The notes under the pieces: generated by a model
Told to the model about the DNA's origin: nothing
Seen by the model: only the letters and a program-made list of their open reading frames with translations
The model's database searches: none
In this document: positions 1-58,088 of the stretch, one piece after another
How the letters are laid out: every line of letters starts with the position of its first letter
Position numbering within the stretch: position 1 is the first letter of the stretch
Translations under genes and position numbers: made by a program
Assembly (NCBI GenBank): GCA_047611645.1
Contig: JBLFXY010000001.1
Span: 1-58,088, forward strand
Origin: Glaciecola sp.
GTDB lineage: Bacteria; Planctomycetota; UBA1135; GCA-002686595
Reading direction: 5' to 3'
DNA length: 58,088 nt

Positions 1-253
1 TAGTCACATCTTGCGCTTTCACAGCCCCTTCGCACCGCCCAGCCTCTCTCACTTCGCCCCCGATCTCTTACAATCGGCACCATGCTCGCTGCTCCTCCCC
101 GCCCCTTCCTCTAAACAGCCCCTTTGGAACTCCTATCCACCCGTGCCCACGTTGCGGTTGTTCCTGGCAAAGAAAACACACTAAGCCTAAGGCGGGTGAC
201 TCTACTTCACCTGGAACAGTTCCCTTGACGCCTAAAGCTGGCGGAGGTCCGGT

Positions 254-525
254 ATGAGCACGATTGCTTTCCATTATTGCAACGGTCCTGAATTGATGAG
301 CGGTGATGTGGTCCTGATCAATGGAACTGAAGTCGCGCGTGTTGCCAAGATCCTTTCTCCAGGAACACAAGAAGCAAAGAGTTACTCATGTGAAGAGGAG
401 GGGGGTTCTTGCTGAAGTTTAAAAATGGGGATGCCCAGGTCTGGCATGATGCCGATGAAGACATTGCTCTTGTTGAACGTTCTGCGCATAGGAATGGCCA
501 TGAAGGTACTGAACCTTCAATTTAA
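254..525 (+). pseudogene. small hypothetical ORF (about 90 codons), readable only across a 1-nt indel in the G6 run at 400-405
   Basis: ATG at 254 gives MSTIAFHYCNGPELMSGDVVLINGTEVARVAKILSPGTQEAKSYSCEEEGG and then stops. The neighbouring frame continues FLLKFKNGDAQVWHDADEDIALVERSA... to TAA at 523-525. It sits in a lower-GC patch and no family is recognised. Confidence 0.3.
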
Positions 526-652
526 CGTGTAGAGAGCGCGGGCAGTCGGCCTCCATTTGGCGGTCCATTCCTTATGTGGGTCGGATTGATTAAGCTGTGG
601 TAATCACCTGAGAGTTGAGCTCAATCGAGCTCAACCCTTATCCGTTCCACGC

Positions 653-700
653 GGTCCTTTTGTATCGCCGATAGGCGACAGGGGGTCTGACGCTGTATGC
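653..700 (-). repeat. about 48-nt repeat element, copy A, lying just 3' of the minus-strand peptidase gene
   Basis: The reverse complement (gcatacagcgtcagaccccctgtcgcctatcggcgatacaaaaggacc) matches 8847-8894 at about 39 of 48 positions by hand alignment. Confidence 0.7.
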
Positions 701-719
701 ATTGAACCTCGTACCGGCG

Positions 720-1664
720 CTAGTTGGCATGGGTCAAAGCATGCTCCAGCGCGGCTTGCACGGCGGCTATTTGGGCCGCATTACAGATCTCCGCGGTGAC
801 CTTGGGACTATCAGGATAGACCTCCGTCGTGCTGGTGAATCGAGCCGTGGTGACGCTAGTGCACAGGCCAAGCGCCGCGCAGGGATAGTTGATTACGCCG
901 TGCTGCGTCACCTTCGATCCGATGATCTCGCCGTTGGCATCGGGCGGGGCGATGTGGCTGATTCGTTCCACCCCCGCAACGATAGCGGCCTGAAACGCAT
1001 CCTGCGGATTCTCGCTGTCTCCTACCGTGTAGAAACCATCGGGGATCAATCCGGGTTCGGAGACCGCGCCGTCGCGCGCGGCGAGGGCGGGACGAAACTC
1101 GTTCTCGTCGCTATCGGTCGTTTCGTGCAGGTCGATGTGGACAAGGAATTCTACGCCGAGGTCCGCGACCAGTTTGATGAGCGCAGCCGATTCTTCGGCC
1201 GGGCTGTTGGCAATGAAGGAACGATTGGGATCTACGGCGTCAGGGTTCCAACGATTGATCACCTCGTAACCCCAAGGGCTGACGCAAGGCGCGATCACCA
1301 GGTTGATTCGATCCGTGTAGGCCGCAGCATGGTTCTTGAGGAAGGCTAGAGCGCCTTGCACGCCGCTGGTCTCGTAGCCATGAACGCCACCTGTGATGAG
1401 AGCCCAGGGCGCGCCGGTCGTCGGGCGTGCGCTCTTGGCCACCAGGAGCGGGTAGCGGTCGGGGTCGATAGACAGGGCGCCGTACTGTTCCACCTCGAAC
1501 GGCAGATCGAGGTTCTCCAGCTTGCTCAGCACTTCATCTCGGTAGCTACGCTCGACAGAACGGCTCTCGTACCATTCGATTTTCTCAGGATCACTCCAGG
1601 GGATGCCTGGGGTTCCGATGGGGTAGAAGCGTTCTTGGGGGCTTGGATTAGCTTGATCGGACAT
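720..1664 (-). CDS. M14-family zinc carboxypeptidase-like protein (succinylglutamate desuccinylase / DUF2817-like)
   Basis: Zinc-ligand-like motifs GGVHGYETSG and HIDLHETT with M14-like spacing. The ORF runs to 1697, but ATG 1664 (MSDQANPS...) is the likelier start. Confidence 0.65.
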   Translation of the reverse strand: MSDQANPSPQERFYPIGTPGIPWSDPEKIEWYESRSVERSYRDEVLSKLENLDLPFEVEQYGALSIDPDRYPLLVAKSARPTTGAPWALITGGVHGYETSGVQGALAFLKNHAAAYTDRINLVIAPCVSPWGYEVINRWNPDAVDPNRSFIANSPAEESAALIKLVADLGVEFLVHIDLHETTDSDENEFRPALAARDGAVSEPGLIPDGFYTVGDSENPQDAFQAAIVAGVERISHIAPPDANGEIIGSKVTQHGVINYPCAALGLCTSVTTARFTSTTEVYPDSPKVTAEICNAAQIAAVQAALEHALTHAN

Positions 1665-1882
1665 GCGGTGATCGTAGCAGATACGGAGTGGGGACAAAAT
1701 CCGGCAGCATATGCGAGCGGGGCACTGAAATTACAGTCCCCCGCTCGCATGTGCCTCCGGACTTTGTCACCACTCCGTATCACACAAAGGCTGTATCGAC
1801 CCCCTACCGCCTGTAGCAATCACAATAGAGTGGTTCTGGCCACAAATGGACAAGAACAAACACATCTGATCGTTCTGCTTCG

Positions 1883-2581
1883 TTGGCCACCAGTGGAGAC
1901 GATGATCGGTGTCACATTTTGGGCTGGTCTGCCCTGCTCTTAATCGCGCTCTTAGATAGTGTGAACCCATCGGCTTTAATCGTCACCCTGATGCTGCTTG
2001 CGCGGCCGAAGGGTGCGAGTGCTGTTCTGCCCTACGTACTCGGGATATTTGTCACCTACTTCGCGATGGGCCTCGCACTAGTGAGCGGGTTCGATTTCGA
2101 GGGAGATGCGCTGGAGCGGGCGCTTGAGCATCCGATCGCACTAGTGGCTGAGCTGTTGATTGGACTTACCTTGCTCGTCGTCACGTGGAGGGCTCCCAAG
2201 CAGTCGCAGGTCGCGGAACGCCAGCGAACGCTCGGGCGGAAGTCGCTCGCTGGACTCTTCCTCCTCGGCGCGACCGCGACCGCTACCGAGCTGCCCACGG
2301 CGCTTCCTTACCTGGCTGCGACGGGCCTCATGGGTACGTCAGATCTCGGCAGGCTGGATGTGCTCGTGCAGCTGGCTGTTTACTGCACGATATTCGTATC
2401 GCCTCCTCTCCTGCTTGCGGCCGTACAGGCCCTGCTTGGGGGACGCGCTGGCCCACGTTACGAGCGGCTCCGCAAATGGCTTTACCGCACGGCACGTGAG
2501 ACGTTGCTATGGCTAGTCGGAATCCTCGGCTTCTTCCTCGCTGTCCATGGGGCCGTGGAGCTCGGCAGCTTGCTGGACTGA
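1883..2581 (+). CDS. GAP-family (Sap-like) polytopic membrane protein
   Basis: Multi-TM ORF with the LLIALLDSVNPSALIV motif typical of GAP/LysE-like membrane proteins. The start codon is uncertain (TTG at 1883 or a later one). Confidence 0.5.
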   Translation: MATSGDDDRCHILGWSALLLIALLDSVNPSALIVTLMLLARPKGASAVLPYVLGIFVTYFAMGLALVSGFDFEGDALERALEHPIALVAELLIGLTLLVVTWRAPKQSQVAERQRTLGRKSLAGLFLLGATATATELPTALPYLAATGLMGTSDLGRLDVLVQLAVYCTIFVSPPLLLAAVQALLGGRAGPRYERLRKWLYRTARETLLWLVGILGFFLAVHGAVELGSLLD

Positions 2582-2651
2582 AAAGCGGTTTGGAGTGCAG
2601 CCATCTTTCACCACAGAGATACGGCTCCTTACCGTCGACTAGGCCTGGATC

Positions 2652-3908
2652 TCAGTGCACGAGTAGCCGTCCCACACGGCCGATGGCGGCCAGCACTGAG
2701 TCGATCGGTGCCGCTGCGTAGCAGAGGCGCATGAAGCCAGGCTCCGCGATACGACAGGCAGAACCGGGTGTGATGTTGACGTTGACTTCATTCAGAATCT
2801 TGCTCCAAAGGGCGTGTTCGGCACCCCAGGTCGCGTCGGTGAGAAAGCCGCGCATGTCGCACAGGACGAAGATACCGGCCTGCGCAGCGATCGTTGGAAT
2901 TCCCGCTGCGTGCAATGCAGCGGTCACGCGCGCGTAGGTCGAACCGAGGGACTCCCGCAGCTCGGCGCAGAACTCGTCGACCCAAGGTTCGTCGGAGATC
3001 ATGTGCCCGAGGATCCACTGGGTGTGGCCAGACACAGCGCCCCAGTAGGCCAGTCCGTTCACCGCGGCGAGCAACGCTTGGTTCTCGCTGACCAGCACGC
3101 CGCAGCGCAGTCCGCTCGCGCCGAAATCTTTGCTGAACGCCCAGACGATGTGCACGTGCTCGCCCAGCGTTGGGCGCACCGCAGCGACGCTCGTGAAGGG
3201 CGTATCGCCAAAGACGGACAGCGCGTAAATCTCGTCAAAGACCACGTGGATGCCGTGGATTTCGGCCCAGCGCAGCACGCTTTCTATTTGCTGTGCGGAA
3301 GCGACGCTGCCCCGAGGATTATCGGGGTTGGTGAAGAGCAGCGCTTTCACGGGCCGATCCGCTGCCGCGAGCGCCTCGTCGAGGCGCTCGGTTGTGAGCT
3401 CGAACCCCTCGTCGCTCCTACCGTGTACGGGAATGATGTGCAGGTCATTGCGCGTCTCCAGGTCGGTCCAGAACCCCGCGTAACTGGGTGTGGGAACTAG
3501 CACTGCGTCTCCGGGGTCGCCCAGCGCGTAGAACACGTGCTCCAGCACGGTGCCCGCACCCGCGAGCACGGCAATCTGATCGGCGTCGAAGCGTCGGCCC
3601 AGGAACGTACGCTCCATAAACGAGGAGAGCTCGTCACGAAATCCTTCGGCGCCGACCATGGCGTCGTAGCCAAGCACACGAGCGGGCGCTTGCGGCGCCG
3701 CGTCGAGACGCTCGATGACCCGATGCTTAAGGAGACTGTTCTCTGCGATACAAAGCGGCACGTACTCCAGGGAGCCGTCAAGACTCCCGGCGCCCTTCTG
3801 ACTTTGACTCACACGAGAAAAGTGCTCGACGATGTAGTCCGCCATCGGCGACTCGGCAGCGAGCTTCGCGCCCCTGAGTGAGAGGTTCGACCGGGAGGGT
3901 GTTTCCAT
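2652..3908 (-). CDS. class I/II PLP-dependent aminotransferase, ACC-synthase-like subgroup
   Basis: SKDFGASGLRCG PLP-lysine motif, NPDNPRG, and the overall fold-type I pattern. ATG at 3908 (METPSRS...) is preferred over the 4076 ORF start, which runs into IS-flanking sequence. Confidence 0.8.
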   Translation of the reverse strand: METPSRSNLSLRGAKLAAESPMADYIVEHFSRVSQSQKGAGSLDGSLEYVPLCIAENSLLKHRVIERLDAAPQAPARVLGYDAMVGAEGFRDELSSFMERTFLGRRFDADQIAVLAGAGTVLEHVFYALGDPGDAVLVPTPSYAGFWTDLETRNDLHIIPVHGRSDEGFELTTERLDEALAAADRPVKALLFTNPDNPRGSVASAQQIESVLRWAEIHGIHVVFDEIYALSVFGDTPFTSVAAVRPTLGEHVHIVWAFSKDFGASGLRCGVLVSENQALLAAVNGLAYWGAVSGHTQWILGHMISDEPWVDEFCAELRESLGSTYARVTAALHAAGIPTIAAQAGIFVLCDMRGFLTDATWGAEHALWSKILNEVNVNITPGSACRIAEPGFMRLCYAAAPIDSVLAAIGRVGRLLVH

Positions 3909-4043
3909 GCCCGGACGATAGCAGCAACGTCTTACACCCGGAACCCCCGCTGATACCGAATCGGCGCTGATAACCGAGCGGCGCGCACCACGTGCATACA
4001 GCGTTAGACCCTGGCACTTTATTGCGCAGAAATGTTGGCAAGG

Positions 4044-4386
4044 TTCCTGACACCGTATTCCTGACACCGTATTCAATGGCGTGCAACGGTCACTAAGAAT
4101 GGCGCCTTGGCTTTCTCCGCCAAGTCGCCGGACAAGTTAGAAAGCGAAGAAGTTCGCAAGCTCCGCCGCGAGCTGAAGATTGCTCGGGAGTGCTGGGACA
4201 TGCTAGCAGTCAATCCTTTCTGGGCCTCTGGGCTTCTTCGCTAAGCCAAAGGAATGAGGTTCCGGTTCATCCACGAGCACCTCGGTGAGTTTCAGCTGGG
4301 AATCATGTACCGCGTTCTGGAAGTGACTCGAGGTGGGTACCACTCGTGGCGGACCCGAGAGAAAGGACCTCGAAGCCTTGAGGAAG
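4044..4386 (+). mobile_element. IS3-family remnant: left end, degraded OrfA C-terminus and the first ~40 codons of OrfB
   Basis: Contains ...LESEEVRKLRRELKIARE..., ILSGPLGFFAKPKE* and then MRFRFIHEHLGEFQLGIMYRVLEVTRGGYHSWRTRE, the typical IS3 OrfA end and OrfB start. It is truncated by the IS66 left end at 4387. A 14-bp tandem duplication, ttcctgacaccgta x2, lies at 4044-4071. Confidence 0.6.
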
Positions 4387-4453
4387 GTTAGCGTCCGGTC
4401 ACCCATTGAGGACCCCCTTGGCCTGCGGGTGAGGGCATGGTCCTATCGTCGCC

Positions 4454-4798
4454 ATGAACCATACAACAGACGAGCGGCCAAAGAGGCGCAGTGAACTTGC
4501 AGCGTGGTAGCAGAGTAAACTCGAGGCCCATGCGGAGAGCGGGCTTAGTTTGCGGGCATTCTCGGAAGAGCATGGGATTCCTCTACCGAGTCTGTATGCC
4601 TGGCGGCGCAAGTTGAGTTTAGCCAGGGAGGGACCGGGTCCTGGCTTCATTGAAGTCGCCGTGCAACCCAATCCTAAATGCGATAGAGCATCAGCGGAGT
4701 ACCGCCTTAGTCTTGGCTCCGGAGCCACACTTGAACTTGCACGCGGCTTTGACCCGGATGAAGTCGGGACCCTGTTGAAGCTCCTTCAATCGTGTTGA
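4454..4798 (+). pseudogene. tnpA: IS66 tnpA (orf1) with an in-frame TAG
   Basis: MNHTTDERPKRRSELAAW-TAG(4508-4510)-QSKLEAHAESGLSLRAFSEEHGIPLPSLYAWRRKL..., all in one frame. Confidence 0.75.
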
Positions 4799-5274
4799 GC
4801 TTCCCTGGCCGGCGCGTTTTCTTGGCCACAGGTCCGACCGACATGCGAAAGTCCTTCAACGGGCTTTCGGGCATCGGGCGCAACGACATGAAGGGGGATC
4901 CCGTGCGGGGAGACCTCTTTGTATTCTGCAATCGTCTGCGCAACAGACTAAAGGTGTTGGTGTATGACGATTCGGGCGCGTGGGTATTGGCCAAGCGCTT
5001 GGAGCAAGGCACGATTAACGGGCCGCGCCTAACGGGTGCAGAGCGTCGATTGGAGTACAGCGAAGAGCGGCTGACGCTGTTGCTTGGAGGCTTGGACGCG
5101 GAAGACTTAAGCGCACGGAAATGGCCGCGTCGCAAGGATGAGTCACCACCGGTAATCGCCAAGCGAATATTGCACTTCGCGATCAGCAAGCCAGACGGTG
5201 TGCATGCCTCTGGTCGCCGACCTCCACAAAGAACTTGTTACGCAAAAGGCTCGCAATGCGGAGTTAGAGGCTGA
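4792..5274 (+). CDS. tnpB: IS66 tnpB (orf2)
   Basis: VFLATGPTDMRKSFNGLSGI...GDLFVFCNRLRNRLKVLVYDDSGAWVLAKRLEQG is the IS66 Orf2 signature. The GTG start overlaps the tnpA stop. The C-terminal tail beyond about codon 116 may be read-through. Confidence 0.75.
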   Translation: MLSFPGRRVFLATGPTDMRKSFNGLSGIGRNDMKGDPVRGDLFVFCNRLRNRLKVLVYDDSGAWVLAKRLEQGTINGPRLTGAERRLEYSEERLTLLLGGLDAEDLSARKWPRRKDESPPVIAKRILHFAISKPDGVHASGRRPPQRTCYAKGSQCGVRG

Positions 5275-6750
5275 AATCGTGCCGTTGCGAAAAGACGTGG
5301 CGTTATTGCAAGGATGCCCTGGATCGCATCCTTGCAAGCAAGACCAAGCGCGCTGAGCATGACCCTGCACAACCCGCGCTGCCTTTCCTTGGTGACGAAC
5401 TTGAATTGGAAGTCCCCGAGCACCTGAACGAAGCCAGTGACGGGGAAACAGCGGAAGACGTCATCAAGAAGCGCAACCGGCCTAAGAAAACTTCGAAGCG
5501 CATCGATACGTCCAACCTCAAGCGCGAGGATGTGATACACGAACTACCGCCCGAAGATCGTGTTTGCCCGGATACAGGTGTCCAGCTTGTCCCCATCAGC
5601 GAGACCGTCTCTGAGGAGCTCGTGTACACCAACGCGGAGTATTTCATCAGGAACCACAGGACGATCATTTACGGCCCCAGTCCTGAGGTCGCAAAGGATC
5701 GGCAAATCGCGACACGAACTGCGCCATTGCCGGTGCGCCCATTAGACAACTATTTGGCAAGTGCGAGCTTTCTTGCTTGGCTGCTGACGAGCAAGTATCG
5801 GTGTCATTTCCCGCTGTACCGCCTGGAATCGATCCTGGCAGACCGCGGATTGATGATTCCCCGAGCGCGACTTTGCGATTGGGTGCTTTCGGCAGCCTTC
5901 CTGCTGAAGCCCATCGCAGATGCAATGTTAGACGCGATTCGAGCAGGGCCGATTACGCAGCTGGACGATACACCAGTGAGCTGCCAAGGTGAAAAAGGCC
6001 AAGGCCTGTTTGAAGCTCGCTTGTGGGCGTATATCAATCCCGAAGTGGAGGGGGGTGGGCTATGCCTTCACTTCCGGTCGGGGAGGAAAGGACGCTGCGC
6101 AAATCATTGCGGGGTCCAGCGGCTACTTGGTGGGCGATGGTCTAGCGGCGCAGAAAAAGGCTGCCAGCGAAGCTGGCGACTTGAAGTCGTGCGGCTGCTG
6201 GGCGCATGCATTCCGATACTTCCGTGACTCGGTCGACGAGGATCGGGAGCGGATAACGTGCATGCTCTAACTGATGGGCCGCCTGTTTAACTTGGAAGAA
6301 GAAGCGGAAAAAGAAAACATCCCTTGGACCGAAAGGCATGACAGGCGCCAAACGGAAAACCCCGAAACCCTGAGAGCTATCTTCGCAGAGATCGGAGCCT
6401 AGCAAACCGATCCCAGCCGAGACGCCTCAAGTGGAATGGGCAAGGCCTTCACCTACCTGAACAATCAGTGGGAGACGCTGGTCCAATTCATGGAAGATGG
6501 GCGTATCCCGATCCACAACAATTCTTGTGAACGAGCGATCAGGAGCCTCGCCATCGGGAGGGAAAACTGGCTGTTCGCAGGAAGTGTCCGGGGCAGCGAA
6601 GCTGCAGCGATTCTCTTTACCTTGGTGGAGAGCTGCAAGCTGGCAGGAGTTTCACCCGCAGACTACTTCCACGACGTGCTCATTCGCGTGCGAAGCCAAC
6701 CTCTTGAGCGCATGGCCGAATTGCTACCGGCAGCCTGGTCGAACGAGTAG
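5204..6750 (+). pseudogene. tnpC: IS66 tnpC transposase, disrupted by at least 2 frameshifts and 2 in-frame stops
   Basis: Pieces lie in three frames: MPLVADLHKELVTQKARNAELEAEI... / ...VCPDTGVQLVPISETVSEELVY...YRLESILADRG... / ...GYLVGDGLAAQKK...CGCWAHAFRYFRD...-TAA(6268-6270)-LMGRLFNLEEE...-TAG(6400-6402)-...GKAFTYLNNQWETLVQFMEDGRIPIHNNSCERAIRSLAIGRENWLFAGS. Frameshifts fall near 5310 and in the G6 run at 6050-6055. Confidence 0.85.
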
Positions 6751-6831
6751 GCCCCGAGATTACTCCTTAGCCAAAGATAGGCCCCCAAGGAAGGGGGCAT
6801 TCGATAGGTGACCGGACGCTAACGTATTACC

Positions 6832-7107
6832 CTATCGATTTCGGAGGAAGCCATTGATACATGGACTCCAAAGCCCAGCGGCAAACGTGGCGCGCCCCTC
6901 AAGTTCTCGCGTTAATACCGAGCCGCGTTCGTTGTCACCGTTTTTGACAGGAACGCGGCTCGGTATTCACGATACAAGCAGATATTCGGTGGCAGGCTTC
7001 ACAAACGACTTGCAAAGGCTCAGAAAGTAGAGGGCGTGTTGGCTTGCAAGATCTTGAACCGAATGACTGAACTTGGACTGCCAAAGTCGGTTGCGGTGCC
7101 TGCATGA
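6832..7107 (+). pseudogene. IS5-family transposase remnant: an N-terminal and a C-terminal piece with the centre replaced by a palindromic repeat
   Basis: 6832-6912 reads LSISEEAIDTWTPKPSGKRGAPLKFSR, the typical IS5-group N-terminal EEAI..W...GKRGxP.xYS pattern. 6973-7107 reads YKQIFGGRLHKRLAKAQKVEGVLACKILNRMTELGLPKSVAVPA*, the typical IS5-group C-terminus. Both pieces are in the same frame. The family call rests on memory of these motifs. Confidence 0.55.
6912..6967. repeat. palindromic (hairpin-forming) repeat element, copy 1
   Basis: ttaataccgagccgcgttc-gttgtcaccgtttttgacag-gaacgcggctcggtatt forms a 17-bp perfect outer stem plus an inner tgtca/tgaca stem. The 53 nt at 6912-6964 are identical to 8980-9032. 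Confidence 0.9.
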
Positions 7108-7386
7108 AGCCGGTGGGGTAGGAGCTATGCAAGCTTGCGCTCGATAGATACACCAACGCCCCTTGGTACACGTGCTGGCTAGCTGTGGTCTCACCTACCC
7201 CACCCCCGAGCTTTTTCAGTATCAGGGGGCTGGCTCGGGGACAACTTGCTACGCTCCTTGCCCCCTAGCCTGCCCCCTGGTACTGCAAAACTCCCCTCGG
7301 GAGTGTTACCTATGTCCCCGGACAAAAGTGTTACCTAGGTGCCGGGTTGCACAGTGTGGGCCCGCCGACGAAAGGGGGTGGATGTC

Positions 7387-8820
7387 ATGAGAGTCAAAGC
7401 CAAATCACTGAAGAACCTTGCCGGTTGCGTCTGGCTGGCCGTTGGTCTCGGTCTGTTGATCGCTGGCCTGCGGTTTGTCTTCGGCCTAAACGAACCAAAC
7501 AGCGAGCGTACGCTCGGCGGAATCGCACAGGCCCTCTCCATTGGCGGCGTGATTGGAGTTCTCAAGGGGCGCTACGTGCTATCCCGAACGGCCAAACGCA
7601 ATCTCAAACGAATCAAGAAGCTGCGAGATCCGCGTATCTGGCAGGTCTTCACCCCCACCATGGCGATCTTGATTCTGCTCATGATTGCCCTCGGCCGGGG
7701 CCTCCGTGGTCTCGCTGCGGACGGGTACCTGGGCGGCTATCTCGGCATCGGCGGGCTTTATGTGGGCATCGGCATGGCTTTGGCTGTGGCGTCATTCACG
7801 TACTTCTTGCCCAGTCCGCAACCCTTGCCAACACGTATCGATGGCTTACCTGGAGCCCGTCCGGGGACGCGCGGGCTATTGCTGGTGAATCTGGGCTCCC
7901 CGCAGGCTCCTACGCGCCCAGCTGTGCGAACGTTTCTAAAGCAATTCCTCGGGGACCCGCGAGTCGTAGAAGCGAATCGCGCACTCTGGGCGTTTGTCCT
8001 GAACGTGATCATCCTGCCCTTCCGCTCAGGCAAGTCCGCAAAGATGTACCAAGGCGTTTGGACCGATGAGGGCTCCCCCCTGATAGTGAACTCCAAGGCA
8101 TTGAAGCAAGCTTTAGCGACGCGCCTTGGCGACCGCTATGAAGTGGCCCTCGGCATGCGCTATGGCCAGCCTTCGTTGGATTCAGCCTTGAAGGAGCTAC
8201 GCAATGCCGGCTGCGGAAGCGTCTTGGTGCTGCCACTCTTCCCGCAGTACAGCAATACGACCACAGGCTCGGTCATCGATGAAGTCGTTCGCGTCGCCTT
8301 GTTGGATCGAGATCCCCTGGAGCTCTCCTTCGTCCCTCCCTGCTACGACGACCCCGTTTACATCGAAGCGCTCGGAGCGGTTGCAGAGAATCACCCGAAG
8401 GGTGACTTCACGGTATTCAGCTTCCACGGCATTCCCGAGGCGTACGTAACCGCTGGAGACCCCTACCTTCAACACTGCGGGCGAACGGCATGGCTGCTCG
8501 CGGAACGACTCGGACTGGCTCGGGATGAGTGGGAAATGGTATTCCAGTCGCAGTTTGGATCTGAGCCTTGGTTGCAGCCATACATCGATGAGTTCGTGCC
8601 AAACCTAGCCCAAAAGTACAAACGCGTCCGCGTTATCGCCCCGTCATTCACCGCCGATTGCCTGGAAACTATCGAAGAGATCGGCATCGAGTTGCGAAAA
8701 GACTTTCTAGAAGCCGGTGGCGAAGAGTTGATCGTCGTCCCCGCTCTCAACGCAGACGATGCTTGGGTTGCGGCCATTGACAAGCTGCTGCACAACGCAG
8801 ACAAGACTGCACCTACCTAG
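7387..8820 (+). CDS. hemH: ferrochelatase with an N-terminal ~160-residue four-helix membrane extension
   Basis: From about 7870 onward: LLLVNLGSPQAPTRPAVRTFLKQFLGDPRVVE, LVLPLFPQYSNTTTGS, FSFHGIPE and QSQFG...WLQPY are ferrochelatase hallmarks. Residues 1-160 (from ATG 7387) contain four hydrophobic helices. The reading frame is continuous throughout. Confidence 0.85.
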   Translation: MRVKAKSLKNLAGCVWLAVGLGLLIAGLRFVFGLNEPNSERTLGGIAQALSIGGVIGVLKGRYVLSRTAKRNLKRIKKLRDPRIWQVFTPTMAILILLMIALGRGLRGLAADGYLGGYLGIGGLYVGIGMALAVASFTYFLPSPQPLPTRIDGLPGARPGTRGLLLVNLGSPQAPTRPAVRTFLKQFLGDPRVVEANRALWAFVLNVIILPFRSGKSAKMYQGVWTDEGSPLIVNSKALKQALATRLGDRYEVALGMRYGQPSLDSALKELRNAGCGSVLVLPLFPQYSNTTTGSVIDEVVRVALLDRDPLELSFVPPCYDDPVYIEALGAVAENHPKGDFTVFSFHGIPEAYVTAGDPYLQHCGRTAWLLAERLGLARDEWEMVFQSQFGSEPWLQPYIDEFVPNLAQKYKRVRVIAPSFTADCLETIEEIGIELRKDFLEAGGEELIVVPALNADDAWVAAIDKLLHNADKTAPT

Positions 8821-8859
8821 GGATACAGCGTCGGGATACAGCGTCGGGATACAGCGTCG
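8821..8859 (+). repeat. 13-bp tandem repeat x3 (ggatacagcgtcg) directly after the hemH stop
   Basis: Three perfect units at 8821-8833, 8834-8846 and 8847-8859. The last unit is the start of repeat copy B. Confidence 0.95.
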
Positions 8860-8894
8860 GACCCCCTGTCGCTTGCCACCGATACAAAAGTGCC
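8847..8894 (+). repeat. about 48-nt repeat element, copy B, just 3' of hemH
   Basis: ggatacagcgtcggaccccctgtcgcttgccaccgatacaaaagtgcc matches the reverse complement of 653-700. Confidence 0.7.
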
Positions 8895-8979
8895 AGGTGA
8901 TCTGCAACATCGGTAGGTGGGACAATTCTATTGGGTATGGCAAGAAGACCATGCGGAGATAGTCCCGGTAGTTGGTTCC

Positions 8980-9045
8980 TTAATACCGAGCCGCGTTCGT
9001 TGTCACCGTTTTTGACAGGAACGCGGCTCGGTGTTTCGGTATTAA
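8980..9045. repeat. palindromic repeat element, copy 2
   Basis: The 53 nt at 8980-9032 are identical to 6912-6964. The right arm carries a small internal duplication (cggtgtttcggtatt). TTAA lies at both outer edges (8980-8983 and 9042-9045). Confidence 0.9.
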
Positions 9046-9078
9046 CAGAGACAGGGCCTGCTGGGAATCCAGCAGAGG

Positions 9079-11928
9079 TTATTCAGCCTTGTCTAGCGGT
9101 CCACGAATCACGCGTTGCACTACGCCCTCAGCCGACAACACCAAGGTTGTGGGAATGGGTAAGCGTTCTAGGTCGGCCCATGGCAAGCCCACGGTCGCGC
9201 CTTCTTCACCGGCTGCCGGCAGATAGAAGGCCGGGTAAGTGGCTCCGCGGTTCTTCATGATGTTGGCCGCGCGTTGCTTGGCGCTCTCGATGTCTACCGA
9301 AATGCCGACGATGCGGATATCATCTGCATCCGCAAGGGCTTGCAGGTCAGGTATTTCTTTGACGCAAGGAGCGCAGTAACTAGCCCAAAGGTTTAGGTAC
9401 AGGGGCTTGCCAGCGGCCGTAGCTTTGACATCGAAGACGACATCTTTGCCAGAAGCGTCCTGCAGGTTGAAGTTCGGCAGGGTTTCGCCGATGCGAACGG
9501 TCAAACCGGCGGGCAAAGGATCCGGCAGGGGCTGGGGCTTTGCTGCGAAGGTTTCGATCTTGTCGGCGCCCTCCACCAGCAGCACACGCGAGCCGGCCGG
9601 CACGTTTTCGAAGACATCCGAATGACCGCCGGGCCATTGAACCAAAAGATTCACCTGCTTTGCTTGACCCACTCCAAAGATCAACTCGGGAACTTGGCAA
9701 GATGCGATTCCTGCACCGCGCGAAAGGACTTGGGCGGTTTGTGAATCACCGATCACAGCGGTCACCTGAGCGCCGATGGCTTCGTATTGTCCGGAGGTCG
9801 CGCGCAAACGAACCTTGATGAACTGACCGTAGTCCGCGTTCAATTCGTTGCGATACAAGGCATGCCTCTCGCGCTGTAACTCGTGCACGAACAGGTCCAC
9901 GTCGCCGTCATCGTCGAAGTCAGCCGCCACGATGGAGCGTCCGTCGTTCGGGGAGTCTGCTCCGGAGAACTGGGAAAGGTCCGCGAAGGTTCCATCGCCC
10001 CGATTGATCCAAACCTTGTCCCGTTCATTGCCACTGAACGAGCGGCCTTCCTGGAACATTTGGTTGTTGTGGCGGGAGAGGTAACGCGCGTTGCCCACTC
10101 CCTCAGTCAGAAGAGATTCGGTTGAATTGGCTTGGATTGAGGACGCCACCACGTGGCGCCAGTAGGTGCTTCATGTGTCATCAGGCAAGGTGCCTGTCAC
10201 AAAACCGTTCGTGCAAAACACGTCCAAGTTTCCGTCGAGGTCAAAGTCGTTCAAGGCCAAGGACCAAGCCCAAGCGCCTCCCGTTCCCCCGGCTTCTTTT
10301 GGAAAGCGTTTGAAGGTGCCATCCGCGCTGCCTTGGAATATGGAGTTGCCGGCCGCCATCTTCTTCAGCGCGGCGTAGATCTCAGGATCGATATCCTCGG
10401 TCAAGCGGTCCAGAATCCGGTTACCCGCCGTAGAGGACATGTTGGAAACGTAGAGATCCAGGATTCCGTCCGAGTTCAAATCGCCAAAAGCGCAGGCCAT
10501 GCCGTTGCCCTGATCCGCAAGGCCAAGAGCCGCAGCCTCATCCTTGAAGGTTCCATCCTTCTGGTTGATCCACATACGATTCGAACCGTAATCGTTGGCC
10601 GCATATATATCGGCCCAACCATCCCCGTTCACGTCCGCGCTTGCAGTGGCGTAGGTCCAACGGCCGCCTTGAATCCCTGCGGCTACGGAAACATCTTGGA
10701 ATCCGCGCCCTTCCAGGTTTCGCAGCAACACGTTATTGGAACCGTTGGTCGCCTCGATCCAGGAGTCGTTGTGCTCTACTTCGAGGCGGCCATAGCATGC
10801 TGCGAAGACATCCAAGTAACCATCGGAATCGAAGTCCATGACGGTCAAGTGATAGGCGGCCATCGGGCCTTTCAGTCCGAGTATTCCGATTTCGCGTTTG
10901 AAATTGCCAGCGCCATCGTTCGTGTACAGCTGGGTGGTTTGGCCTTCGGGTTTGCCGTTGTCGCCGAGCCAACCGATGTGCGCCACCAGCAAATCTTGAT
11001 CGCCATCATTGTCAAAGTCGAAGAATACAGTGCCGGTGCCGGCGGCGGGCTGTGCGACGCCGTGTGCCTCTGCAACTTCTTTGAAGGTGCCATCGTCTTT
11101 GGCGAGGTACAGATAATTGCGGCCGTCGGAGGGTACGAATAGGTCCCAATCCCCGTCACCGTCCACATCAGCACCCGCGGCGCCGTTCCATGCGTAGCTC
11201 TTGTTCTCTTCGGTGCCGAAACGCGGCCAGGTGTGTGCCACTCCCGCCGCCGCCGCCACGTTGGTGAACAGAGGCCCGCCATCTCGCTGCTTCACACCGA
11301 GTGAAGTGAGTGTGAACTTGTTGATTTTCCACGCTCCACGCTGCTTGGTGACCTTCACGTAACCCCAACCAGAAACCGCAATGGGTTCCAGGTTTTGGTC
11401 ACTACCGGTCATGACGATGTTCAATTTGATTTTGCCCCAAGACCTGCGCCCGCTTTGGAATTCTGCGCCTTTCACTTTCCAGATGACCTGCTCGACGCGC
11501 TGCCAGGAGCTCAAGAATCCTGAAACCGAATCCATGAACGCATCTGCGCCGACCGTCTGGGCGCTTTCAGACTTCCAGCTCTGGACTTGAACACCGAGCG
11601 GCAGGCTCTGGGTGTCTCCATTCTCGAGCGGGCTTAGAGCCTGTCCTTCGAAGTCTTCGGCCAGCCAAGTGCGGGCGGCTTCAAAGTTGCGCCGCTTCAA
11701 CTTGTCCGAAAAATCAAGCAGCCAATCGGCCACTTCCTCGGACAGGTCCTCAACCAACTCCATGTGGGTCACAGGCTTGGAGGGATCCTCGATGGTCAAG
11801 TCCGTCGCCTGGCCATCAGAGCTTTGTACCGCAACGGATTCCGCGTTGGAACAGCTACTGATTCCAAACAGGAGAGCGGCACCTAGGACCACGATTGCGC
11901 TGGGCAAGAGCGTTTTATTCATCAACAT
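9079..11928 (-). CDS. CRTAC1 / ASPIC-UnbV family FG-GAP repeat protein fused to a C-terminal TlpA-like thioredoxin domain, interrupted by one in-frame TGA (10171-10173)
   Basis: ORFs 10171..11928 and 9079..10152 are in the same frame: ...FCTNGFVTGTLPDDT-TGA-STYWRHVVASSIQ... There is an N-terminal signal/lipobox (ISSC) and FG-GAP/VCBS repeats (DxDGDGxxDL). An UnbV_ASPIC-like block reads GAQVTAVIG...ELIFGVGQAKQVNLLVQWPGG. The thioredoxin motif is LNLWASYCAPC with PTTLVLSAEG. Confidence 0.8.
10141..10160 (-). promoter_or_regulatory. hairpin starting 11 nt downstream of the in-frame UGA (SECIS-like candidate)
   Basis: The mRNA GGCGCCAC-GUG-GUGGCGUC forms 6-8 bp including one G-U pair, with a G-containing apical loop about 20-24 nt after the UGA. 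Confidence 0.35.
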
Positions 11929-12103
11929 GCCTTCCAGGATAACCGAGTGAGCCTAGCCGGGAGCCCTGGTAGCCGCACTTTCGTTCGTTGCGGCTAAGGG
12001 CTCCCAGTTCTTGACATTTATCGCTGCATTTTGATGCAGCCTCGCTAATCGAGCCTCGCGGCTCTCCTGAATACTGCGGCTTTACAACGTACTGCCAGGG
12101 CAC

Positions 12104-12289
12104 CTAGGTCACGAACAGGGCGTTCGAGAAGTTGTAGCGGGTCTCACACGGCCCTCGGCTGTCGAAATAGGCCGCCTGGAATGTCCCGGAAAATCCAGCC
12201 AGAGTCTCCAACCCGTTGCGTGCCGCAAAGCTCAAGATCTTGGCCCGGGTGATGACAATTCCTGCGTTGCTGCCGCGCCAGCCCTCCAC
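12104..12289 (-). CDS. small hypothetical ORF, possibly a gene remnant
   Basis: EGWRGSNAGIVITRAKILSFAARNGLETLAGFSGTFQAAYFDSRGPCETRYNFSNALFVT. The same frame extends upstream to ATG 12345 only across an in-frame TAG. No family is recognised. Confidence 0.3.
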   Translation of the reverse strand: MEGWRGSNAGIVITRAKILSFAARNGLETLAGFSGTFQAAYFDSRGPCETRYNFSNALFVT

Positions 12290-12408
12290 GACCAGAACGT
12301 TGTTGTCGGTGCTGGAGATGCAAAGAAGACCGTCCTAGGCCGGATTGGGTGAACCGGGGCGACCCATCATGAGATAGGTGGGAGCCCTGCTGGAGAGATA
12401 GCTCGCGC

Positions 12409-13689
12409 TCACCCGAACTTATTCCGCAATCCGTAGAAGCCAACCACGCCGAAAAAGATGATGGTGGAGAGCAGCGCGAGCGTCGTATACCAGCGATTGC
12501 GGAGGTCTCCCACCCAGTCTCGACGGCCATTCATAATCAGAAGTGCGATGGCTAAGAGCGGCATGAACGCAGCTCCAAAGATTGCATATACCTTCTGGAT
12601 CTCTTTGAACGGCATGTGCAGTCCGATAAGGGGGATCACCGCCAAGGCCCACAGGTAGCCGCGATAGGAACGGCTGCTTTCGGAGACGGGCTGGCTCGCT
12701 TTGCTTGCGTCCTTGCTTAGCAGACGCAGGTAGTCCGCAAACACATACGGAACCGCCTGCCAGACCCCGAGCAGGCTGCTGAAGATCGCCCCCCACGCGC
12801 CAATCAAGAACGCCCAGCGACCCGCGGACCCCAGAGGCTCGGACAATTGATCCGCAAGCGCCACGATCAACCCCGCGCCATTGCCTTCGATTTCGATGTG
12901 GGAGCCAATCACGACCATGGCCACGCCGAAGATCGCGGTCATGAGGTAGCCCACCGCCAAATCGATGCGACAAGTCGTCAAATACCCCACGCCTTCGCGG
13001 CCCTTTTCGCGGATCCAGTACCCGTAACAGAGCACTGTGAGGGTTCCACCCACCCCGCCCATGAGCGCCACCGTCCACTGCAATCCACTCTCACGCCACT
13101 GCGGAATCGAGGGCTTAAACAGACCTTGCATGAGCTCTACCGGATCGGGCCTGAGCAGAATTGCCGTGGTCACTACGACGGCAAACATGATCCCGATGCA
13201 AACCCCCATGATCTTCTCGAACAAGCCGAACCCACCCACTCGAACCAAAAGCAGTGCCACAAAACTGTGTGCCACGCCAAACACCACCTGTCCCGTGCTC
13301 GCATCATCGAAGACTGGGAAAATGGCGTGCATCGCAATTCCGCATCCACTCAAAAGGGAGTTCGCCACGAAGAACGACCACAGCAGTAGGTACGCGCCAA
13401 AAATAACGCGCGCGGTCCAGCCCAAACGCTTCATGGCACCTTCGAGCAAGGTCTGTCCCGTGGCCAACTGATAGCGCGCCAGCCCTTCGGTCAAAACAAA
13501 CTTGATGGCTGCACCCAAGAGCACAGCCCAAAGGATCGCAAGTCCCAAGCGACTGCCGCTGATCGCCGCCAGGGCCAAGTCTCCCGCCCCCACTCCTGTG
13601 GCTGCGATCAGGATTCCAGGGCCCACAATGGTCAGGATGCGTGTGAGCCGGCTAGGGACGCGCGCGCCCTCGGATTCTGTGGTCGCCAT
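12409..13689 (-). CDS. Nramp-family divalent metal cation transporter (MntH-related)
   Basis: Polytopic, about 11 TM. The N-terminal GPGILIAATGVGAGDLALAAISGSRLGLAILWAVLLGAAIKFVLTEGLARYQLATGQTLLEG resembles the Nramp core. Confidence 0.6.
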   Translation of the reverse strand: MATTESEGARVPSRLTRILTIVGPGILIAATGVGAGDLALAAISGSRLGLAILWAVLLGAAIKFVLTEGLARYQLATGQTLLEGAMKRLGWTARVIFGAYLLLWSFFVANSLLSGCGIAMHAIFPVFDDASTGQVVFGVAHSFVALLLVRVGGFGLFEKIMGVCIGIMFAVVVTTAILLRPDPVELMQGLFKPSIPQWRESGLQWTVALMGGVGGTLTVLCYGYWIREKGREGVGYLTTCRIDLAVGYLMTAIFGVAMVVIGSHIEIEGNGAGLIVALADQLSEPLGSAGRWAFLIGAWGAIFSSLLGVWQAVPYVFADYLRLLSKDASKASQPVSESSRSYRGYLWALAVIPLIGLHMPFKEIQKVYAIFGAAFMPLLAIALLIMNGRRDWVGDLRNRWYTTLALLSTIIFFGVVGFYGLRNKFG

Positions 13690-13695
13690 GGACGG

Positions 13696-15006
13696 TTAGC
13701 TTGTTTGGCCCTGGTCTTGGCTGGCCGGAGCTTTCTTGAAGATCAGCCACACCGCGACCAGATATACGCCCAAGATCGCAAACTCGATCAAGAGCGGAAT
13801 CCGGTTCGGGCGCGTCATGAACGCAACGGTCACCTGTCCCAGGTTGGCTCCTTCGCCATAGTTCATGAACAGGGGCAGAGTCGCTTCGCCCGGTTGACTC
13901 AACGTCTCGTGATCGGTTTTCGGGAACGAAACGAAGGCGCGATAGACCAATAATTGCGCGGCCAGGAGGGGTCCATAAAACAGAAGCTTCGCTCGCTTGG
14001 TTTGCAAACCAAGCCAGCCCTCGTGCAGCGCCCAGCCCAAGATAGGCAAACAACCAGGCAGCAACCAGAACACAAAGCGGTCGGTGTGGTTGCCTGCGGT
14101 CGCCGACAGGAATGCCATGCCCACAAGGAAAATCGGGAGCTCCAGGTTCTTACCCAGGAACCTCCATAGGGAGCGATTGCCCATGGATCCAAGGAGCACG
14201 AACAGCAACGGCCCAATCGCGGTCAGTGCGCAGAGCAGAATGATCTCGGGGAACTGACGATTGCGGGCGAACGAAGCCTGCATGTGCGAGATCGTTTCAT
14301 ATCCGCCCATAGCGTCGGCGACCAGATAGCGCGTAGCCACCAGCGAAGCGATCGTGCAAGACAGAATCACCACCCGGTAAACGGTTTGCTTGGACGCCAG
14401 CCGCGCTTCGCCGCTTGTCATGCATCGGAGGATATGGGCACCTAAGAAGGTCAACGGCACCACCAAAACGACTTCGCGCACCAAGGCTCCCAAGCAGCCC
14501 AAAACTACCAATAGCGCAGTTGTCTTCGCGTTGAGCACGGGGTTGGCCTTAAACACCCAAAAAGATGCCAGCAGGAAAGCGAAGGTAGCCGGCTCCACAT
14601 TGACGGGGAGAAAAGGCACGTATCTGAAGGGCGAATAGGGGTTGGCGATATAGAGCGCCAGCAACCAGCCCGCCATGCTGCGGCTCAAACCATAGGCGCG
14701 CAGTAGCAGGAACAAGCACAGAACCAACAGCACACCAAACACCAGACCCACTACGTCATAACCGTGCATGACGTCTTCCGGGAAGAACTTGCCCACCAAG
14801 AAGGGCACCGCCAGCCGATACACAAACGGCTTGAATGTCGCGATCGGCTCACCGTCGGCCACCTGGTTGGCCATTTGGTAGTAGACGGCGCTGTCATAGG
14901 GCCGCCCCTGTTCGTACTCGATACGCTCCTGCGTAAACGTGTAGGTCAGGGCGAGTACCACGCACAGAATCAGCGGGGTCCACGCGGAGCGTAGTACGGA
15001 AATCAC
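13696..15006 (-). CDS. polytopic integral membrane protein, possibly a GT-C-type glycosyltransferase
   Basis: 436 codons with at least 10 hydrophobic helices and an N-terminal loop with acidic/aromatic residues. It lies 7 nt upstream of the Nramp gene on the same strand. The function is inferred only weakly. Confidence 0.6.
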   Translation of the reverse strand: MISVLRSAWTPLILCVVLALTYTFTQERIEYEQGRPYDSAVYYQMANQVADGEPIATFKPFVYRLAVPFLVGKFFPEDVMHGYDVVGLVFGVLLVLCLFLLLRAYGLSRSMAGWLLALYIANPYSPFRYVPFLPVNVEPATFAFLLASFWVFKANPVLNAKTTALLVVLGCLGALVREVVLVVPLTFLGAHILRCMTSGEARLASKQTVYRVVILSCTIASLVATRYLVADAMGGYETISHMQASFARNRQFPEIILLCALTAIGPLLFVLLGSMGNRSLWRFLGKNLELPIFLVGMAFLSATAGNHTDRFVFWLLPGCLPILGWALHEGWLGLQTKRAKLLFYGPLLAAQLLVYRAFVSFPKTDHETLSQPGEATLPLFMNYGEGANLGQVTVAFMTRPNRIPLLIEFAILGVYLVAVWLIFKKAPASQDQGQTS

Positions 15007-15046
15007 CTTCGGATTCTATCAGGGGAGCTGTGGCTTGGTTCCAGGG

Positions 15047-15565
15047 CTATGCCTGCGGTTCCACATTCACCATCCACTTTGAGAACTCATTCAAGAACGT
15101 CTCGAAGCTGGCCAAGTGCTCAGCTGGGAATCCGTGCTGCTCGACGTCCTCCTGCAACGACCCCTTGAAACACTTCAGCCACTCCTCCCGGGCGGCTGCA
15201 TCGATTTCGAATGGGAAGTGCCGTTGGCGCATGCGAGGCGGCCCGTAGTTCTCCGTATATAGGGGCTCTCCCCCCATGACCTGGACGAAAAACGCTGCGG
15301 AGCGACGCGATGCGGCCTCCAGGTCCTCGGCGAACATGGGCCGAATGGGCGAGCTGCCAATGCGTTTGTAGGTGTTGGAAAGGATCCGAAAGATGCCTTC
15401 CTGGCCAAGGATCTCGAGGATGGCCTGGTTGGGCCGGTCCACCTGGGGAGGTCCACCCTGGGGCGTGTAGATGGGCTGGGTACGTTCGCGTTGGGGCATG
15501 GGGAGGTATATAGGTTGCTGGGCCTGTCCTGGCTCGGGCGTGATCATGCCTTTTCTTTGTGCCAT
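15047..15565 (-). CDS. truncated haemoglobin (bacterial-like globin family) with a proline-rich N-terminal extension
   Basis: FFVQVMGGEPLYTENYGPPRMRQRHFPFEIDAAAREEWLKCF matches the trHb GGP.Y...G.P.mr..H..f.I pattern. The N-terminus has repeated QPIY(L/T)P. Confidence 0.7.
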   Translation of the reverse strand: MAQRKGMITPEPGQAQQPIYLPMPQRERTQPIYTPQGGPPQVDRPNQAILEILGQEGIFRILSNTYKRIGSSPIRPMFAEDLEAASRRSAAFFVQVMGGEPLYTENYGPPRMRQRHFPFEIDAAAREEWLKCFKGSLQEDVEQHGFPAEHLASFETFLNEFSKWMVNVEPQA

Positions 15566-15676
15566 TTCGGACCAGAAACCCTCTCCTGATGCGTTTCCAG
15601 CCCGCTTGCACGATCATAATTCGATAATAATAGAAATAAGATTGAGACATCCCCCTCAAAGGCCGAATCTATTTCC

Positions 15677-16006
15677 ATGAGTATGGAACAAGTCGCAACC
15701 AGGCTGGCTGCCCTCGGCAACACCACCCGCCTAGGCATCTACCGGATCCTGGTACGTGCTGGCCACACAGGCCTGCCCGTAGCGGGCGTGCAAACCAAAC
15801 TCGACATCCCGGCATCCACCCTTTCCCACCACCTGCACAAGCTGCTTGAGGTCGGTCTGGTGAGTCAGGAACGTGAGGGCACGACCCTGATTTGTCACGC
15901 GGATTTCAGCGTGATGGAAGCCACCTTCGCCCTCTTCGAAAAAGAATGTTGCGTCGACGAGCAGGGCGCGCAGCCCTGCAAACCCGACGAAACCCCCTGC
16001 TGCTAA
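15677..16006 (+). CDS. arsR: ArsR/SmtB-family metalloregulator with a C-terminal cysteine cluster
   Basis: LAALGNTTRLGIYRILV...STLSHHLHKLLEVGLVSQEREG is a winged HTH. There is no CVC in helix 3, and the C-terminal tail reads ECCVDEQGAQPCKPDETPCC. It lies directly upstream of arsM. Confidence 0.8.
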   Translation: MSMEQVATRLAALGNTTRLGIYRILVRAGHTGLPVAGVQTKLDIPASTLSHHLHKLLEVGLVSQEREGTTLICHADFSVMEATFALFEKECCVDEQGAQPCKPDETPCC

Positions 16007-16022
16007 AACCGAGCTACCCATC

Positions 16023-16979
16023 ATGTCTGAGAAAACAAAAGAAGCCGTGCGCAAAGGATACGGCGCCGTCGCGCAAGCTGGACTGAGCTCCAGCCAAGGC
16101 GGCATCAAAAGCATCGCAAACGCATTTGGCTACAGCGATGAGGAGCTTGCGAGCATTCCGGCGGAGTCCAACATGGGGCTTTCGTGCGGAAACCCGGTGG
16201 CCATGGCATCTATCAAAGAAGGCGAAACCGTGGTCGATCTAGGCGCTGGCGGCGGACTGGACGTGTTCTTGGCATCCAAGAAAGTCGGTCCCACCGGTCA
16301 AGCGATCGGCATCGACATGACTGGCGACATGGTGTCCCTGGCGCGCAAGAACGCGGAAAAGGGCGGCTACCAGAACGTACGTTTCTACCTGGGTGAAATC
16401 GAAGCCATGCCCCTTCCGGATAACTCCGTGGACTGCGTGATCTCCAATTGCGTGCTCAACCTGTGCCCCGACAAGGACGCCGCGCTCAAGGAAATCCACC
16501 GCATCCTCAAACCTGGCGGACGCCTCGCCGTGTCCGACATCGCACTCAAGCAGGAGCTACCCGACGCCATTGCAAACGAGGTCGCCGCATGGACCGGTTG
16601 CATCGCTGGCGCTCTGACCATCGAAGACAATCGCGACAAACTGGCCAGAGCCGGTTTCGGGCAAGTCGACATTCAGGACGCGGGCAGCGATCTGAACGCC
16701 TACCGAGACGGCGGACACGCCGCCTGCTGCGGTCCGGCCTCCGATGCGGACATGAGCGCGGAGGCCGAGGAAAGCGCATGTTGCGAGCCCGCAACGGAGG
16801 ACTCCGAAGCCTGCTGCGCGCCCGCTGCCGAGGAAACCAGCAGCGCGGACTCCTGCGGCTCCCCTTCCTCTGAACCCGATACCAGCTATCACATTACGAT
16901 GGATGCGCTACTGGACACCTTCGACGTGAATGCCTACGCGGCCAGCGTCAAGATTTTCGCAATCAAGCCCGCCAGCTAG
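16023..16979 (+). CDS. arsM: arsenite S-adenosylmethionine methyltransferase
   Basis: GLSCGNP, the SAM motif [36 protein letters not shown] and WTGCIAGA. The acidic C-terminal tail carries three CC doublets. Confidence 0.85.
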
Positions 16980-17036
16980 TCCCACTGCGATCCACCCTGA
17001 CCGATAGGCCTCGGCGCCACGGTCAGGGTGCAATCA

Positions 17037-17519
17037 TCACGGTGCGACTTCGACGTACTCCGGAGATGTTCTCCAACTGAACAGCCACAATAACCGGCGG
17101 CTTCTCTTCTCTCGCACTCCCACCGGAGTGGTGATTTGTTCCCGATGTGTTTGGAACAGTCCCCAAAGGTACGAGTCAAATTTGTGACCTTCGTACAATT
17201 TGTGATCGGTGTCATAGCGATTGACTGTCGCATCGATGAACCCAAAGAATGGGAAGTAGGCGTCAAAGTCTGCCTCAACAAAGCCCTTCGGAATTCCCTC
17301 CTCGTCTGTCTGAGCGAATACGTTTAAGTGCGTGTGAAGCAGGGGGATCATTTTCATCTCGTACAGATTCCCACTCTCCCCACTCTCAGCCTCTTGAGCG
17401 AATGCTTCCCCCAGGAGCTCCGCGCGCGAGAGTCCGCTCTCCTCAGACAGCTCGTCGAAGTTGTAGTTGCTTGCGGCACATCCGGTAGCCACTAGGAATA
17501 GTCCAGCTGTAAGACTCAT
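17037..17519 (-). CDS. hypothetical lipoprotein
   Basis: ATG 17519 gives MSLTAGLFLVATGCAASN (lipobox). No family is recognised. The longer ORF start at 17645 is unlikely. Confidence 0.6.
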   Translation of the reverse strand: MSLTAGLFLVATGCAASNYNFDELSEESGLSRAELLGEAFAQEAESGESGNLYEMKMIPLLHTHLNVFAQTDEEGIPKGFVEADFDAYFPFFGFIDATVNRYDTDHKLYEGHKFDSYLWGLFQTHREQITTPVGVREKRSRRLLWLFSWRTSPEYVEVAP

Positions 17520-17678
17520 CTGAATCGCTCGCGTAATCCTAAGCCTCCAAAGAGCAAGTAGCCGTAGCGGGCCTTGAAGGAGTCCGGATCCTGACGGACG
17601 TCCCACCTCGTTCGTATTCCTATTCATTTTCGTATCGGTCTTCATTTGGTTTTCCTTTCGGTTGCTCGCGACGTCCTA

Positions 17679-18380
17679 CTACCTCAAAGGTGAAGCGGTG
17701 GCAGTCCCAATTGATCGTTTCGTACTTTCTTGCCGGCCTCGATGGGTCGACTTGTGATGGACGTTTGTGGCAGCTTTTCGATTTCGTCGAATCAGTAGTT
17801 CCGCTATCCCCAAGTGCAGTATCCACGCAAAGGATTGAATGCTCTCGTCCAAGACCGGATGAAGCTCGCCTAGGACAAGAACGAACGGAGCCACGAGGAA
17901 AATCAACGTCCCCGCAGGCATGGCAACCGCAAAGGCTCGGACCATCCATTCGCCATGACGCTTAAAATCCCTTCTACCGATTGCGAGCACCCCAAGTACA
18001 AGGAAGAGCGCCCAAAGGGGTCCGAAAACCAGTCGGCCGTAGAGCAAAATCGGCCCCCTGGCTTCCTGATGCAGAGCGCTCATCCAGATGCTTGAGCTGG
18101 CCCCGGCCAAGCCGGCCACTACGACCACTTTCCCAGCCTTTCGGTGCCACTTCGGATAGCGCGCGCGAAATCTCGGAAGCACCTGTAAGGCCGCCAATGG
18201 GTAGTAAAACCCTGAGCAAAGTACATGAACGAATAACGGCAGCCTGTCAACGCGATCCGGTTCGAACTTAAAGGCCCACACCCCGTCGAGGATGATGGTT
18301 GTACTTCGGTAGATTCCTGCAAGCACAGGTACGACGCAGGCAAGAAAGAGTGCTGCGGGAACTATCCAGCGAGCCTTCAA
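17679..18380 (-). CDS. DUF2306-family membrane protein
   Basis: Six predicted TM helices with PLFVHVLCSGFYYPLAALQ...RKAGKVVV...FKRHGEWMVRAF, the DUF2306 pattern. The start overlaps the upstream HTH gene stop. Confidence 0.6.
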   Translation of the reverse strand: MKARWIVPAALFLACVVPVLAGIYRSTTIILDGVWAFKFEPDRVDRLPLFVHVLCSGFYYPLAALQVLPRFRARYPKWHRKAGKVVVVAGLAGASSSIWMSALHQEARGPILLYGRLVFGPLWALFLVLGVLAIGRRDFKRHGEWMVRAFAVAMPAGTLIFLVAPFVLVLGELHPVLDESIQSFAWILHLGIAELLIRRNRKAATNVHHKSTHRGRQESTKRSIGTATASPLR

Positions 18381-18631
18381 CCTTTCTCCTTCGCGCTCAT
18401 TTCATCGGAGCTGCCCCCGCCTTCATCAACGACGAACACCTCGTCCAACGTCTTGCCGAGGGCTCGGGCTATCAGGATTGCCAATTCCAGAGTCGGTGAA
18501 TACTTCGCCTTCTCGATGGCCAGAATGGTCTGCCGAGTCACGCCGACTCTCTCGGCAAGAGCTCGCTGGGTCATCTCACCGTTCTCGAAACGGAAGCGGC
18601 GGATGTTGTTGATTATCTTGAGCCGTTCCAT
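18377..18631 (-). CDS. XRE-family (YozG-like) helix-turn-helix transcriptional regulator
   Basis: MERLKIINNIRRFRFENGEMTQRALAERVGVTRQTILAIEKAKYSPTLELAILIARALGKTLDEVF. ATG 18631 is preferred. Confidence 0.8.
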   Translation of the reverse strand: MERLKIINNIRRFRFENGEMTQRALAERVGVTRQTILAIEKAKYSPTLELAILIARALGKTLDEVFVVDEGGGSSDEMSAKEKG

Positions 18632-18632
18632 A

Positions 18633-19079
18633 TCAAGCGCTGAGCCGGTACCCCGCAAGCCGAACCAGGTTCCCAATAAGGTCGCCGACAGTCGCTGAAA
18701 CGTAGATCAGGATGATGCCGTTCAGCGGCTTCCATCCAAGGGACAGACCGACCAGAGACGCGACAAATCCAAGTCCAAATATGATCGTCGTTGCGCTCAT
18801 TCCTCGCAGTCGAAACATCCTGTCGCGCTCATCCATAGTGGAGCCGGATACGCGACCCTTCGACGCGAGTGCAAAGACCACGTTCAGGACAATCGTCAGC
18901 CCAATGAATCCTGGAATTGCCCATACCACCATCTTTGCCCACAGCATCGTGGCGTCGGCACCGTCCAAGGCGCCGTCCCCCGACAAGCCCAGGTGCCCGA
19001 AGAGCACATACCCGTTCATGAGGAGGTTGGTGACGACAGCAACGATGCTGGCTCGTTCCTGGTGGCATAGGTCGGTCAT
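18633..19079 (-). CDS. small four-TM membrane protein (DUF2178-like partner of YozG-type regulators)
   Basis: Hydrophobic 148-codon ORF ending 1 nt before the HTH gene start, which is the usual membrane-protein plus small-HTH pairing. Confidence 0.55.
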   Translation of the reverse strand: MTDLCHQERASIVAVVTNLLMNGYVLFGHLGLSGDGALDGADATMLWAKMVVWAIPGFIGLTIVLNVVFALASKGRVSGSTMDERDRMFRLRGMSATTIIFGLGFVASLVGLSLGWKPLNGIILIYVSATVGDLIGNLVRLAGYRLSA

Positions 19080-19457
19080 GATGAGATAGGTCTACAAGGG
19101 ATTACCGGATGGAAAGCTTCCTCGACCCAAGGTATAGCAAACTTGACACGGAGTCAACAAAACCAGACCGAGCCGTCCTTACTGCCCCTTGAGAACCTCC
19201 GTAACGGGGAGATCCCTGGTCTCGGACGGATCGTGACGACCCCATTGGCATCAAAACCCAACCGCGCTGGATCTGGCTTCCTGGGTCGGGTGAAGACCCA
19301 CTTGGGTCCCATGTCGAGGCAAGGCCGCGGCCCAAGACCCTCCTCTGTAAGGCGTAAGCACACCGCCCACCCCCGGATGAATTCCAAACACGGGATGGGT
19401 CACCTTTCGCACCATATGCGTTAGAACCAGCAACCCGCACTCCAAGTCCCCTGTCCC

Positions 19458-20645
19458 ATGCTGCCGATTCTCCTTCTACTTCTGCCCCTCTCGACCCCCT
19501 GCGCACAGGGGTCCTCGGCCGAGACCGTCACCGCGACCATGCACGCGCAGGACGACCTCACCGAAACCGAGCAGCTGACGGCCCAATTCAGTCAGGCCAA
19601 AACCGTCCAGGATCTCGATGCCGCCTTCGAAGCATTGATAGCCCTTGCCGAGTCTGACGTCGAAGCCGAAGGGGCCCTGATAGAAGCCTTTCAAGCTCGC
19701 TGGACGAATAGCTGGGCCCGGGTTACCAAGGGTGGTTTCGTGCGCAAACTAGAGAAGCTGGCCAAGAAACGGAAAGACCTAGACGAGGCTCGCAAAGCAG
19801 CCCTGACTCTAATATTCGACGAAAAGCGCTTCTTCTATCCCTATCGCCAACCGGAGGTCAGCGCCAAAAAGGCCGCCGAGTATCCCGGGGTCAAGCGCGA
19901 GGTGCTTTCGTTCGTCAAGGAAGTCCACAAGGTTTGGAAGTCGACGCCCAAGGTCCGCGTCCCCAAAAGCACAAAGGCCGACCTGGTCGAATTGCAATGG
20001 CTCACGGATCATGCAAAGCAAGCCGAGGCCACATTGGAAATGCCAGAAGGCTCTCCCGCATGGCTGCAATTCCTTCCGAGCGATGTGGACACGCTAACCT
20101 TCGAGAACTTCCCCCTCACCGAGGTGGAGTCCCTACGCATGATCCGCGACGCGAAGGTCCTAGCGTACAACGAAGAAATGTGGGCAGCGCAGAAGCCGGC
20201 CAAAAAGCGCGGGCGCGACAAACCTAAACCCGGCGAAACCGAACGCTTAGCATCGGAAGCCGAACGCGAGCAAGTTCGCATCACCAATCGCTACCGCCTA
20301 GCCATGGGACATCGCGCAGTGACTTGGGATGCGGACCTGCAAGCCGCCACGCGCATGCACAGCGACTACATGGCTAAAACGGGTGAATTCAGCCACTACG
20401 AAAAAGACCCCGAGCGCAAGACGCCCTTCGATCGCATGCGTTTGGTGGGCTACACGCGCGGAGCCAGCGAAAACTGCAGCAACGGCGCCGGCGATCCCCA
20501 AGGCGCCCACGACGGCTGGCTCGGATCCAGCGGCCACCACCGCAACCTGCTGAACCCCAATCACTTTCAAATGGCCTCCGCCGGCAAGGGCCCCTACTGG
20601 ACCCAAAACTTCGGCGTCGACAGCAGAGCCGAGAAAGACCTCTAG
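19458..20645 (+). CDS. secreted CAP (SCP/PR-1-like) domain protein
   Basis: Signal peptide MLPILLLLLPLST. The C-terminus reads TNRYRLAMGHRAVTWDADLQAATRMHSDYM...GASENCS...GWLGSSGHHRNLLNP...YWTQNFG. Confidence 0.75.
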   Translation: MLPILLLLLPLSTPCAQGSSAETVTATMHAQDDLTETEQLTAQFSQAKTVQDLDAAFEALIALAESDVEAEGALIEAFQARWTNSWARVTKGGFVRKLEKLAKKRKDLDEARKAALTLIFDEKRFFYPYRQPEVSAKKAAEYPGVKREVLSFVKEVHKVWKSTPKVRVPKSTKADLVELQWLTDHAKQAEATLEMPEGSPAWLQFLPSDVDTLTFENFPLTEVESLRMIRDAKVLAYNEEMWAAQKPAKKRGRDKPKPGETERLASEAEREQVRITNRYRLAMGHRAVTWDADLQAATRMHSDYMAKTGEFSHYEKDPERKTPFDRMRLVGYTRGASENCSNGAGDPQGAHDGWLGSSGHHRNLLNPNHFQMASAGKGPYWTQNFGVDSRAEKDL

Positions 20646-20916
20646 GGCACAATAAACAATCGGGCTTTACCAAGCTCTGTCTCCCTTGCGCAGCCCCAAT
20701 TGGGTGCTTGAGGCGGTCCAATGATGATTGGGCCAGACGCGCCCGCGGAGTGGTAGGATGCGTTGGCGACCGTTTTAAACCGGTGTGCCCTGCAGTGCGT
20801 TGGCCAGGTGCTCGCCCCCCATGGGCTAAGTACGGCCCCAATGTTGCCGGCTGTGTGACCTTCCACCGGGCTGAAGCGCATCGAGTCGCCACACCAAGGC
20901 CCACTCATTCAGCGTT

Positions 20917-23026
20917 ATGATTTTTAATTTTCTCCCCTTGGTGCTGCTGGCGATCGCAGCGTCCCCCGACAAGCTCATCGTTACAAAGGGACCGTTGCCC
21001 GATGGTGGTAGTTACGAGATTCAAGTTCGCAATGAGAAGGATGGCTCCCAGCGCAAACACGGGTATGCCAAGTACTTCGATGCTGCTGGCAAGCTAGAGC
21101 TATCTGGAAGGCACGCCAAGGGACTTCGAACAGGCAAGTGGGAAGCATGGCACCCGGGTGGCATTCAGTCCTGGAAAGGTAGCTATAAGAAAGGCATCCG
21201 CTGCAAGGAATGGCGCTGCTACAACGCCAAGGGTACGCAGATCGACCATCTAACCGGGACATGGGCCCTCTCGGATGAGCGTGGATTCGGGGATGCGATT
21301 CGTTTGGCCGGATACACCGTAGATGGAATTCCCCAGGGGTATTGGCGATTGGATTGGTGGAATGGGCAGCTCTTCACTTCCGGCGTCCGGAATAATGGCC
21401 TCCGCGAAGGACCGTGGGCAATGCAGCACCCGGACGGTAGTCCCGCTTCAGGATTAGCTACCGGAGTATTTATAGCGGGCAGGTGGATTCGCCCAGTGGG
21501 TGATGCACCCGCCACCGATCTTCATATTGTCAGCCTCGACCTTCCCGACCCAAAACCGTACAAACGCAAGGACCCCGCAAATACCAGGAACGCCCAAGCA
21601 CTTCTGGAAACCCTCAAGGTGACCGAGCAACGGTTGAAAGACGTTGCAGCGCTCGACTCCGATCAACGCGACCAAATGCTCGGCGAGCTTGCCGGATTCT
21701 TCGGAGGGCATGGACTCGGATGGAGCTGGGGAACAGAACCAGCCGACGAGGAAACCCGGGCAGAGGCCATCAAATCCGCTCACACGCTGATTACACTACT
21801 TGGCAATGACACCTATTTCTGGGCGTTACCGGGAGACGGATCCGCCCCCCCCGAGGACGCGACCACCCAGAGCCCTTTCTTTCAAAAGCTCTCGCCATTC
21901 AAGGAGAACTGGGGTTTTCCGCAACAGCTTGCAAGAACGGTCTATCGGGAGCGAACCGTGCGTTCCATGCAAACCGGAAAGAGCCGCAAAGCAGAAAACG
22001 GCGCAATCGACGCAAGCCTGGCGTGGCTCGCTAGCATTCAGAAGCCCAACGGGCGTTGGCCCCGAATGGACACCCATACATCCAAGGGCGCTGAACACGA
22101 AGTGGGTTTGACTTCCTTGGCTTTGTTGGCGTTCCTGGCTAACGATAGCCAGCCCCTAAATGGCCCGCACTCGGGCACCATTGTTCGCGGACTGAACGCC
22201 CTTATCGACGCCCAGGGCCGCAATGGAATCATCAAGGCCAAAGACACTGGGCTGCATGTAATCTACGGGCATTGCCTCGCAACAATCGCCCTTGCAGAAG
22301 CTTTTGGAACCTCTGGGCACCCCGCCCTACTCGAGCCAACTCAACGCGCAGTGGCTTTCTTGCTTAAAGCAAAGAACCCCCACGGCGGGTGGCGATATTC
22401 AACCACCAGCCCAGGTGACACGGATACATCCGTCACCGCCTGGGCCTATCAAGCGCTCTATTCTGCGCACCTCGTCGGGATCCCGATCGAAGATCAGGTC
22501 ACTGCGAATGTGCTTGATTGGGTTGATTCCGTAACAGATACAAGCACGGGTCGAGTGGGGTATATCGGACCTGTACCCGGTGGGCGATCCTCACGCGTGA
22601 TCGAAATCAACGACCAGTTCCCGCCGGAGCATGGGGAACCTATGACCGCTGCGGGCTTAGTCATTCGGAGTCTCGCTTTCAGGGCCGAAGGCCTGGAGAT
22701 CAACTCGGCGCCGAACATTTGCGAAATCCATGAAGACCTCATGGCTCGCTCGCCGCTCTCCTGGGAAGAGGATCGACAGGACTCCTACAATGCCTACTTC
22801 TCGAGCTTGGCATGTTCCATAGCACCGCCGAGGCTAAAAGGAAAATCACCCCTTCCCAAATGGCGCAAGACCGCTGTTAATTTGATCCTGAAAGGAGCAA
22901 GTCAAAAAAGGAACCACCGCCGGCTCTTGGGACCCCATCGATGCCTGGGGCTCATACGGCGGCCGAGTGTTCACCACCGCCATGTACACCCTATCGATCG
23001 AGAATCAGTGGCGATTTGCCCGATGA
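20917..23026 (+). CDS. MORN/YwqK-like repeat N-terminus fused to a prenyltransferase/squalene-oxidase-repeat (alpha/alpha toroid) domain, with an apparent frameshift in A6 at 22904-22909
   Basis: MORN-like G.W..W...G repeats at the N-terminus, then ASLAWLASIQKPNGRWP, LLKAKNPHGGWRYS and DTDTSVTAWAYQAL. After the A6 run the next frame reads KKGTTAGSWDPIDAWGSYGGRVFTTAMYTLSIENQWRFAR*, the expected family C-terminus, ending at 23026. The annotated frame instead runs to 23043 with an unrelated basic tail. Confidence 0.7.
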
Positions 23027-23039
23027 CAAGCTTCCTTCC

Positions 23040-23669
23040 TTAGGAAGCGTCGCGCGTCAATTCAGTCTCTTGCTTTGCAGCTACGAGCAGCTGCTCGATG
23101 CGTTCGGCTCGTAGGTCGGACAGTTTGCGGCCCACCCAACTCAGGCCATAAGCCGGCACGGACCAAACCATCGCCCAGAGTATGGCGGTCACCACATTTT
23201 CCAAGATGGCGTACTCCTGAATGCCTATGAGCGTAGCGACCAGGAAGATCGCGGGTCCAATGCCGATGCAAGCGCACAACCAAGGCCAAATCACACGATG
23301 ATTCAACATCGAGGAACGCCGAGTCAGCAAACCAATGGCATCCCACAAGATCCAACCCAGGATGACAGGGAAAGCGATCGCCCAGCCCTGTCCCATGCCA
23401 CCGCCATGGATTGTGGTCAACATGAAGAACGTCAGGCCGCCGAGGGAAGCAGCGACTAGCGCCTTCGCTGTGGCTTCCATCCTCCTAATCGAAGGATCCT
23501 GATTCCAATAAACCGTCTGATCCACGCGCAGGTTGCGTGCCCCACAAGCTGGGCAATTCTCAGACGCACCGCTGACTGTGAACGGATAAAAACAAGTCAA
23601 ACACGTCAACGGCGAGGATCTCCGCTTGCGCTTTTTCCTGGGTTGTTCGGGGTGCTTGTGAAAGTCCAT
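23040..23669 (-). CDS. zinc-ribbon plus multi-TM hypothetical membrane protein
   Basis: N-terminal CLTC...CPAC pair followed by about four hydrophobic helices. No family is recognised. Confidence 0.55.
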   Translation of the reverse strand: MDFHKHPEQPRKKRKRRSSPLTCLTCFYPFTVSGASENCPACGARNLRVDQTVYWNQDPSIRRMEATAKALVAASLGGLTFFMLTTIHGGGMGQGWAIAFPVILGWILWDAIGLLTRRSSMLNHRVIWPWLCACIGIGPAIFLVATLIGIQEYAILENVVTAILWAMVWSVPAYGLSWVGRKLSDLRAERIEQLLVAAKQETELTRDAS

Positions 23670-23743
23670 GGCGAGCTATTCCTGTACCTCCAATATACGC
23701 CAGGCGCCTCGGAAATATTCTCTGTGCGCCCCACGGAATCTCG

Positions 23744-24641
23744 ATGGTAGTCGCTCATTCGACTGAAACAGTACTATCGTCCCCATGCTCTCGAAAACTG
23801 CGGCCATCACCAGGCTCCAATCCGCGCGGGCCCTGCCCCCCAAGCGACCTGGCCTCGATATCGCAGCATTGTGCTCGTTTGGGCGCGGAAGATCGCTCGG
23901 ATTTGGAAGCCACGCTCCGGCCGGACGTGCAATCGGAGTTCGATGCCCGTTTTCTGGCCGAGCACCTAGCCAAGCAACCTTGGATTCTTTTCGCGCCAAT
24001 GGGTGTGGTCCTCGAACAATGGTTGGTCGACGAAGAATTGCATCAGCTGCTCTTCCTCCAGGTATACGAAGCAGCTTTCCCCGCTCGATTCGAGGACCTG
24101 CAAAGCGACCTAGCTCAACGCCATCAAGATGTCGCTTTCGGGCCCCTGAAGCATCTGATGGAGGATGAATTCGAAGTCCTTTGCCTGATGGCCTACAACG
24201 AGTTGACCACGATAAAAGCCTTACCAGGCGCTCTTGCCGCAGTACTGCAAACTCGGCCCGAGCATGGAGCCGTTACCGCGCTTGGTCATCCGCGATGAGG
24301 GACGGCACTATGCGACATTCGCTCGTATTCTGCGCACGCATTACGCACAGCGCCTTGGCGAACCCCCTGCACAGCTCGAAAAGATCCGGGCCCATGAAGG
24401 AATTCCCTACGCCAATACTTTCGTGATCGATCACGATGATGGGATCTGGACCGATTTTATTTTTGATCGATCGGTCTTCCAGCTGAAGCGATCATTGGGC
24501 CAAGCTCGAGATTTTGCCTGCCCTAGATCAGGCCCGGCCTGCTGGGTCCCCAAGATGCCCAAGACTCTGACCCGCCCAGCAGGTTCAGCCTCGTCGCGGC
24601 TCATCGGTTGCCTGCTTATAAAGTACCCAACGGGTAATTAA
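23744..24641 (+). CDS. ferritin-like / diiron (acyl-ACP-desaturase-like) protein, split by an apparent frameshift between about 24213 and 24296
   Basis: Frame 1 reads ...HLMEDEFEVLCLMAYNELTTIK. The next frame reads KPYQALLPQYCKLGPSMEPLPRLVIRDEGRHYATFARIL... to 24641. The EDE...E and DEGRH motifs look like diiron ligands. The family call is tentative. Confidence 0.5.
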
Positions 24642-24728
24642 GGCAGAAATCGAACCGTCACGCTATTGTGTGCTCTCCCCCCAACCCGGCTTCGGCCGAA
24701 CCACTTATCCCCCCCCACGGACGAACGA

Positions 24729-26615
24729 GTGAGTGAAACAAAACCGTATCGCGAACTGACGGCCCCCAGCCTGATCGGCGGCATCCTTGTAGGTGCCTTG
24801 CTGAACATGGGTATCGTTTTCGCTGGCCTGCAAATTGGCTTCACCATCGTGGGTTCCACGGTCGGTGCCATCCTCGGATTTGGACTGCTACGCGGCATCA
24901 TGCGTAAGGGTTCGATTCTGGAGGTCAACATCTTCCAGACCATCGCGTCGTCGGTGAACACCGTCAACGCGGGTGTGATTTTCACCGTGCCGGTGTTGTT
25001 CATACTGGGCTTTAAGGCGGAGGGCGTGCATTGGGCCCTGGGCACTGGCGAGTGGGCCGCACTGGCCTTGGCTTGCATGGCTGGCTCCCTACTCGGGGTG
25101 GTGATGATCATCCCCTTGCGACGCCAGATCATCGATTACGAGCGTTTGCGCTTCCCCTCGGCCGTCGCCGTGGCTGCAATCCTCAAGTCCCCCGGCGCGG
25201 GCATGCAAAAGGCCGTGCTGCTGGTCATAGGCATCGCCATCTCCGCCCCCATCGCCTTCTGCACCATGAGTTGGGGGGAAGGGGGGGAGTCCCTCTTACC
25301 CGGCAGCTTCAACTTGGGTCAGGCATTCGGAGCCCCGTCAGGCCTGCGACTTGTTTTCGCGGTCAGCATGCTCACCCTGGGCGCTGGTTTCCTTGCCGGT
25401 AGAGCGGGTTTAGCGATTCTCTACGGAACCATCCTCAACTTCTGGATTCTGATTCCGTGCTGCGTGTATCTCGGTTGGGTGCCGCCCGGCTTCTCGGACT
25501 TCGAGTTCTTCGGCCAGAGTGAGAGGGCATTCACGGATGCCAATGGTCTGGCCCATGCCTTCCGAGATTTCACGTCCAACAAAGTGGGTATTGGAATGAT
25601 CCTGGGCGGAGCCATCGCCGGGCTGCTTGTGGCATTGCCCGCATTGAAAGCAGCCATCGCGAGCCTCAAAGCCTCCGGTGGCCGCCAAGGTCGTCAGGAA
25701 GAAATGTCTTTCGGCACGATCCGCGTGGGAATGATCATCGGCAGCGTGCTCCTGTTCATCGCCGCCAAACTTTCCGGTGGCGAGGCCGTGAGTTACGGCA
25801 CCGCCTTCCTGGTCACGGCTGCCGGCTTGATCTGGCTCTGGCTGGCCGGCTTGGTTGTGGCGCAAACCACAGGCCGAACCGATTGGTCTCCCCTCTCAGG
25901 TTTGGCCTTGATCGCAATCGCCATCCTGATGGGCATCTTGGGTGCGAAAAGTCAGGAATCAATCCTGCCTGCCGTCACCATCGGTGCTGCCATTTGCGTA
26001 GCCACTTCCATGTGCGCCGACATGATGGCCGACCTGAAAACCGGCTACCTGGTGGGAGGCCGCCCGCTCAAGCAGCAAACGGCTCAACTGCTGACCTGCT
26101 GGATCGGCCCCGGCATCGCGCTGGCTACCGTTGTCCTACTCTGGCAGGCCTTCGCCTTTGGTCCGCAACAAGCCGAGATCCTTTACCAAAGGGCCGTTGC
26201 CGCTGGCCCTGAGGCCGTCGCTGTTCTGGAAGCCGCTGGCGGAAGCGCCCAAACCCTTGCGGATGGCATTCCCGCCTTGGGTGCCCCGCAAGCTTCAGCC
26301 CTGGATGCCGCTATCACCATGGTTCAATCCGACAACGTACCCATTGGCAAGTATCTGACGGGATTCATCGTCGGCCTGGCGGTCTCCATCCTAGTTTCTC
26401 CTGGACTTGGAGTCATGATCGGCCTCTCGCTCTACCTGCCGTTCATGTACATGATCGTTTTTGGTATTGGCGGCCTGCTCTCGATCCTTCTGACGCGCAT
26501 CTTCGGAGCACGCCAGGTGGAAAGTAAAGGTGTTCCGCTCGCCGCGGGACTGATCGTTGGAGATGCCTTAGTCGGAATCGTAAACGCCGTCATCAAAGTC
26601 GCAGGGTCGCTATGA
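24729..26615 (+). CDS. OPT-superfamily oligopeptide transporter
   Basis: YRELTAPSLIGGILVGALLNMGIVFAGLQIGFTIVGSTVGAILGFGLLR... and more than 14 TM helices. The start is either GTG 24729 or the ORF start at 24666. Confidence 0.75.
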   Translation: MSETKPYRELTAPSLIGGILVGALLNMGIVFAGLQIGFTIVGSTVGAILGFGLLRGIMRKGSILEVNIFQTIASSVNTVNAGVIFTVPVLFILGFKAEGVHWALGTGEWAALALACMAGSLLGVVMIIPLRRQIIDYERLRFPSAVAVAAILKSPGAGMQKAVLLVIGIAISAPIAFCTMSWGEGGESLLPGSFNLGQAFGAPSGLRLVFAVSMLTLGAGFLAGRAGLAILYGTILNFWILIPCCVYLGWVPPGFSDFEFFGQSERAFTDANGLAHAFRDFTSNKVGIGMILGGAIAGLLVALPALKAAIASLKASGGRQGRQEEMSFGTIRVGMIIGSVLLFIAAKLSGGEAVSYGTAFLVTAAGLIWLWLAGLVVAQTTGRTDWSPLSGLALIAIAILMGILGAKSQESILPAVTIGAAICVATSMCADMMADLKTGYLVGGRPLKQQTAQLLTCWIGPGIALATVVLLWQAFAFGPQQAEILYQRAVAAGPEAVAVLEAAGGSAQTLADGIPALGAPQASALDAAITMVQSDNVPIGKYLTGFIVGLAVSILVSPGLGVMIGLSLYLPFMYMIVFGIGGLLSILLTRIFGARQVESKGVPLAAGLIVGDALVGIVNAVIKVAGSL

Positions 26616-27223
26616 AGTTTGTCGCAAACATCCTAATCGTCGTTGGATTCTGCCTGGGCGCCCTGGGCGCCACAGGCTTCCACAATCCGGCCCTTTCCGC
26701 ACAAGCGCCCGAGGTCGACGCTGGCAATGTGGTGGAGGTCATTGAAAAAGGCCCCGACGAAGCACCCAGCCGGGAGGAGAATGCCATGCTGCTGTTCCTG
26801 GTCGGATTGGGAGTTTTGATCGGTGGCGGCTTCATAAGCAAATTCGCCAACGGCTCAACCGGGCTAGCGGCGGAAGATCACCACGCGCAGGATGCGGCGC
26901 TGCTGGGTCAACTCGCGGCTATCGAAACGTCCCTGCGTGAGCTGCACGGCAAGGCCGCAGACATGGCCTCCGCGGACCTGCACCAGGCGATCTCCGACAT
27001 GTCCGAGGGGCCCATCTATGAAGTGACGAGTGAGTTCGAACATTGGACCGCAATGCTGGGATTCGACCGCTATTCACAGGTATGGACGGGTGTCGCCACT
27101 GGGGAACGCCTGGTGAACCGCGCCTGGTCCATGGAAACCGACGGGCACGCCCAGGAAGCCATCGACGAGCTCAAATTCGCCGCGGATGCCTTTGCTGAAG
27201 CCCAAGGGCAACTCAAAAATTAG
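26612..27223 (+). CDS. hypothetical membrane-anchored protein, translationally coupled to the OPT gene
   Basis: ATG 26612 overlaps the OPT stop (ATGA). It has two hydrophobic segments and then a helical acidic domain. No family is recognised. Confidence 0.6.
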   Translation: MKFVANILIVVGFCLGALGATGFHNPALSAQAPEVDAGNVVEVIEKGPDEAPSREENAMLLFLVGLGVLIGGGFISKFANGSTGLAAEDHHAQDAALLGQLAAIETSLRELHGKAADMASADLHQAISDMSEGPIYEVTSEFEHWTAMLGFDRYSQVWTGVATGERLVNRAWSMETDGHAQEAIDELKFAADAFAEAQGQLKN

Positions 27224-27261
27224 CGGACTGGGGCGCGCCCCAAGGTGCTTTTCCGACAAGC

Positions 27262-27297
27262 AAACGCCCGGCCTCCATTTAGAGTCCGGGCGTTTTT
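27262..27297. terminator. rho-independent terminator between convergent genes
   Basis: A 10-bp stem, aaacgcccgg (27262-27271) paired with ccgggcgttt (27286-27295), followed by a T-run. It is also T-rich on the other strand. Confidence 0.75.
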
Positions 27298-27319
27298 GTG
27301 TCATGCAAAAAGCCCCAGG

Positions 27320-28510
27320 TCAGCCCAACTCAGCACGCACGCCGGCAGCCAAAGCTGCGTAGTTCTCCACTCGGTTGTAGAGGTGCGCGGAGAGGCGAAT
27401 CAGCCGACTTGGCTTGCCCGGATAGTTGAACACGGGAATCTCAACCTTGTGGTTCTCCCATAGCGCCGTGTGCAGAGGATCCGGAATAAACGGACCCGTA
27501 ATGACATCGGGAGAGAGATCCGGCAGCGTCGCTGCCGCCAGGTTCCCTATCATCGAATCGGGTGCGGGAGCCGGAATATCCAAGGCCTCGCACAGTAAGT
27601 CGCGGCCATGCAGGGCCATGGCTCGATTCGTGGAATAAATTTCATTCCATCCGCCAGGCAAGAGTTGCCCCAGAGCGTCAATGGACTTTGCCAAGCACAG
27701 CATCGGTGTGGGGTCCACCGTTCCAGGCCAATCGAAGTCGGTCTGAATTTGCGTGTACCCTTCCCTTGGACTGTTTGCGCCGTGGCTGATGATCGCGGGC
27801 ACGATGCGGTCGCGTCGATCCTCGCGCACGTACAGCATGCCCACGGTCTTCGGGGCGCACAGCCACTTGTGGCCATTCGCCACGTAGTACGGAGCGTTGA
27901 GCTTGCGCAGATCGAGGGGCAGCATTCCAGGACCGTGTGCGCCATCCACGATCGTATCGATGCCCCGGGCCTCCATACCCTGCAGGATTCGCTCGATCGG
28001 AAAAATCAAACCGGTCGGGCTGGTCACGTGATCGATCAGGGCTAATTTCGTGCGGGGTGTTACCGCAGCCTCGATGGCTTCGACGACCTGGTCCTCCGAC
28101 TTTAACGGGAAGGGCACATCGGCAACCACCACCTTGGCCCCCCACCGATCGGCCACAAACTGCAATACGTTCTGACACGCGTTGTACCCATGGTTCGTGC
28201 AGAGAAGCTCGTCGCCGGGTTCGAACCGCATGGAGCGCAAGACCGCATTGATTCCCGCGGTGGCGTTGCTGGTAAACACGAGGCCAGCCGGATCCGCACC
28301 GACAAACTCCGCCACACGCTCGCGTGCCGCGTCAAAAAGAGGAGGCAAGGCGCGCAAAAGGAAATCAACCGGCTCGCGCTCTAAGCGATCGCGATAGTCC
28401 TGCTGAATCTCCTGAATTTCCGCCAAGACCGCGCCAAAGGAACCATGGTTCAGGAAGTGGACTTTAGGGTCTAAAGTCCAATTGGAGGCGATTGCTGAAT
28501 GATTCGGCAT
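27320..28510 (-). CDS. class V PLP-dependent aminotransferase-fold enzyme (isopenicillin-N-epimerase / cysteine-desulfurase-like)
   Basis: FLNHGSFGAV at the N-terminus, DGAHG, and ANGHKWLCAPKTVGMLYV carrying the PLP lysine. Confidence 0.75.
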   Translation of the reverse strand: MPNHSAIASNWTLDPKVHFLNHGSFGAVLAEIQEIQQDYRDRLEREPVDFLLRALPPLFDAARERVAEFVGADPAGLVFTSNATAGINAVLRSMRFEPGDELLCTNHGYNACQNVLQFVADRWGAKVVVADVPFPLKSEDQVVEAIEAAVTPRTKLALIDHVTSPTGLIFPIERILQGMEARGIDTIVDGAHGPGMLPLDLRKLNAPYYVANGHKWLCAPKTVGMLYVREDRRDRIVPAIISHGANSPREGYTQIQTDFDWPGTVDPTPMLCLAKSIDALGQLLPGGWNEIYSTNRAMALHGRDLLCEALDIPAPAPDSMIGNLAAATLPDLSPDVITGPFIPDPLHTALWENHKVEIPVFNYPGKPSRLIRLSAHLYNRVENYAALAAGVRAELG

Positions 28511-28521
28511 GAAAGTTAAGG

Positions 28522-29733
28522 CTAGTTCTTGGCCGGCATGTCATCCACGTCCACGGCATAAGATGAGAACCAATTGGTGCGGAAGAAATGCTCCAGGCGA
28601 TCGGCCATGCCATCCCCTGTCATCATGACTCCCACGTTACGGCTCTTGAAAAAGTAGCCCCGTTCCCAATTCGAGGTGCCCAACCAAGACTCCTTGTGGT
28701 CCGCGATGAGGTATTTGGCGTGGATTACACGGGCGAAAGGAATGTGTCCTCCAGTGTGTTCGGGAATCGTTACCAAGCGCAGTCCAATACCCTCCAACGC
28801 AGCCAAGTCGCGCAGACCTTCGATGACGCCCTTGCGATCGCACCAATCGGCGACCAGGATGCGCACTCGAACACCGCGCGCCGCCGCGCGAACCAAAGCA
28901 TCCTCCAGCTCTTCAAAGTGCTTGCCGTCGTAGCCGACTAAATCCAACGTCAACACTTGCAAGTAGAGCGTCTTCTCAGCCGCATCGATCATCGCTTTGA
29001 TCAATGGCAGGTCCCAAGTGCTCTCATCGGGCAACAATCCCGTAGGACTAAACGCAGGGCGCAAAGTCACCCAAAGGTCATGCTTGCCGCGCACTTGAGC
29101 GGGGTCCATGAGGCACTCGATGGCGAGGCTTTTCTCCGACGCAAGAACTACAGGCGGCTGCTTGCCCTGCGCCAATGCCCAATCGTGATCGAACACATCT
29201 AACAGTGCGCGCCCAAACTGCTCGCTATGAATGCGCAACCCCAACTCCTGAATGTGCTCCAAAGCCCTCCAATCGAAGTTTGCACTGCCCAGGTACGTGT
29301 CATTGCCATCGATCACCATGTACTTGGAATGCTGCACACCTCCCGTCAGCTCTATCATATTCCACAAAACCATGTCCACGTGGGGATCTTCGGTAAAGCG
29401 CTCGATCAGCTCGGGGTAGGTGGCTTGAAATTTCTCGCCGGCCAAAAATCGCACGCGCACACCGCGGGCCGCAGCATCCTCGATGGCATGAATAATCGGC
29501 GTCAACAGGTCACCTTCCCTAGCGTGTAGGTAAAAGTGGCACAGATCGATGCTCTCGCGCGCGCCTTCGATCATTTTTAGCCAGACCACCGAGGTCTCAG
29601 GAATCTCAGGAGATCCAAGCACCGTGCCAACGGGGGTTGTCTCCACCAAGGACACGGTGGCGGGGCCGATCGCTGCACAGGATGCCAGCGAACCCAAGAG
29701 GGAGACGGCCAACCATTGATTCAACTTCTTCAT
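28522..29733 (-). CDS. phospholipase D-family lipoprotein with two HKD motifs
   Basis: ATG 29733 gives MKKLNQWLAVSLLGSLASCAA (lipobox). The HKD motifs are HSKYMVIDGNDTYLGSANF and HAKYLIADHKESWLGTSNW. Confidence 0.8.
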   Translation of the reverse strand: MKKLNQWLAVSLLGSLASCAAIGPATVSLVETTPVGTVLGSPEIPETSVVWLKMIEGARESIDLCHFYLHAREGDLLTPIIHAIEDAAARGVRVRFLAGEKFQATYPELIERFTEDPHVDMVLWNMIELTGGVQHSKYMVIDGNDTYLGSANFDWRALEHIQELGLRIHSEQFGRALLDVFDHDWALAQGKQPPVVLASEKSLAIECLMDPAQVRGKHDLWVTLRPAFSPTGLLPDESTWDLPLIKAMIDAAEKTLYLQVLTLDLVGYDGKHFEELEDALVRAAARGVRVRILVADWCDRKGVIEGLRDLAALEGIGLRLVTIPEHTGGHIPFARVIHAKYLIADHKESWLGTSNWERGYFFKSRNVGVMMTGDGMADRLEHFFRTNWFSSYAVDVDDMPAKN

Positions 29734-29832
29734 AGGCGTGGCCCGGGGCCCGGCACTTCGCCGGCCATGGGCGAGGCCCAATGTACCGAACCCTGACCCG
29801 CAGTCCACCCGCGGACCTGCCCAATGGCGACT

Positions 29833-30194
29833 CTATTTGGTCTTATTCTCCGGATTCTTAAGGCCGTTCGAACTCGATACAACACCTTCTAAGTCCACCA
29901 GCATGGCTTCGACCCGGGGCAGGGCTTCGATAATTTTTAGGCCCTCGACCGGACCCAAAACCACCATGGCTGTCGCGAGAGCATCGGCGAGGGCCGCGTC
30001 GGGGGCCAACACAGTGGCGGTGATACAACCCGTCGCCGGTCGGCCCGTGCGCGGATCCAAAATGTGGTGGTAGCGTTTGCCTCACCACAAAGATGCGCTC
30101 GTAGTCGCCGGAGGTCACCAAACAGATGCTCGCAAGGGGAATGACCGCAATGGGTTTGTGGTGGAAAAGAGATTCGCAACCCCTTCAGAAATCG
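29833..30194 (-). pseudogene. apbE: ApbE (FAD:protein FMN transferase) C-terminal remnant with a frameshift
   Basis: ESLFHHKPIAVIPLASICLVTSGDYERIFVV, then a frameshift near 30070, then [52 protein letters not shown]... Only about 115 of the expected ~300 or more codons are present, with an in-frame stop upstream at 30195-30197. Confidence 0.7.
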
Positions 30195-30211
30195 ATCCAA
30201 AGAACGCCCCC

Positions 30212-30784
30212 CTACAACCGCAAAAAGTGTCGTAGAGGGGGCGTTAGTAGGCGTGTCCAACTCCAGTGGAAGGGCTCTAAGGATTTCGGCAGGCTATGCC
30301 CCCGGTTAACGACCTCGCGCTGTGCATTCGGAAACACCACACTGGGTGTTCCTTTCACGTCGAACAGGCGCGTCAACGACAGATCGCGATCTTGAACCTG
30401 CGGGTAGGTCAATCCAAGGCTAGAAATGAACTTGCCAAGTTTAAATTTTTTCGTGCTTTTGTCAGGTCCGGAAACTACGCCAGCAATGTTCAAGCGGTCC
30501 GCAAGCTTGTGATGTGCCTTTTGCACCATAGCTGCCTCAGCCACTCAGCCAGCTCACCAAAAGACGAGCAGCATTGGCTTGTTCGCGCTCAGGGCTGTTT
30601 GCGCACCCACGTCGCTGGGCTGCCCCGAAGCCGCGGGGGTTTCGATATCGGCCGAATTCGAAAGCGATGGGCCAAGACGGAGAAATTCGTCATTTCGTAG
30701 CAGATCAATGCCCCGGCGTTGGCCCGAAAACCGCACTCGAATCTTCGACCCTTTCAACGCGGCCATGATCGACCCGGAGTCCAC
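30212..30784 (-). CDS. thioredoxin-fold (TlpA/Prx-like) protein with TGA codons at both positions of the CxxC motif; candidate UxxU selenoprotein
   Basis: ORFs 30554..30784 and 30212..30544 share one frame: ...ANKPMLLVFW-TGA(30554-30556)-A-G-TGA(30545-30547)-VAEAAMVQKAHHKLADRLNIAGVVSGPD...LTYPQVQDRD...FDVKGTPSVVF... Possible starts are GTG 30784 or ATG 30766. Confidence 0.6.
30501..30535 (-). promoter_or_regulatory. SECIS-like stem-loop 9 nt downstream of the second UGA
   Basis: The mRNA is GCAGCUAUGGUGCAAAAGGCACAUCACAAGCUUGC. The lower stem is GCAGCU/AGCU(U)GC with a bulged U. The upper stem is AU-(G)-GUGC/GCAC-AU. The apical loop is AAAAG. Confidence 0.4.
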
Positions 30785-31067
30785 TCTGGATTTGGTTTTG
30801 GTTTGTCCTTTCCAGGGAAGCTGTCACCGCTCAACGTGGAAAACTGACCGTAGCGAATTCTGAGCTCGGTGGCGCCCGCTTTGAAGCTCGCATGCCAAAT
30901 CTCGCCAAGTACCTGCCACTGGAAGGGTAAGACTTGATGTATCTTCCCTGTCCTGCTGAGCGTTAGAGATCTGCCCCCCCCAGGTTCCATGTACACTCTG
31001 CCCCACTGACAAACCGTCAATTGGACCACTTTGCCCTGTCTTTAGCCGCCTAAGCCTACCCATTAGA

Positions 31068-32708
31068 TTGCACTCCTTAGCTCCCCTTGCGCCCGCACTT
31101 CTGATGCTTGCTAGCGCCTGCAAATCTCCCGCTGAATACTCCAAAGACGCGGACGATGACACTTACGCCCTCATCACCGAACGGCGTGCTGCGCTATTCG
31201 AAACTGACGACCCCTTTCAACTAGGCGCGGCCGCAAGTGGTGTCCGAGCGCGGGCCATCAGCGGCGAACTGACCCAACTGGGCCCGCTGAGCATCCTCGA
31301 CTGCATGGTCATCGCTTCCGAATCCAATACGAGCTTCTTGGAGCAAAAGGAGTCCTTGTACTTTTCGGCTCTGAACTTGACCCAAGAGCGCTGGCGCTTT
31401 GGTGTGCGATCCGAGACCTCCGGCGGTGCGTCCATCTCTGGTGTCGGCACCAACAGCGCTACCGCGACGACCAGCGGCGATTTCACCCTTTCCAAGATTC
31501 TGGGCAGTGGAGCCGACGTTGTCTTGGGTATTGGATCTAGCCTCTTTCGATTCGTCTCCACCGGGGACGGTTGGGACGCGGTGACCGACCTTTCCTTGAG
31601 CATTTCTCAGCCCCTCCTGCGCGCTGCTGGAGCCAAGATCACCATGGAGTCGCTCACTCAATCGGAACGGTCCTTGGTTTACCAGGTACGAAGCTACGAG
31701 CGCTTTCGCCGTACTTTTTCCGTGTCGGTCGCTCGCCGTGTCTATGGCGTCTTGCAGGCCATCGACCAATTAAAGAACCAGGAATTGAACCTAGAGAACC
31801 TGCGGACCCTGCGCGTACGCAACGAGCGCCTGGCCGAAGCGGGGCAGCTCTCCGACATTCAAGCCGACCAAGCTCGCCAGGAAGAGTTGCGCTCCACGAA
31901 CCGGCTGGTCGAATTGCGCGGCGACTTCGAACGCCAGCTCGATGACTTCAAGCTGTTCCTTGGATTGCCGCCCGACCTAGAAATAGAACTGGACGATGTA
32001 GAGCTTCAACGCCTGACAGACATCGCTCCCCTGCTGGACGCGCTGACCGAAAAAGTGGCCCTGGACCTAGCCCTCACGGGTCGACTGGACGTGCAAACAT
32101 CGAGCAACCGACTCGAAGACGCCCGCCGTGGATTGGAGATTGCCGCCGACGCGCTGCGCCCGGGATTGGGGCTTGCCGTAAATGCAAGCTCTGGATCGAA
32201 GGAGGGGCAGCCCTTGCGCCACAACTTCCAGGACACCTCCTGGAGCGCGGGCCTTACCTTGGATCCGGCCTGGGATAACCTGCCGGAGCGCAACACCTAC
32301 CGCCGAGCTGAAATCGGAAGGAACGTTGCGATTCGCACCTTCGATCGCTTCCTCGACCAAGTCAACTTGGACGTGCGGGAGGCTCTACGGCGCACTCGCA
32401 ATGCCCGCGAGCGCTACTCCATCCAAAAGGGCGCGCTGGAACTATCCAAGCGCCGCGTGCGCAGTGCTGACCTTTCGCTTCAAGCCGGACGGTCGAGTAC
32501 GCGTGACCTGCTCGAAGCCCGCGAGGCGCTCCTAGGAGCGAGCAATTCAGCCACATCCTCTTTGATTGACTTCACCTTGGCTCGCTTGGACCTGCAACTC
32601 ACGCTCGAACTTTTACGCGTGGATAATACCGGTATCCAGCTACAAGAAGTCCTCCCCCAGATCACCACCCCTTCCCAGGATCCCACCGATGGCCAAGAGC
32701 AACAATAG
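31068..32708 (+). CDS. TolC-like outer-membrane efflux protein (OEP family), lipoprotein-type N-terminus
   Basis: LMLASAC lipobox, two long coiled-coil/beta repeats, and the characteristic helical heptads (LRSTNRLVELRGDFERQLDDFKLFLGLP). It is the first gene of the efflux operon. The start is TTG. Confidence 0.75.
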   Translation: MHSLAPLAPALLMLASACKSPAEYSKDADDDTYALITERRAALFETDDPFQLGAAASGVRARAISGELTQLGPLSILDCMVIASESNTSFLEQKESLYFSALNLTQERWRFGVRSETSGGASISGVGTNSATATTSGDFTLSKILGSGADVVLGIGSSLFRFVSTGDGWDAVTDLSLSISQPLLRAAGAKITMESLTQSERSLVYQVRSYERFRRTFSVSVARRVYGVLQAIDQLKNQELNLENLRTLRVRNERLAEAGQLSDIQADQARQEELRSTNRLVELRGDFERQLDDFKLFLGLPPDLEIELDDVELQRLTDIAPLLDALTEKVALDLALTGRLDVQTSSNRLEDARRGLEIAADALRPGLGLAVNASSGSKEGQPLRHNFQDTSWSAGLTLDPAWDNLPERNTYRRAEIGRNVAIRTFDRFLDQVNLDVREALRRTRNARERYSIQKGALELSKRRVRSADLSLQAGRSSTRDLLEAREALLGASNSATSSLIDFTLARLDLQLTLELLRVDNTGIQLQEVLPQITTPSQDPTDGQEQQ

Positions 32709-34314
32709 GGTTGTCCCCCTCCTAATTCTCGTATCCCTAATCGCCGGCTCTGTCTACGCTGCGATGCACTTCAATTTAGCATCCAAGCTGTTTACAGCCG
32801 ACACGGTCGAGGGTGTGCAGGGTGCACCTGTGCGCCGGGGCAACCTGAATATTAGCGAAGTCGTGCGGGGCAACCTCATGGCTAGCGATTCCATCCAGCT
32901 CAAGGTTGAGATTGAGGGCGGCACCAAAATCACATTTCTCGCCGAAGAAGGCGTGGCCTTGAAGAAAGGTGACGTCATCGCCGAATTCGACACCTCTAAG
33001 TTTGAAGAGAACTTGGTGAAACAGGAAATTGCGGTCAACAACTCGGAGGCCGCGGTGGTCAAGGCTGAAGAGCAGCTCGACATTCAGGCCATTCAAAATC
33101 AAAGTGATTTGGCCGCAGCCGAATTAGCCCTGGAGCTCTCCGAACTGGACCTGGAAAAGTACACCATCGACGGGGGCGAATGGACCAACGAACTCGCAGC
33201 AGCTGAAGAGTCCATAGTTCTGAAGGAAGAGGAACTCATCCGTGCCCGCCAAAAACTCGAATGGACCAAGAAGCTCTACGATGAAGGCTTTGTTCAGAGG
33301 GATGCATTTGAGGGCGATGAATTTGCTGTTCAGGGCAAGGTCATCGGAGTAGACCAGGCCAATCGCGACCTGCAACTGAAGAAGACCTATGGACACCGAC
33401 GCCGCAAGGCCGAACTGAACTCCAGTGTGGGTACCAAGACCCGGAACGTGGATAAAGTCACCAAACAAGCTCGCTCACGCATTGCGGACCTCGAAGCCTC
33501 TAGGGACTCGGCTCGCTATCGGCTGGACCGCGAAATCAAGGAACTCGGTCGCCTTCAGGGTCAAATTTCCCAAGGCACGTTGCTGTCACCCGTAGCCGGT
33601 TTGCTGGTTTTGAACAGGGGCCGTTGGGGCGAAGCGATCAAGGAAGGAGACGACGCATATGGCGGCTCCAAGATCGGTACCATCCCCAAATCTGATTCGC
33701 TGGTGGTCGCCGCCGGCATCCACGAAACGAAACTCAAAAAAATTCGGCAGGGTATGCGCTGCAATGTGACCACGGATGCTTTCCCCGGTGTCACCGTTGC
33801 AGGCACGGTCGAATTCGTGGCCACGATGGCTTCAGAAAACAACTGGCGGCGTGGAGGCAACGAACGCTCCTACCACGCTACCATCAAGTTGGACTCTACC
33901 CCCGAGGGCTTCCGGCCTGGTATGTCTTGCAACGCCGAGGTGCTGATCGAGGACCTCACCGACGTACTGTATGTTCCGCGCCAATGCGTCCTGTTCGACG
34001 ATGGGAAAACGATTGTGTTTGTTCAAGGCGACTCCAATTCCGATATCCGCAAAGTCGATGTGGGTCTTGAGAACAACAATTGGGTTCAAATCAAGTCCGG
34101 GCTCAAGGAAGGCGAACTCTTGCTGTTGGCTCCGCCGGCCACCTTTAAGCCGACCGTTTCAACACCGACCAGCGGTGCTCCTGCCGCAGCTCCTGCCGCA
34201 GCGGGAACAACTAAGGGAGGATCCAAGCCGAAGTCCGCTGGTGGCCGGCCGGCAGCTGGCTCCAAATCAAATTCCACACGTGGTACATCGAGGAAGGGCG
34301 GTGCCTCCCAGTGA
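32689..34314 (+). CDS. HlyD/MacA-type periplasmic adaptor (membrane fusion protein)
   Basis: ATG 32689 gives MAKSNNRVVPLLILVSLIAG (TM anchor). It continues with a barrel-sandwich/lipoyl motif, long coiled-coil hairpins, a C-terminal beta-barrel and a G/A/P/K-rich tail. It overlaps the tolC-like stop. Confidence 0.8.
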   Translation: MAKSNNRVVPLLILVSLIAGSVYAAMHFNLASKLFTADTVEGVQGAPVRRGNLNISEVVRGNLMASDSIQLKVEIEGGTKITFLAEEGVALKKGDVIAEFDTSKFEENLVKQEIAVNNSEAAVVKAEEQLDIQAIQNQSDLAAAELALELSELDLEKYTIDGGEWTNELAAAEESIVLKEEELIRARQKLEWTKKLYDEGFVQRDAFEGDEFAVQGKVIGVDQANRDLQLKKTYGHRRRKAELNSSVGTKTRNVDKVTKQARSRIADLEASRDSARYRLDREIKELGRLQGQISQGTLLSPVAGLLVLNRGRWGEAIKEGDDAYGGSKIGTIPKSDSLVVAAGIHETKLKKIRQGMRCNVTTDAFPGVTVAGTVEFVATMASENNWRRGGNERSYHATIKLDSTPEGFRPGMSCNAEVLIEDLTDVLYVPRQCVLFDDGKTIVFVQGDSNSDIRKVDVGLENNNWVQIKSGLKEGELLLLAPPATFKPTVSTPTSGAPAAAPAAAGTTKGGSKPKSAGGRPAAGSKSNSTRGTSRKGGASQ

Positions 34315-35042
34315 GCGATTCCGAAAAACAGGTCGTTGCGCAACTCCTAAACATTACGCGCAGCTACGTAATGGGCGGAGAAACGGTCCATGCTCTCAAG
34401 GACTTCTCCTTTGACTTTCGGCAGGGTGAGTACTGGGCAATCATGGGAGCGTCTGGCAGCGGTAAGTCCACCCTGCTCAACCTACTTTCGTGCATCGATC
34501 GCCCCACCACGGGCTCCTATCAAATCCGCGGTCGTGAGGTCTCGAACCTGAGCGACAACGAGATCTCAGCGCTTCGAGGACGTGAGTTGGGATTCATCTT
34601 TCAGTCTTACAACCTCATCCCCCAGTTGGATGTGATCGACAACATCCTGGTGCCTGTCATCTACCAGGACGACCCCATTCCCAACGCCCGGGAGCGCGCC
34701 ATTGAACTCGCGGAGCGCGTGGGTCTCAAGGGCCGCCTGCACCACCGACCCAACCAACTCTCGGGTGGCCAACAACAGCGTGTGGCAATCGCACGCTCGC
34801 TGATCAATGACCCCGCCATGATTTTGGCGGACGAAGCCACGGGAAACTTGGACTCCGCCACAGCTCAAGAAATCCTGGCTCTATTCGACGAGTTGCATGC
34901 TAGCGGCAAGACCATTCTGCTCGTCACCCACGAACAGGAGGTCGGCAACCGCGCTGAGCACATCTTGCGCCTAAAGGACGGCAGTATCCTCTCCGTCGAC
35001 AGTGAAACCAACCGCCAAGCCACCGGAGAAGCGGCCCAATGA
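34311..35042 (+). CDS. ABC transporter ATP-binding protein (MacB/LolD-type)
   Basis: Walker [10 protein letters not shown], signature [15 protein letters not shown] and Walker [12 protein letters not shown]. The GTGA start overlaps the preceding stop. Confidence 0.9.
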
Positions 35043-36304
35043 AGTCCCTATGGAGCACAGTCCAGCTTGGAATTTCGAGCCTCTTGCTGCACAAGCTGCG
35101 CAGCTTCCTGACCACCCTTGGTGTGCTCTTTGGAGTGGCGAGCGTGGTGGCCATGCTGGCTGTCGGTGAAGGTGCTAGCGAAAAAGCGCAGGACCAAATT
35201 CGGCAACTCGGTAGCCGTAACGTCATCCTGCGCAGCATCAAACCGGAACAGCAGGCCGTAAGTGATGAAAAGACTCGTGTCCTTTCCTACGGACTGACTC
35301 GCGGCGACTTTGAACGTGTATCCACCACTTTTCCCGGCGTGATTCGAACCGTTCCGGTTCTGGCGGCGGCTCAAGAAGTGCGCGTTGGTGCAAAATCATG
35401 CCGCCCCAAGGTCCTTTGCACCACGCCCGAGTTCCAGGATGTGGTCGGTCGTCTGATGTCCGCGGGACGCTTCATCTTGCCGCAGGACGAAGAAGAACTG
35501 TCTCTGGTTTGCGTGCTCGGCTACGACGTATCGCGCTTTCTCTTCCCCTTTGAAGATGCGCTAGGCCAGCGTATACGCATCGGCTCCCACTACTTCGAGG
35601 TGGTTGGCGTTCTCGTGCCTCGAGGCCCCCTCGGCGAAAGCCTCGCAAACCCCTCGTCTGAATCCGGTGGCGAAATTTTTGTGCCCCTGGCCACCGGCCG
35701 CAGCTACTTCGGAGAACGCCAAACCACGATCCGTTCGGGCTCGCGGGACATTCAAGAAGTGCAGCTGCACGAAATCATTGCCGAGGTCGGCACCGATGAA
35801 GACGTGGCCTTCGTGGCCGCCGCTTCCCGTGCCATGCTCGTGCGGGAGCATGAGGACAAGGACTACGAGGTCGTCGTCCCGCTTGAGCTCTTAATGCGCG
35901 CTAGGGAAACCCAGCGCATCTTCTCCATTGTGCTCGCCAGCATCGCAGGCATCTCTCTTCTAGTTGGAGGCATCGGCATCATGAACGTGATGCTTGCCAC
36001 CGTCACCGAGCGTACCCGCGAAATTGGTATTCGGCGCGCCCTCGGCGCGCGTCGCCGCCACATCGTTGTGCAGTTCCTGGTCGAGACCACCGTGCTCTCC
36101 GGATGCGGCGGCGCTGCCGGTGTTGCCATCGGCCTGCTGATTCCCTGGATCATTGAACGCACCGCGGACTTGGAAACCCAAGTCTCCCCGATCTCCGCCA
36201 TTCTAGCCTTCGGAATCTCGGTCGGAATCGGCGTCATCTTCGGGCTCTACCCCGCTTGGCGCGCCGCCCATATGGACCCGGTAGACGCTCTGCGACACGA
36301 GTAA
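35039..36304 (+). CDS. ABC transporter permease (MacB_PCD plus FtsX domains)
   Basis: N-terminal TM, a large periplasmic domain, then FtsX-type helices and ERTREIGIRRALGARRRHI. The ATGA start overlaps the preceding stop. Confidence 0.85.
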   Translation: MKSLWSTVQLGISSLLLHKLRSFLTTLGVLFGVASVVAMLAVGEGASEKAQDQIRQLGSRNVILRSIKPEQQAVSDEKTRVLSYGLTRGDFERVSTTFPGVIRTVPVLAAAQEVRVGAKSCRPKVLCTTPEFQDVVGRLMSAGRFILPQDEEELSLVCVLGYDVSRFLFPFEDALGQRIRIGSHYFEVVGVLVPRGPLGESLANPSSESGGEIFVPLATGRSYFGERQTTIRSGSRDIQEVQLHEIIAEVGTDEDVAFVAAASRAMLVREHEDKDYEVVVPLELLMRARETQRIFSIVLASIAGISLLVGGIGIMNVMLATVTERTREIGIRRALGARRRHIVVQFLVETTVLSGCGGAAGVAIGLLIPWIIERTADLETQVSPISAILAFGISVGIGVIFGLYPAWRAAHMDPVDALRHE

Positions 36305-36776
36305 CGCGCCTCAGAATGGAGGTAGCCGTTGGGATTCAAACAGGCTGTGAGAGATCACCCTATTGGGAAATCGCCCCGTGCTTGCCCTTAGTTTTGTTGT
36401 CGACTCCGTAACCGCAACCACCCCCATCGAAGGGGTGGTGCGGACTGGCGAGTACGTCATTCCGGGCGGATTCTGACCGTCGATTGGTAGGGACGTTGGG
36501 GCCTGAACGCAAAGGCCCAATCCTTGGGAACGTGGGCCTAAAGAAGACTCCTGGAATGTGGTAGATACGGGCCCTGAACCCGTCCGTCAAACCCTGCCCC
36601 CAGCCAATCGGGCTGTGGAGTGGGTTGTTTCCACAAATTGGAGTGTTGGGATAAAATTTTGACCGCTTGGGGATGTGTGATGGGTAGGCTGCCTAGAACC
36701 AATCTTGGGCCCAAATAGCTATAGGAAGCTTGTTCGTCGAACCTCGCCTGCTAAGTCAAAGGGCGACTGTCTTGTT

Positions 36777-37958
36777 ATGAATCGAATCGTTTTGCTTTGT
36801 TTTTTGATGGCGCTTGGGTCTTGCCGTGCGAAGGCGCCCACGGGGCCGGACTATGGACGTGAGCTTCCGTATGGAACGAGTCCGCTGATGCTTTTATCAG
36901 CCAACGAGTTGCGTCCGGACGTTTCGGCAACCTGGATCGATCGAGCCGATTTCTTGCCGCCCCTTAAGAGTTCAATCGCTTGGACCAATCTAGCGTACTC
37001 GCACCAATTCTTCCCCGCCGCCCAGATCTCCCACGATGTAGCGCTACAGAGTTTAAAGCGCTTTCATGAATTGCTGCTGACCTGCCGCACGGCGAATGAT
37101 TTTGAATCGAAGGTGCAAACCGAATTTGACTTCTACCGTAGCGCCGGGTGGGACGGACGCGGCGGCGGCGTGCTATTCACGGGTTACTGCACCCCCGTTT
37201 TGGATGGCAGCTTGATTCGCAGTGAGAGCTATCGCTACCCGCTCTACGCCCTTCCGCCGGACTTGGTCAAAGCCGACGATGGCACAATTCTGGGTCGCCG
37301 TACGAAAACGGGCATGCAGGCCTACCCCACGCGCCGCACCCTGGAAACCTCTGGGATGCTCGCGAATCAAGGATTGGAGCTTGTTTGGCTACGTGATCCT
37401 CTGGATGCATTTATCGCCCACGTGAATGGCTCTGCCTTTATACGGTCGCCCGATGGCACGGAGTTGCGCTTCGGCTACGCCGGAAAAAACGGCCAACCTT
37501 ACACCAGCATGGGCGGGCAGCTCGTCAAGGACGGCTTGATCTCAAAGGACTCTCTTTCCCTCGGAACCCTGCGCGCCTGGGCGGCTCAAAATCCAGAACT
37601 GGTCGATGAGTACATGCATCGCAACGATTCGTACGTATTCTTCGGTCCCATTTCAGGCAACCCTCGCGGCAGCCTCAACCTTGAGGTGGCTGCCCAGCGC
37701 ACCTTGGCCACGGACAAAACCTTGTTCCCGCGCGGCGCCTTGGTTTTCGTGGACACGGTGCTGCCCGTGCCTGGCGGGGGCTTCATGCCTTTCGCTCAAA
37801 TGATGCTCGATCAGGACACGGGTGGAGCCATCCGCACCGCGGGTCGAGCTGACATTTACCTCGGGGTGGGCCACTCTGCCGAACGCATGGCGGGTACCAC
37901 ACGCTCCGAGGGTCAGATGTACTACCTATTCCTCAAGCCCGAGTTTCTGAACCAGTGA
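36777..37958 (+). CDS. mltA: membrane-bound lytic murein transglycosylase A (MltA plus 3D domains), lipoprotein
   Basis: ATG 36777 gives MNRIVLLCFLMALGSCRA. Further on: FTGYCTPVLDGS, AHVNGSAFIRSPDG, YVFF, RTLATDKTLFPRGALVFVD and DTGGAIRTAGRADIYLGVG. Confidence 0.8.
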   Translation: MNRIVLLCFLMALGSCRAKAPTGPDYGRELPYGTSPLMLLSANELRPDVSATWIDRADFLPPLKSSIAWTNLAYSHQFFPAAQISHDVALQSLKRFHELLLTCRTANDFESKVQTEFDFYRSAGWDGRGGGVLFTGYCTPVLDGSLIRSESYRYPLYALPPDLVKADDGTILGRRTKTGMQAYPTRRTLETSGMLANQGLELVWLRDPLDAFIAHVNGSAFIRSPDGTELRFGYAGKNGQPYTSMGGQLVKDGLISKDSLSLGTLRAWAAQNPELVDEYMHRNDSYVFFGPISGNPRGSLNLEVAAQRTLATDKTLFPRGALVFVDTVLPVPGGGFMPFAQMMLDQDTGGAIRTAGRADIYLGVGHSAERMAGTTRSEGQMYYLFLKPEFLNQ

Positions 37959-38410
37959 GTGCGGGACGGGTCGTCGCCGTTTGCCTGGGCGCTGGAGGTA
38001 TACCCAAGCAGCAGGTGCTTGAAGCTCAAGTGAACCGCATGGGGCTTGCAGGGGACAAGCAACGCCACCCGGAACACGGGGGCGAGAACAGGGCTGTTTG
38101 CTTGTTTTCTACCGCCGATTACACCTCCCTCCAGCGAGATGGCGTGAGCGCGAACACACCCGGCTCCTTTGGCGAGAACCTGCTGATCGAAGGCTTGTCC
38201 TTTGATGATTTGAGCCCGGGCGACCAGCTCGCGATTGGAGATCAGGTCGTGCTCGAAATCCACGACTGCCGAGAACCTTGTGTCACCCTGCTGTCGGTCG
38301 ATGAGCGCTTCCCCGCCCTCATGGAGGGTCGCAGCGGTTTTGTCTGCCGGGTCATTCAAGGTGGACGCCTGGTCCCCCATGCATCCGTGTCCCGCATCGA
38401 TCCCCGATAA
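37955..38410 (+). CDS. MOSC domain protein (YiiM-like)
   Basis: GLAGDKQRHPEHGGENRAVCLFS...SFGENLLIEGL...GDQVVLEIHDCREPC. The start overlaps the mltA stop. Confidence 0.7.
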   Translation: MSAGRVVAVCLGAGGIPKQQVLEAQVNRMGLAGDKQRHPEHGGENRAVCLFSTADYTSLQRDGVSANTPGSFGENLLIEGLSFDDLSPGDQLAIGDQVVLEIHDCREPCVTLLSVDERFPALMEGRSGFVCRVIQGGRLVPHASVSRIDPR

Positions 38411-38514
38411 CCCCAATAATAATAATAGGGTCCGCCCACTTTTTCGGGGCGCCCCCTCGCCTGAAGCCTTCCGGCGTGCTATCCAGGTGGTTGTAACCTC
38501 CCCCAGAATCCATC

Positions 38515-38757
38515 ATGACCGAGTACGACGCCACCCGATTCACCGTTGAGCCCGTAGAGGGCGACGACCAAATCGCTATCACCATCCATGCCTCCGACGG
38601 CAACAAGTGGGAGTATGGCATCCCCTACAGCCCCGAATCCGGACGCTACACGTTTGAGGAGTTGGACGTTATCGCCATGGACTTCGGCGATGACTTCGCT
38701 GAGGATTTAAGCGAGAAGCTAGCCGAGGTGGTCGCAGAGACGATCGCCAAAAACTAG
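38515..38757 (+). CDS. small acidic hypothetical protein
   Basis: 80-codon ORF with an ATG start. The composition looks coding, but no family is recognised. Confidence 0.45.
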   Translation: MTEYDATRFTVEPVEGDDQIAITIHASDGNKWEYGIPYSPESGRYTFEELDVIAMDFGDDFAEDLSEKLAEVVAETIAKN

Positions 38758-38763
38758 CGGCTC

Positions 38764-39726
38764 TCAGTCGCAAGCTTGCAGTAGCTCTTCGAACGGCTCT
38801 CGCTCAAGCTCACCGGTGAGCGCGCCAAGGGCGTGCTCGATCCAAATTTTGGCCTCGATGCAATCCTCGAGCGCCACGAACATTTCCGCAAGGGCCAAGC
38901 AAGCGTCCCAATCCCCGGGATCGACCTCTACGGCCTTGCGATAGGCTTGACGAGCTTCGACAGCCCTTCCCTGGGATTGGTGTAATTTGCCGATTAGAGT
39001 CCATGCACGGCCTTGTTGGGGATCGATCTCCAAGGCTCGCTGTAGGGCTAGAATAGTCTTAGGCAAGGGCTCCGTAGCGCCAGACTGGGCCTTCGCTAGA
39101 TCCCATATGGCGGCTCCCACATAGGCCTCTGCGGGTGGGTCGATGGCATTCAGTCGCAGAGTCCAAGCCTCGCCTTCCATATCCGCCAGGCCGAGTAGTG
39201 CCGCGCGCTGGGCGACCTCCTCTGCAAGAGCCGCGTCCTGGCCATCGATCCGTAGGACCTGCAACAGAAGCCCGAGCCCCCTGGCCTCCCGGTCCCCTCC
39301 GAGTAACGCTCGGCCGTAAAGAGTCAACACTTCCACGTTGCCGGCATGGTCCTTCAGCAACTCCGAGAGCACCTGCCCCCCCGCACGAATCTGACCCTGG
39401 CTGAAGTGCGCCTTGGCCAGCAGCAATCCATACGGCACCTCCGTACCCTCTGCTGGCGGCTCGGCCCGCAAGACCTGGATCGCACCCCTGGCCCGATCTG
39501 ACTCTAAAAGAGCCTCCCCCAGGTGCAAACGCGCCTCCGGATCACGGCCACGCTGGCTCACCAGTAAGCCATTCCAAAGGTCCATAGCATCCGCCCAATC
39601 CCCATGGCTAGTGGCCAAAAGGGCCAATCGGCGGGTTTCAGGGTCGGCCTTGGGAGTAGAAACGCAGGCGCTGACCCCCAAAAGGAGGCATGCGAGCGTG
39701 GGCAATAGTCGGTTGGTGCGTAACAT
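38764..39726 (-). CDS. TPR-repeat lipoprotein
   Basis: LLGVSAC lipobox followed by repeated A..Y..AL..DP TPR-like helices. Confidence 0.7.
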   Translation of the reverse strand: MLRTNRLLPTLACLLLGVSACVSTPKADPETRRLALLATSHGDWADAMDLWNGLLVSQRGRDPEARLHLGEALLESDRARGAIQVLRAEPPAEGTEVPYGLLLAKAHFSQGQIRAGGQVLSELLKDHAGNVEVLTLYGRALLGGDREARGLGLLLQVLRIDGQDAALAEEVAQRAALLGLADMEGEAWTLRLNAIDPPAEAYVGAAIWDLAKAQSGATEPLPKTILALQRALEIDPQQGRAWTLIGKLHQSQGRAVEARQAYRKAVEVDPGDWDACLALAEMFVALEDCIEAKIWIEHALGALTGELEREPFEELLQACD

Positions 39727-39787
39727 GGGGCGCGATCTGCGATAAGGCTACCGTCCCGGCCCCCTCTGTGGGAAACTGCCCCACAAC

Positions 39788-40780
39788 ATGAGCTCTCAGG
39801 AATCTTTGCAGGAGGAATTAGACTCCATTCGACAGGCCACCAAGGACCTTCTTGGGGTCTTGGACGCCCAATTGATTGGACAACCGCAAACTACCCGGCA
39901 AATATTGGAATGCCTGGTCGCGAATGGCCATGCCCTGATCGAAGGCGCCCCTGGATTGGGCAAAACCACGCTGGTCCGCACACTGGCTCGCAACCTGAAC
40001 CTGGACTTCCAGCGCATTCAGTTCACGCCGGACTTGATGCCCGCTGACATCATCGGAGCGCGCATCCTGAACTTTGACGAGCGTGGCGCCCAGGGACTCA
40101 CCTTCGAGCCCGGGCCCATTCATACCCAGGTGCTGCTGGCCGACGAAATCAACCGAGCCACTCCCCGAACCCAGTCTGCACTGCTCGAGGCCATGGAAGA
40201 GCACCAGGTCACCGTGTTCGGTGAAACACGTCAGCTCGACAAGCCGTTCATGGTCGTGGCCACCCAAAACCCGATTGAGATGGAGGGCACCTTCCCCCTC
40301 CCCGAAGCCCAGCTCGATCGGTTCCTGGTCAAGCTGCACATCGACATGCCTGAGGTCGGCGACCTGGCCACGCTTTACGCGCAGGGTCCGGAGCGATCCT
40401 CGCAGAACAGCCAGCCGATGGTCGAGCGCGCCACCGTATTGCGCATGCAAGAGCTCGCGCGACAGATTCCCGTGGGCGAAGACGTGGCCCGCCGCGTAGC
40501 GCGCATCATTCACGCCACCCATCCCAACAGCAAGCTCGCCGGCGAAAAGACCCGCGCTCTGGTGCGCCACGGAGCCAGTCCCCGCGGAGGCCTCGCAATG
40601 CTTGCCATGGCCCGCGCCCGCACGCTCATGACGGGTGGCCTGCACGTGAAGATGGACGAACTCGACGCTGTTGCCTTACCCTGCTTGCGGCATCGTATTC
40701 TGCTCAATTACGAAGGCATGGCCGGGGACGTGTCTATCACGGAACTGATTCAAGAAGCCATGCAACAGGCCGACGCCTGA
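39788..40780 (+). CDS. MoxR-family AAA+ ATPase
   Basis: GHALIEGAPGLGKTTLVRTLA, FQRIQFTPDLMPADIIG, LLADEINRATPRTQSALLEAMEE and ATQNPIEMEGTFPLPEAQLDRF. Confidence 0.9.
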   Translation: MSSQESLQEELDSIRQATKDLLGVLDAQLIGQPQTTRQILECLVANGHALIEGAPGLGKTTLVRTLARNLNLDFQRIQFTPDLMPADIIGARILNFDERGAQGLTFEPGPIHTQVLLADEINRATPRTQSALLEAMEEHQVTVFGETRQLDKPFMVVATQNPIEMEGTFPLPEAQLDRFLVKLHIDMPEVGDLATLYAQGPERSSQNSQPMVERATVLRMQELARQIPVGEDVARRVARIIHATHPNSKLAGEKTRALVRHGASPRGGLAMLAMARARTLMTGGLHVKMDELDAVALPCLRHRILLNYEGMAGDVSITELIQEAMQQADA

Positions 40781-40832
40781 AAAGCTTGCCCTCGCAACCA
40801 CTCCCGGCCCACACCTGGAGAACCAGTCGACC

Positions 40833-41711
40833 ATGAAAACAGCCGTACGTCTCATTCAATGCAATCCCCGTCTTGGGGATTGGGAACACAATCACAAGAT
40901 GCACCTGGAAGCCATCGACCAAGCGGTCCGCGATGGCAAGCAGATCGTGATGTTCCCGGAGCTTTCATTGACCGGGTACTTCCTCAAGGATCAAGCCCAT
41001 GAAGAAGCCCTGTACAAGGACGCAGAGAAACTCAATGCGCTGCGCAAGGCCTCCAAGAAAATTTCCATTCTGGCGGGCTTCGTGGAGCGTGGTCGGGACG
41101 GGCGTATCTACAACAGCATGGGCTTCTTCGAGGACGGAGATCTGATCGCGGTGCATCGCAAGGTGCACTTGGTGACCTACGGAATGTTCGAGGATGGACG
41201 GGATTTCGCCCCTGGTTCGCGCTTCGAACCGGTGCGTAGCAAGCACGGCATCTTCGGTGTTCTGACCTGCGAGGACATGTGGCACATCGGCGGCGCCTAC
41301 CTGTATTTTTTGGATGGCGTGGACGCTCTCTTGGTGGCTTCCGCCAGCCCGGGACGCGGCATAGCCACCGCTGGCACGGCCGAAGGCGAACCCGCCCTCG
41401 CCTCCAACCGCATCTGGAAAACCGTGCAAGACCACGCCTGTCTGCTATTCCAAACCCCCGTGCTTTACACCAATCGGGTCGGCTTTGAGGACGGCATTGT
41501 ATTCGGGGGCGCCACGCGCGCCTTGGACGCTAGCGCCCGCGAAATGGGCTACTTGGACTCCCTGGATGAAGGGCACCTAGACGTGGAACTCAGTCGCCCT
41601 CTTTTGGAGCGCACCAGAGCGATCACACCCTTGCGCAGGGATGAGCGCACGGAGATGTTCGCCGCGGAATTGGCACGCCGCAACAAGCACGACCAGGGTG
41701 ACCCGGCTTGA
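40833..41711 (+). CDS. carbon-nitrogen hydrolase (nitrilase-superfamily) protein, likely the glutaminase partner of NadE
   Basis: FPELSLTGY, the HRKVHL lysine and CEDMWH (the Glu-Lys-Cys triad context). It overlaps the nadE start by 4 nt. Confidence 0.75.
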   Translation: MKTAVRLIQCNPRLGDWEHNHKMHLEAIDQAVRDGKQIVMFPELSLTGYFLKDQAHEEALYKDAEKLNALRKASKKISILAGFVERGRDGRIYNSMGFFEDGDLIAVHRKVHLVTYGMFEDGRDFAPGSRFEPVRSKHGIFGVLTCEDMWHIGGAYLYFLDGVDALLVASASPGRGIATAGTAEGEPALASNRIWKTVQDHACLLFQTPVLYTNRVGFEDGIVFGGATRALDASAREMGYLDSLDEGHLDVELSRPLLERTRAITPLRRDERTEMFAAELARRNKHDQGDPA

Positions 41712-42529
41712 GCATCCTCGATGTGCAACCGGATCTACTCAATCAGATCCTGGTGCGTTTCCTGCGCGAGGAAGCGGGCTGCTTCGGTTTCAAGAAGGCC
41801 GTACTCGGTCTGTCGGGAGGGGTCGATTCGGCGGTGTCTTGCGCCCTGGCTGCCCAGGCCTTCGGCCCGGAGAATGTGTTGGCCGTGTTGATGCCGTACA
41901 CGACCTCGCACCCGGATTCACTGAATCACGCGTACTTGTGCGCCAACGCCTTGGGTGTGCGTACAAAGGTCGTTCCAATCGGTGCCATGGTCGATGGATA
42001 CGCGAATCAAGAAGCTATCGAGGACGCGACTCGGCGCGGCAACATCATGGCGCGTGCACGCATGGTCGTGCTCTATGACCAATCCGCAGCCGAGTCGGGC
42101 TTGGTGATTGGAACCAGCAATAAGACCGAGATGCTGCTCGGATACTCCACCCAATTTGGCGATGGGGCCTCCGCCTTGAACCCGCTGGGAGACCTGTACA
42201 AGCACCAGGTTTTTCAATTGGCTAAGCATCTGAACCTGCCGTCCGAAATCGTGGAAAAGCCGCCTTCCGCAGACCTCTTCGAAGGTCAATCCGACGAGGC
42301 CGATCTTGGATTTTCCTACGCGCAGGCTGACGAAGCCCTGTTCCGCATGGTTGAAGAGCGCTGGTCCATGGAGGAGCTCTTGGAGCACGGCTTCGAACGC
42401 CAGTTTATCGATACGTTGCAATGGCGGGTCTCGATCAACCACTACAAGCGGCTGCCCCCCATCATCGCCAAGGTGACTTCGCGCAGCTTCCTCACCGACT
42501 TCCGCTACCTGCGCTGCCGGGACCATTGA
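41708..42529 (+). CDS. nadE: NAD+ synthetase (synthetase domain only)
   Basis: The P-loop GLSGGVDSAV, followed by GTSNKTEMLLGYSTQFGDGA and LGDLYKHQVF. Confidence 0.85.
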   Translation: MSILDVQPDLLNQILVRFLREEAGCFGFKKAVLGLSGGVDSAVSCALAAQAFGPENVLAVLMPYTTSHPDSLNHAYLCANALGVRTKVVPIGAMVDGYANQEAIEDATRRGNIMARARMVVLYDQSAAESGLVIGTSNKTEMLLGYSTQFGDGASALNPLGDLYKHQVFQLAKHLNLPSEIVEKPPSADLFEGQSDEADLGFSYAQADEALFRMVEERWSMEELLEHGFERQFIDTLQWRVSINHYKRLPPIIAKVTSRSFLTDFRYLRCRDH

Positions 42530-42552
42530 TCCCAACCTTTCCCGATCAACAA

Positions 42553-42592
42553 CAGCCCCGCATCCCTCTAAAGGGATGCGGGGCTGTTTCTT
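42553..42592 (+). terminator. rho-independent terminator after nadE
   Basis: A 15-bp perfect stem, cagccccgcatccct/agggatgcggggctg, with loop ctaa, followed by tttctt. Confidence 0.8.
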
Positions 42593-42637
42593 ATTGCCTG
42601 CTAGCCATCTGCTAGCGATACAAAAAGTTTGTGCTAA

Positions 42638-43402
42638 CTAGAACGCCCAGTTCACGCCAACGCCTAGCCAGAACTGGGTCGAATTGACGTCGCGCGCATC
42701 CAACGCGTCGTCATCAGCGATCACGGTCGAGTAAGCGGCAACCGTATGGAGAGTGGTGTTCTTGTTGAGAGGCCGACTGGCTCCCGCTTCCAGTGAGATG
42801 TCGGACAAACCGGCACTGTCGTCCCCATACAAGAAGTGTCCCATGTTCGAACTGACCGCGCCCAAACTTGCTTTCCAATATCCTGCGGTGCGCTCGTCCA
42901 CATCAAAGAAGCCTTGAATGGAGCCGTTCGCATACACGCCGTCCCCTTCGTCCACGTCCCAGTAGGCCGTGACCTCTGAGGTGAATTGATTCCAGTCCCA
43001 TTGGGTGCCTGCGAATAGTTCCCGGGTGCCGACCCCCGCGCGGTTGTACTGCACCAAACCTGCGTGGAATTTATCAAACCCCTGGTAATCCAGTGGGTGG
43101 TGTAGATCGAAGATCCAACGGTTTTCATTCACGTCCAGAATGTCGGTACTTTCGAAGTGGCCATCCCCCGTACTCGCGGTGAGGCTCATGTTGCCCCATG
43201 CGCTCACATGCAAGTGGGTATCCTCGTTGACCTTGAATGCGGTTGTCATCGAGCCTTGCAGTACGGGGCGCTCATTCATGGTGACGCCACGGAACGCGTA
43301 CTGGGTTTTCACCATGGTCTCGGCGCTCACGCGTGGCGCCTCCGTCATGTTGCAGGAGGCGATGGAGAGGGTAAGCAGGAGCAGAGTGGAGAGTTTCTTC
43401 AT
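42638..43402 (-). CDS. outer-membrane beta-barrel protein
   Basis: ATG 43402 gives MKKLSTLLLLTLSIASC. The rest shows an alternating beta-strand pattern and a C-terminal ...GVGVNWAF with terminal Phe. The longer ORF start at 43744 runs into the upstream pseudogene. Confidence 0.7.
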   Translation of the reverse strand: MKKLSTLLLLTLSIASCNMTEAPRVSAETMVKTQYAFRGVTMNERPVLQGSMTTAFKVNEDTHLHVSAWGNMSLTASTGDGHFESTDILDVNENRWIFDLHHPLDYQGFDKFHAGLVQYNRAGVGTRELFAGTQWDWNQFTSEVTAYWDVDEGDGVYANGSIQGFFDVDERTAGYWKASLGAVSSNMGHFLYGDDSAGLSDISLEAGASRPLNKNTTLHTVAAYSTVIADDDALDARDVNSTQFWLGVGVNWAF

Positions 43403-43477
43403 GGGGTGCCTTTCTAATCGGGGCCCGCATTTTGACGATTGCAAGCTCCCCGGTCCAACCCCCGTCTCAGAGTACGC

Positions 43478-43518
43478 CTTTAAACAACACCAGCCGGGCG
43501 CAAAGCACTCGGCTGGTG
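43478..43518 (-). terminator. terminator-like hairpin upstream of the OMP gene (duplicated copy)
   Basis: caccagccg/cggctggtg 9-bp stem (43488-43496 and 43510-43518), followed on the minus strand by ttgttt. It is a paralogue of 44058-44095. Confidence 0.5.
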
Positions 43519-43544
43519 TGGGAGGAGTAAAGGATTGGACGGAA

Positions 43545-44016
43545 TTTGGCCATTTCAGGATGCACTTGGAGAGGGTTTTAACGGCGAATTCACTCCAGCC
43601 CTCTTTTGGGTACCTGCGAATAGCTTCTGGGTGGCGAGGTCCCGTGTAGGTTCCTAAACCCCTGTTGATACAGCGGGAATTAGCGGTCGCGGCTCCAGCC
43701 GTTTTCATCCACTTCCAAAAATTCAGCACTCGCGAAGGGCCCACCCCCTGTGATCGCGATGTGGTTCGTGCTGCTCAAAGCCGATCGGTGTAGGCTATTT
43801 CCCCCGTCGATCGTGAGCTTAGGTGCCGTCGAACCCTGTAACAGGGCGCTCAATCATAGTGACGCCACCGAACCCGTACTGGGTTTCAGTCATGGTCTCA
43901 GCTGGCGCGCGTGGCGCTTCCGTCATATTGCAGGAGACGATGGACAAGCTAAGCAGGAACAGAGTGGGGACTTCCTTCAAGGTGCCCTTACGAGACGCGA
44001 TACTAATTTTGACCAC
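43545..44016 (-). pseudogene. degraded tandem duplicate of the 5' half of the OMP gene
   Basis: LKEVPTLFLLSLSIVSCNMTEAPRAPAETMTETQYGFGGVTMIERPV... aligns with MKKLSTLLLLTLSIASCNMTEAPRVSAETMVKTQYAFRGVTMNERPV... Further on, ITGGGPFASAEFLEVDENGW aligns with STGDGHFESTDILDVNENRW. The ATG is replaced by TTG, and there are several stops and frame changes. Confidence 0.75.
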
Positions 44017-44057
44017 TGTGAGCTCCCCAGCCCACTTCCCGTCTGTGCGTACGCTTC

Positions 44058-44095
44058 AAAACGACACCAGCCGAGCGCAAAGCGCCCGGCTGGTG
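44058..44095 (-). terminator. rho-independent terminator of gene 44129-44611
   Basis: caccagccg/cggctggtg stem (44065-44073 and 44087-44095), followed on the minus strand by tcgtttt. Confidence 0.65.
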
Positions 44096-44128
44096 CGGGA
44101 AGGAGTGTAGGGATGGAGGGTGTTCTGG

Positions 44129-44611
44129 CTATTCCATGAGGCTCTTGGAGAGGGCGTCGAAGTCGACCGCTGAGATCTCATCTTTACGGATGGCGCCCAT
44201 GCCCTTGAAGCGAGCCGCTTCCTCGGGAGATGCCAACTCTTGCGAAGAGCCTTCAGGGAGGCCCTTGGCCTTTTCTCTGCCCACTTGGCGAACAACGGCT
44301 GCCAAGTTCTCGGGGAGGCCTTCGGGCAGGGTCTCACGGCGTTCCAGTGCACGGCGTGCCCTGCGGCAGACCTCAAGTGTGCTAGATAGGTTGGTTTGGA
44401 TGCGAACTAGGCGATCCAGGTCGGGGGCCGGTCCATCGATGGAGCGCTTTACTTTAGCGCTGGCCACTTCCAGAACCGCGATCAAACAGTTGATCTTGCG
44501 CATCAAGCGCTCGCGGTACTCAGGGGAATCCAGGTCGGTTTCTTGGAAGGGCTTATCTTTATCGTCGGACATGATCTTGTGTGGGGCTGTGCGGTCTTTG
44601 CTTGCGAACAA
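44129..44611 (-). CDS. hypothetical protein, last gene of the ECF sigma cluster
   Basis: 160-codon helical, charged ORF. The alternative start is ATG 44572 (MSDDKDKP). No family is recognised. Confidence 0.55.
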   Translation of the reverse strand: MFASKDRTAPHKIMSDDKDKPFQETDLDSPEYRERLMRKINCLIAVLEVASAKVKRSIDGPAPDLDRLVRIQTNLSSTLEVCRRARRALERRETLPEGLPENLAAVVRQVGREKAKGLPEGSSQELASPEEAARFKGMGAIRKDEISAVDFDALSKSLME

Positions 44612-44806
44612 ACAAATGTACCCCGCTCAGTAAGCAGGAGCGGATGAGCCGTGTGCGCAACGTCCACTAGTGGGGCCTAAGAGGGGGGTCCAGAAACTAT
44701 TTCCGAAACAACCCGGTCAGAGTGTTTCAAAAAGTGCACTAAATCCCAGGAAAACGACTCTATGTTAAACAGAACCCCTCAAAACACCGCCCAAAAGCAG
44801 TGTGAA

Positions 44807-45835
44807 CTAGAAACAGGACGAAACGAAGTCTTGGATTTCGTTCGAACCCAACTTTCCAACCGCGAGCAAGGAGTAGCCGTTCACTTCACCCATGAGAATA
44901 GTCCACTGCCCTTCTTCATAAACGCCCATCGTGCTATTTGGAGAGGCTCCGGCAAACAAGGACTTTTGCCTCTTGTGCATGAAGATCAAAGCACCCGCTC
45001 CATCCGTGAAGACTTGACGCACCCAGAGGCTCTGCGAGGCATCCAGGACTTCATAGGCCCGATAGAGTCGGAACTCTGCGGGCAGTAGCGTGGGGCTCAA
45101 TATTTCAAACTGTGCGTCCAAGCTGCCAAGGTCCTCAATCGCTATCTCAGACTCAGACCCCGACAAGCTTCCCGTCCCCATAGGAATGGGATTCTCTGCC
45201 AGCCCCAACGCAAAGCTCTCGAAGACCATCTTGGAGACCAGAACACCGGTGGAGTCCAGTTCCTGCCAGCCCAAGACCAAACTCGATTCAGGATCCATAT
45301 CCACCAAGTAATGGTTGGGCACGGGCTGATCGACGTCACTCCGCTTGTGTACCAATAGGCGCGTGCAGTTCACACCTGCAACGACCTGCTCTTGGTTGAG
45401 CAACTGCACCGTGTAGTTCGCTTCGAATAGGAACGGATCCAGCACGTGGAAGCCACGATAACGATAGTTGAAGCCTTCGTTCTGAGCTTGCTTGGCTATG
45501 AAACCCGCAGCATCGGCACGGGGGGCGAAGACCTCTACCACCCGGAGTCCGAATTGGCCTAGGCCATCCGCAGAGACTGCTTCCTTATACGAGACCGCCG
45601 GGCTCTCGGTTAAGAAATCGAAACGCCGGACCCCGTGGTACGCCACCTGCCAAGGTGCGGAAGCCAAATCCGCGGAAAGGGCGCTTGTGCCATCCGCGAT
45701 AAGCCCACTTCCAGCTCCTAATTCAATTGAGCTCGAACCGGCTGAATCGTTGCAAGCTGTGAGACCGCAGGCTAGCAGTGCCCCACCGATCCACAAGCCC
45801 AGTGTTTGCTTGGAGCCAAAGACGGAGCGCCTCAA
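44807..45835 (-). CDS. RseB/MucB-like sigma-E regulatory lipoprotein
   Basis: GLTAC lipobox. The C-terminal LLPAEFRLYRAYEV...WVRQVFTDGAGALIFMHK...GYSLLAVGKLGSNEIQDF resembles the RseB lPaGF...ysDGl..vSvF...vtvvGe.P pattern. It overlaps the anti-sigma gene stop. Confidence 0.55.
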   Translation of the reverse strand: MRRSVFGSKQTLGLWIGGALLACGLTACNDSAGSSSIELGAGSGLIADGTSALSADLASAPWQVAYHGVRRFDFLTESPAVSYKEAVSADGLGQFGLRVVEVFAPRADAAGFIAKQAQNEGFNYRYRGFHVLDPFLFEANYTVQLLNQEQVVAGVNCTRLLVHKRSDVDQPVPNHYLVDMDPESSLVLGWQELDSTGVLVSKMVFESFALGLAENPIPMGTGSLSGSESEIAIEDLGSLDAQFEILSPTLLPAEFRLYRAYEVLDASQSLWVRQVFTDGAGALIFMHKRQKSLFAGASPNSTMGVYEEGQWTILMGEVNGYSLLAVGKLGSNEIQDFVSSCF

Positions 45836-46503
45836 CGGGGACCTCCAGAATTCTGGCTAGGTGATGCAAACGCACCCAGGATGCCCATGCCGCTGGCGGC
45901 TTGGGACTGGTTGGGGAAGGCTCTTTGCAAACCTTCAAGTGAGTCATAGCTGACCAAACGCAGGGATGACCCGTCGGTTCCTTGGCTGGAGCTGAAGTAT
46001 CCGCCCAGGAAAAGGGGCGTCGCCAAGAGCGCCAAAGCGAGGGTGGCTCCTGCCATCAACCTGCGGGGGGACATCCAGCGAGAGCGCTGATCTAAAGTTC
46101 TATGGGCATCCGAAGCTTGGTCGTGCTCGTTGGCGGCGGCCTGCATAGCCTCCAAACGCAGCTCCACGATTCGATCGAGGAACTCAGGTGCCTTGCGCGG
46201 TTCCAGAATGGGCTCGGTGTCCACCCCTTCAAGCCAATCGGAGAATTCCACTTCTTCTTCGCAAACCTCTTCCGAATCAGATTCCGCGCTGTTCTGCATT
46301 CCTTGGAAGACCAGTGAATCCAGTTCCTTGGGAGCCGTCTTGAGATCGAGTGTAGATAGCAACCCTTGGACAAGCCGCAGCCTAGTGATCTGGTGCTCCA
46401 CCTCAGTCATTTCATCATCCGCCGGCGCCCGATCGAGTCGGGGGGCGGCATCAGCGGCGGCTTCGTCGAGCCAGCGTCGAATGATGTCATCGTGTAGGGA
46501 CAT
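45832..46503 (-). CDS. anti-sigma factor (single-pass membrane protein), called by position
   Basis: It lies immediately downstream of the ECF sigma gene, with an acidic cytoplasmic N-terminus and one TM helix (LMAGATLALALLATPLFLGG). Confidence 0.5.
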   Translation of the reverse strand: MSLHDDIIRRWLDEAAADAAPRLDRAPADDEMTEVEHQITRLRLVQGLLSTLDLKTAPKELDSLVFQGMQNSAESDSEEVCEEEVEFSDWLEGVDTEPILEPRKAPEFLDRIVELRLEAMQAAANEHDQASDAHRTLDQRSRWMSPRRLMAGATLALALLATPLFLGGYFSSSQGTDGSSLRLVSYDSLEGLQRAFPNQSQAASGMGILGAFASPSQNSGGPR

Positions 46504-46532
46504 GGGAGGGCAGATTTAGGAGAGTGGGCTGT

Positions 46533-47231
46533 TCAGTCAGTAAAATGACGGTCCATGAGCGGAGAAAGTTCCCGATCCATTGCCGCATGTGCCCTTGAAA
46601 GTCGGGATTTTACCGTTCCCAAGGAAATCTCAAGCGTTTCGGCGATGCCTTCGTAGGGCAAACCCTCGATGTAGCGCAGCACGATAATGGAGCGAAGTTT
46701 GGGGCTCAGACGCAATATGGCGGTTTGAACCTCGGTCTCCAACTCCCGGCGCGAGGCCGCGACGGAAGGGCGTGAGTGCCGGGTGTCCTCGAATTGGGGC
46801 ACGCTCTTTTCGGGCTTCGATCTGAGTGCATCCAAGGATGCGGCAGGCCGGCTCTTGGCCCGGCGCTTGAGGTCGATGCTTGCATTGACCGCGATGCGGT
46901 ATACCCAACTCGAAAATTTCGACTCAAAGCGAAAACCTTGGAGGCGCCGAAAGATCTGGCTGAAGGCTTCCTGGGATGCGTCCAAAGCATCGGCCGCGTT
47001 GCCCGTGATTCGGAAGCACACGCTGTAAACACGATCCTTGTAACCGTCGTAGATCGGTCGGAACGTACCTTGATACCCCTCTTCGCTGGCGGCTGCCGCC
47101 TGGCATTTTTTAACGAGGTCCCTATCAGGATCGAGGCTTGTGCTCTTGCTTCTTATCAATGTTTTTCTGTGACGGGGATTGTTTGTGCTTTGTTCCACTG
47201 CCTGAAAAAAGCAGTAGGTTTTAGATCTCAA
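46533..47231 (-). CDS. ECF-type RNA polymerase sigma-70 family factor
   Basis: Region 2 reads YKDRVYSVCFRITGNAADALDASQEAFSQIFRRLQGFRFESKFSSWVYRIAVNASIDLKRR. Region 4 reads LSPKLRSIIVLRYIEGLPYEGIAETLEISLGTVKSRLSRA. The true start is probably downstream of the TTG at 47231. Confidence 0.85.
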   Translation of the reverse strand: MRSKTYCFFQAVEQSTNNPRHRKTLIRSKSTSLDPDRDLVKKCQAAAASEEGYQGTFRPIYDGYKDRVYSVCFRITGNAADALDASQEAFSQIFRRLQGFRFESKFSSWVYRIAVNASIDLKRRAKSRPAASLDALRSKPEKSVPQFEDTRHSRPSVAASRRELETEVQTAILRLSPKLRSIIVLRYIEGLPYEGIAETLEISLGTVKSRLSRAHAAMDRELSPLMDRHFTD

Positions 47232-47246
47232 TTTGAAACCGAATCA

Positions 47247-48278
47247 TCAACCACCCAGCAGATTGCGCGGGTTGACCGTTTCAAAGGTGCTTCCAACCGA
47301 AGCAGAGCAAGCTCCCAAATCGCAGAAGGCCGCCCAGCCGGATTGGCAATCGGCTGCAACGATCTCTGTGATGATCGTAGACCCAGGACCCGTCCCAACC
47401 ACCTCGGAAGACTGCAAACAGACCATTCCAGGGGTGCCTGGATTGTTTTGCGTATCGCCCGGATCCGGGGGGATGGGCTGAGTGATTTGGTCGCCAGGCG
47501 AAGGCAACTGGCCGCTGCTATTCGGAGGGAGTGTGTGGCCGGCTCGGGTCCAATACACCGAATTGACCGCAGCATCGCCTGATAGGCGGCAAGTAGCCGC
47601 TGAGTAAAAGCCACTTGAGGTTCTCTCACCAATGGCTGCAATCCAAAGGATCTCGCCAGGCCCCTGCACCATGGCAGGTGAAAGCTCCACGCTGATCGAC
47701 CGCATGGCGCCGCCACCAGGCAGAATACTGTTCGAGACCGTTGAAAATTGATCTAGGCGATCCAAATCGATCGCAGTCAGCCCCACGCTAGTCTTCACCG
47801 ACAATGCAAATACCTTCGAATCGAACTGCCCCGTAGCGGAATACAGGAGAATTTGCAACGTGGTCAGGCCCCCGCCCCCACGTGCCACCAAGCCACACCC
47901 CATTTCTTTTCCAGGGCTCGGGCTGTGCGCCGACAAAACGGGAGAGGTGCCTAGTGCAAGCTCCATTGCATCTGAAGCGCCATCGCCATCCGTATCCACC
48001 AAGTAGGGCGAAGTTCCCAACACATGCTCTTGAGCATCGGGAAGACCATCGCCGTCCGAGTCTTCCACTCTCACAGCTGACGCAAGCAGGGACCGATCTG
48101 GCTCCAACATCCAATTGGAAACCGCCATCGCTGACAAGGCCACCAAACCAGCAGTCACTCCAAAAATGGATGGACTGGAATTTCTTCTACCCTTGCGGGG
48201 AAACTGGAGATTATTTGCCTGCGGAGTGAGCATGCATGGGCCTCGTGAGGAAACGGAATGTGGGGGAGCGGGCGACAA
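47247..48278 (-). CDS. secreted protein with thrombospondin-type-3-like calcium-binding repeats
   Basis: The repeats are DSDGDGLPDAQEHVLGTSP and DTDGDGASDAMELALGTSP. It has a TM/signal segment, a Cys-containing C-terminus, and an alternative start at ATG 48233. Confidence 0.6.
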   Translation of the reverse strand: MSPAPPHSVSSRGPCMLTPQANNLQFPRKGRRNSSPSIFGVTAGLVALSAMAVSNWMLEPDRSLLASAVRVEDSDGDGLPDAQEHVLGTSPYLVDTDGDGASDAMELALGTSPVLSAHSPSPGKEMGCGLVARGGGGLTTLQILLYSATGQFDSKVFALSVKTSVGLTAIDLDRLDQFSTVSNSILPGGGAMRSISVELSPAMVQGPGEILWIAAIGERTSSGFYSAATCRLSGDAAVNSVYWTRAGHTLPPNSSGQLPSPGDQITQPIPPDPGDTQNNPGTPGMVCLQSSEVVGTGPGSTIITEIVAADCQSGWAAFCDLGACSASVGSTFETVNPRNLLGG

Positions 48279-48475
48279 GCGGGGAGATCGCCGAGTTATT
48301 TAGCATCACCCAGAAGTGTAAATCCGTCAAGGGATCCTCAAATCGACGCCTTAAAACTGAGACAAACGGCCATACCGCGCCCCTAGGGCATATGCCATAT
48401 ACCCCGACCGTCCCGATTCCGTCAAATCCACATAGCACCCGAGCAAGCAATTCATTACATTCCCGGCCCAAATTG

Positions 48476-48552
48476 GCGCCCGTAGCTCAGCTGGATAGAG
48501 TATTCGCCTCCGAAGCGAAAGGCCACAGGTTCGAATCCTGTCGGGCGTACCA
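48476..48552 (+). tRNA. tRNA-Arg (anticodon CCG)
   Basis: Cloverleaf built by hand. The acceptor stem is GCGCCCG/CGGGCGU (G1-U72) and the D arm is GCUC-AGCUGGAUA-GAGU. The anticodon arm is UUCGC-CUCCGAA-GCGAA and the T arm is ACAGG-UUCGAAU-CCUGU. The discriminator is A and the CCA end is encoded. Confidence 0.9.
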
Positions 48553-48617
48553 ATTTCAACTCGAGCGGCGCTTTAAATGTGGAGAGTGCCTGCCCACACG
48601 CGCCCCAGATCGAAAGG

Positions 48618-49916
48618 TCAGTCGTTGAATTCGGCGTCCAGGTTGTGATTGGCCATGAACTCGACGAATGTTTTGGCTCCGAGGTCCATTCCGACTGCGT
48701 TCCAGTGCACGTCCAATGCGCCGACGTAAAGGCCTTGTTCGCGGAGCGGGTCGAAGTGCGGGAAGAGATTTAGAGCGGGGATGCCCGCCTGGGCACACGC
48801 TTCTTCGAATACGCTGCAAAGGCGATCTCGACGGTGCGAGGGGTATCGCTTGGGATCTACGGTCAGCCATGAGCTCGGATCCATGTCGACTCCACCTGGC
48901 ACGACGACGCAAACCAATTCCACGCCATGCGCGTCGCAGAGTTCGCGGAACTTCTGCAGGACTTTGGGAAGCAAGCGAACCTTGTATTGGCTTGAAGGCC
49001 ATTCCGGGTAGATCGCCACATCCGCGTCGTAGGTGTCTCGCAGGAGCCCGTGGGCCACACTCTCGCCCTGCTCCGCGTGGGCCCTGTAGTCCTCGCGCGC
49101 GGCGCGCAAGTAATCCGCGGTGAGTGTGGCGTCCGGCTTGGGCGGAAGACCCAGGCGCTTCAGTCGCTGGTGCGTTTTCCAAAGCCGCAAGAGTCCGGGC
49201 TGCTTGGCATCCGCCATGTGCTGCTCAAACCATTGCACCTCGTCCGGGCTCACGGTCGCGCGTTTGCGTTGCAACTCGCCATCCGCGTCAAGTGCCACCA
49301 GGTGATTGCGCATCATGTCACCCAGGTCGTTGTGCGAGCAAAGCACCAGAACCACCCCATCTGGCTTGTGCACCGGAATCTGCCGCTCCATGCGCAACAG
49401 GATTTGATCCGGCCCGTAGCCGGTCACCCCCGAGGAAAGTACCTCCACCCGCCCACCCCAACGATCCGCAAGTCGCGCTCCAAAAGTCGCTTCGTACGAG
49501 ACGTTTTCCGCCATCACAAAAGAGTCCCCAAACACCATCCAACGCGGTCGCTCCCGCGCTTCATCTGGCCCTGGTCCTCGAAAGCCGTTTTCGTCCATAC
49601 GCACGATCACCCGTTCGCCGCCCACGCGCTCCGACATGAACTGGATGTGAGCCGAATTGGGAATAGGCGCAAAGAGCAGATCGTCGTCCGGTTGCAAGAT
49701 GGTTTGCCCCACCGGCCAATACCTGCGAATTCCAATCTCAGCACATAGCAGCGCCAGGGCCAATACGCCCAAAGCCAGAGCTAAGACCTTCACCAGGCCT
49801 TTGCCTCGCCCACCATTTTTGTCCGCTGCGGCCTCTTGCATGCCGCCAGTGTAGCCCGATTCACGGGCTTGACGGAAAGGGATATGCACCCCACGATGCT
49901 GCCATGCGCACGCCAT
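48618..49916 (-). CDS. SGNH/GDSL-family hydrolase-like membrane-anchored protein
   Basis: N-terminal TM helix (VLALALGVLALALLCA), then a WMVFGDSFV GDS block and GVTGYGPDQ. The likely start is ATG 49841. Confidence 0.55.
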   Translation of the reverse strand: MACAWQHRGVHIPFRQARESGYTGGMQEAAADKNGGRGKGLVKVLALALGVLALALLCAEIGIRRYWPVGQTILQPDDDLLFAPIPNSAHIQFMSERVGGERVIVRMDENGFRGPGPDEARERPRWMVFGDSFVMAENVSYEATFGARLADRWGGRVEVLSSGVTGYGPDQILLRMERQIPVHKPDGVVLVLCSHNDLGDMMRNHLVALDADGELQRKRATVSPDEVQWFEQHMADAKQPGLLRLWKTHQRLKRLGLPPKPDATLTADYLRAAREDYRAHAEQGESVAHGLLRDTYDADVAIYPEWPSSQYKVRLLPKVLQKFRELCDAHGVELVCVVVPGGVDMDPSSWLTVDPKRYPSHRRDRLCSVFEEACAQAGIPALNLFPHFDPLREQGLYVGALDVHWNAVGMDLGAKTFVEFMANHNLDAEFND

Positions 49917-51022
49917 TCAAAATCCTCGCCATCCTGCTGCTCTTGGGCCTCGTCTCAGGAACCGTCGTCTGGAGCCATATGGGCTCCGACCCCAAGGTTG
50001 TGATCGACCAGGACCAGCTCGATAAAGCCCTTTCGACCGGCGCAGGGTCCTTGGACATCCAGATCGAAGGCCAATTGGATTGGCACCCCAGCAACCTGGG
50101 GGAAGTGCGCTCGTTGCTCGGTGAAGAATCGCTCATGGCCGCCCACTCAAAGCTGACCGAACATCTCGCCGCCAAACCCGAAAGCGGCGCCACCCATGTA
50201 CTCATGGCGGAAGTCTTGCGCCGCCTGGAGCGACTGGACGAGGCATTGGAACACGCGGAAAGAGGCGCGCAGATCCTCTCGAACAAGGGCCGAGCGCACT
50301 ATGTACACGCACGTGTCTTGGCCTCGCGCCTGGCGAACATGGCCAAGAAGGGCGGCAAGATGGGCCTGTTCAAAGCCGCAGGCAAAGTCGGTCCGTACCG
50401 CGACGCACTGCGCACCGCCATCGAATTGGACCCTGACAACTCCGAAGCCCGCAAAGAAGAAATCCTGTTCTACCTGGCCACCCCCATGATCGGCGACCCC
50501 GCCAAAGGTTTGGAATTAGCCCAAGGCATGGAGGCAGAACACCCCATGCACGGCAAGCTCTCGGTGGCGCGCGCCCTGTACTTCACGGACAAAAAAGAGC
50601 AAGCCGTGGAACTAGCCCGCGAAGCCGTCTACTTATTCCCCGACTCCACGGAGCCTACTTGGGTCCTGGGATCGATCCTGTACCGCTGCGAACGATACGA
50701 TGAGGCAGAAGTGGAACTCGCCAAGCTCACGAAGGGGCCCAAGAACGAAACCTACTATCAAGCCATCTACTCGCGCATGCTGCTCAGGACGCGCCAAGAC
50801 AAGGATGGAGAGACCGCCCTACTGCTGGCCGAGGAATACCTGGCGGCCAACCCACAATGGGAGTGGGCCCCCAAGCTCGCCGCAGTTTGGTGCGAGAAGG
50901 GTTACGCCCTGCAAGACCTGGGACGCCATGACGAAGCCCGCGCCGCCTTGCAGGAATCTTTGAAGCTGGATCCAGACTCCGATCGCGCCAAGCGCTGCCT
51001 CAAGGAACTCAAAAACTCCTGA
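49904..51022 (+). CDS. TPR-repeat protein with a signal anchor
   Basis: MRTPFKILAILLLLGLVSG followed by multiple TPR-like helix pairs (ALRTAIELDPDNSEA, ALQESLKLDPDSDRA). Confidence 0.7.
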   Translation: MRTPFKILAILLLLGLVSGTVVWSHMGSDPKVVIDQDQLDKALSTGAGSLDIQIEGQLDWHPSNLGEVRSLLGEESLMAAHSKLTEHLAAKPESGATHVLMAEVLRRLERLDEALEHAERGAQILSNKGRAHYVHARVLASRLANMAKKGGKMGLFKAAGKVGPYRDALRTAIELDPDNSEARKEEILFYLATPMIGDPAKGLELAQGMEAEHPMHGKLSVARALYFTDKKEQAVELAREAVYLFPDSTEPTWVLGSILYRCERYDEAEVELAKLTKGPKNETYYQAIYSRMLLRTRQDKDGETALLLAEEYLAANPQWEWAPKLAAVWCEKGYALQDLGRHDEARAALQESLKLDPDSDRAKRCLKELKNS

Positions 51023-52102
51023 TCAGCGCATGCGGATCTTGCGCAGCAGGTAGGCCGAGACAATAAAGCCCAAAAGGGGCACCGACCAAGCTCCCACCCA
51101 GGGAGCGACGACTCCGGAGCGCCCCAACTCGCGTCCAAGTCGAACCGCGAGCAGGTAGTAGATCAGGCCGAACCCAATCGAGATCGCTAGCGCACCCAAC
51201 TGGGTTCCGCGGCGCATGAGAAGGCCCGTGGGAGCTCCGATGCCCAGGAAGACGATGAAGATCACCGCCATGCTCATACGGTAGTGCAACTCAAATAGCA
51301 TCGATTTGCGCTGCGCAGGATCATCGACTCCGGCGCTCAGTTTGGCTCGAATGTCCGTCGACTTGAGGTACTTGACCTTGGTTCCAATCTTGCCTGTCTG
51401 CCCCAGTAGTTTGGCGATCGGAATGCGAATATAGAGGCGTTCAGCCTCTGGCTTGCCGCCTTCCGCTGTGATCGTGGTGGCATCCCAGAGATCGACGTAA
51501 AAGACATCGCCCTCCGTGCGGATGTGCACTTTCCTGGCGAATACGTCGGTACTACGGCCTTCACCTTGCTCATCCGGCTTGCGGATGTGCACGTCGTAAA
51601 GGATGTTTGGATCCTTTCGATCGCGCCACTTGGTATTGATGAAGAAGTCCCCGAACTGCAAGGTGGTCCTGCCTGGCTGCAGGTTCTTCAACGACGAATC
51701 GGCGGCGTCGCGTAATAGCTGCCGTTGCTCCAACTTGGACGAAGGCATGTCCACCGAGACCATCCAATACGTGAATCCACCCAGCGCCGCCGCCACGACG
51801 AATCCAGGAAACAGCAGCTTCCACGGATGAATGCCCGCCATCAACATGGCCGTCCACTCCTTGTCCGCCGCCAGCCTTCCGTAGGTCGCGACCACCGCGA
51901 GAATGAAACAGATCGGCAGGGCGTGGGGCGCGAGGGTCTTGAGCACCAACGGCAGGTAGCGCAACAGGATGGTTGCATCCGCGTTGGGCATGCGGTGCAC
52001 CGTGGAAACCGCAATACCTGGCAGAGCCACGAACAGAATGCCCGCGACGGCCATGGCTAGGGCCACGATCAACTGTTTAAAGATGTATGTCTGCAGCTTC
52101 AT
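51023..52102 (-). CDS. LptF/LptG-family LPS export permease (YjgP/YjgQ)
   Basis: ATG 52102 gives MKLQTYIFKQLIVALAMAVAGILFV..., with three TM helices, a periplasmic beta-jellyroll-sized loop and three more TM helices. Confidence 0.75.
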   Translation of the reverse strand: MKLQTYIFKQLIVALAMAVAGILFVALPGIAVSTVHRMPNADATILLRYLPLVLKTLAPHALPICFILAVVATYGRLAADKEWTAMLMAGIHPWKLLFPGFVVAAALGGFTYWMVSVDMPSSKLEQRQLLRDAADSSLKNLQPGRTTLQFGDFFINTKWRDRKDPNILYDVHIRKPDEQGEGRSTDVFARKVHIRTEGDVFYVDLWDATTITAEGGKPEAERLYIRIPIAKLLGQTGKIGTKVKYLKSTDIRAKLSAGVDDPAQRKSMLFELHYRMSMAVIFIVFLGIGAPTGLLMRRGTQLGALAISIGFGLIYYLLAVRLGRELGRSGVVAPWVGAWSVPLLGFIVSAYLLRKIRMR

Positions 52103-52213
52103 CGGTTCGGCCCGGGAGTATACCCGGACGGGGTGCGTGCTCGCCCACCCATCAAGGGGCAACGAAGGGCGATTCCCATTCGCCGGGTCATGCCCGACAT
52201 TTTGGCGCCCTCC

Positions 52214-52576
52214 CTACTTTTGTAGGTCGGGAAACTGGTGGGAGCCGCTTTCTAACCAAGGCATGGGCCGTACCCAGTGCGCTGCGGACACCGGCAAGGG
52301 GCCGTAGAGGTGCGGAAAGAGGTCTCCGCCGCGGGAAGGCTCGTACACCAATTTTCCCGTGGCCATGGCTTCCAGAACCTCGGAGTCGATCGCAACCAAC
52401 ACAAGATCCGACTGGCCTGCAAAATGCTTGGCCGCGGTTTCGCGCAGTTGTGACTCGGTAGAGAAGTGAATGTAGCCGTCCGCTAGATCAATCCCCGCCC
52501 CATGGAACACACCCGCATCTGTAGCTTCATCCCAAAGGGGCTTAGGCAGAATTTTGTAGATCGTTTTGGCAGTCAT
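52214..52576 (-). CDS. DUF952 family protein
   Basis: IYKILPKPLWDEA...DLADGYIHFST..Q...A.KHFAGQSDLVLVAID...L......YEPSRGGDLFPHLYGPL. Confidence 0.75.
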   Translation of the reverse strand: MTAKTIYKILPKPLWDEATDAGVFHGAGIDLADGYIHFSTESQLRETAAKHFAGQSDLVLVAIDSEVLEAMATGKLVYEPSRGGDLFPHLYGPLPVSAAHWVRPMPWLESGSHQFPDLQK

Positions 52577-52586
52577 AATTGGGGTC

Positions 52587-53750
52587 CTATTGTTTTCCGC
52601 AAACCGTTCTTAACACCTGCTCCACTTCGCCGAACGTTCCTGTGCGGGTGAAAAGCGGTACGCGTGCCAGAGCATTGTCGACAAATGTCTGACCCAACTC
52701 GGGGTCATCGAGCAAACGCTGCAAGGCCTTGCGCAGGGTTTCGGGATCCTGGGGATCGACCGACAAACCGGTGACGCCATCTTCAACGACCTCGGGGTTG
52801 CCGCAAACGCCGCTGGCAACCATGGATGTCCCGAGAGCCTGGACTTCGAGCAAGGTGTGCGAGAGGCCCTCATATTCGGAATTGAGCACGAAGATGTCCG
52901 CAGAGCGAATGTAGAGGGGAATCTGAACGTGGGGCACGTTCCCTAGGAAGTGCACGCGGAATTCAAGGCCGCTTTGCTTGGCCAATGCGCGCCACTCGTC
53001 CTCCATATCGCCGTCCCCAGCAACGAGCAATTCCACGTCATCGGGTAAACCCTTGAGTGCTTCGATGATGCCGTCCACGCGCTTCCAATTCATCAACCGA
53101 CAGATCGTGAGCAGGTAGCGTTTGTCATCGCGCAGCCCAAGTTTCTCGCGGGCTTGCACGCGAGTCTCAACCACTTCCTCCACCGCCGGGCCGTGATACG
53201 CATTGAAGATGCGTTGCACTTTGTCGGGCGCTTGTCCGTGGTGCTGCACCAGAATCTGGCGCAGGAATTCGGAACAAGAAATGATCTTGGAGCACCAACC
53301 CCACCAGCGCTTCTGCAAAAAGCGCGTCAAGCCCACTTTGAATCCGTAACTCTTCTCTTGGAAGGTGACGATGTCGTCCGTTCCGCACCAGCCCTTGCGA
53401 TGAGCGATTTCCCAGGCCCCATCCACCATGATTCGAATCACAACCGGCTTGCGGCGCAATCGCGCGGCAAGCACATGCAGCAGGGCCAGGTGTTCGTTCA
53501 CATACACCACGTCCACGTGCTTGGCTTGGCACCAAACACGCCAAAAGGCCTTCAAATAGCGGATAGGGAGAGGTCCGCGCGGGATCGCATGCACCTCGAA
53601 CGGATAACCTTGGGGGTTCTCCTCGCTGCAAAACGCCACGACCTGTACCTCATGTCCACGCTCCACCAAGAACCGACCGAGGGACGGCACGTAGACGGCC
53701 GGTCCCCCCAGGTCGGGTGGAAAAACGGGTGAGGTGAGCAGGACGCGCAC
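52587..53750 (-). CDS. family 4 (GT-B) glycosyltransferase
   Basis: MRVLLTSPVFPPDLGGPAVYV at the N-terminus and a C-terminal EGLSHTLLEVQALGTSMVASGVCGNPEVVEDGVTG E-x7-E-like block. Confidence 0.8.
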   Translation of the reverse strand: MRVLLTSPVFPPDLGGPAVYVPSLGRFLVERGHEVQVVAFCSEENPQGYPFEVHAIPRGPLPIRYLKAFWRVWCQAKHVDVVYVNEHLALLHVLAARLRRKPVVIRIMVDGAWEIAHRKGWCGTDDIVTFQEKSYGFKVGLTRFLQKRWWGWCSKIISCSEFLRQILVQHHGQAPDKVQRIFNAYHGPAVEEVVETRVQAREKLGLRDDKRYLLTICRLMNWKRVDGIIEALKGLPDDVELLVAGDGDMEDEWRALAKQSGLEFRVHFLGNVPHVQIPLYIRSADIFVLNSEYEGLSHTLLEVQALGTSMVASGVCGNPEVVEDGVTGLSVDPQDPETLRKALQRLLDDPELGQTFVDNALARVPLFTRTGTFGEVEQVLRTVCGKQ

Positions 53751-53761
53751 GGCGAAAACTC

Positions 53762-55246
53762 CTAGACGTGGTCGGGCACGTTGTCCCGTTGCTCTACGCG
53801 CTCGACTTCAATGGCCTTGAGAGACTCGATGGAAACATCGGGCGTGGGATAGTCCCCGGTGAAGCAAGCGTTGCAGAACGACTTCACCTTCGGGTTACCG
53901 GCGCGGGCCGCGTCGTTCATGGACTCGCGATCCAAGTACATGAGCTCGTCGACACCCAATAGTTCCGCGATTTCTTCCACGCTGCGGCTGTCCGCGATGA
54001 ACTCTTTTTTGCTCGCCATGTCGATGCCGTAGGGGCATTGAGCCACGAGCGGCGGGCTCGTCACGGCGAAATACACCTTATTGGCTCCCGCTTCGCGCAC
54101 CATGTCCACGATGTGGCGCGAGGTGTTGCCGCGCACGATCGAATCGTCCACGAGCAAGACGTCCTTGCCCTTGAACTCAATCGGGATGGCGTTGAGCTTG
54201 CGCCGAATCGAAGAGCGACGCGCCTTCTGATTGGGCATGATGAAAGTCCGACCGATGTAGCGGTTTTTAACCAAGCCTTCGCGGTACGTGAGCTTCATTT
54301 CCTCGGCCATGGCCATGGCTGCATCACGCGAGGAATCGGGAATCGGCACGACCACGTCAGGCGTGGGCAGTCCCCTTTCTTTCCACTGCTTGCCGAGGGC
54401 ATAGCCGAAGCGCTGGCGCGTGCGATACACGCTGATATCGTCCAAGAACGAGTCGGGGCGCGCGAAGTAAACGAGCTCGAACACGCACGGGTGATGGGGC
54501 TTCGCGTCCACTTTGCGTTGATCGACCTCGCGGTCCTGACCCACAAAAACCGCCTCGCCCGGACCGATGTCCAAGGTGCGTTCGTAACCGTTCACGTCGA
54601 GCACGACGCTTTCGGAGGCACACGCGTACCACTTGCCTTCTTCGGTGGTTTTCTCACCGAAGCAGATGGGCTTGATGCCGTAGGGATCGCGGAATGCAAC
54701 CATGCCCAGGTCGGCGATCGTAGCGCAGACCGAGTAGGCGCCTTTGACTTCGTCGTAGACGCGCTGGACGGCATAGAAGACGTCTTCCTTATCGACGGCG
54801 CCCTTCTTGTCGTGGAAGCGCTCTGCCAGGGCTTGCTGGAAGACGTAAAGCAGGACTTCCAGGTCGCAATCCGAGTTGAGTCGGGTGCCGGTGGTCGAGA
54901 AGCGCTTGTCGCGCAGCTCCACGAAGTTGGTCACGTTGCCGTTGTGCACCATGGCCGTTCCCAAGGGGAAGGTGTGGTGGAACGGTTGAGCGTCCTCGTT
55001 GGTGTTGCCGCCAACGGTGGGGTAGCGAACGTGTCCGACACCAAGGTTGCCGCGCAAGCGCTGCATATTGGCTTCGTTGAAGACCTCAACAACGAGGCCG
55101 AAGCCCTTTTTGACGTTGAAACGGTCGGTGAAGGTGGTGATGCCTGCGGCGTCTTGGCCACGGTGTTGAACGGCGAGGAGACCTTCGTAGATCTCGTCGG
55201 CGACGTCCGTGCCATCAGGGCCAAAGATTCCAATGAATCCGCACAT
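53762..55246 (-). CDS. purF: amidophosphoribosyltransferase
   Basis: The Ntn start MCGFIGIFG, then RGQDAAGI, GHVRYPTVG, the PRPP loop VLLVDDSIVRGNTS, and a C-terminal Cys cluster. Confidence 0.95.
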   Translation of the reverse strand: MCGFIGIFGPDGTDVADEIYEGLLAVQHRGQDAAGITTFTDRFNVKKGFGLVVEVFNEANMQRLRGNLGVGHVRYPTVGGNTNEDAQPFHHTFPLGTAMVHNGNVTNFVELRDKRFSTTGTRLNSDCDLEVLLYVFQQALAERFHDKKGAVDKEDVFYAVQRVYDEVKGAYSVCATIADLGMVAFRDPYGIKPICFGEKTTEEGKWYACASESVVLDVNGYERTLDIGPGEAVFVGQDREVDQRKVDAKPHHPCVFELVYFARPDSFLDDISVYRTRQRFGYALGKQWKERGLPTPDVVVPIPDSSRDAAMAMAEEMKLTYREGLVKNRYIGRTFIMPNQKARRSSIRRKLNAIPIEFKGKDVLLVDDSIVRGNTSRHIVDMVREAGANKVYFAVTSPPLVAQCPYGIDMASKKEFIADSRSVEEIAELLGVDELMYLDRESMNDAARAGNPKVKSFCNACFTGDYPTPDVSIESLKAIEVERVEQRDNVPDHV

Positions 55247-55410
55247 GAGTGGATCGAGGGGGGTGCGAGGAAGCCGGGGTGGTGAGGCAGGAAGGATAGC
55301 CTCAAGGAGCTCCTATCGGAAGCCTTGCGCCTCGGTTTGGTTTGCGGATCTGGTTAACGACAAGGGGGCCCCCTGCGGGACCCCCTGTGTGGCGCCTGAA
55401 GCCGGTCGTT

Positions 55411-58059
55411 CTAGCTCTTCAGCGCGCGTCCCACGATCTCGGAGGTGTTTTTCGAGAGTCCCGGGGTGGCTGCGATACGCTCCAGGTGGGCAAACACCAT
55501 GGCCTGACGCGCCACGTCATAGCGGCGATAGTTGTTGAAGGCCCGAACAAGCCCGGACGCGATCTGGGGATTGATCTTGTCCAGCTCCAGCACCGCGTCG
55601 GCGATCAGCGCGTAGCCGGCTCCATCGGCCTGGTGGAAGCCCGTGGGGTTGGCGTTGGCGAAGGCACCCAGGACCGAGCGGACCCGGTTGGGGTTCTTGA
55701 TTGAGAAATCCTTGTGGGCCATGAGCCCCTTCACGCGCTCCACGGCGCCCGGCAGCCTGTTGATCGCCTGCAGCATGAACCACTTGTCCATGACCAGGGG
55801 ATCCTGGTTCCAACGCTCGTAGAACGCGGCCAGGGCGGCTTCGTGGGCTGCCCCACCGACCATACCCAGGCTCGCCAAGGCGCCCTGCATGTCTGTCATA
55901 TTGTCCGCATTGTCGAATTGGGCTTTCGCAGTGGCCAAATGGGCCGCGTTTCCAGAGCGCGTAAGGTACGCCAGGGCCGAATTGTGCTCACTTCGGCGTT
56001 GAATGCTCGCTTGATCGGCCTTGTAGGTGCCCGAGGGCATGCCCGCGTCGAAAAGTGCTTTGAATTGCGGCTCCATGGCCTCCGCGAGCTTGCGGAAGAC
56101 GAAGCTGCGTGCCTCAAACAAGGCATCGGGGTCTACGACCTGCATGCGTTGCTCGAGAATGCCCTCACCGGGAAGGGAGAGCATCATGCCGCGCATGGCG
56201 CCGTCCATTTCCTTGTCGGCCAGCACGCCCGCCATGGCGTCTTTCAGTTCCTCGGGCAGCAGCATGGACTTGCCTTCCGCAGCGCGGCTGGCCAGCTCCA
56301 GAATCGTGTCGCCGAACAGCTCTTGGGCCGCATCCCAGCGGTTAAAGCTGTCCTTGTCGTGGGCCATCAGGAAAGAGAGCTCCTGGGCGGTCCGTGAAAT
56401 GCGCAAGTCCACCGGAGCGGAGAATCCGCGCAGCAAGGAAGGACAAGGCTCGTTCGTCAATCCCACAAACACGAAGGTTTGCTGGAAGTCGGTGACCTCG
56501 AGAACGCGCTCTGTACCCGCTCCGGAGGCATCCTCGCCGTCCAGAACCAGGGGCATTTCGGAACCGTCCGAATCGAGCAAAGCCATGCGAACCGGAATCA
56601 GCATGGGTTGGAAGTCGTTCAACTCCTGACCGCGCGGGCAGTGCTGGCGGAAGGTCAACGCAAAGCGGCCTTTTTCCGCATCCCAGGAGCGCTCGACCTC
56701 AAGAAGCGGGGTTCCCGCTTGAACGTACCAGCGTTCGAATTGGTCCAGGTTCTTGCCCGAAGCATCCGCCATCGCAGCGCGGAAGTCGTCGCAGGTGACC
56801 GCGGAGCCATCGTGGCGCTCGAAGTACAGGTCCATTCCTTTACGGAAGTTCTTTGCGCCGATCAGCGTGTGCACCATGCGGATGACCTCGGCGCCCTTCG
56901 AGTACACCGTAGAGGTGTAGAAGTTGTCCATTTCAATGTAGGACTCGGGGCGGATCGGGTGGGCCATGGGGCCGGCGTCCTCGCGGAACTGCGCCGTGCG
57001 CAAACCGGCCACATCACCGATGCGCTTGGTGGCGCGAGAGGTCATGTCCGAGGTGAATTCCTGATCGCGGAACACGGTCAAACCTTCCTTCAGGGTCAGC
57101 TGGAACCAATCCTTGCAGGTCACCCGGTTGCCGGTCCAGTTGTGGAAATACTCATGAGCAATAACCGCCTCAACACCCTCAAAATCGTCATCCGTAGCCG
57201 TTTCAGGCCGCGCCAGAACGTACTTTGAGTTGAAGACGTTGAGGCCCTTGTTCTCCATGGCGCCCATATTGAAGTCGCCGACCGCAACGATCATGTAGAT
57301 GTCCAGGTCGTACTCGAGGCCGAAGACTTCCTCGTCCCACTTCATCGACTTCTGCAAGGAAACGAGAGCGTGATCGCAGGCTTCGATGTTCTGGGGCTCC
57401 ACCCAAATCTCCAAGTCCACCTTGCGGCCGGACATGGTGGTGAAATCACCCGCGTGGCAGCTCAATTTGCCCGCCACAAGGGCGAACAGGTAACAAGGCT
57501 TGCGGAAGGGATCCTCCCAACGAACCTGACGGCGTCCATCGCCCAAGTCCTTGTCCGCAACCTTGTTTCCATTGGAAAGCAAGACCGGATAGAGGCTGTT
57601 GTCCGCTGTGATCGTGGTAGAAAAAATCGCCATCACGTCAGGCCGATCCAAGTACCAAGTGATACGGCGGAAACCCTCGGCCTCACACTGGGTGCAGAAG
57701 TTACCGCTCGACTTGTACAAGCCATTCAACTTCGTGTTCGTTTCCGGATGATTGCGCACGGAAATTTCGAGCACAAACTCCCCGGGCAAACCTTCAATGG
57801 TGAGCTTCTCTTCGCCAACCAAAACCTGCGCCGCAGGCCACTCCTGACCATCCACACAAACCTTAAGCGTCTCGAGCTCCTCGCCGTCCAAAACCAGCGG
57901 GCGACCATGCTCCCCATTGCGCTTGACGGACATTTTAGAGTCCACCAGGGTGCCATCCTCGCCCAAATTAAAGACCAAATCCACCGTATCAATGGTGTAG
58001 TCGGGGGCCTGGTAATCTTTGCGGTACTTCGTCTCGGGTGCTATTTCGGTGCTTGTCAT
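55411..58059 (-). CDS. pepN: aminopeptidase N (M1 family)
   Basis: GAMENKGLN and HEYFHNWTGNRVT...WFQLTLKEGLT, the HExxH-18-E zinc site. At 882 codons it is the typical PepN length. Confidence 0.95.
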   Translation of the reverse strand: MTSTEIAPETKYRKDYQAPDYTIDTVDLVFNLGEDGTLVDSKMSVKRNGEHGRPLVLDGEELETLKVCVDGQEWPAAQVLVGEEKLTIEGLPGEFVLEISVRNHPETNTKLNGLYKSSGNFCTQCEAEGFRRITWYLDRPDVMAIFSTTITADNSLYPVLLSNGNKVADKDLGDGRRQVRWEDPFRKPCYLFALVAGKLSCHAGDFTTMSGRKVDLEIWVEPQNIEACDHALVSLQKSMKWDEEVFGLEYDLDIYMIVAVGDFNMGAMENKGLNVFNSKYVLARPETATDDDFEGVEAVIAHEYFHNWTGNRVTCKDWFQLTLKEGLTVFRDQEFTSDMTSRATKRIGDVAGLRTAQFREDAGPMAHPIRPESYIEMDNFYTSTVYSKGAEVIRMVHTLIGAKNFRKGMDLYFERHDGSAVTCDDFRAAMADASGKNLDQFERWYVQAGTPLLEVERSWDAEKGRFALTFRQHCPRGQELNDFQPMLIPVRMALLDSDGSEMPLVLDGEDASGAGTERVLEVTDFQQTFVFVGLTNEPCPSLLRGFSAPVDLRISRTAQELSFLMAHDKDSFNRWDAAQELFGDTILELASRAAEGKSMLLPEELKDAMAGVLADKEMDGAMRGMMLSLPGEGILEQRMQVVDPDALFEARSFVFRKLAEAMEPQFKALFDAGMPSGTYKADQASIQRRSEHNSALAYLTRSGNAAHLATAKAQFDNADNMTDMQGALASLGMVGGAAHEAALAAFYERWNQDPLVMDKWFMLQAINRLPGAVERVKGLMAHKDFSIKNPNRVRSVLGAFANANPTGFHQADGAGYALIADAVLELDKINPQIASGLVRAFNNYRRYDVARQAMVFAHLERIAATPGLSKNTSEIVGRALKS

Positions 58060-58088
58060 ATCTGGAGTCCTTGGTGCTAGGGGCCTCA

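Follow-up and report, generated by a model that had tools for sequence, protein, structure and literature searches.

A thioredoxin-fold reading frame with TGA at both positions of its CxxC redox motif raises the question of whether it encodes a working diselenide selenoprotein or whether the paired codons arose in another way. Such a frame lies on the minus strand of the window, the 58,088-nt stretch of DNA analysed here. As the initial annotation had described, two adjacent ORFs form one frame split only by TGA-GCT-GGC-TGA: reading 30784->30212, ...ANKPMLLVFW is followed by TGA (30556-30554), GCT, GGC, TGA (30547-30545) and GTG GCT GAG..., and the 186 sense codons contain no further in-frame stop. 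Past the second TGA the translation reads VAEAAMVQKAHHKL...GVVSGPD...FDVKGTPSVVF.... With U replaced by C, the conceptual protein scores 28.4 bits for Pfam AhpC-TSA, above the cutoff of 26, and matches Redoxin (21 bits) and Thioredoxin_2 weakly, supporting the thioredoxin-fold layout recognised earlier; the domain scores of intact relatives are 45-48 bits, against 28 (AhpC-TSA) and 21 (Redoxin) for the window copy. Among Cys forms the nearest is P0002, with 48% identity to the window protein; its C-A-G-C aligns with both TGAs (U-A-G-U), confirming that both redox cysteines are replaced by TGA. Family-conserved residues are mostly kept in the C-terminal two thirds of the copy (GVVSGPD, GLTYPQV.DRD, GTP). 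The features of the locus are collected in Table 1.

Table 1. Coordinates of the features discussed, in positions of the window.
Feature	Position	Strand	Detail or basis
Composite frame, chimeric, not an intact gene	30212..30784	(-)	76 codons, TGA, A, G, TGA, 110 codons; sequence and translation
C-terminal read-through extension of 18 residues, HWSWTRLLTPPLRHFLRL, with new stop	30212..30268	(-)	product of a 4-nt deletion
Degraded homologue of the clade hairpin (candidate SECIS)	30499..30512	(-)	UCACA-AGCU-UGCGG
SECIS hairpin proposed by the initial annotation	30501..30535	(-)	-10.2 kcal/mol, loop AAAAG
Second TGA, derived TGC->TGA at the resolving Cys, only in the window copy	30545..30547	(-)	TGC in the four closest relatives
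First TGA, inherited Sec codon of the family (W-U-x-x-C)	30554..30556	(-)	TGA in 20/20 Sec-form relatives
What remains of the N-terminal portion of the mature redoxin domain, ...AASGQPSDVGAQTALSANKPMLLVFW	30557..30660	(-)	alignment with L007, L019, L021 and L023
Histidine-kinase remnant, last ~85 of 473 residues (HATPase_c tail)	30664..30909	(+)	tblastn, nucleotide alignment
GC-rich hairpin then T-run, intergenic between redoxin and ApbE	30204..30244	(-)	sequence
ApbE (flavin transferase) relic, residues 270-378 of 378	29836..30160	(-)	frameshift near 30080
TolC gene	31068..32708		retained neighbour
PLD-like lipoprotein gene	28522..29808		retained neighbour
Class-V aminotransferase gene	27320..28510		retained neighbour

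One reading, put forward by the initial annotation and in our view very unlikely, is that the frame encodes a functional UxxU selenoprotein, a cytoplasmic redoxin translated from GTG 30784 or ATG 30766 whose two UGAs are both aided by the hairpin at 30535-30501. It draws on the placement of both TGAs exactly on the CxxC cysteines, on a frame that is otherwise open, on a hairpin present 9 nt past the second UGA and on the probable ability of the organism to decode Sec, and bacterial Prx-like families with UxxU have been reported (PMC2398784, PMC9312934, PMC13188914). The relatives of the gene, the integrity of the copy and the state of its neighbourhood bear on this reading in turn.

An exhaustive profile search with a cutoff of E<1e-10 retrieved 204 representatives of the family. 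These lipoprotein redoxins form a tight subfamily and share the motif VFWQ[ST]WCxxCxxEAP...GVVSGPD...YPQVRDRD...GTPT. A word-indexed protein search with the U-to-C protein matched nothing beyond the window and a single Cys homologue, and a related-locus search of genome contigs from a two-sequence alignment gave no match. Several short listed 'proteins' start directly past the motif, and their contigs hold complete genes with one in-frame TGA; three loci from the protein search have TGA at the first Cys only (L002, W*SSC; L003, W*NAC; L006, W*GSC). Metagenome and genome collections were also searched with a DNA pattern (W-TGA-x-x-TG[A/C/T]-x-x-E, 17-19 codons, G[VIL][VIL]xGxD), which matches the window and permits TGA, TGC or TGT at the second Cys. 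This pattern identified 19 loci, of which 17 are true family members, all W-U-x-x-C, and two are chance matches. The protein search (3) and the DNA pattern (17) thus gave 20 Sec-form relatives, otherwise intact, with TGA at the first Cys in 20/20 and at the second Cys in 0/20, although the pattern allowed for it there. No relative in the collections searched shares the truncated UxxU form of the gene, which counts against a functional UxxU protein.

These relatives are mostly Planctomycetota (8/10 true pattern matches in named-genome records are titled Planctomycetota MAGs). Every relative with its 5' end present carries a lipoprotein signal, and all end in ...[FYL]-L-stop or ...LNE-stop. The closest, L007, L019, L021 and L023, read ...KPLLLVFWQ[AS]W-U-[AGR]GC-VAEAP[ML]VQ[QK]A[HY]RKFADRLS..., opening with a lipoprotein signal (MLRNLL...SCQS, for example) and ending in ...SLEP[FY]L-stop, SLELFL-stop or SLESLLNE-stop.

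TGA occupies the first position in every one of the 20 Sec-form relatives, so the first TGA of the window copy is inherited, and comparison of these sequences identifies the TGA at the first CxxC cysteine as a Sec codon in this redoxin family. The initial annotation had suggested a homologue search with the U-to-C protein; the outcome was Cys in the second column of the relatives and TGA in the first column of 20 of them. It had also argued from the improbability of two independent nonsense mutations, an argument that fails on the same 20/20 count: with the first TGA ancestral, the appearance of UxxU needs only one chance event.

The statement that nothing else in the gene was disrupted did not hold either. 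Upstream of the surviving N-terminal part, about 35 codons are missing, including the start codon, the signal peptide and the lipobox Cys; alignment with the relatives shows no signal peptide in the window copy, which is not a complete, exported coding sequence. What stands in their place is DNA of another gene. Kinase residues 385-467 of L021 match 30664-30909 by tblastn (E=8.7e-13), and in the nucleotide alignment window 32855-30694 corresponds to L021 1-2171, the TolC-side flank continuing into the ORF as far as 30694. ORF codons 1-41 (30784-30664) are therefore the antisense of a kinase relic, and an N-terminus of this origin, lacking a signal peptide, speaks against a functional product. 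The stretch RVRFSGQ was considered as a decayed lipobox and rejected, since it too is antisense kinase DNA.

Within the redoxin portion, a 9-nt deletion has removed Q-[S/A]-W immediately 5' of the first TGA, in the otherwise near-invariant FWQxW[C/U]. An alternative placement of this gap, making the second TGA the ancestral Sec codon, was rejected because it gives 6 mismatches instead of 2 (counted by eye). At the 3' end, nucleotide alignment with L007, L019, L021 and L023 revealed a 4-nt deletion that removed the ancestral ...F-L-stop and produced the read-through extension, and substitutions relative to the relatives include EAP -> EAA and VRDRD -> VQDRD. The deletion in the active-site motif and the lost stop codon, together with the accelerated amino-acid change described below, argue against a functional UxxU protein. 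A decayed orthologue with other lesions had been named by the initial annotation as a finding that would speak against its reading, and the window copy is itself such a gene.

The damage extends to the operon. In L019, L021 and L023, the close relatives with sufficient flanking sequence, the gene order is TolC, HK, RR, DUF3570, redoxin, ApbE, PLD, aminotransferase, with the TolC-like gene on the opposite strand and a GC-rich, T-tailed hairpin between redoxin and ApbE; in L005 the redoxin is likewise followed by ApbE. The window keeps the TolC, PLD-like lipoprotein and class-V aminotransferase genes at ~71-75% nucleotide identity, and comparison with L019, L021 and L023 showed that the response regulator and DUF3570 are absent at the window locus. 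ApbE survives as two tblastn HSPs in frames -2 and -3, and the fragment matches positions 205-266 of 266 of the Pfam ApbE profile. Operon partners that are deleted or frameshifted weigh further against a functional protein. The intergenic hairpin and T-run of the window were not listed by a simple terminator scan; a similar GC-rich, T-tailed sequence lies past the redoxin stop in L007 and L021, as judged by eye from the alignment.

Rates of change were compared in a relative-rate test of the window against L023 with L019 as outgroup, the two being sister lineages with equal branch lengths in intact neighbouring genes. For the redoxin core, 16 changes are unique to the window and 5 to L023 (p=0.027), as against 18 and 18 for PLD (p=1.0) and 15 and 17 for the aminotransferase (p=0.86). 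Redoxin amino-acid change has thus been about three times faster in the window lineage than in its sister (branch lengths 0.23 and 0.10), with the flanking genes balanced. Because synonymous sites are saturated (dS ~2-3), dN/dS is uninformative here and does not separate relaxed from positive selection. At the level of the family, the window copy deviates at 3/17 highly conserved columns, and 17/128 other members deviate as much or more; in this broad view it is no extreme outlier, which fits a fairly recent loss of function. The copy therefore shows both marks of a gene relic, namely truncation and frame-affecting lesions relative to intact orthologues, and accelerated evolution relative to neighbour-gene controls.

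The hairpin that the initial annotation proposed as a SECIS element does fold (-10.2 kcal/mol) and does lie 9 nt past the second UGA, but it is unremarkable: its z-score is -1.31, 26/200 shuffled sequences fold as well, and the wider 87-nt region around it has z = +0.41. Its loop also lacks the GU of the relatives' loops. The relatives carry a different hairpin, of 5 bp with an AGUU loop, 45-58 nt past the UGA at eight loci from at least three subclades. It occurs in the forms CCGCA-AGUU-UGCGG, CGCCA-AGUU-UGGCG, CACCA-AGUU-UGGUG and CCGUA-AGUU-UGCGG, and is paired in 8/8 loci with compensatory changes at 2 pairs, in a subset that was chosen for sharing the hairpin. RNAalifold predicts it independently, and its folding energies of -5.7 to -7.2 kcal/mol correspond to z = -2.9 to -3.9. 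At fixed columns it is found in only about half of the 17 aligned loci; other subclades seem to place their hairpin elsewhere, and L002 and L003 have AGUU-type loops nearer the UGA.

A G-U step in the apical loop is the feature recognised by SelB, which makes the AGUU hairpin the best SECIS candidate for the clade, and we take it as the clade's putative SECIS; its spacing of ~46 nt from the UGA exceeds that of typical bacterial SECIS elements. The conserved stem-loop of the UxxC redoxins, present in eight relatives, is not intact in the window copy, where the homologous sequence carries an A.C mismatch and has GC in place of GU in its loop, and where no fold is predicted (0 kcal/mol). The broken clade hairpin, and a proposed hairpin no better than shuffled sequence, both argue against functional UxxU decoding. 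A SECIS would in any case have been inherited from the UxxC ancestor, so its presence would not tell a functioning UxxU gene apart from a defunct UxxC one.

Evidence for Sec decoding by the organism was sought across the window. Neither Rfam, searched at gathering level, nor ARAGORN detected a tRNA-Sec or SECIS family there, and Pfam scans of ~40 window ORFs found no SelA, SelB or SelD; the absence of sel genes means little, because the window is only a 58-kb contig. The class-V aminotransferase was considered as evidence of SelA and rejected, being syntenically conserved in the relatives. Elsewhere in the window, 9079-11928 on the minus strand holds one frame of 950 codons whose sole TGA lies at 10171-10173; its product combines FG-GAP repeats with ASPIC/UnbV and, at the C-terminus, a CxxC redoxin domain. 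An 8-bp, SECIS-like hairpin, GGCGCCAC-GUG-GUGGCGUC, lies ten nt past the UGA. Of 237 homologue clusters, the best 120 (52-99% identical) each cover only one side of the TGA, so that the gene appears split at this codon throughout these 120, and the sequence ...DT-U-STYWRHVVAS... with an identical hairpin is also present in the two relatives whose DNA was inspected, L026 (5.29-Mb genome) and L027 (291-kb contig). Judging by the conserved TGA and hairpin of this gene, the organism probably decodes Sec, as the initial annotation had supposed, and probable Sec use in the lineage fits the first TGA as a former Sec codon. The FG-GAP/ASPIC-UnbV/redoxin fusion is an apparently intact Sec candidate, and a more promising lead than the frame at 30212..30784.

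We conclude, with a probability of roughly nine in ten, that the region is a gene relic of a UxxC redox lipoprotein selenoprotein within a dismantled DUF3570-redoxin-ApbE module, and that its UxxU motif is an accident of decay. A functional, SelL-like diselenide protein is not supported, given the absence of UxxU from all 20 relatives, the 5' truncation, the lost stop and the active-site deletion, the degraded clade hairpin, the roughly threefold faster evolution and the relics of operon partners alongside. The ancestor would have been a TlpA/Prx-like redoxin of the periplasm, anchored by lipid and carrying a single selenocysteine (W-U-x-x-C). In the window lineage a deletion of ~3.5 kb has taken DUF3570, the response regulator, the bulk of the kinase and the start of the redoxin gene with its 5' sequence, and another of ~0.7 kb has taken two thirds of ApbE, the remainder being frameshifted. 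Inside the redoxin remnant, the 9-nt deletion took Q-S/A-W and the 4-nt deletion the stop codon, and the downstream hairpin conserved in relatives was disrupted. The change of the second Cys codon from TGC to TGA would then be a plain nonsense mutation, in a gene on which selection had ceased to act. The relic is presumably unexpressed.

How surprising this last mutation is can be estimated. The retained 131 codons of the relatives offer ~40 single-base routes to a stop, one of them at the second Cys (~2.4%). Taking the nonsense share of non-synonymous changes as 4-5% (our own estimate), the excess of ~11 amino-acid changes corresponds to ~0.5 expected nonsense changes, so one stop is unsurprising; that it fell precisely on the second Cys of the active site nevertheless remains a chance of about 1 in 40. 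The second TGA converts TGGCTGCG followed by TGGCTGAG into a perfect tandem 8-mer, TGGCTGAG TGGCTGAG, a C-to-A change having completed the quasi-repeat (C/T)GGCTGCG followed by TGGCTGAG. One may speculate that a templated or slippage mutation at this tandem 8-mer produced it.

The same context enters into the explanation that a fault in sequencing or assembly has turned a true TGC (UxxC) into the second TGA, errors or slippage being conceivable at a perfect tandem 8-mer. The window is a single metagenome-type contig and all four closest relatives have TGC; single-base substitutions are, however, uncommon in consensus assemblies, and we regard an error as highly improbable. A TGC at this site would leave the conclusion of a gene relic unchanged, because the copy would still be 5'-truncated, stopless and flanked by relics. 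The chance seems slimmer still that the truncated gene is translated from a start in the antisense kinase remnant as a cytoplasmic redoxin with a U-A-G-U diselenide, through recent neofunctionalisation. Least probable of all is a genome-wide reassignment of TGA to sense that would make neither codon special, which has only the in-frame TGAs themselves in its favour and is refuted by the use of TGA as the stop of 16/28 Pfam-supported ORFs in the window, where it is the commonest ordinary stop, indicating the standard code without global recoding, and by the lack of in-frame TGA in other long ORFs, one conserved Sec candidate excepted.

For the gene relic favoured here, the wider lesson is that in a Sec-using lineage a TGA aligned with Cys can be inherited, and a double TGA at CxxC then needs one extra mutation; a check of orthologues and of gene integrity is required before UxxU is called. 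The analysis also documents a clade of UxxC redoxin selenoproteins in Planctomycetota with the order DUF3570, redoxin, ApbE, and proposes the covarying AGUU hairpin as its SECIS. The window resembles the DUF3570-thioredoxin-like-ApbE order of L019, L021 and L023 in its redoxin followed by ApbE and in the flanking TolC, PLD and aminotransferase genes, and differs from it in lacking DUF3570, the response regulator and most of the kinase and of ApbE.

Among known systems, catalogues of prokaryotic selenoproteins already include the 'Prx-like thiol:disulfide oxidoreductase' (PF00578), in UxxC as well as UxxU form, and a 'Redoxin family protein' (PF08534) of the UxxC type (PMC9312934, PMC13188914), and marine 'Prx-like 2' (GOS) UxxU sequences and SelL (Shchedrina et al. 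2007) were reported in 2007-2008 (PMC2398784). Even a genuine UxxU redoxin at this locus would therefore join known groups. SelL/UxxU proteins and GOS 'Prx-like 2' share with the window TGA at both CxxC-type positions and a Prx-like fold; in a Pfam scan at E<=1, however, the window protein hit AhpC-TSA, Redoxin and Thioredoxin_2 alone, and nothing resembling SelP_N or SelL was detected. Unlike in SelL, the UxxU state of the window is unconserved and occurs once, in a decayed copy. With the Prx-like/TlpA-like selenoproteins the window family shares a thioredoxin fold (AhpC-TSA/Redoxin) and Sec at the N-terminal CxxC position. The window copy departs from them in being truncated and lesion-bearing, with a second TGA that its relatives do not share, whereas the intact relatives resemble them, as likened by description, in a predicted Sec that aligns with the Cys of homologues and in a hairpin past the UGA.

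The redoxin remnant within the minus-strand frame at 30784-30212, a decayed copy of a redoxin lipoprotein gene with a single selenocysteine (Sec) codon, is bracketed by relics of an ApbE gene and a histidine kinase gene. The locus entirely lacks two genes that relatives have, those for the response regulator and DUF3570. The second TGA of this remnant, at the position of the resolving Cys, lies within a perfect tandem 8-mer, TGGCTGAG TGGCTGAG (30545-30560, minus strand), while the same site in relatives carries an imperfect version, (C/T)GG(C/G)TGCG followed by TGGCTGAG. The TGC to TGA change could therefore have arisen by quasi-repeat templating or slippage, rather than as a random hit. Elsewhere on the contig, a partial match to the IS66 transposase profile suggests a truncated insertion-sequence remnant.

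Coordinates of the features discussed
Feature	Position	Strand	Details
FG-GAP/ASPIC-UnbV/redoxin gene	9079-11928	minus	single 950-codon frame, one in-frame TGA
In-frame TGA of this gene	10171-10173	minus	context ...LPDDT-U-STYWRHVVAS...
Hairpin 3' of this TGA	about 10142-10160	minus	GGCGCCAC-GUG-GUGGCGUC
IS66-family transposase ORF	5406-6227	plus	partial Pfam DDE_Tnp_IS66, profile positions 3-122 of 284
ApbE relic	29836-30160	minus	C-terminal 109 residues, frameshift near 30080
Histidine kinase relic	30664-30909	plus	HATPase_c tail

A further Sec candidate in the window is a lipoprotein that combines FG-GAP repeats and an ASPIC/UnbV domain with a CxxC redoxin domain at its C-terminus. An 8-bp hairpin begins 10 nt past the UGA of its gene, and both TGA and hairpin are identical in two relatives compared at the DNA level, L026 (a 5.29-Mb genome) and L027. 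Analysis of the best 120 of 237 homologue clusters (52-99% identical) revealed that every one is split at the TGA position. The gene likely encodes a conserved Planctomycetota selenoprotein, annotated as two genes by gene callers. No mention of an FG-GAP/ASPIC-UnbV selenoprotein was found in a 2026 selenoproteome review or in the literature searched, in both cases by domain and protein names (FG-GAP, ASPIC, UnbV, VCBS, CRTAC1).

Public gene calls routinely break the Sec-containing genes of these two families at the TGA, as observed for loci L001 to L006 and for many redoxin-family and FG-GAP/ASPIC clusters. The resulting "orphan" C-terminal fragments, of 60-110 residues in the redoxin family and about 355 in the FG-GAP/ASPIC family, offer a practical handle to locate Sec forms in protein databases.

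In eight of the redoxin loci (L007, L019, L021, L023, L009, L011, L015 and L006), a hairpin with a 5-bp stem and an invariant AGUU loop is present 45-58 nt 3' of the Sec codon. Compensatory substitutions distinguish the stems of different subclades (CCGCA/UGCGG, CGCCA/UGGCG and CACCA/UGGUG), and the hairpin is a candidate SECIS for the redoxin clade, although the usual bacterial SECIS elements lie nearer to the UGA.
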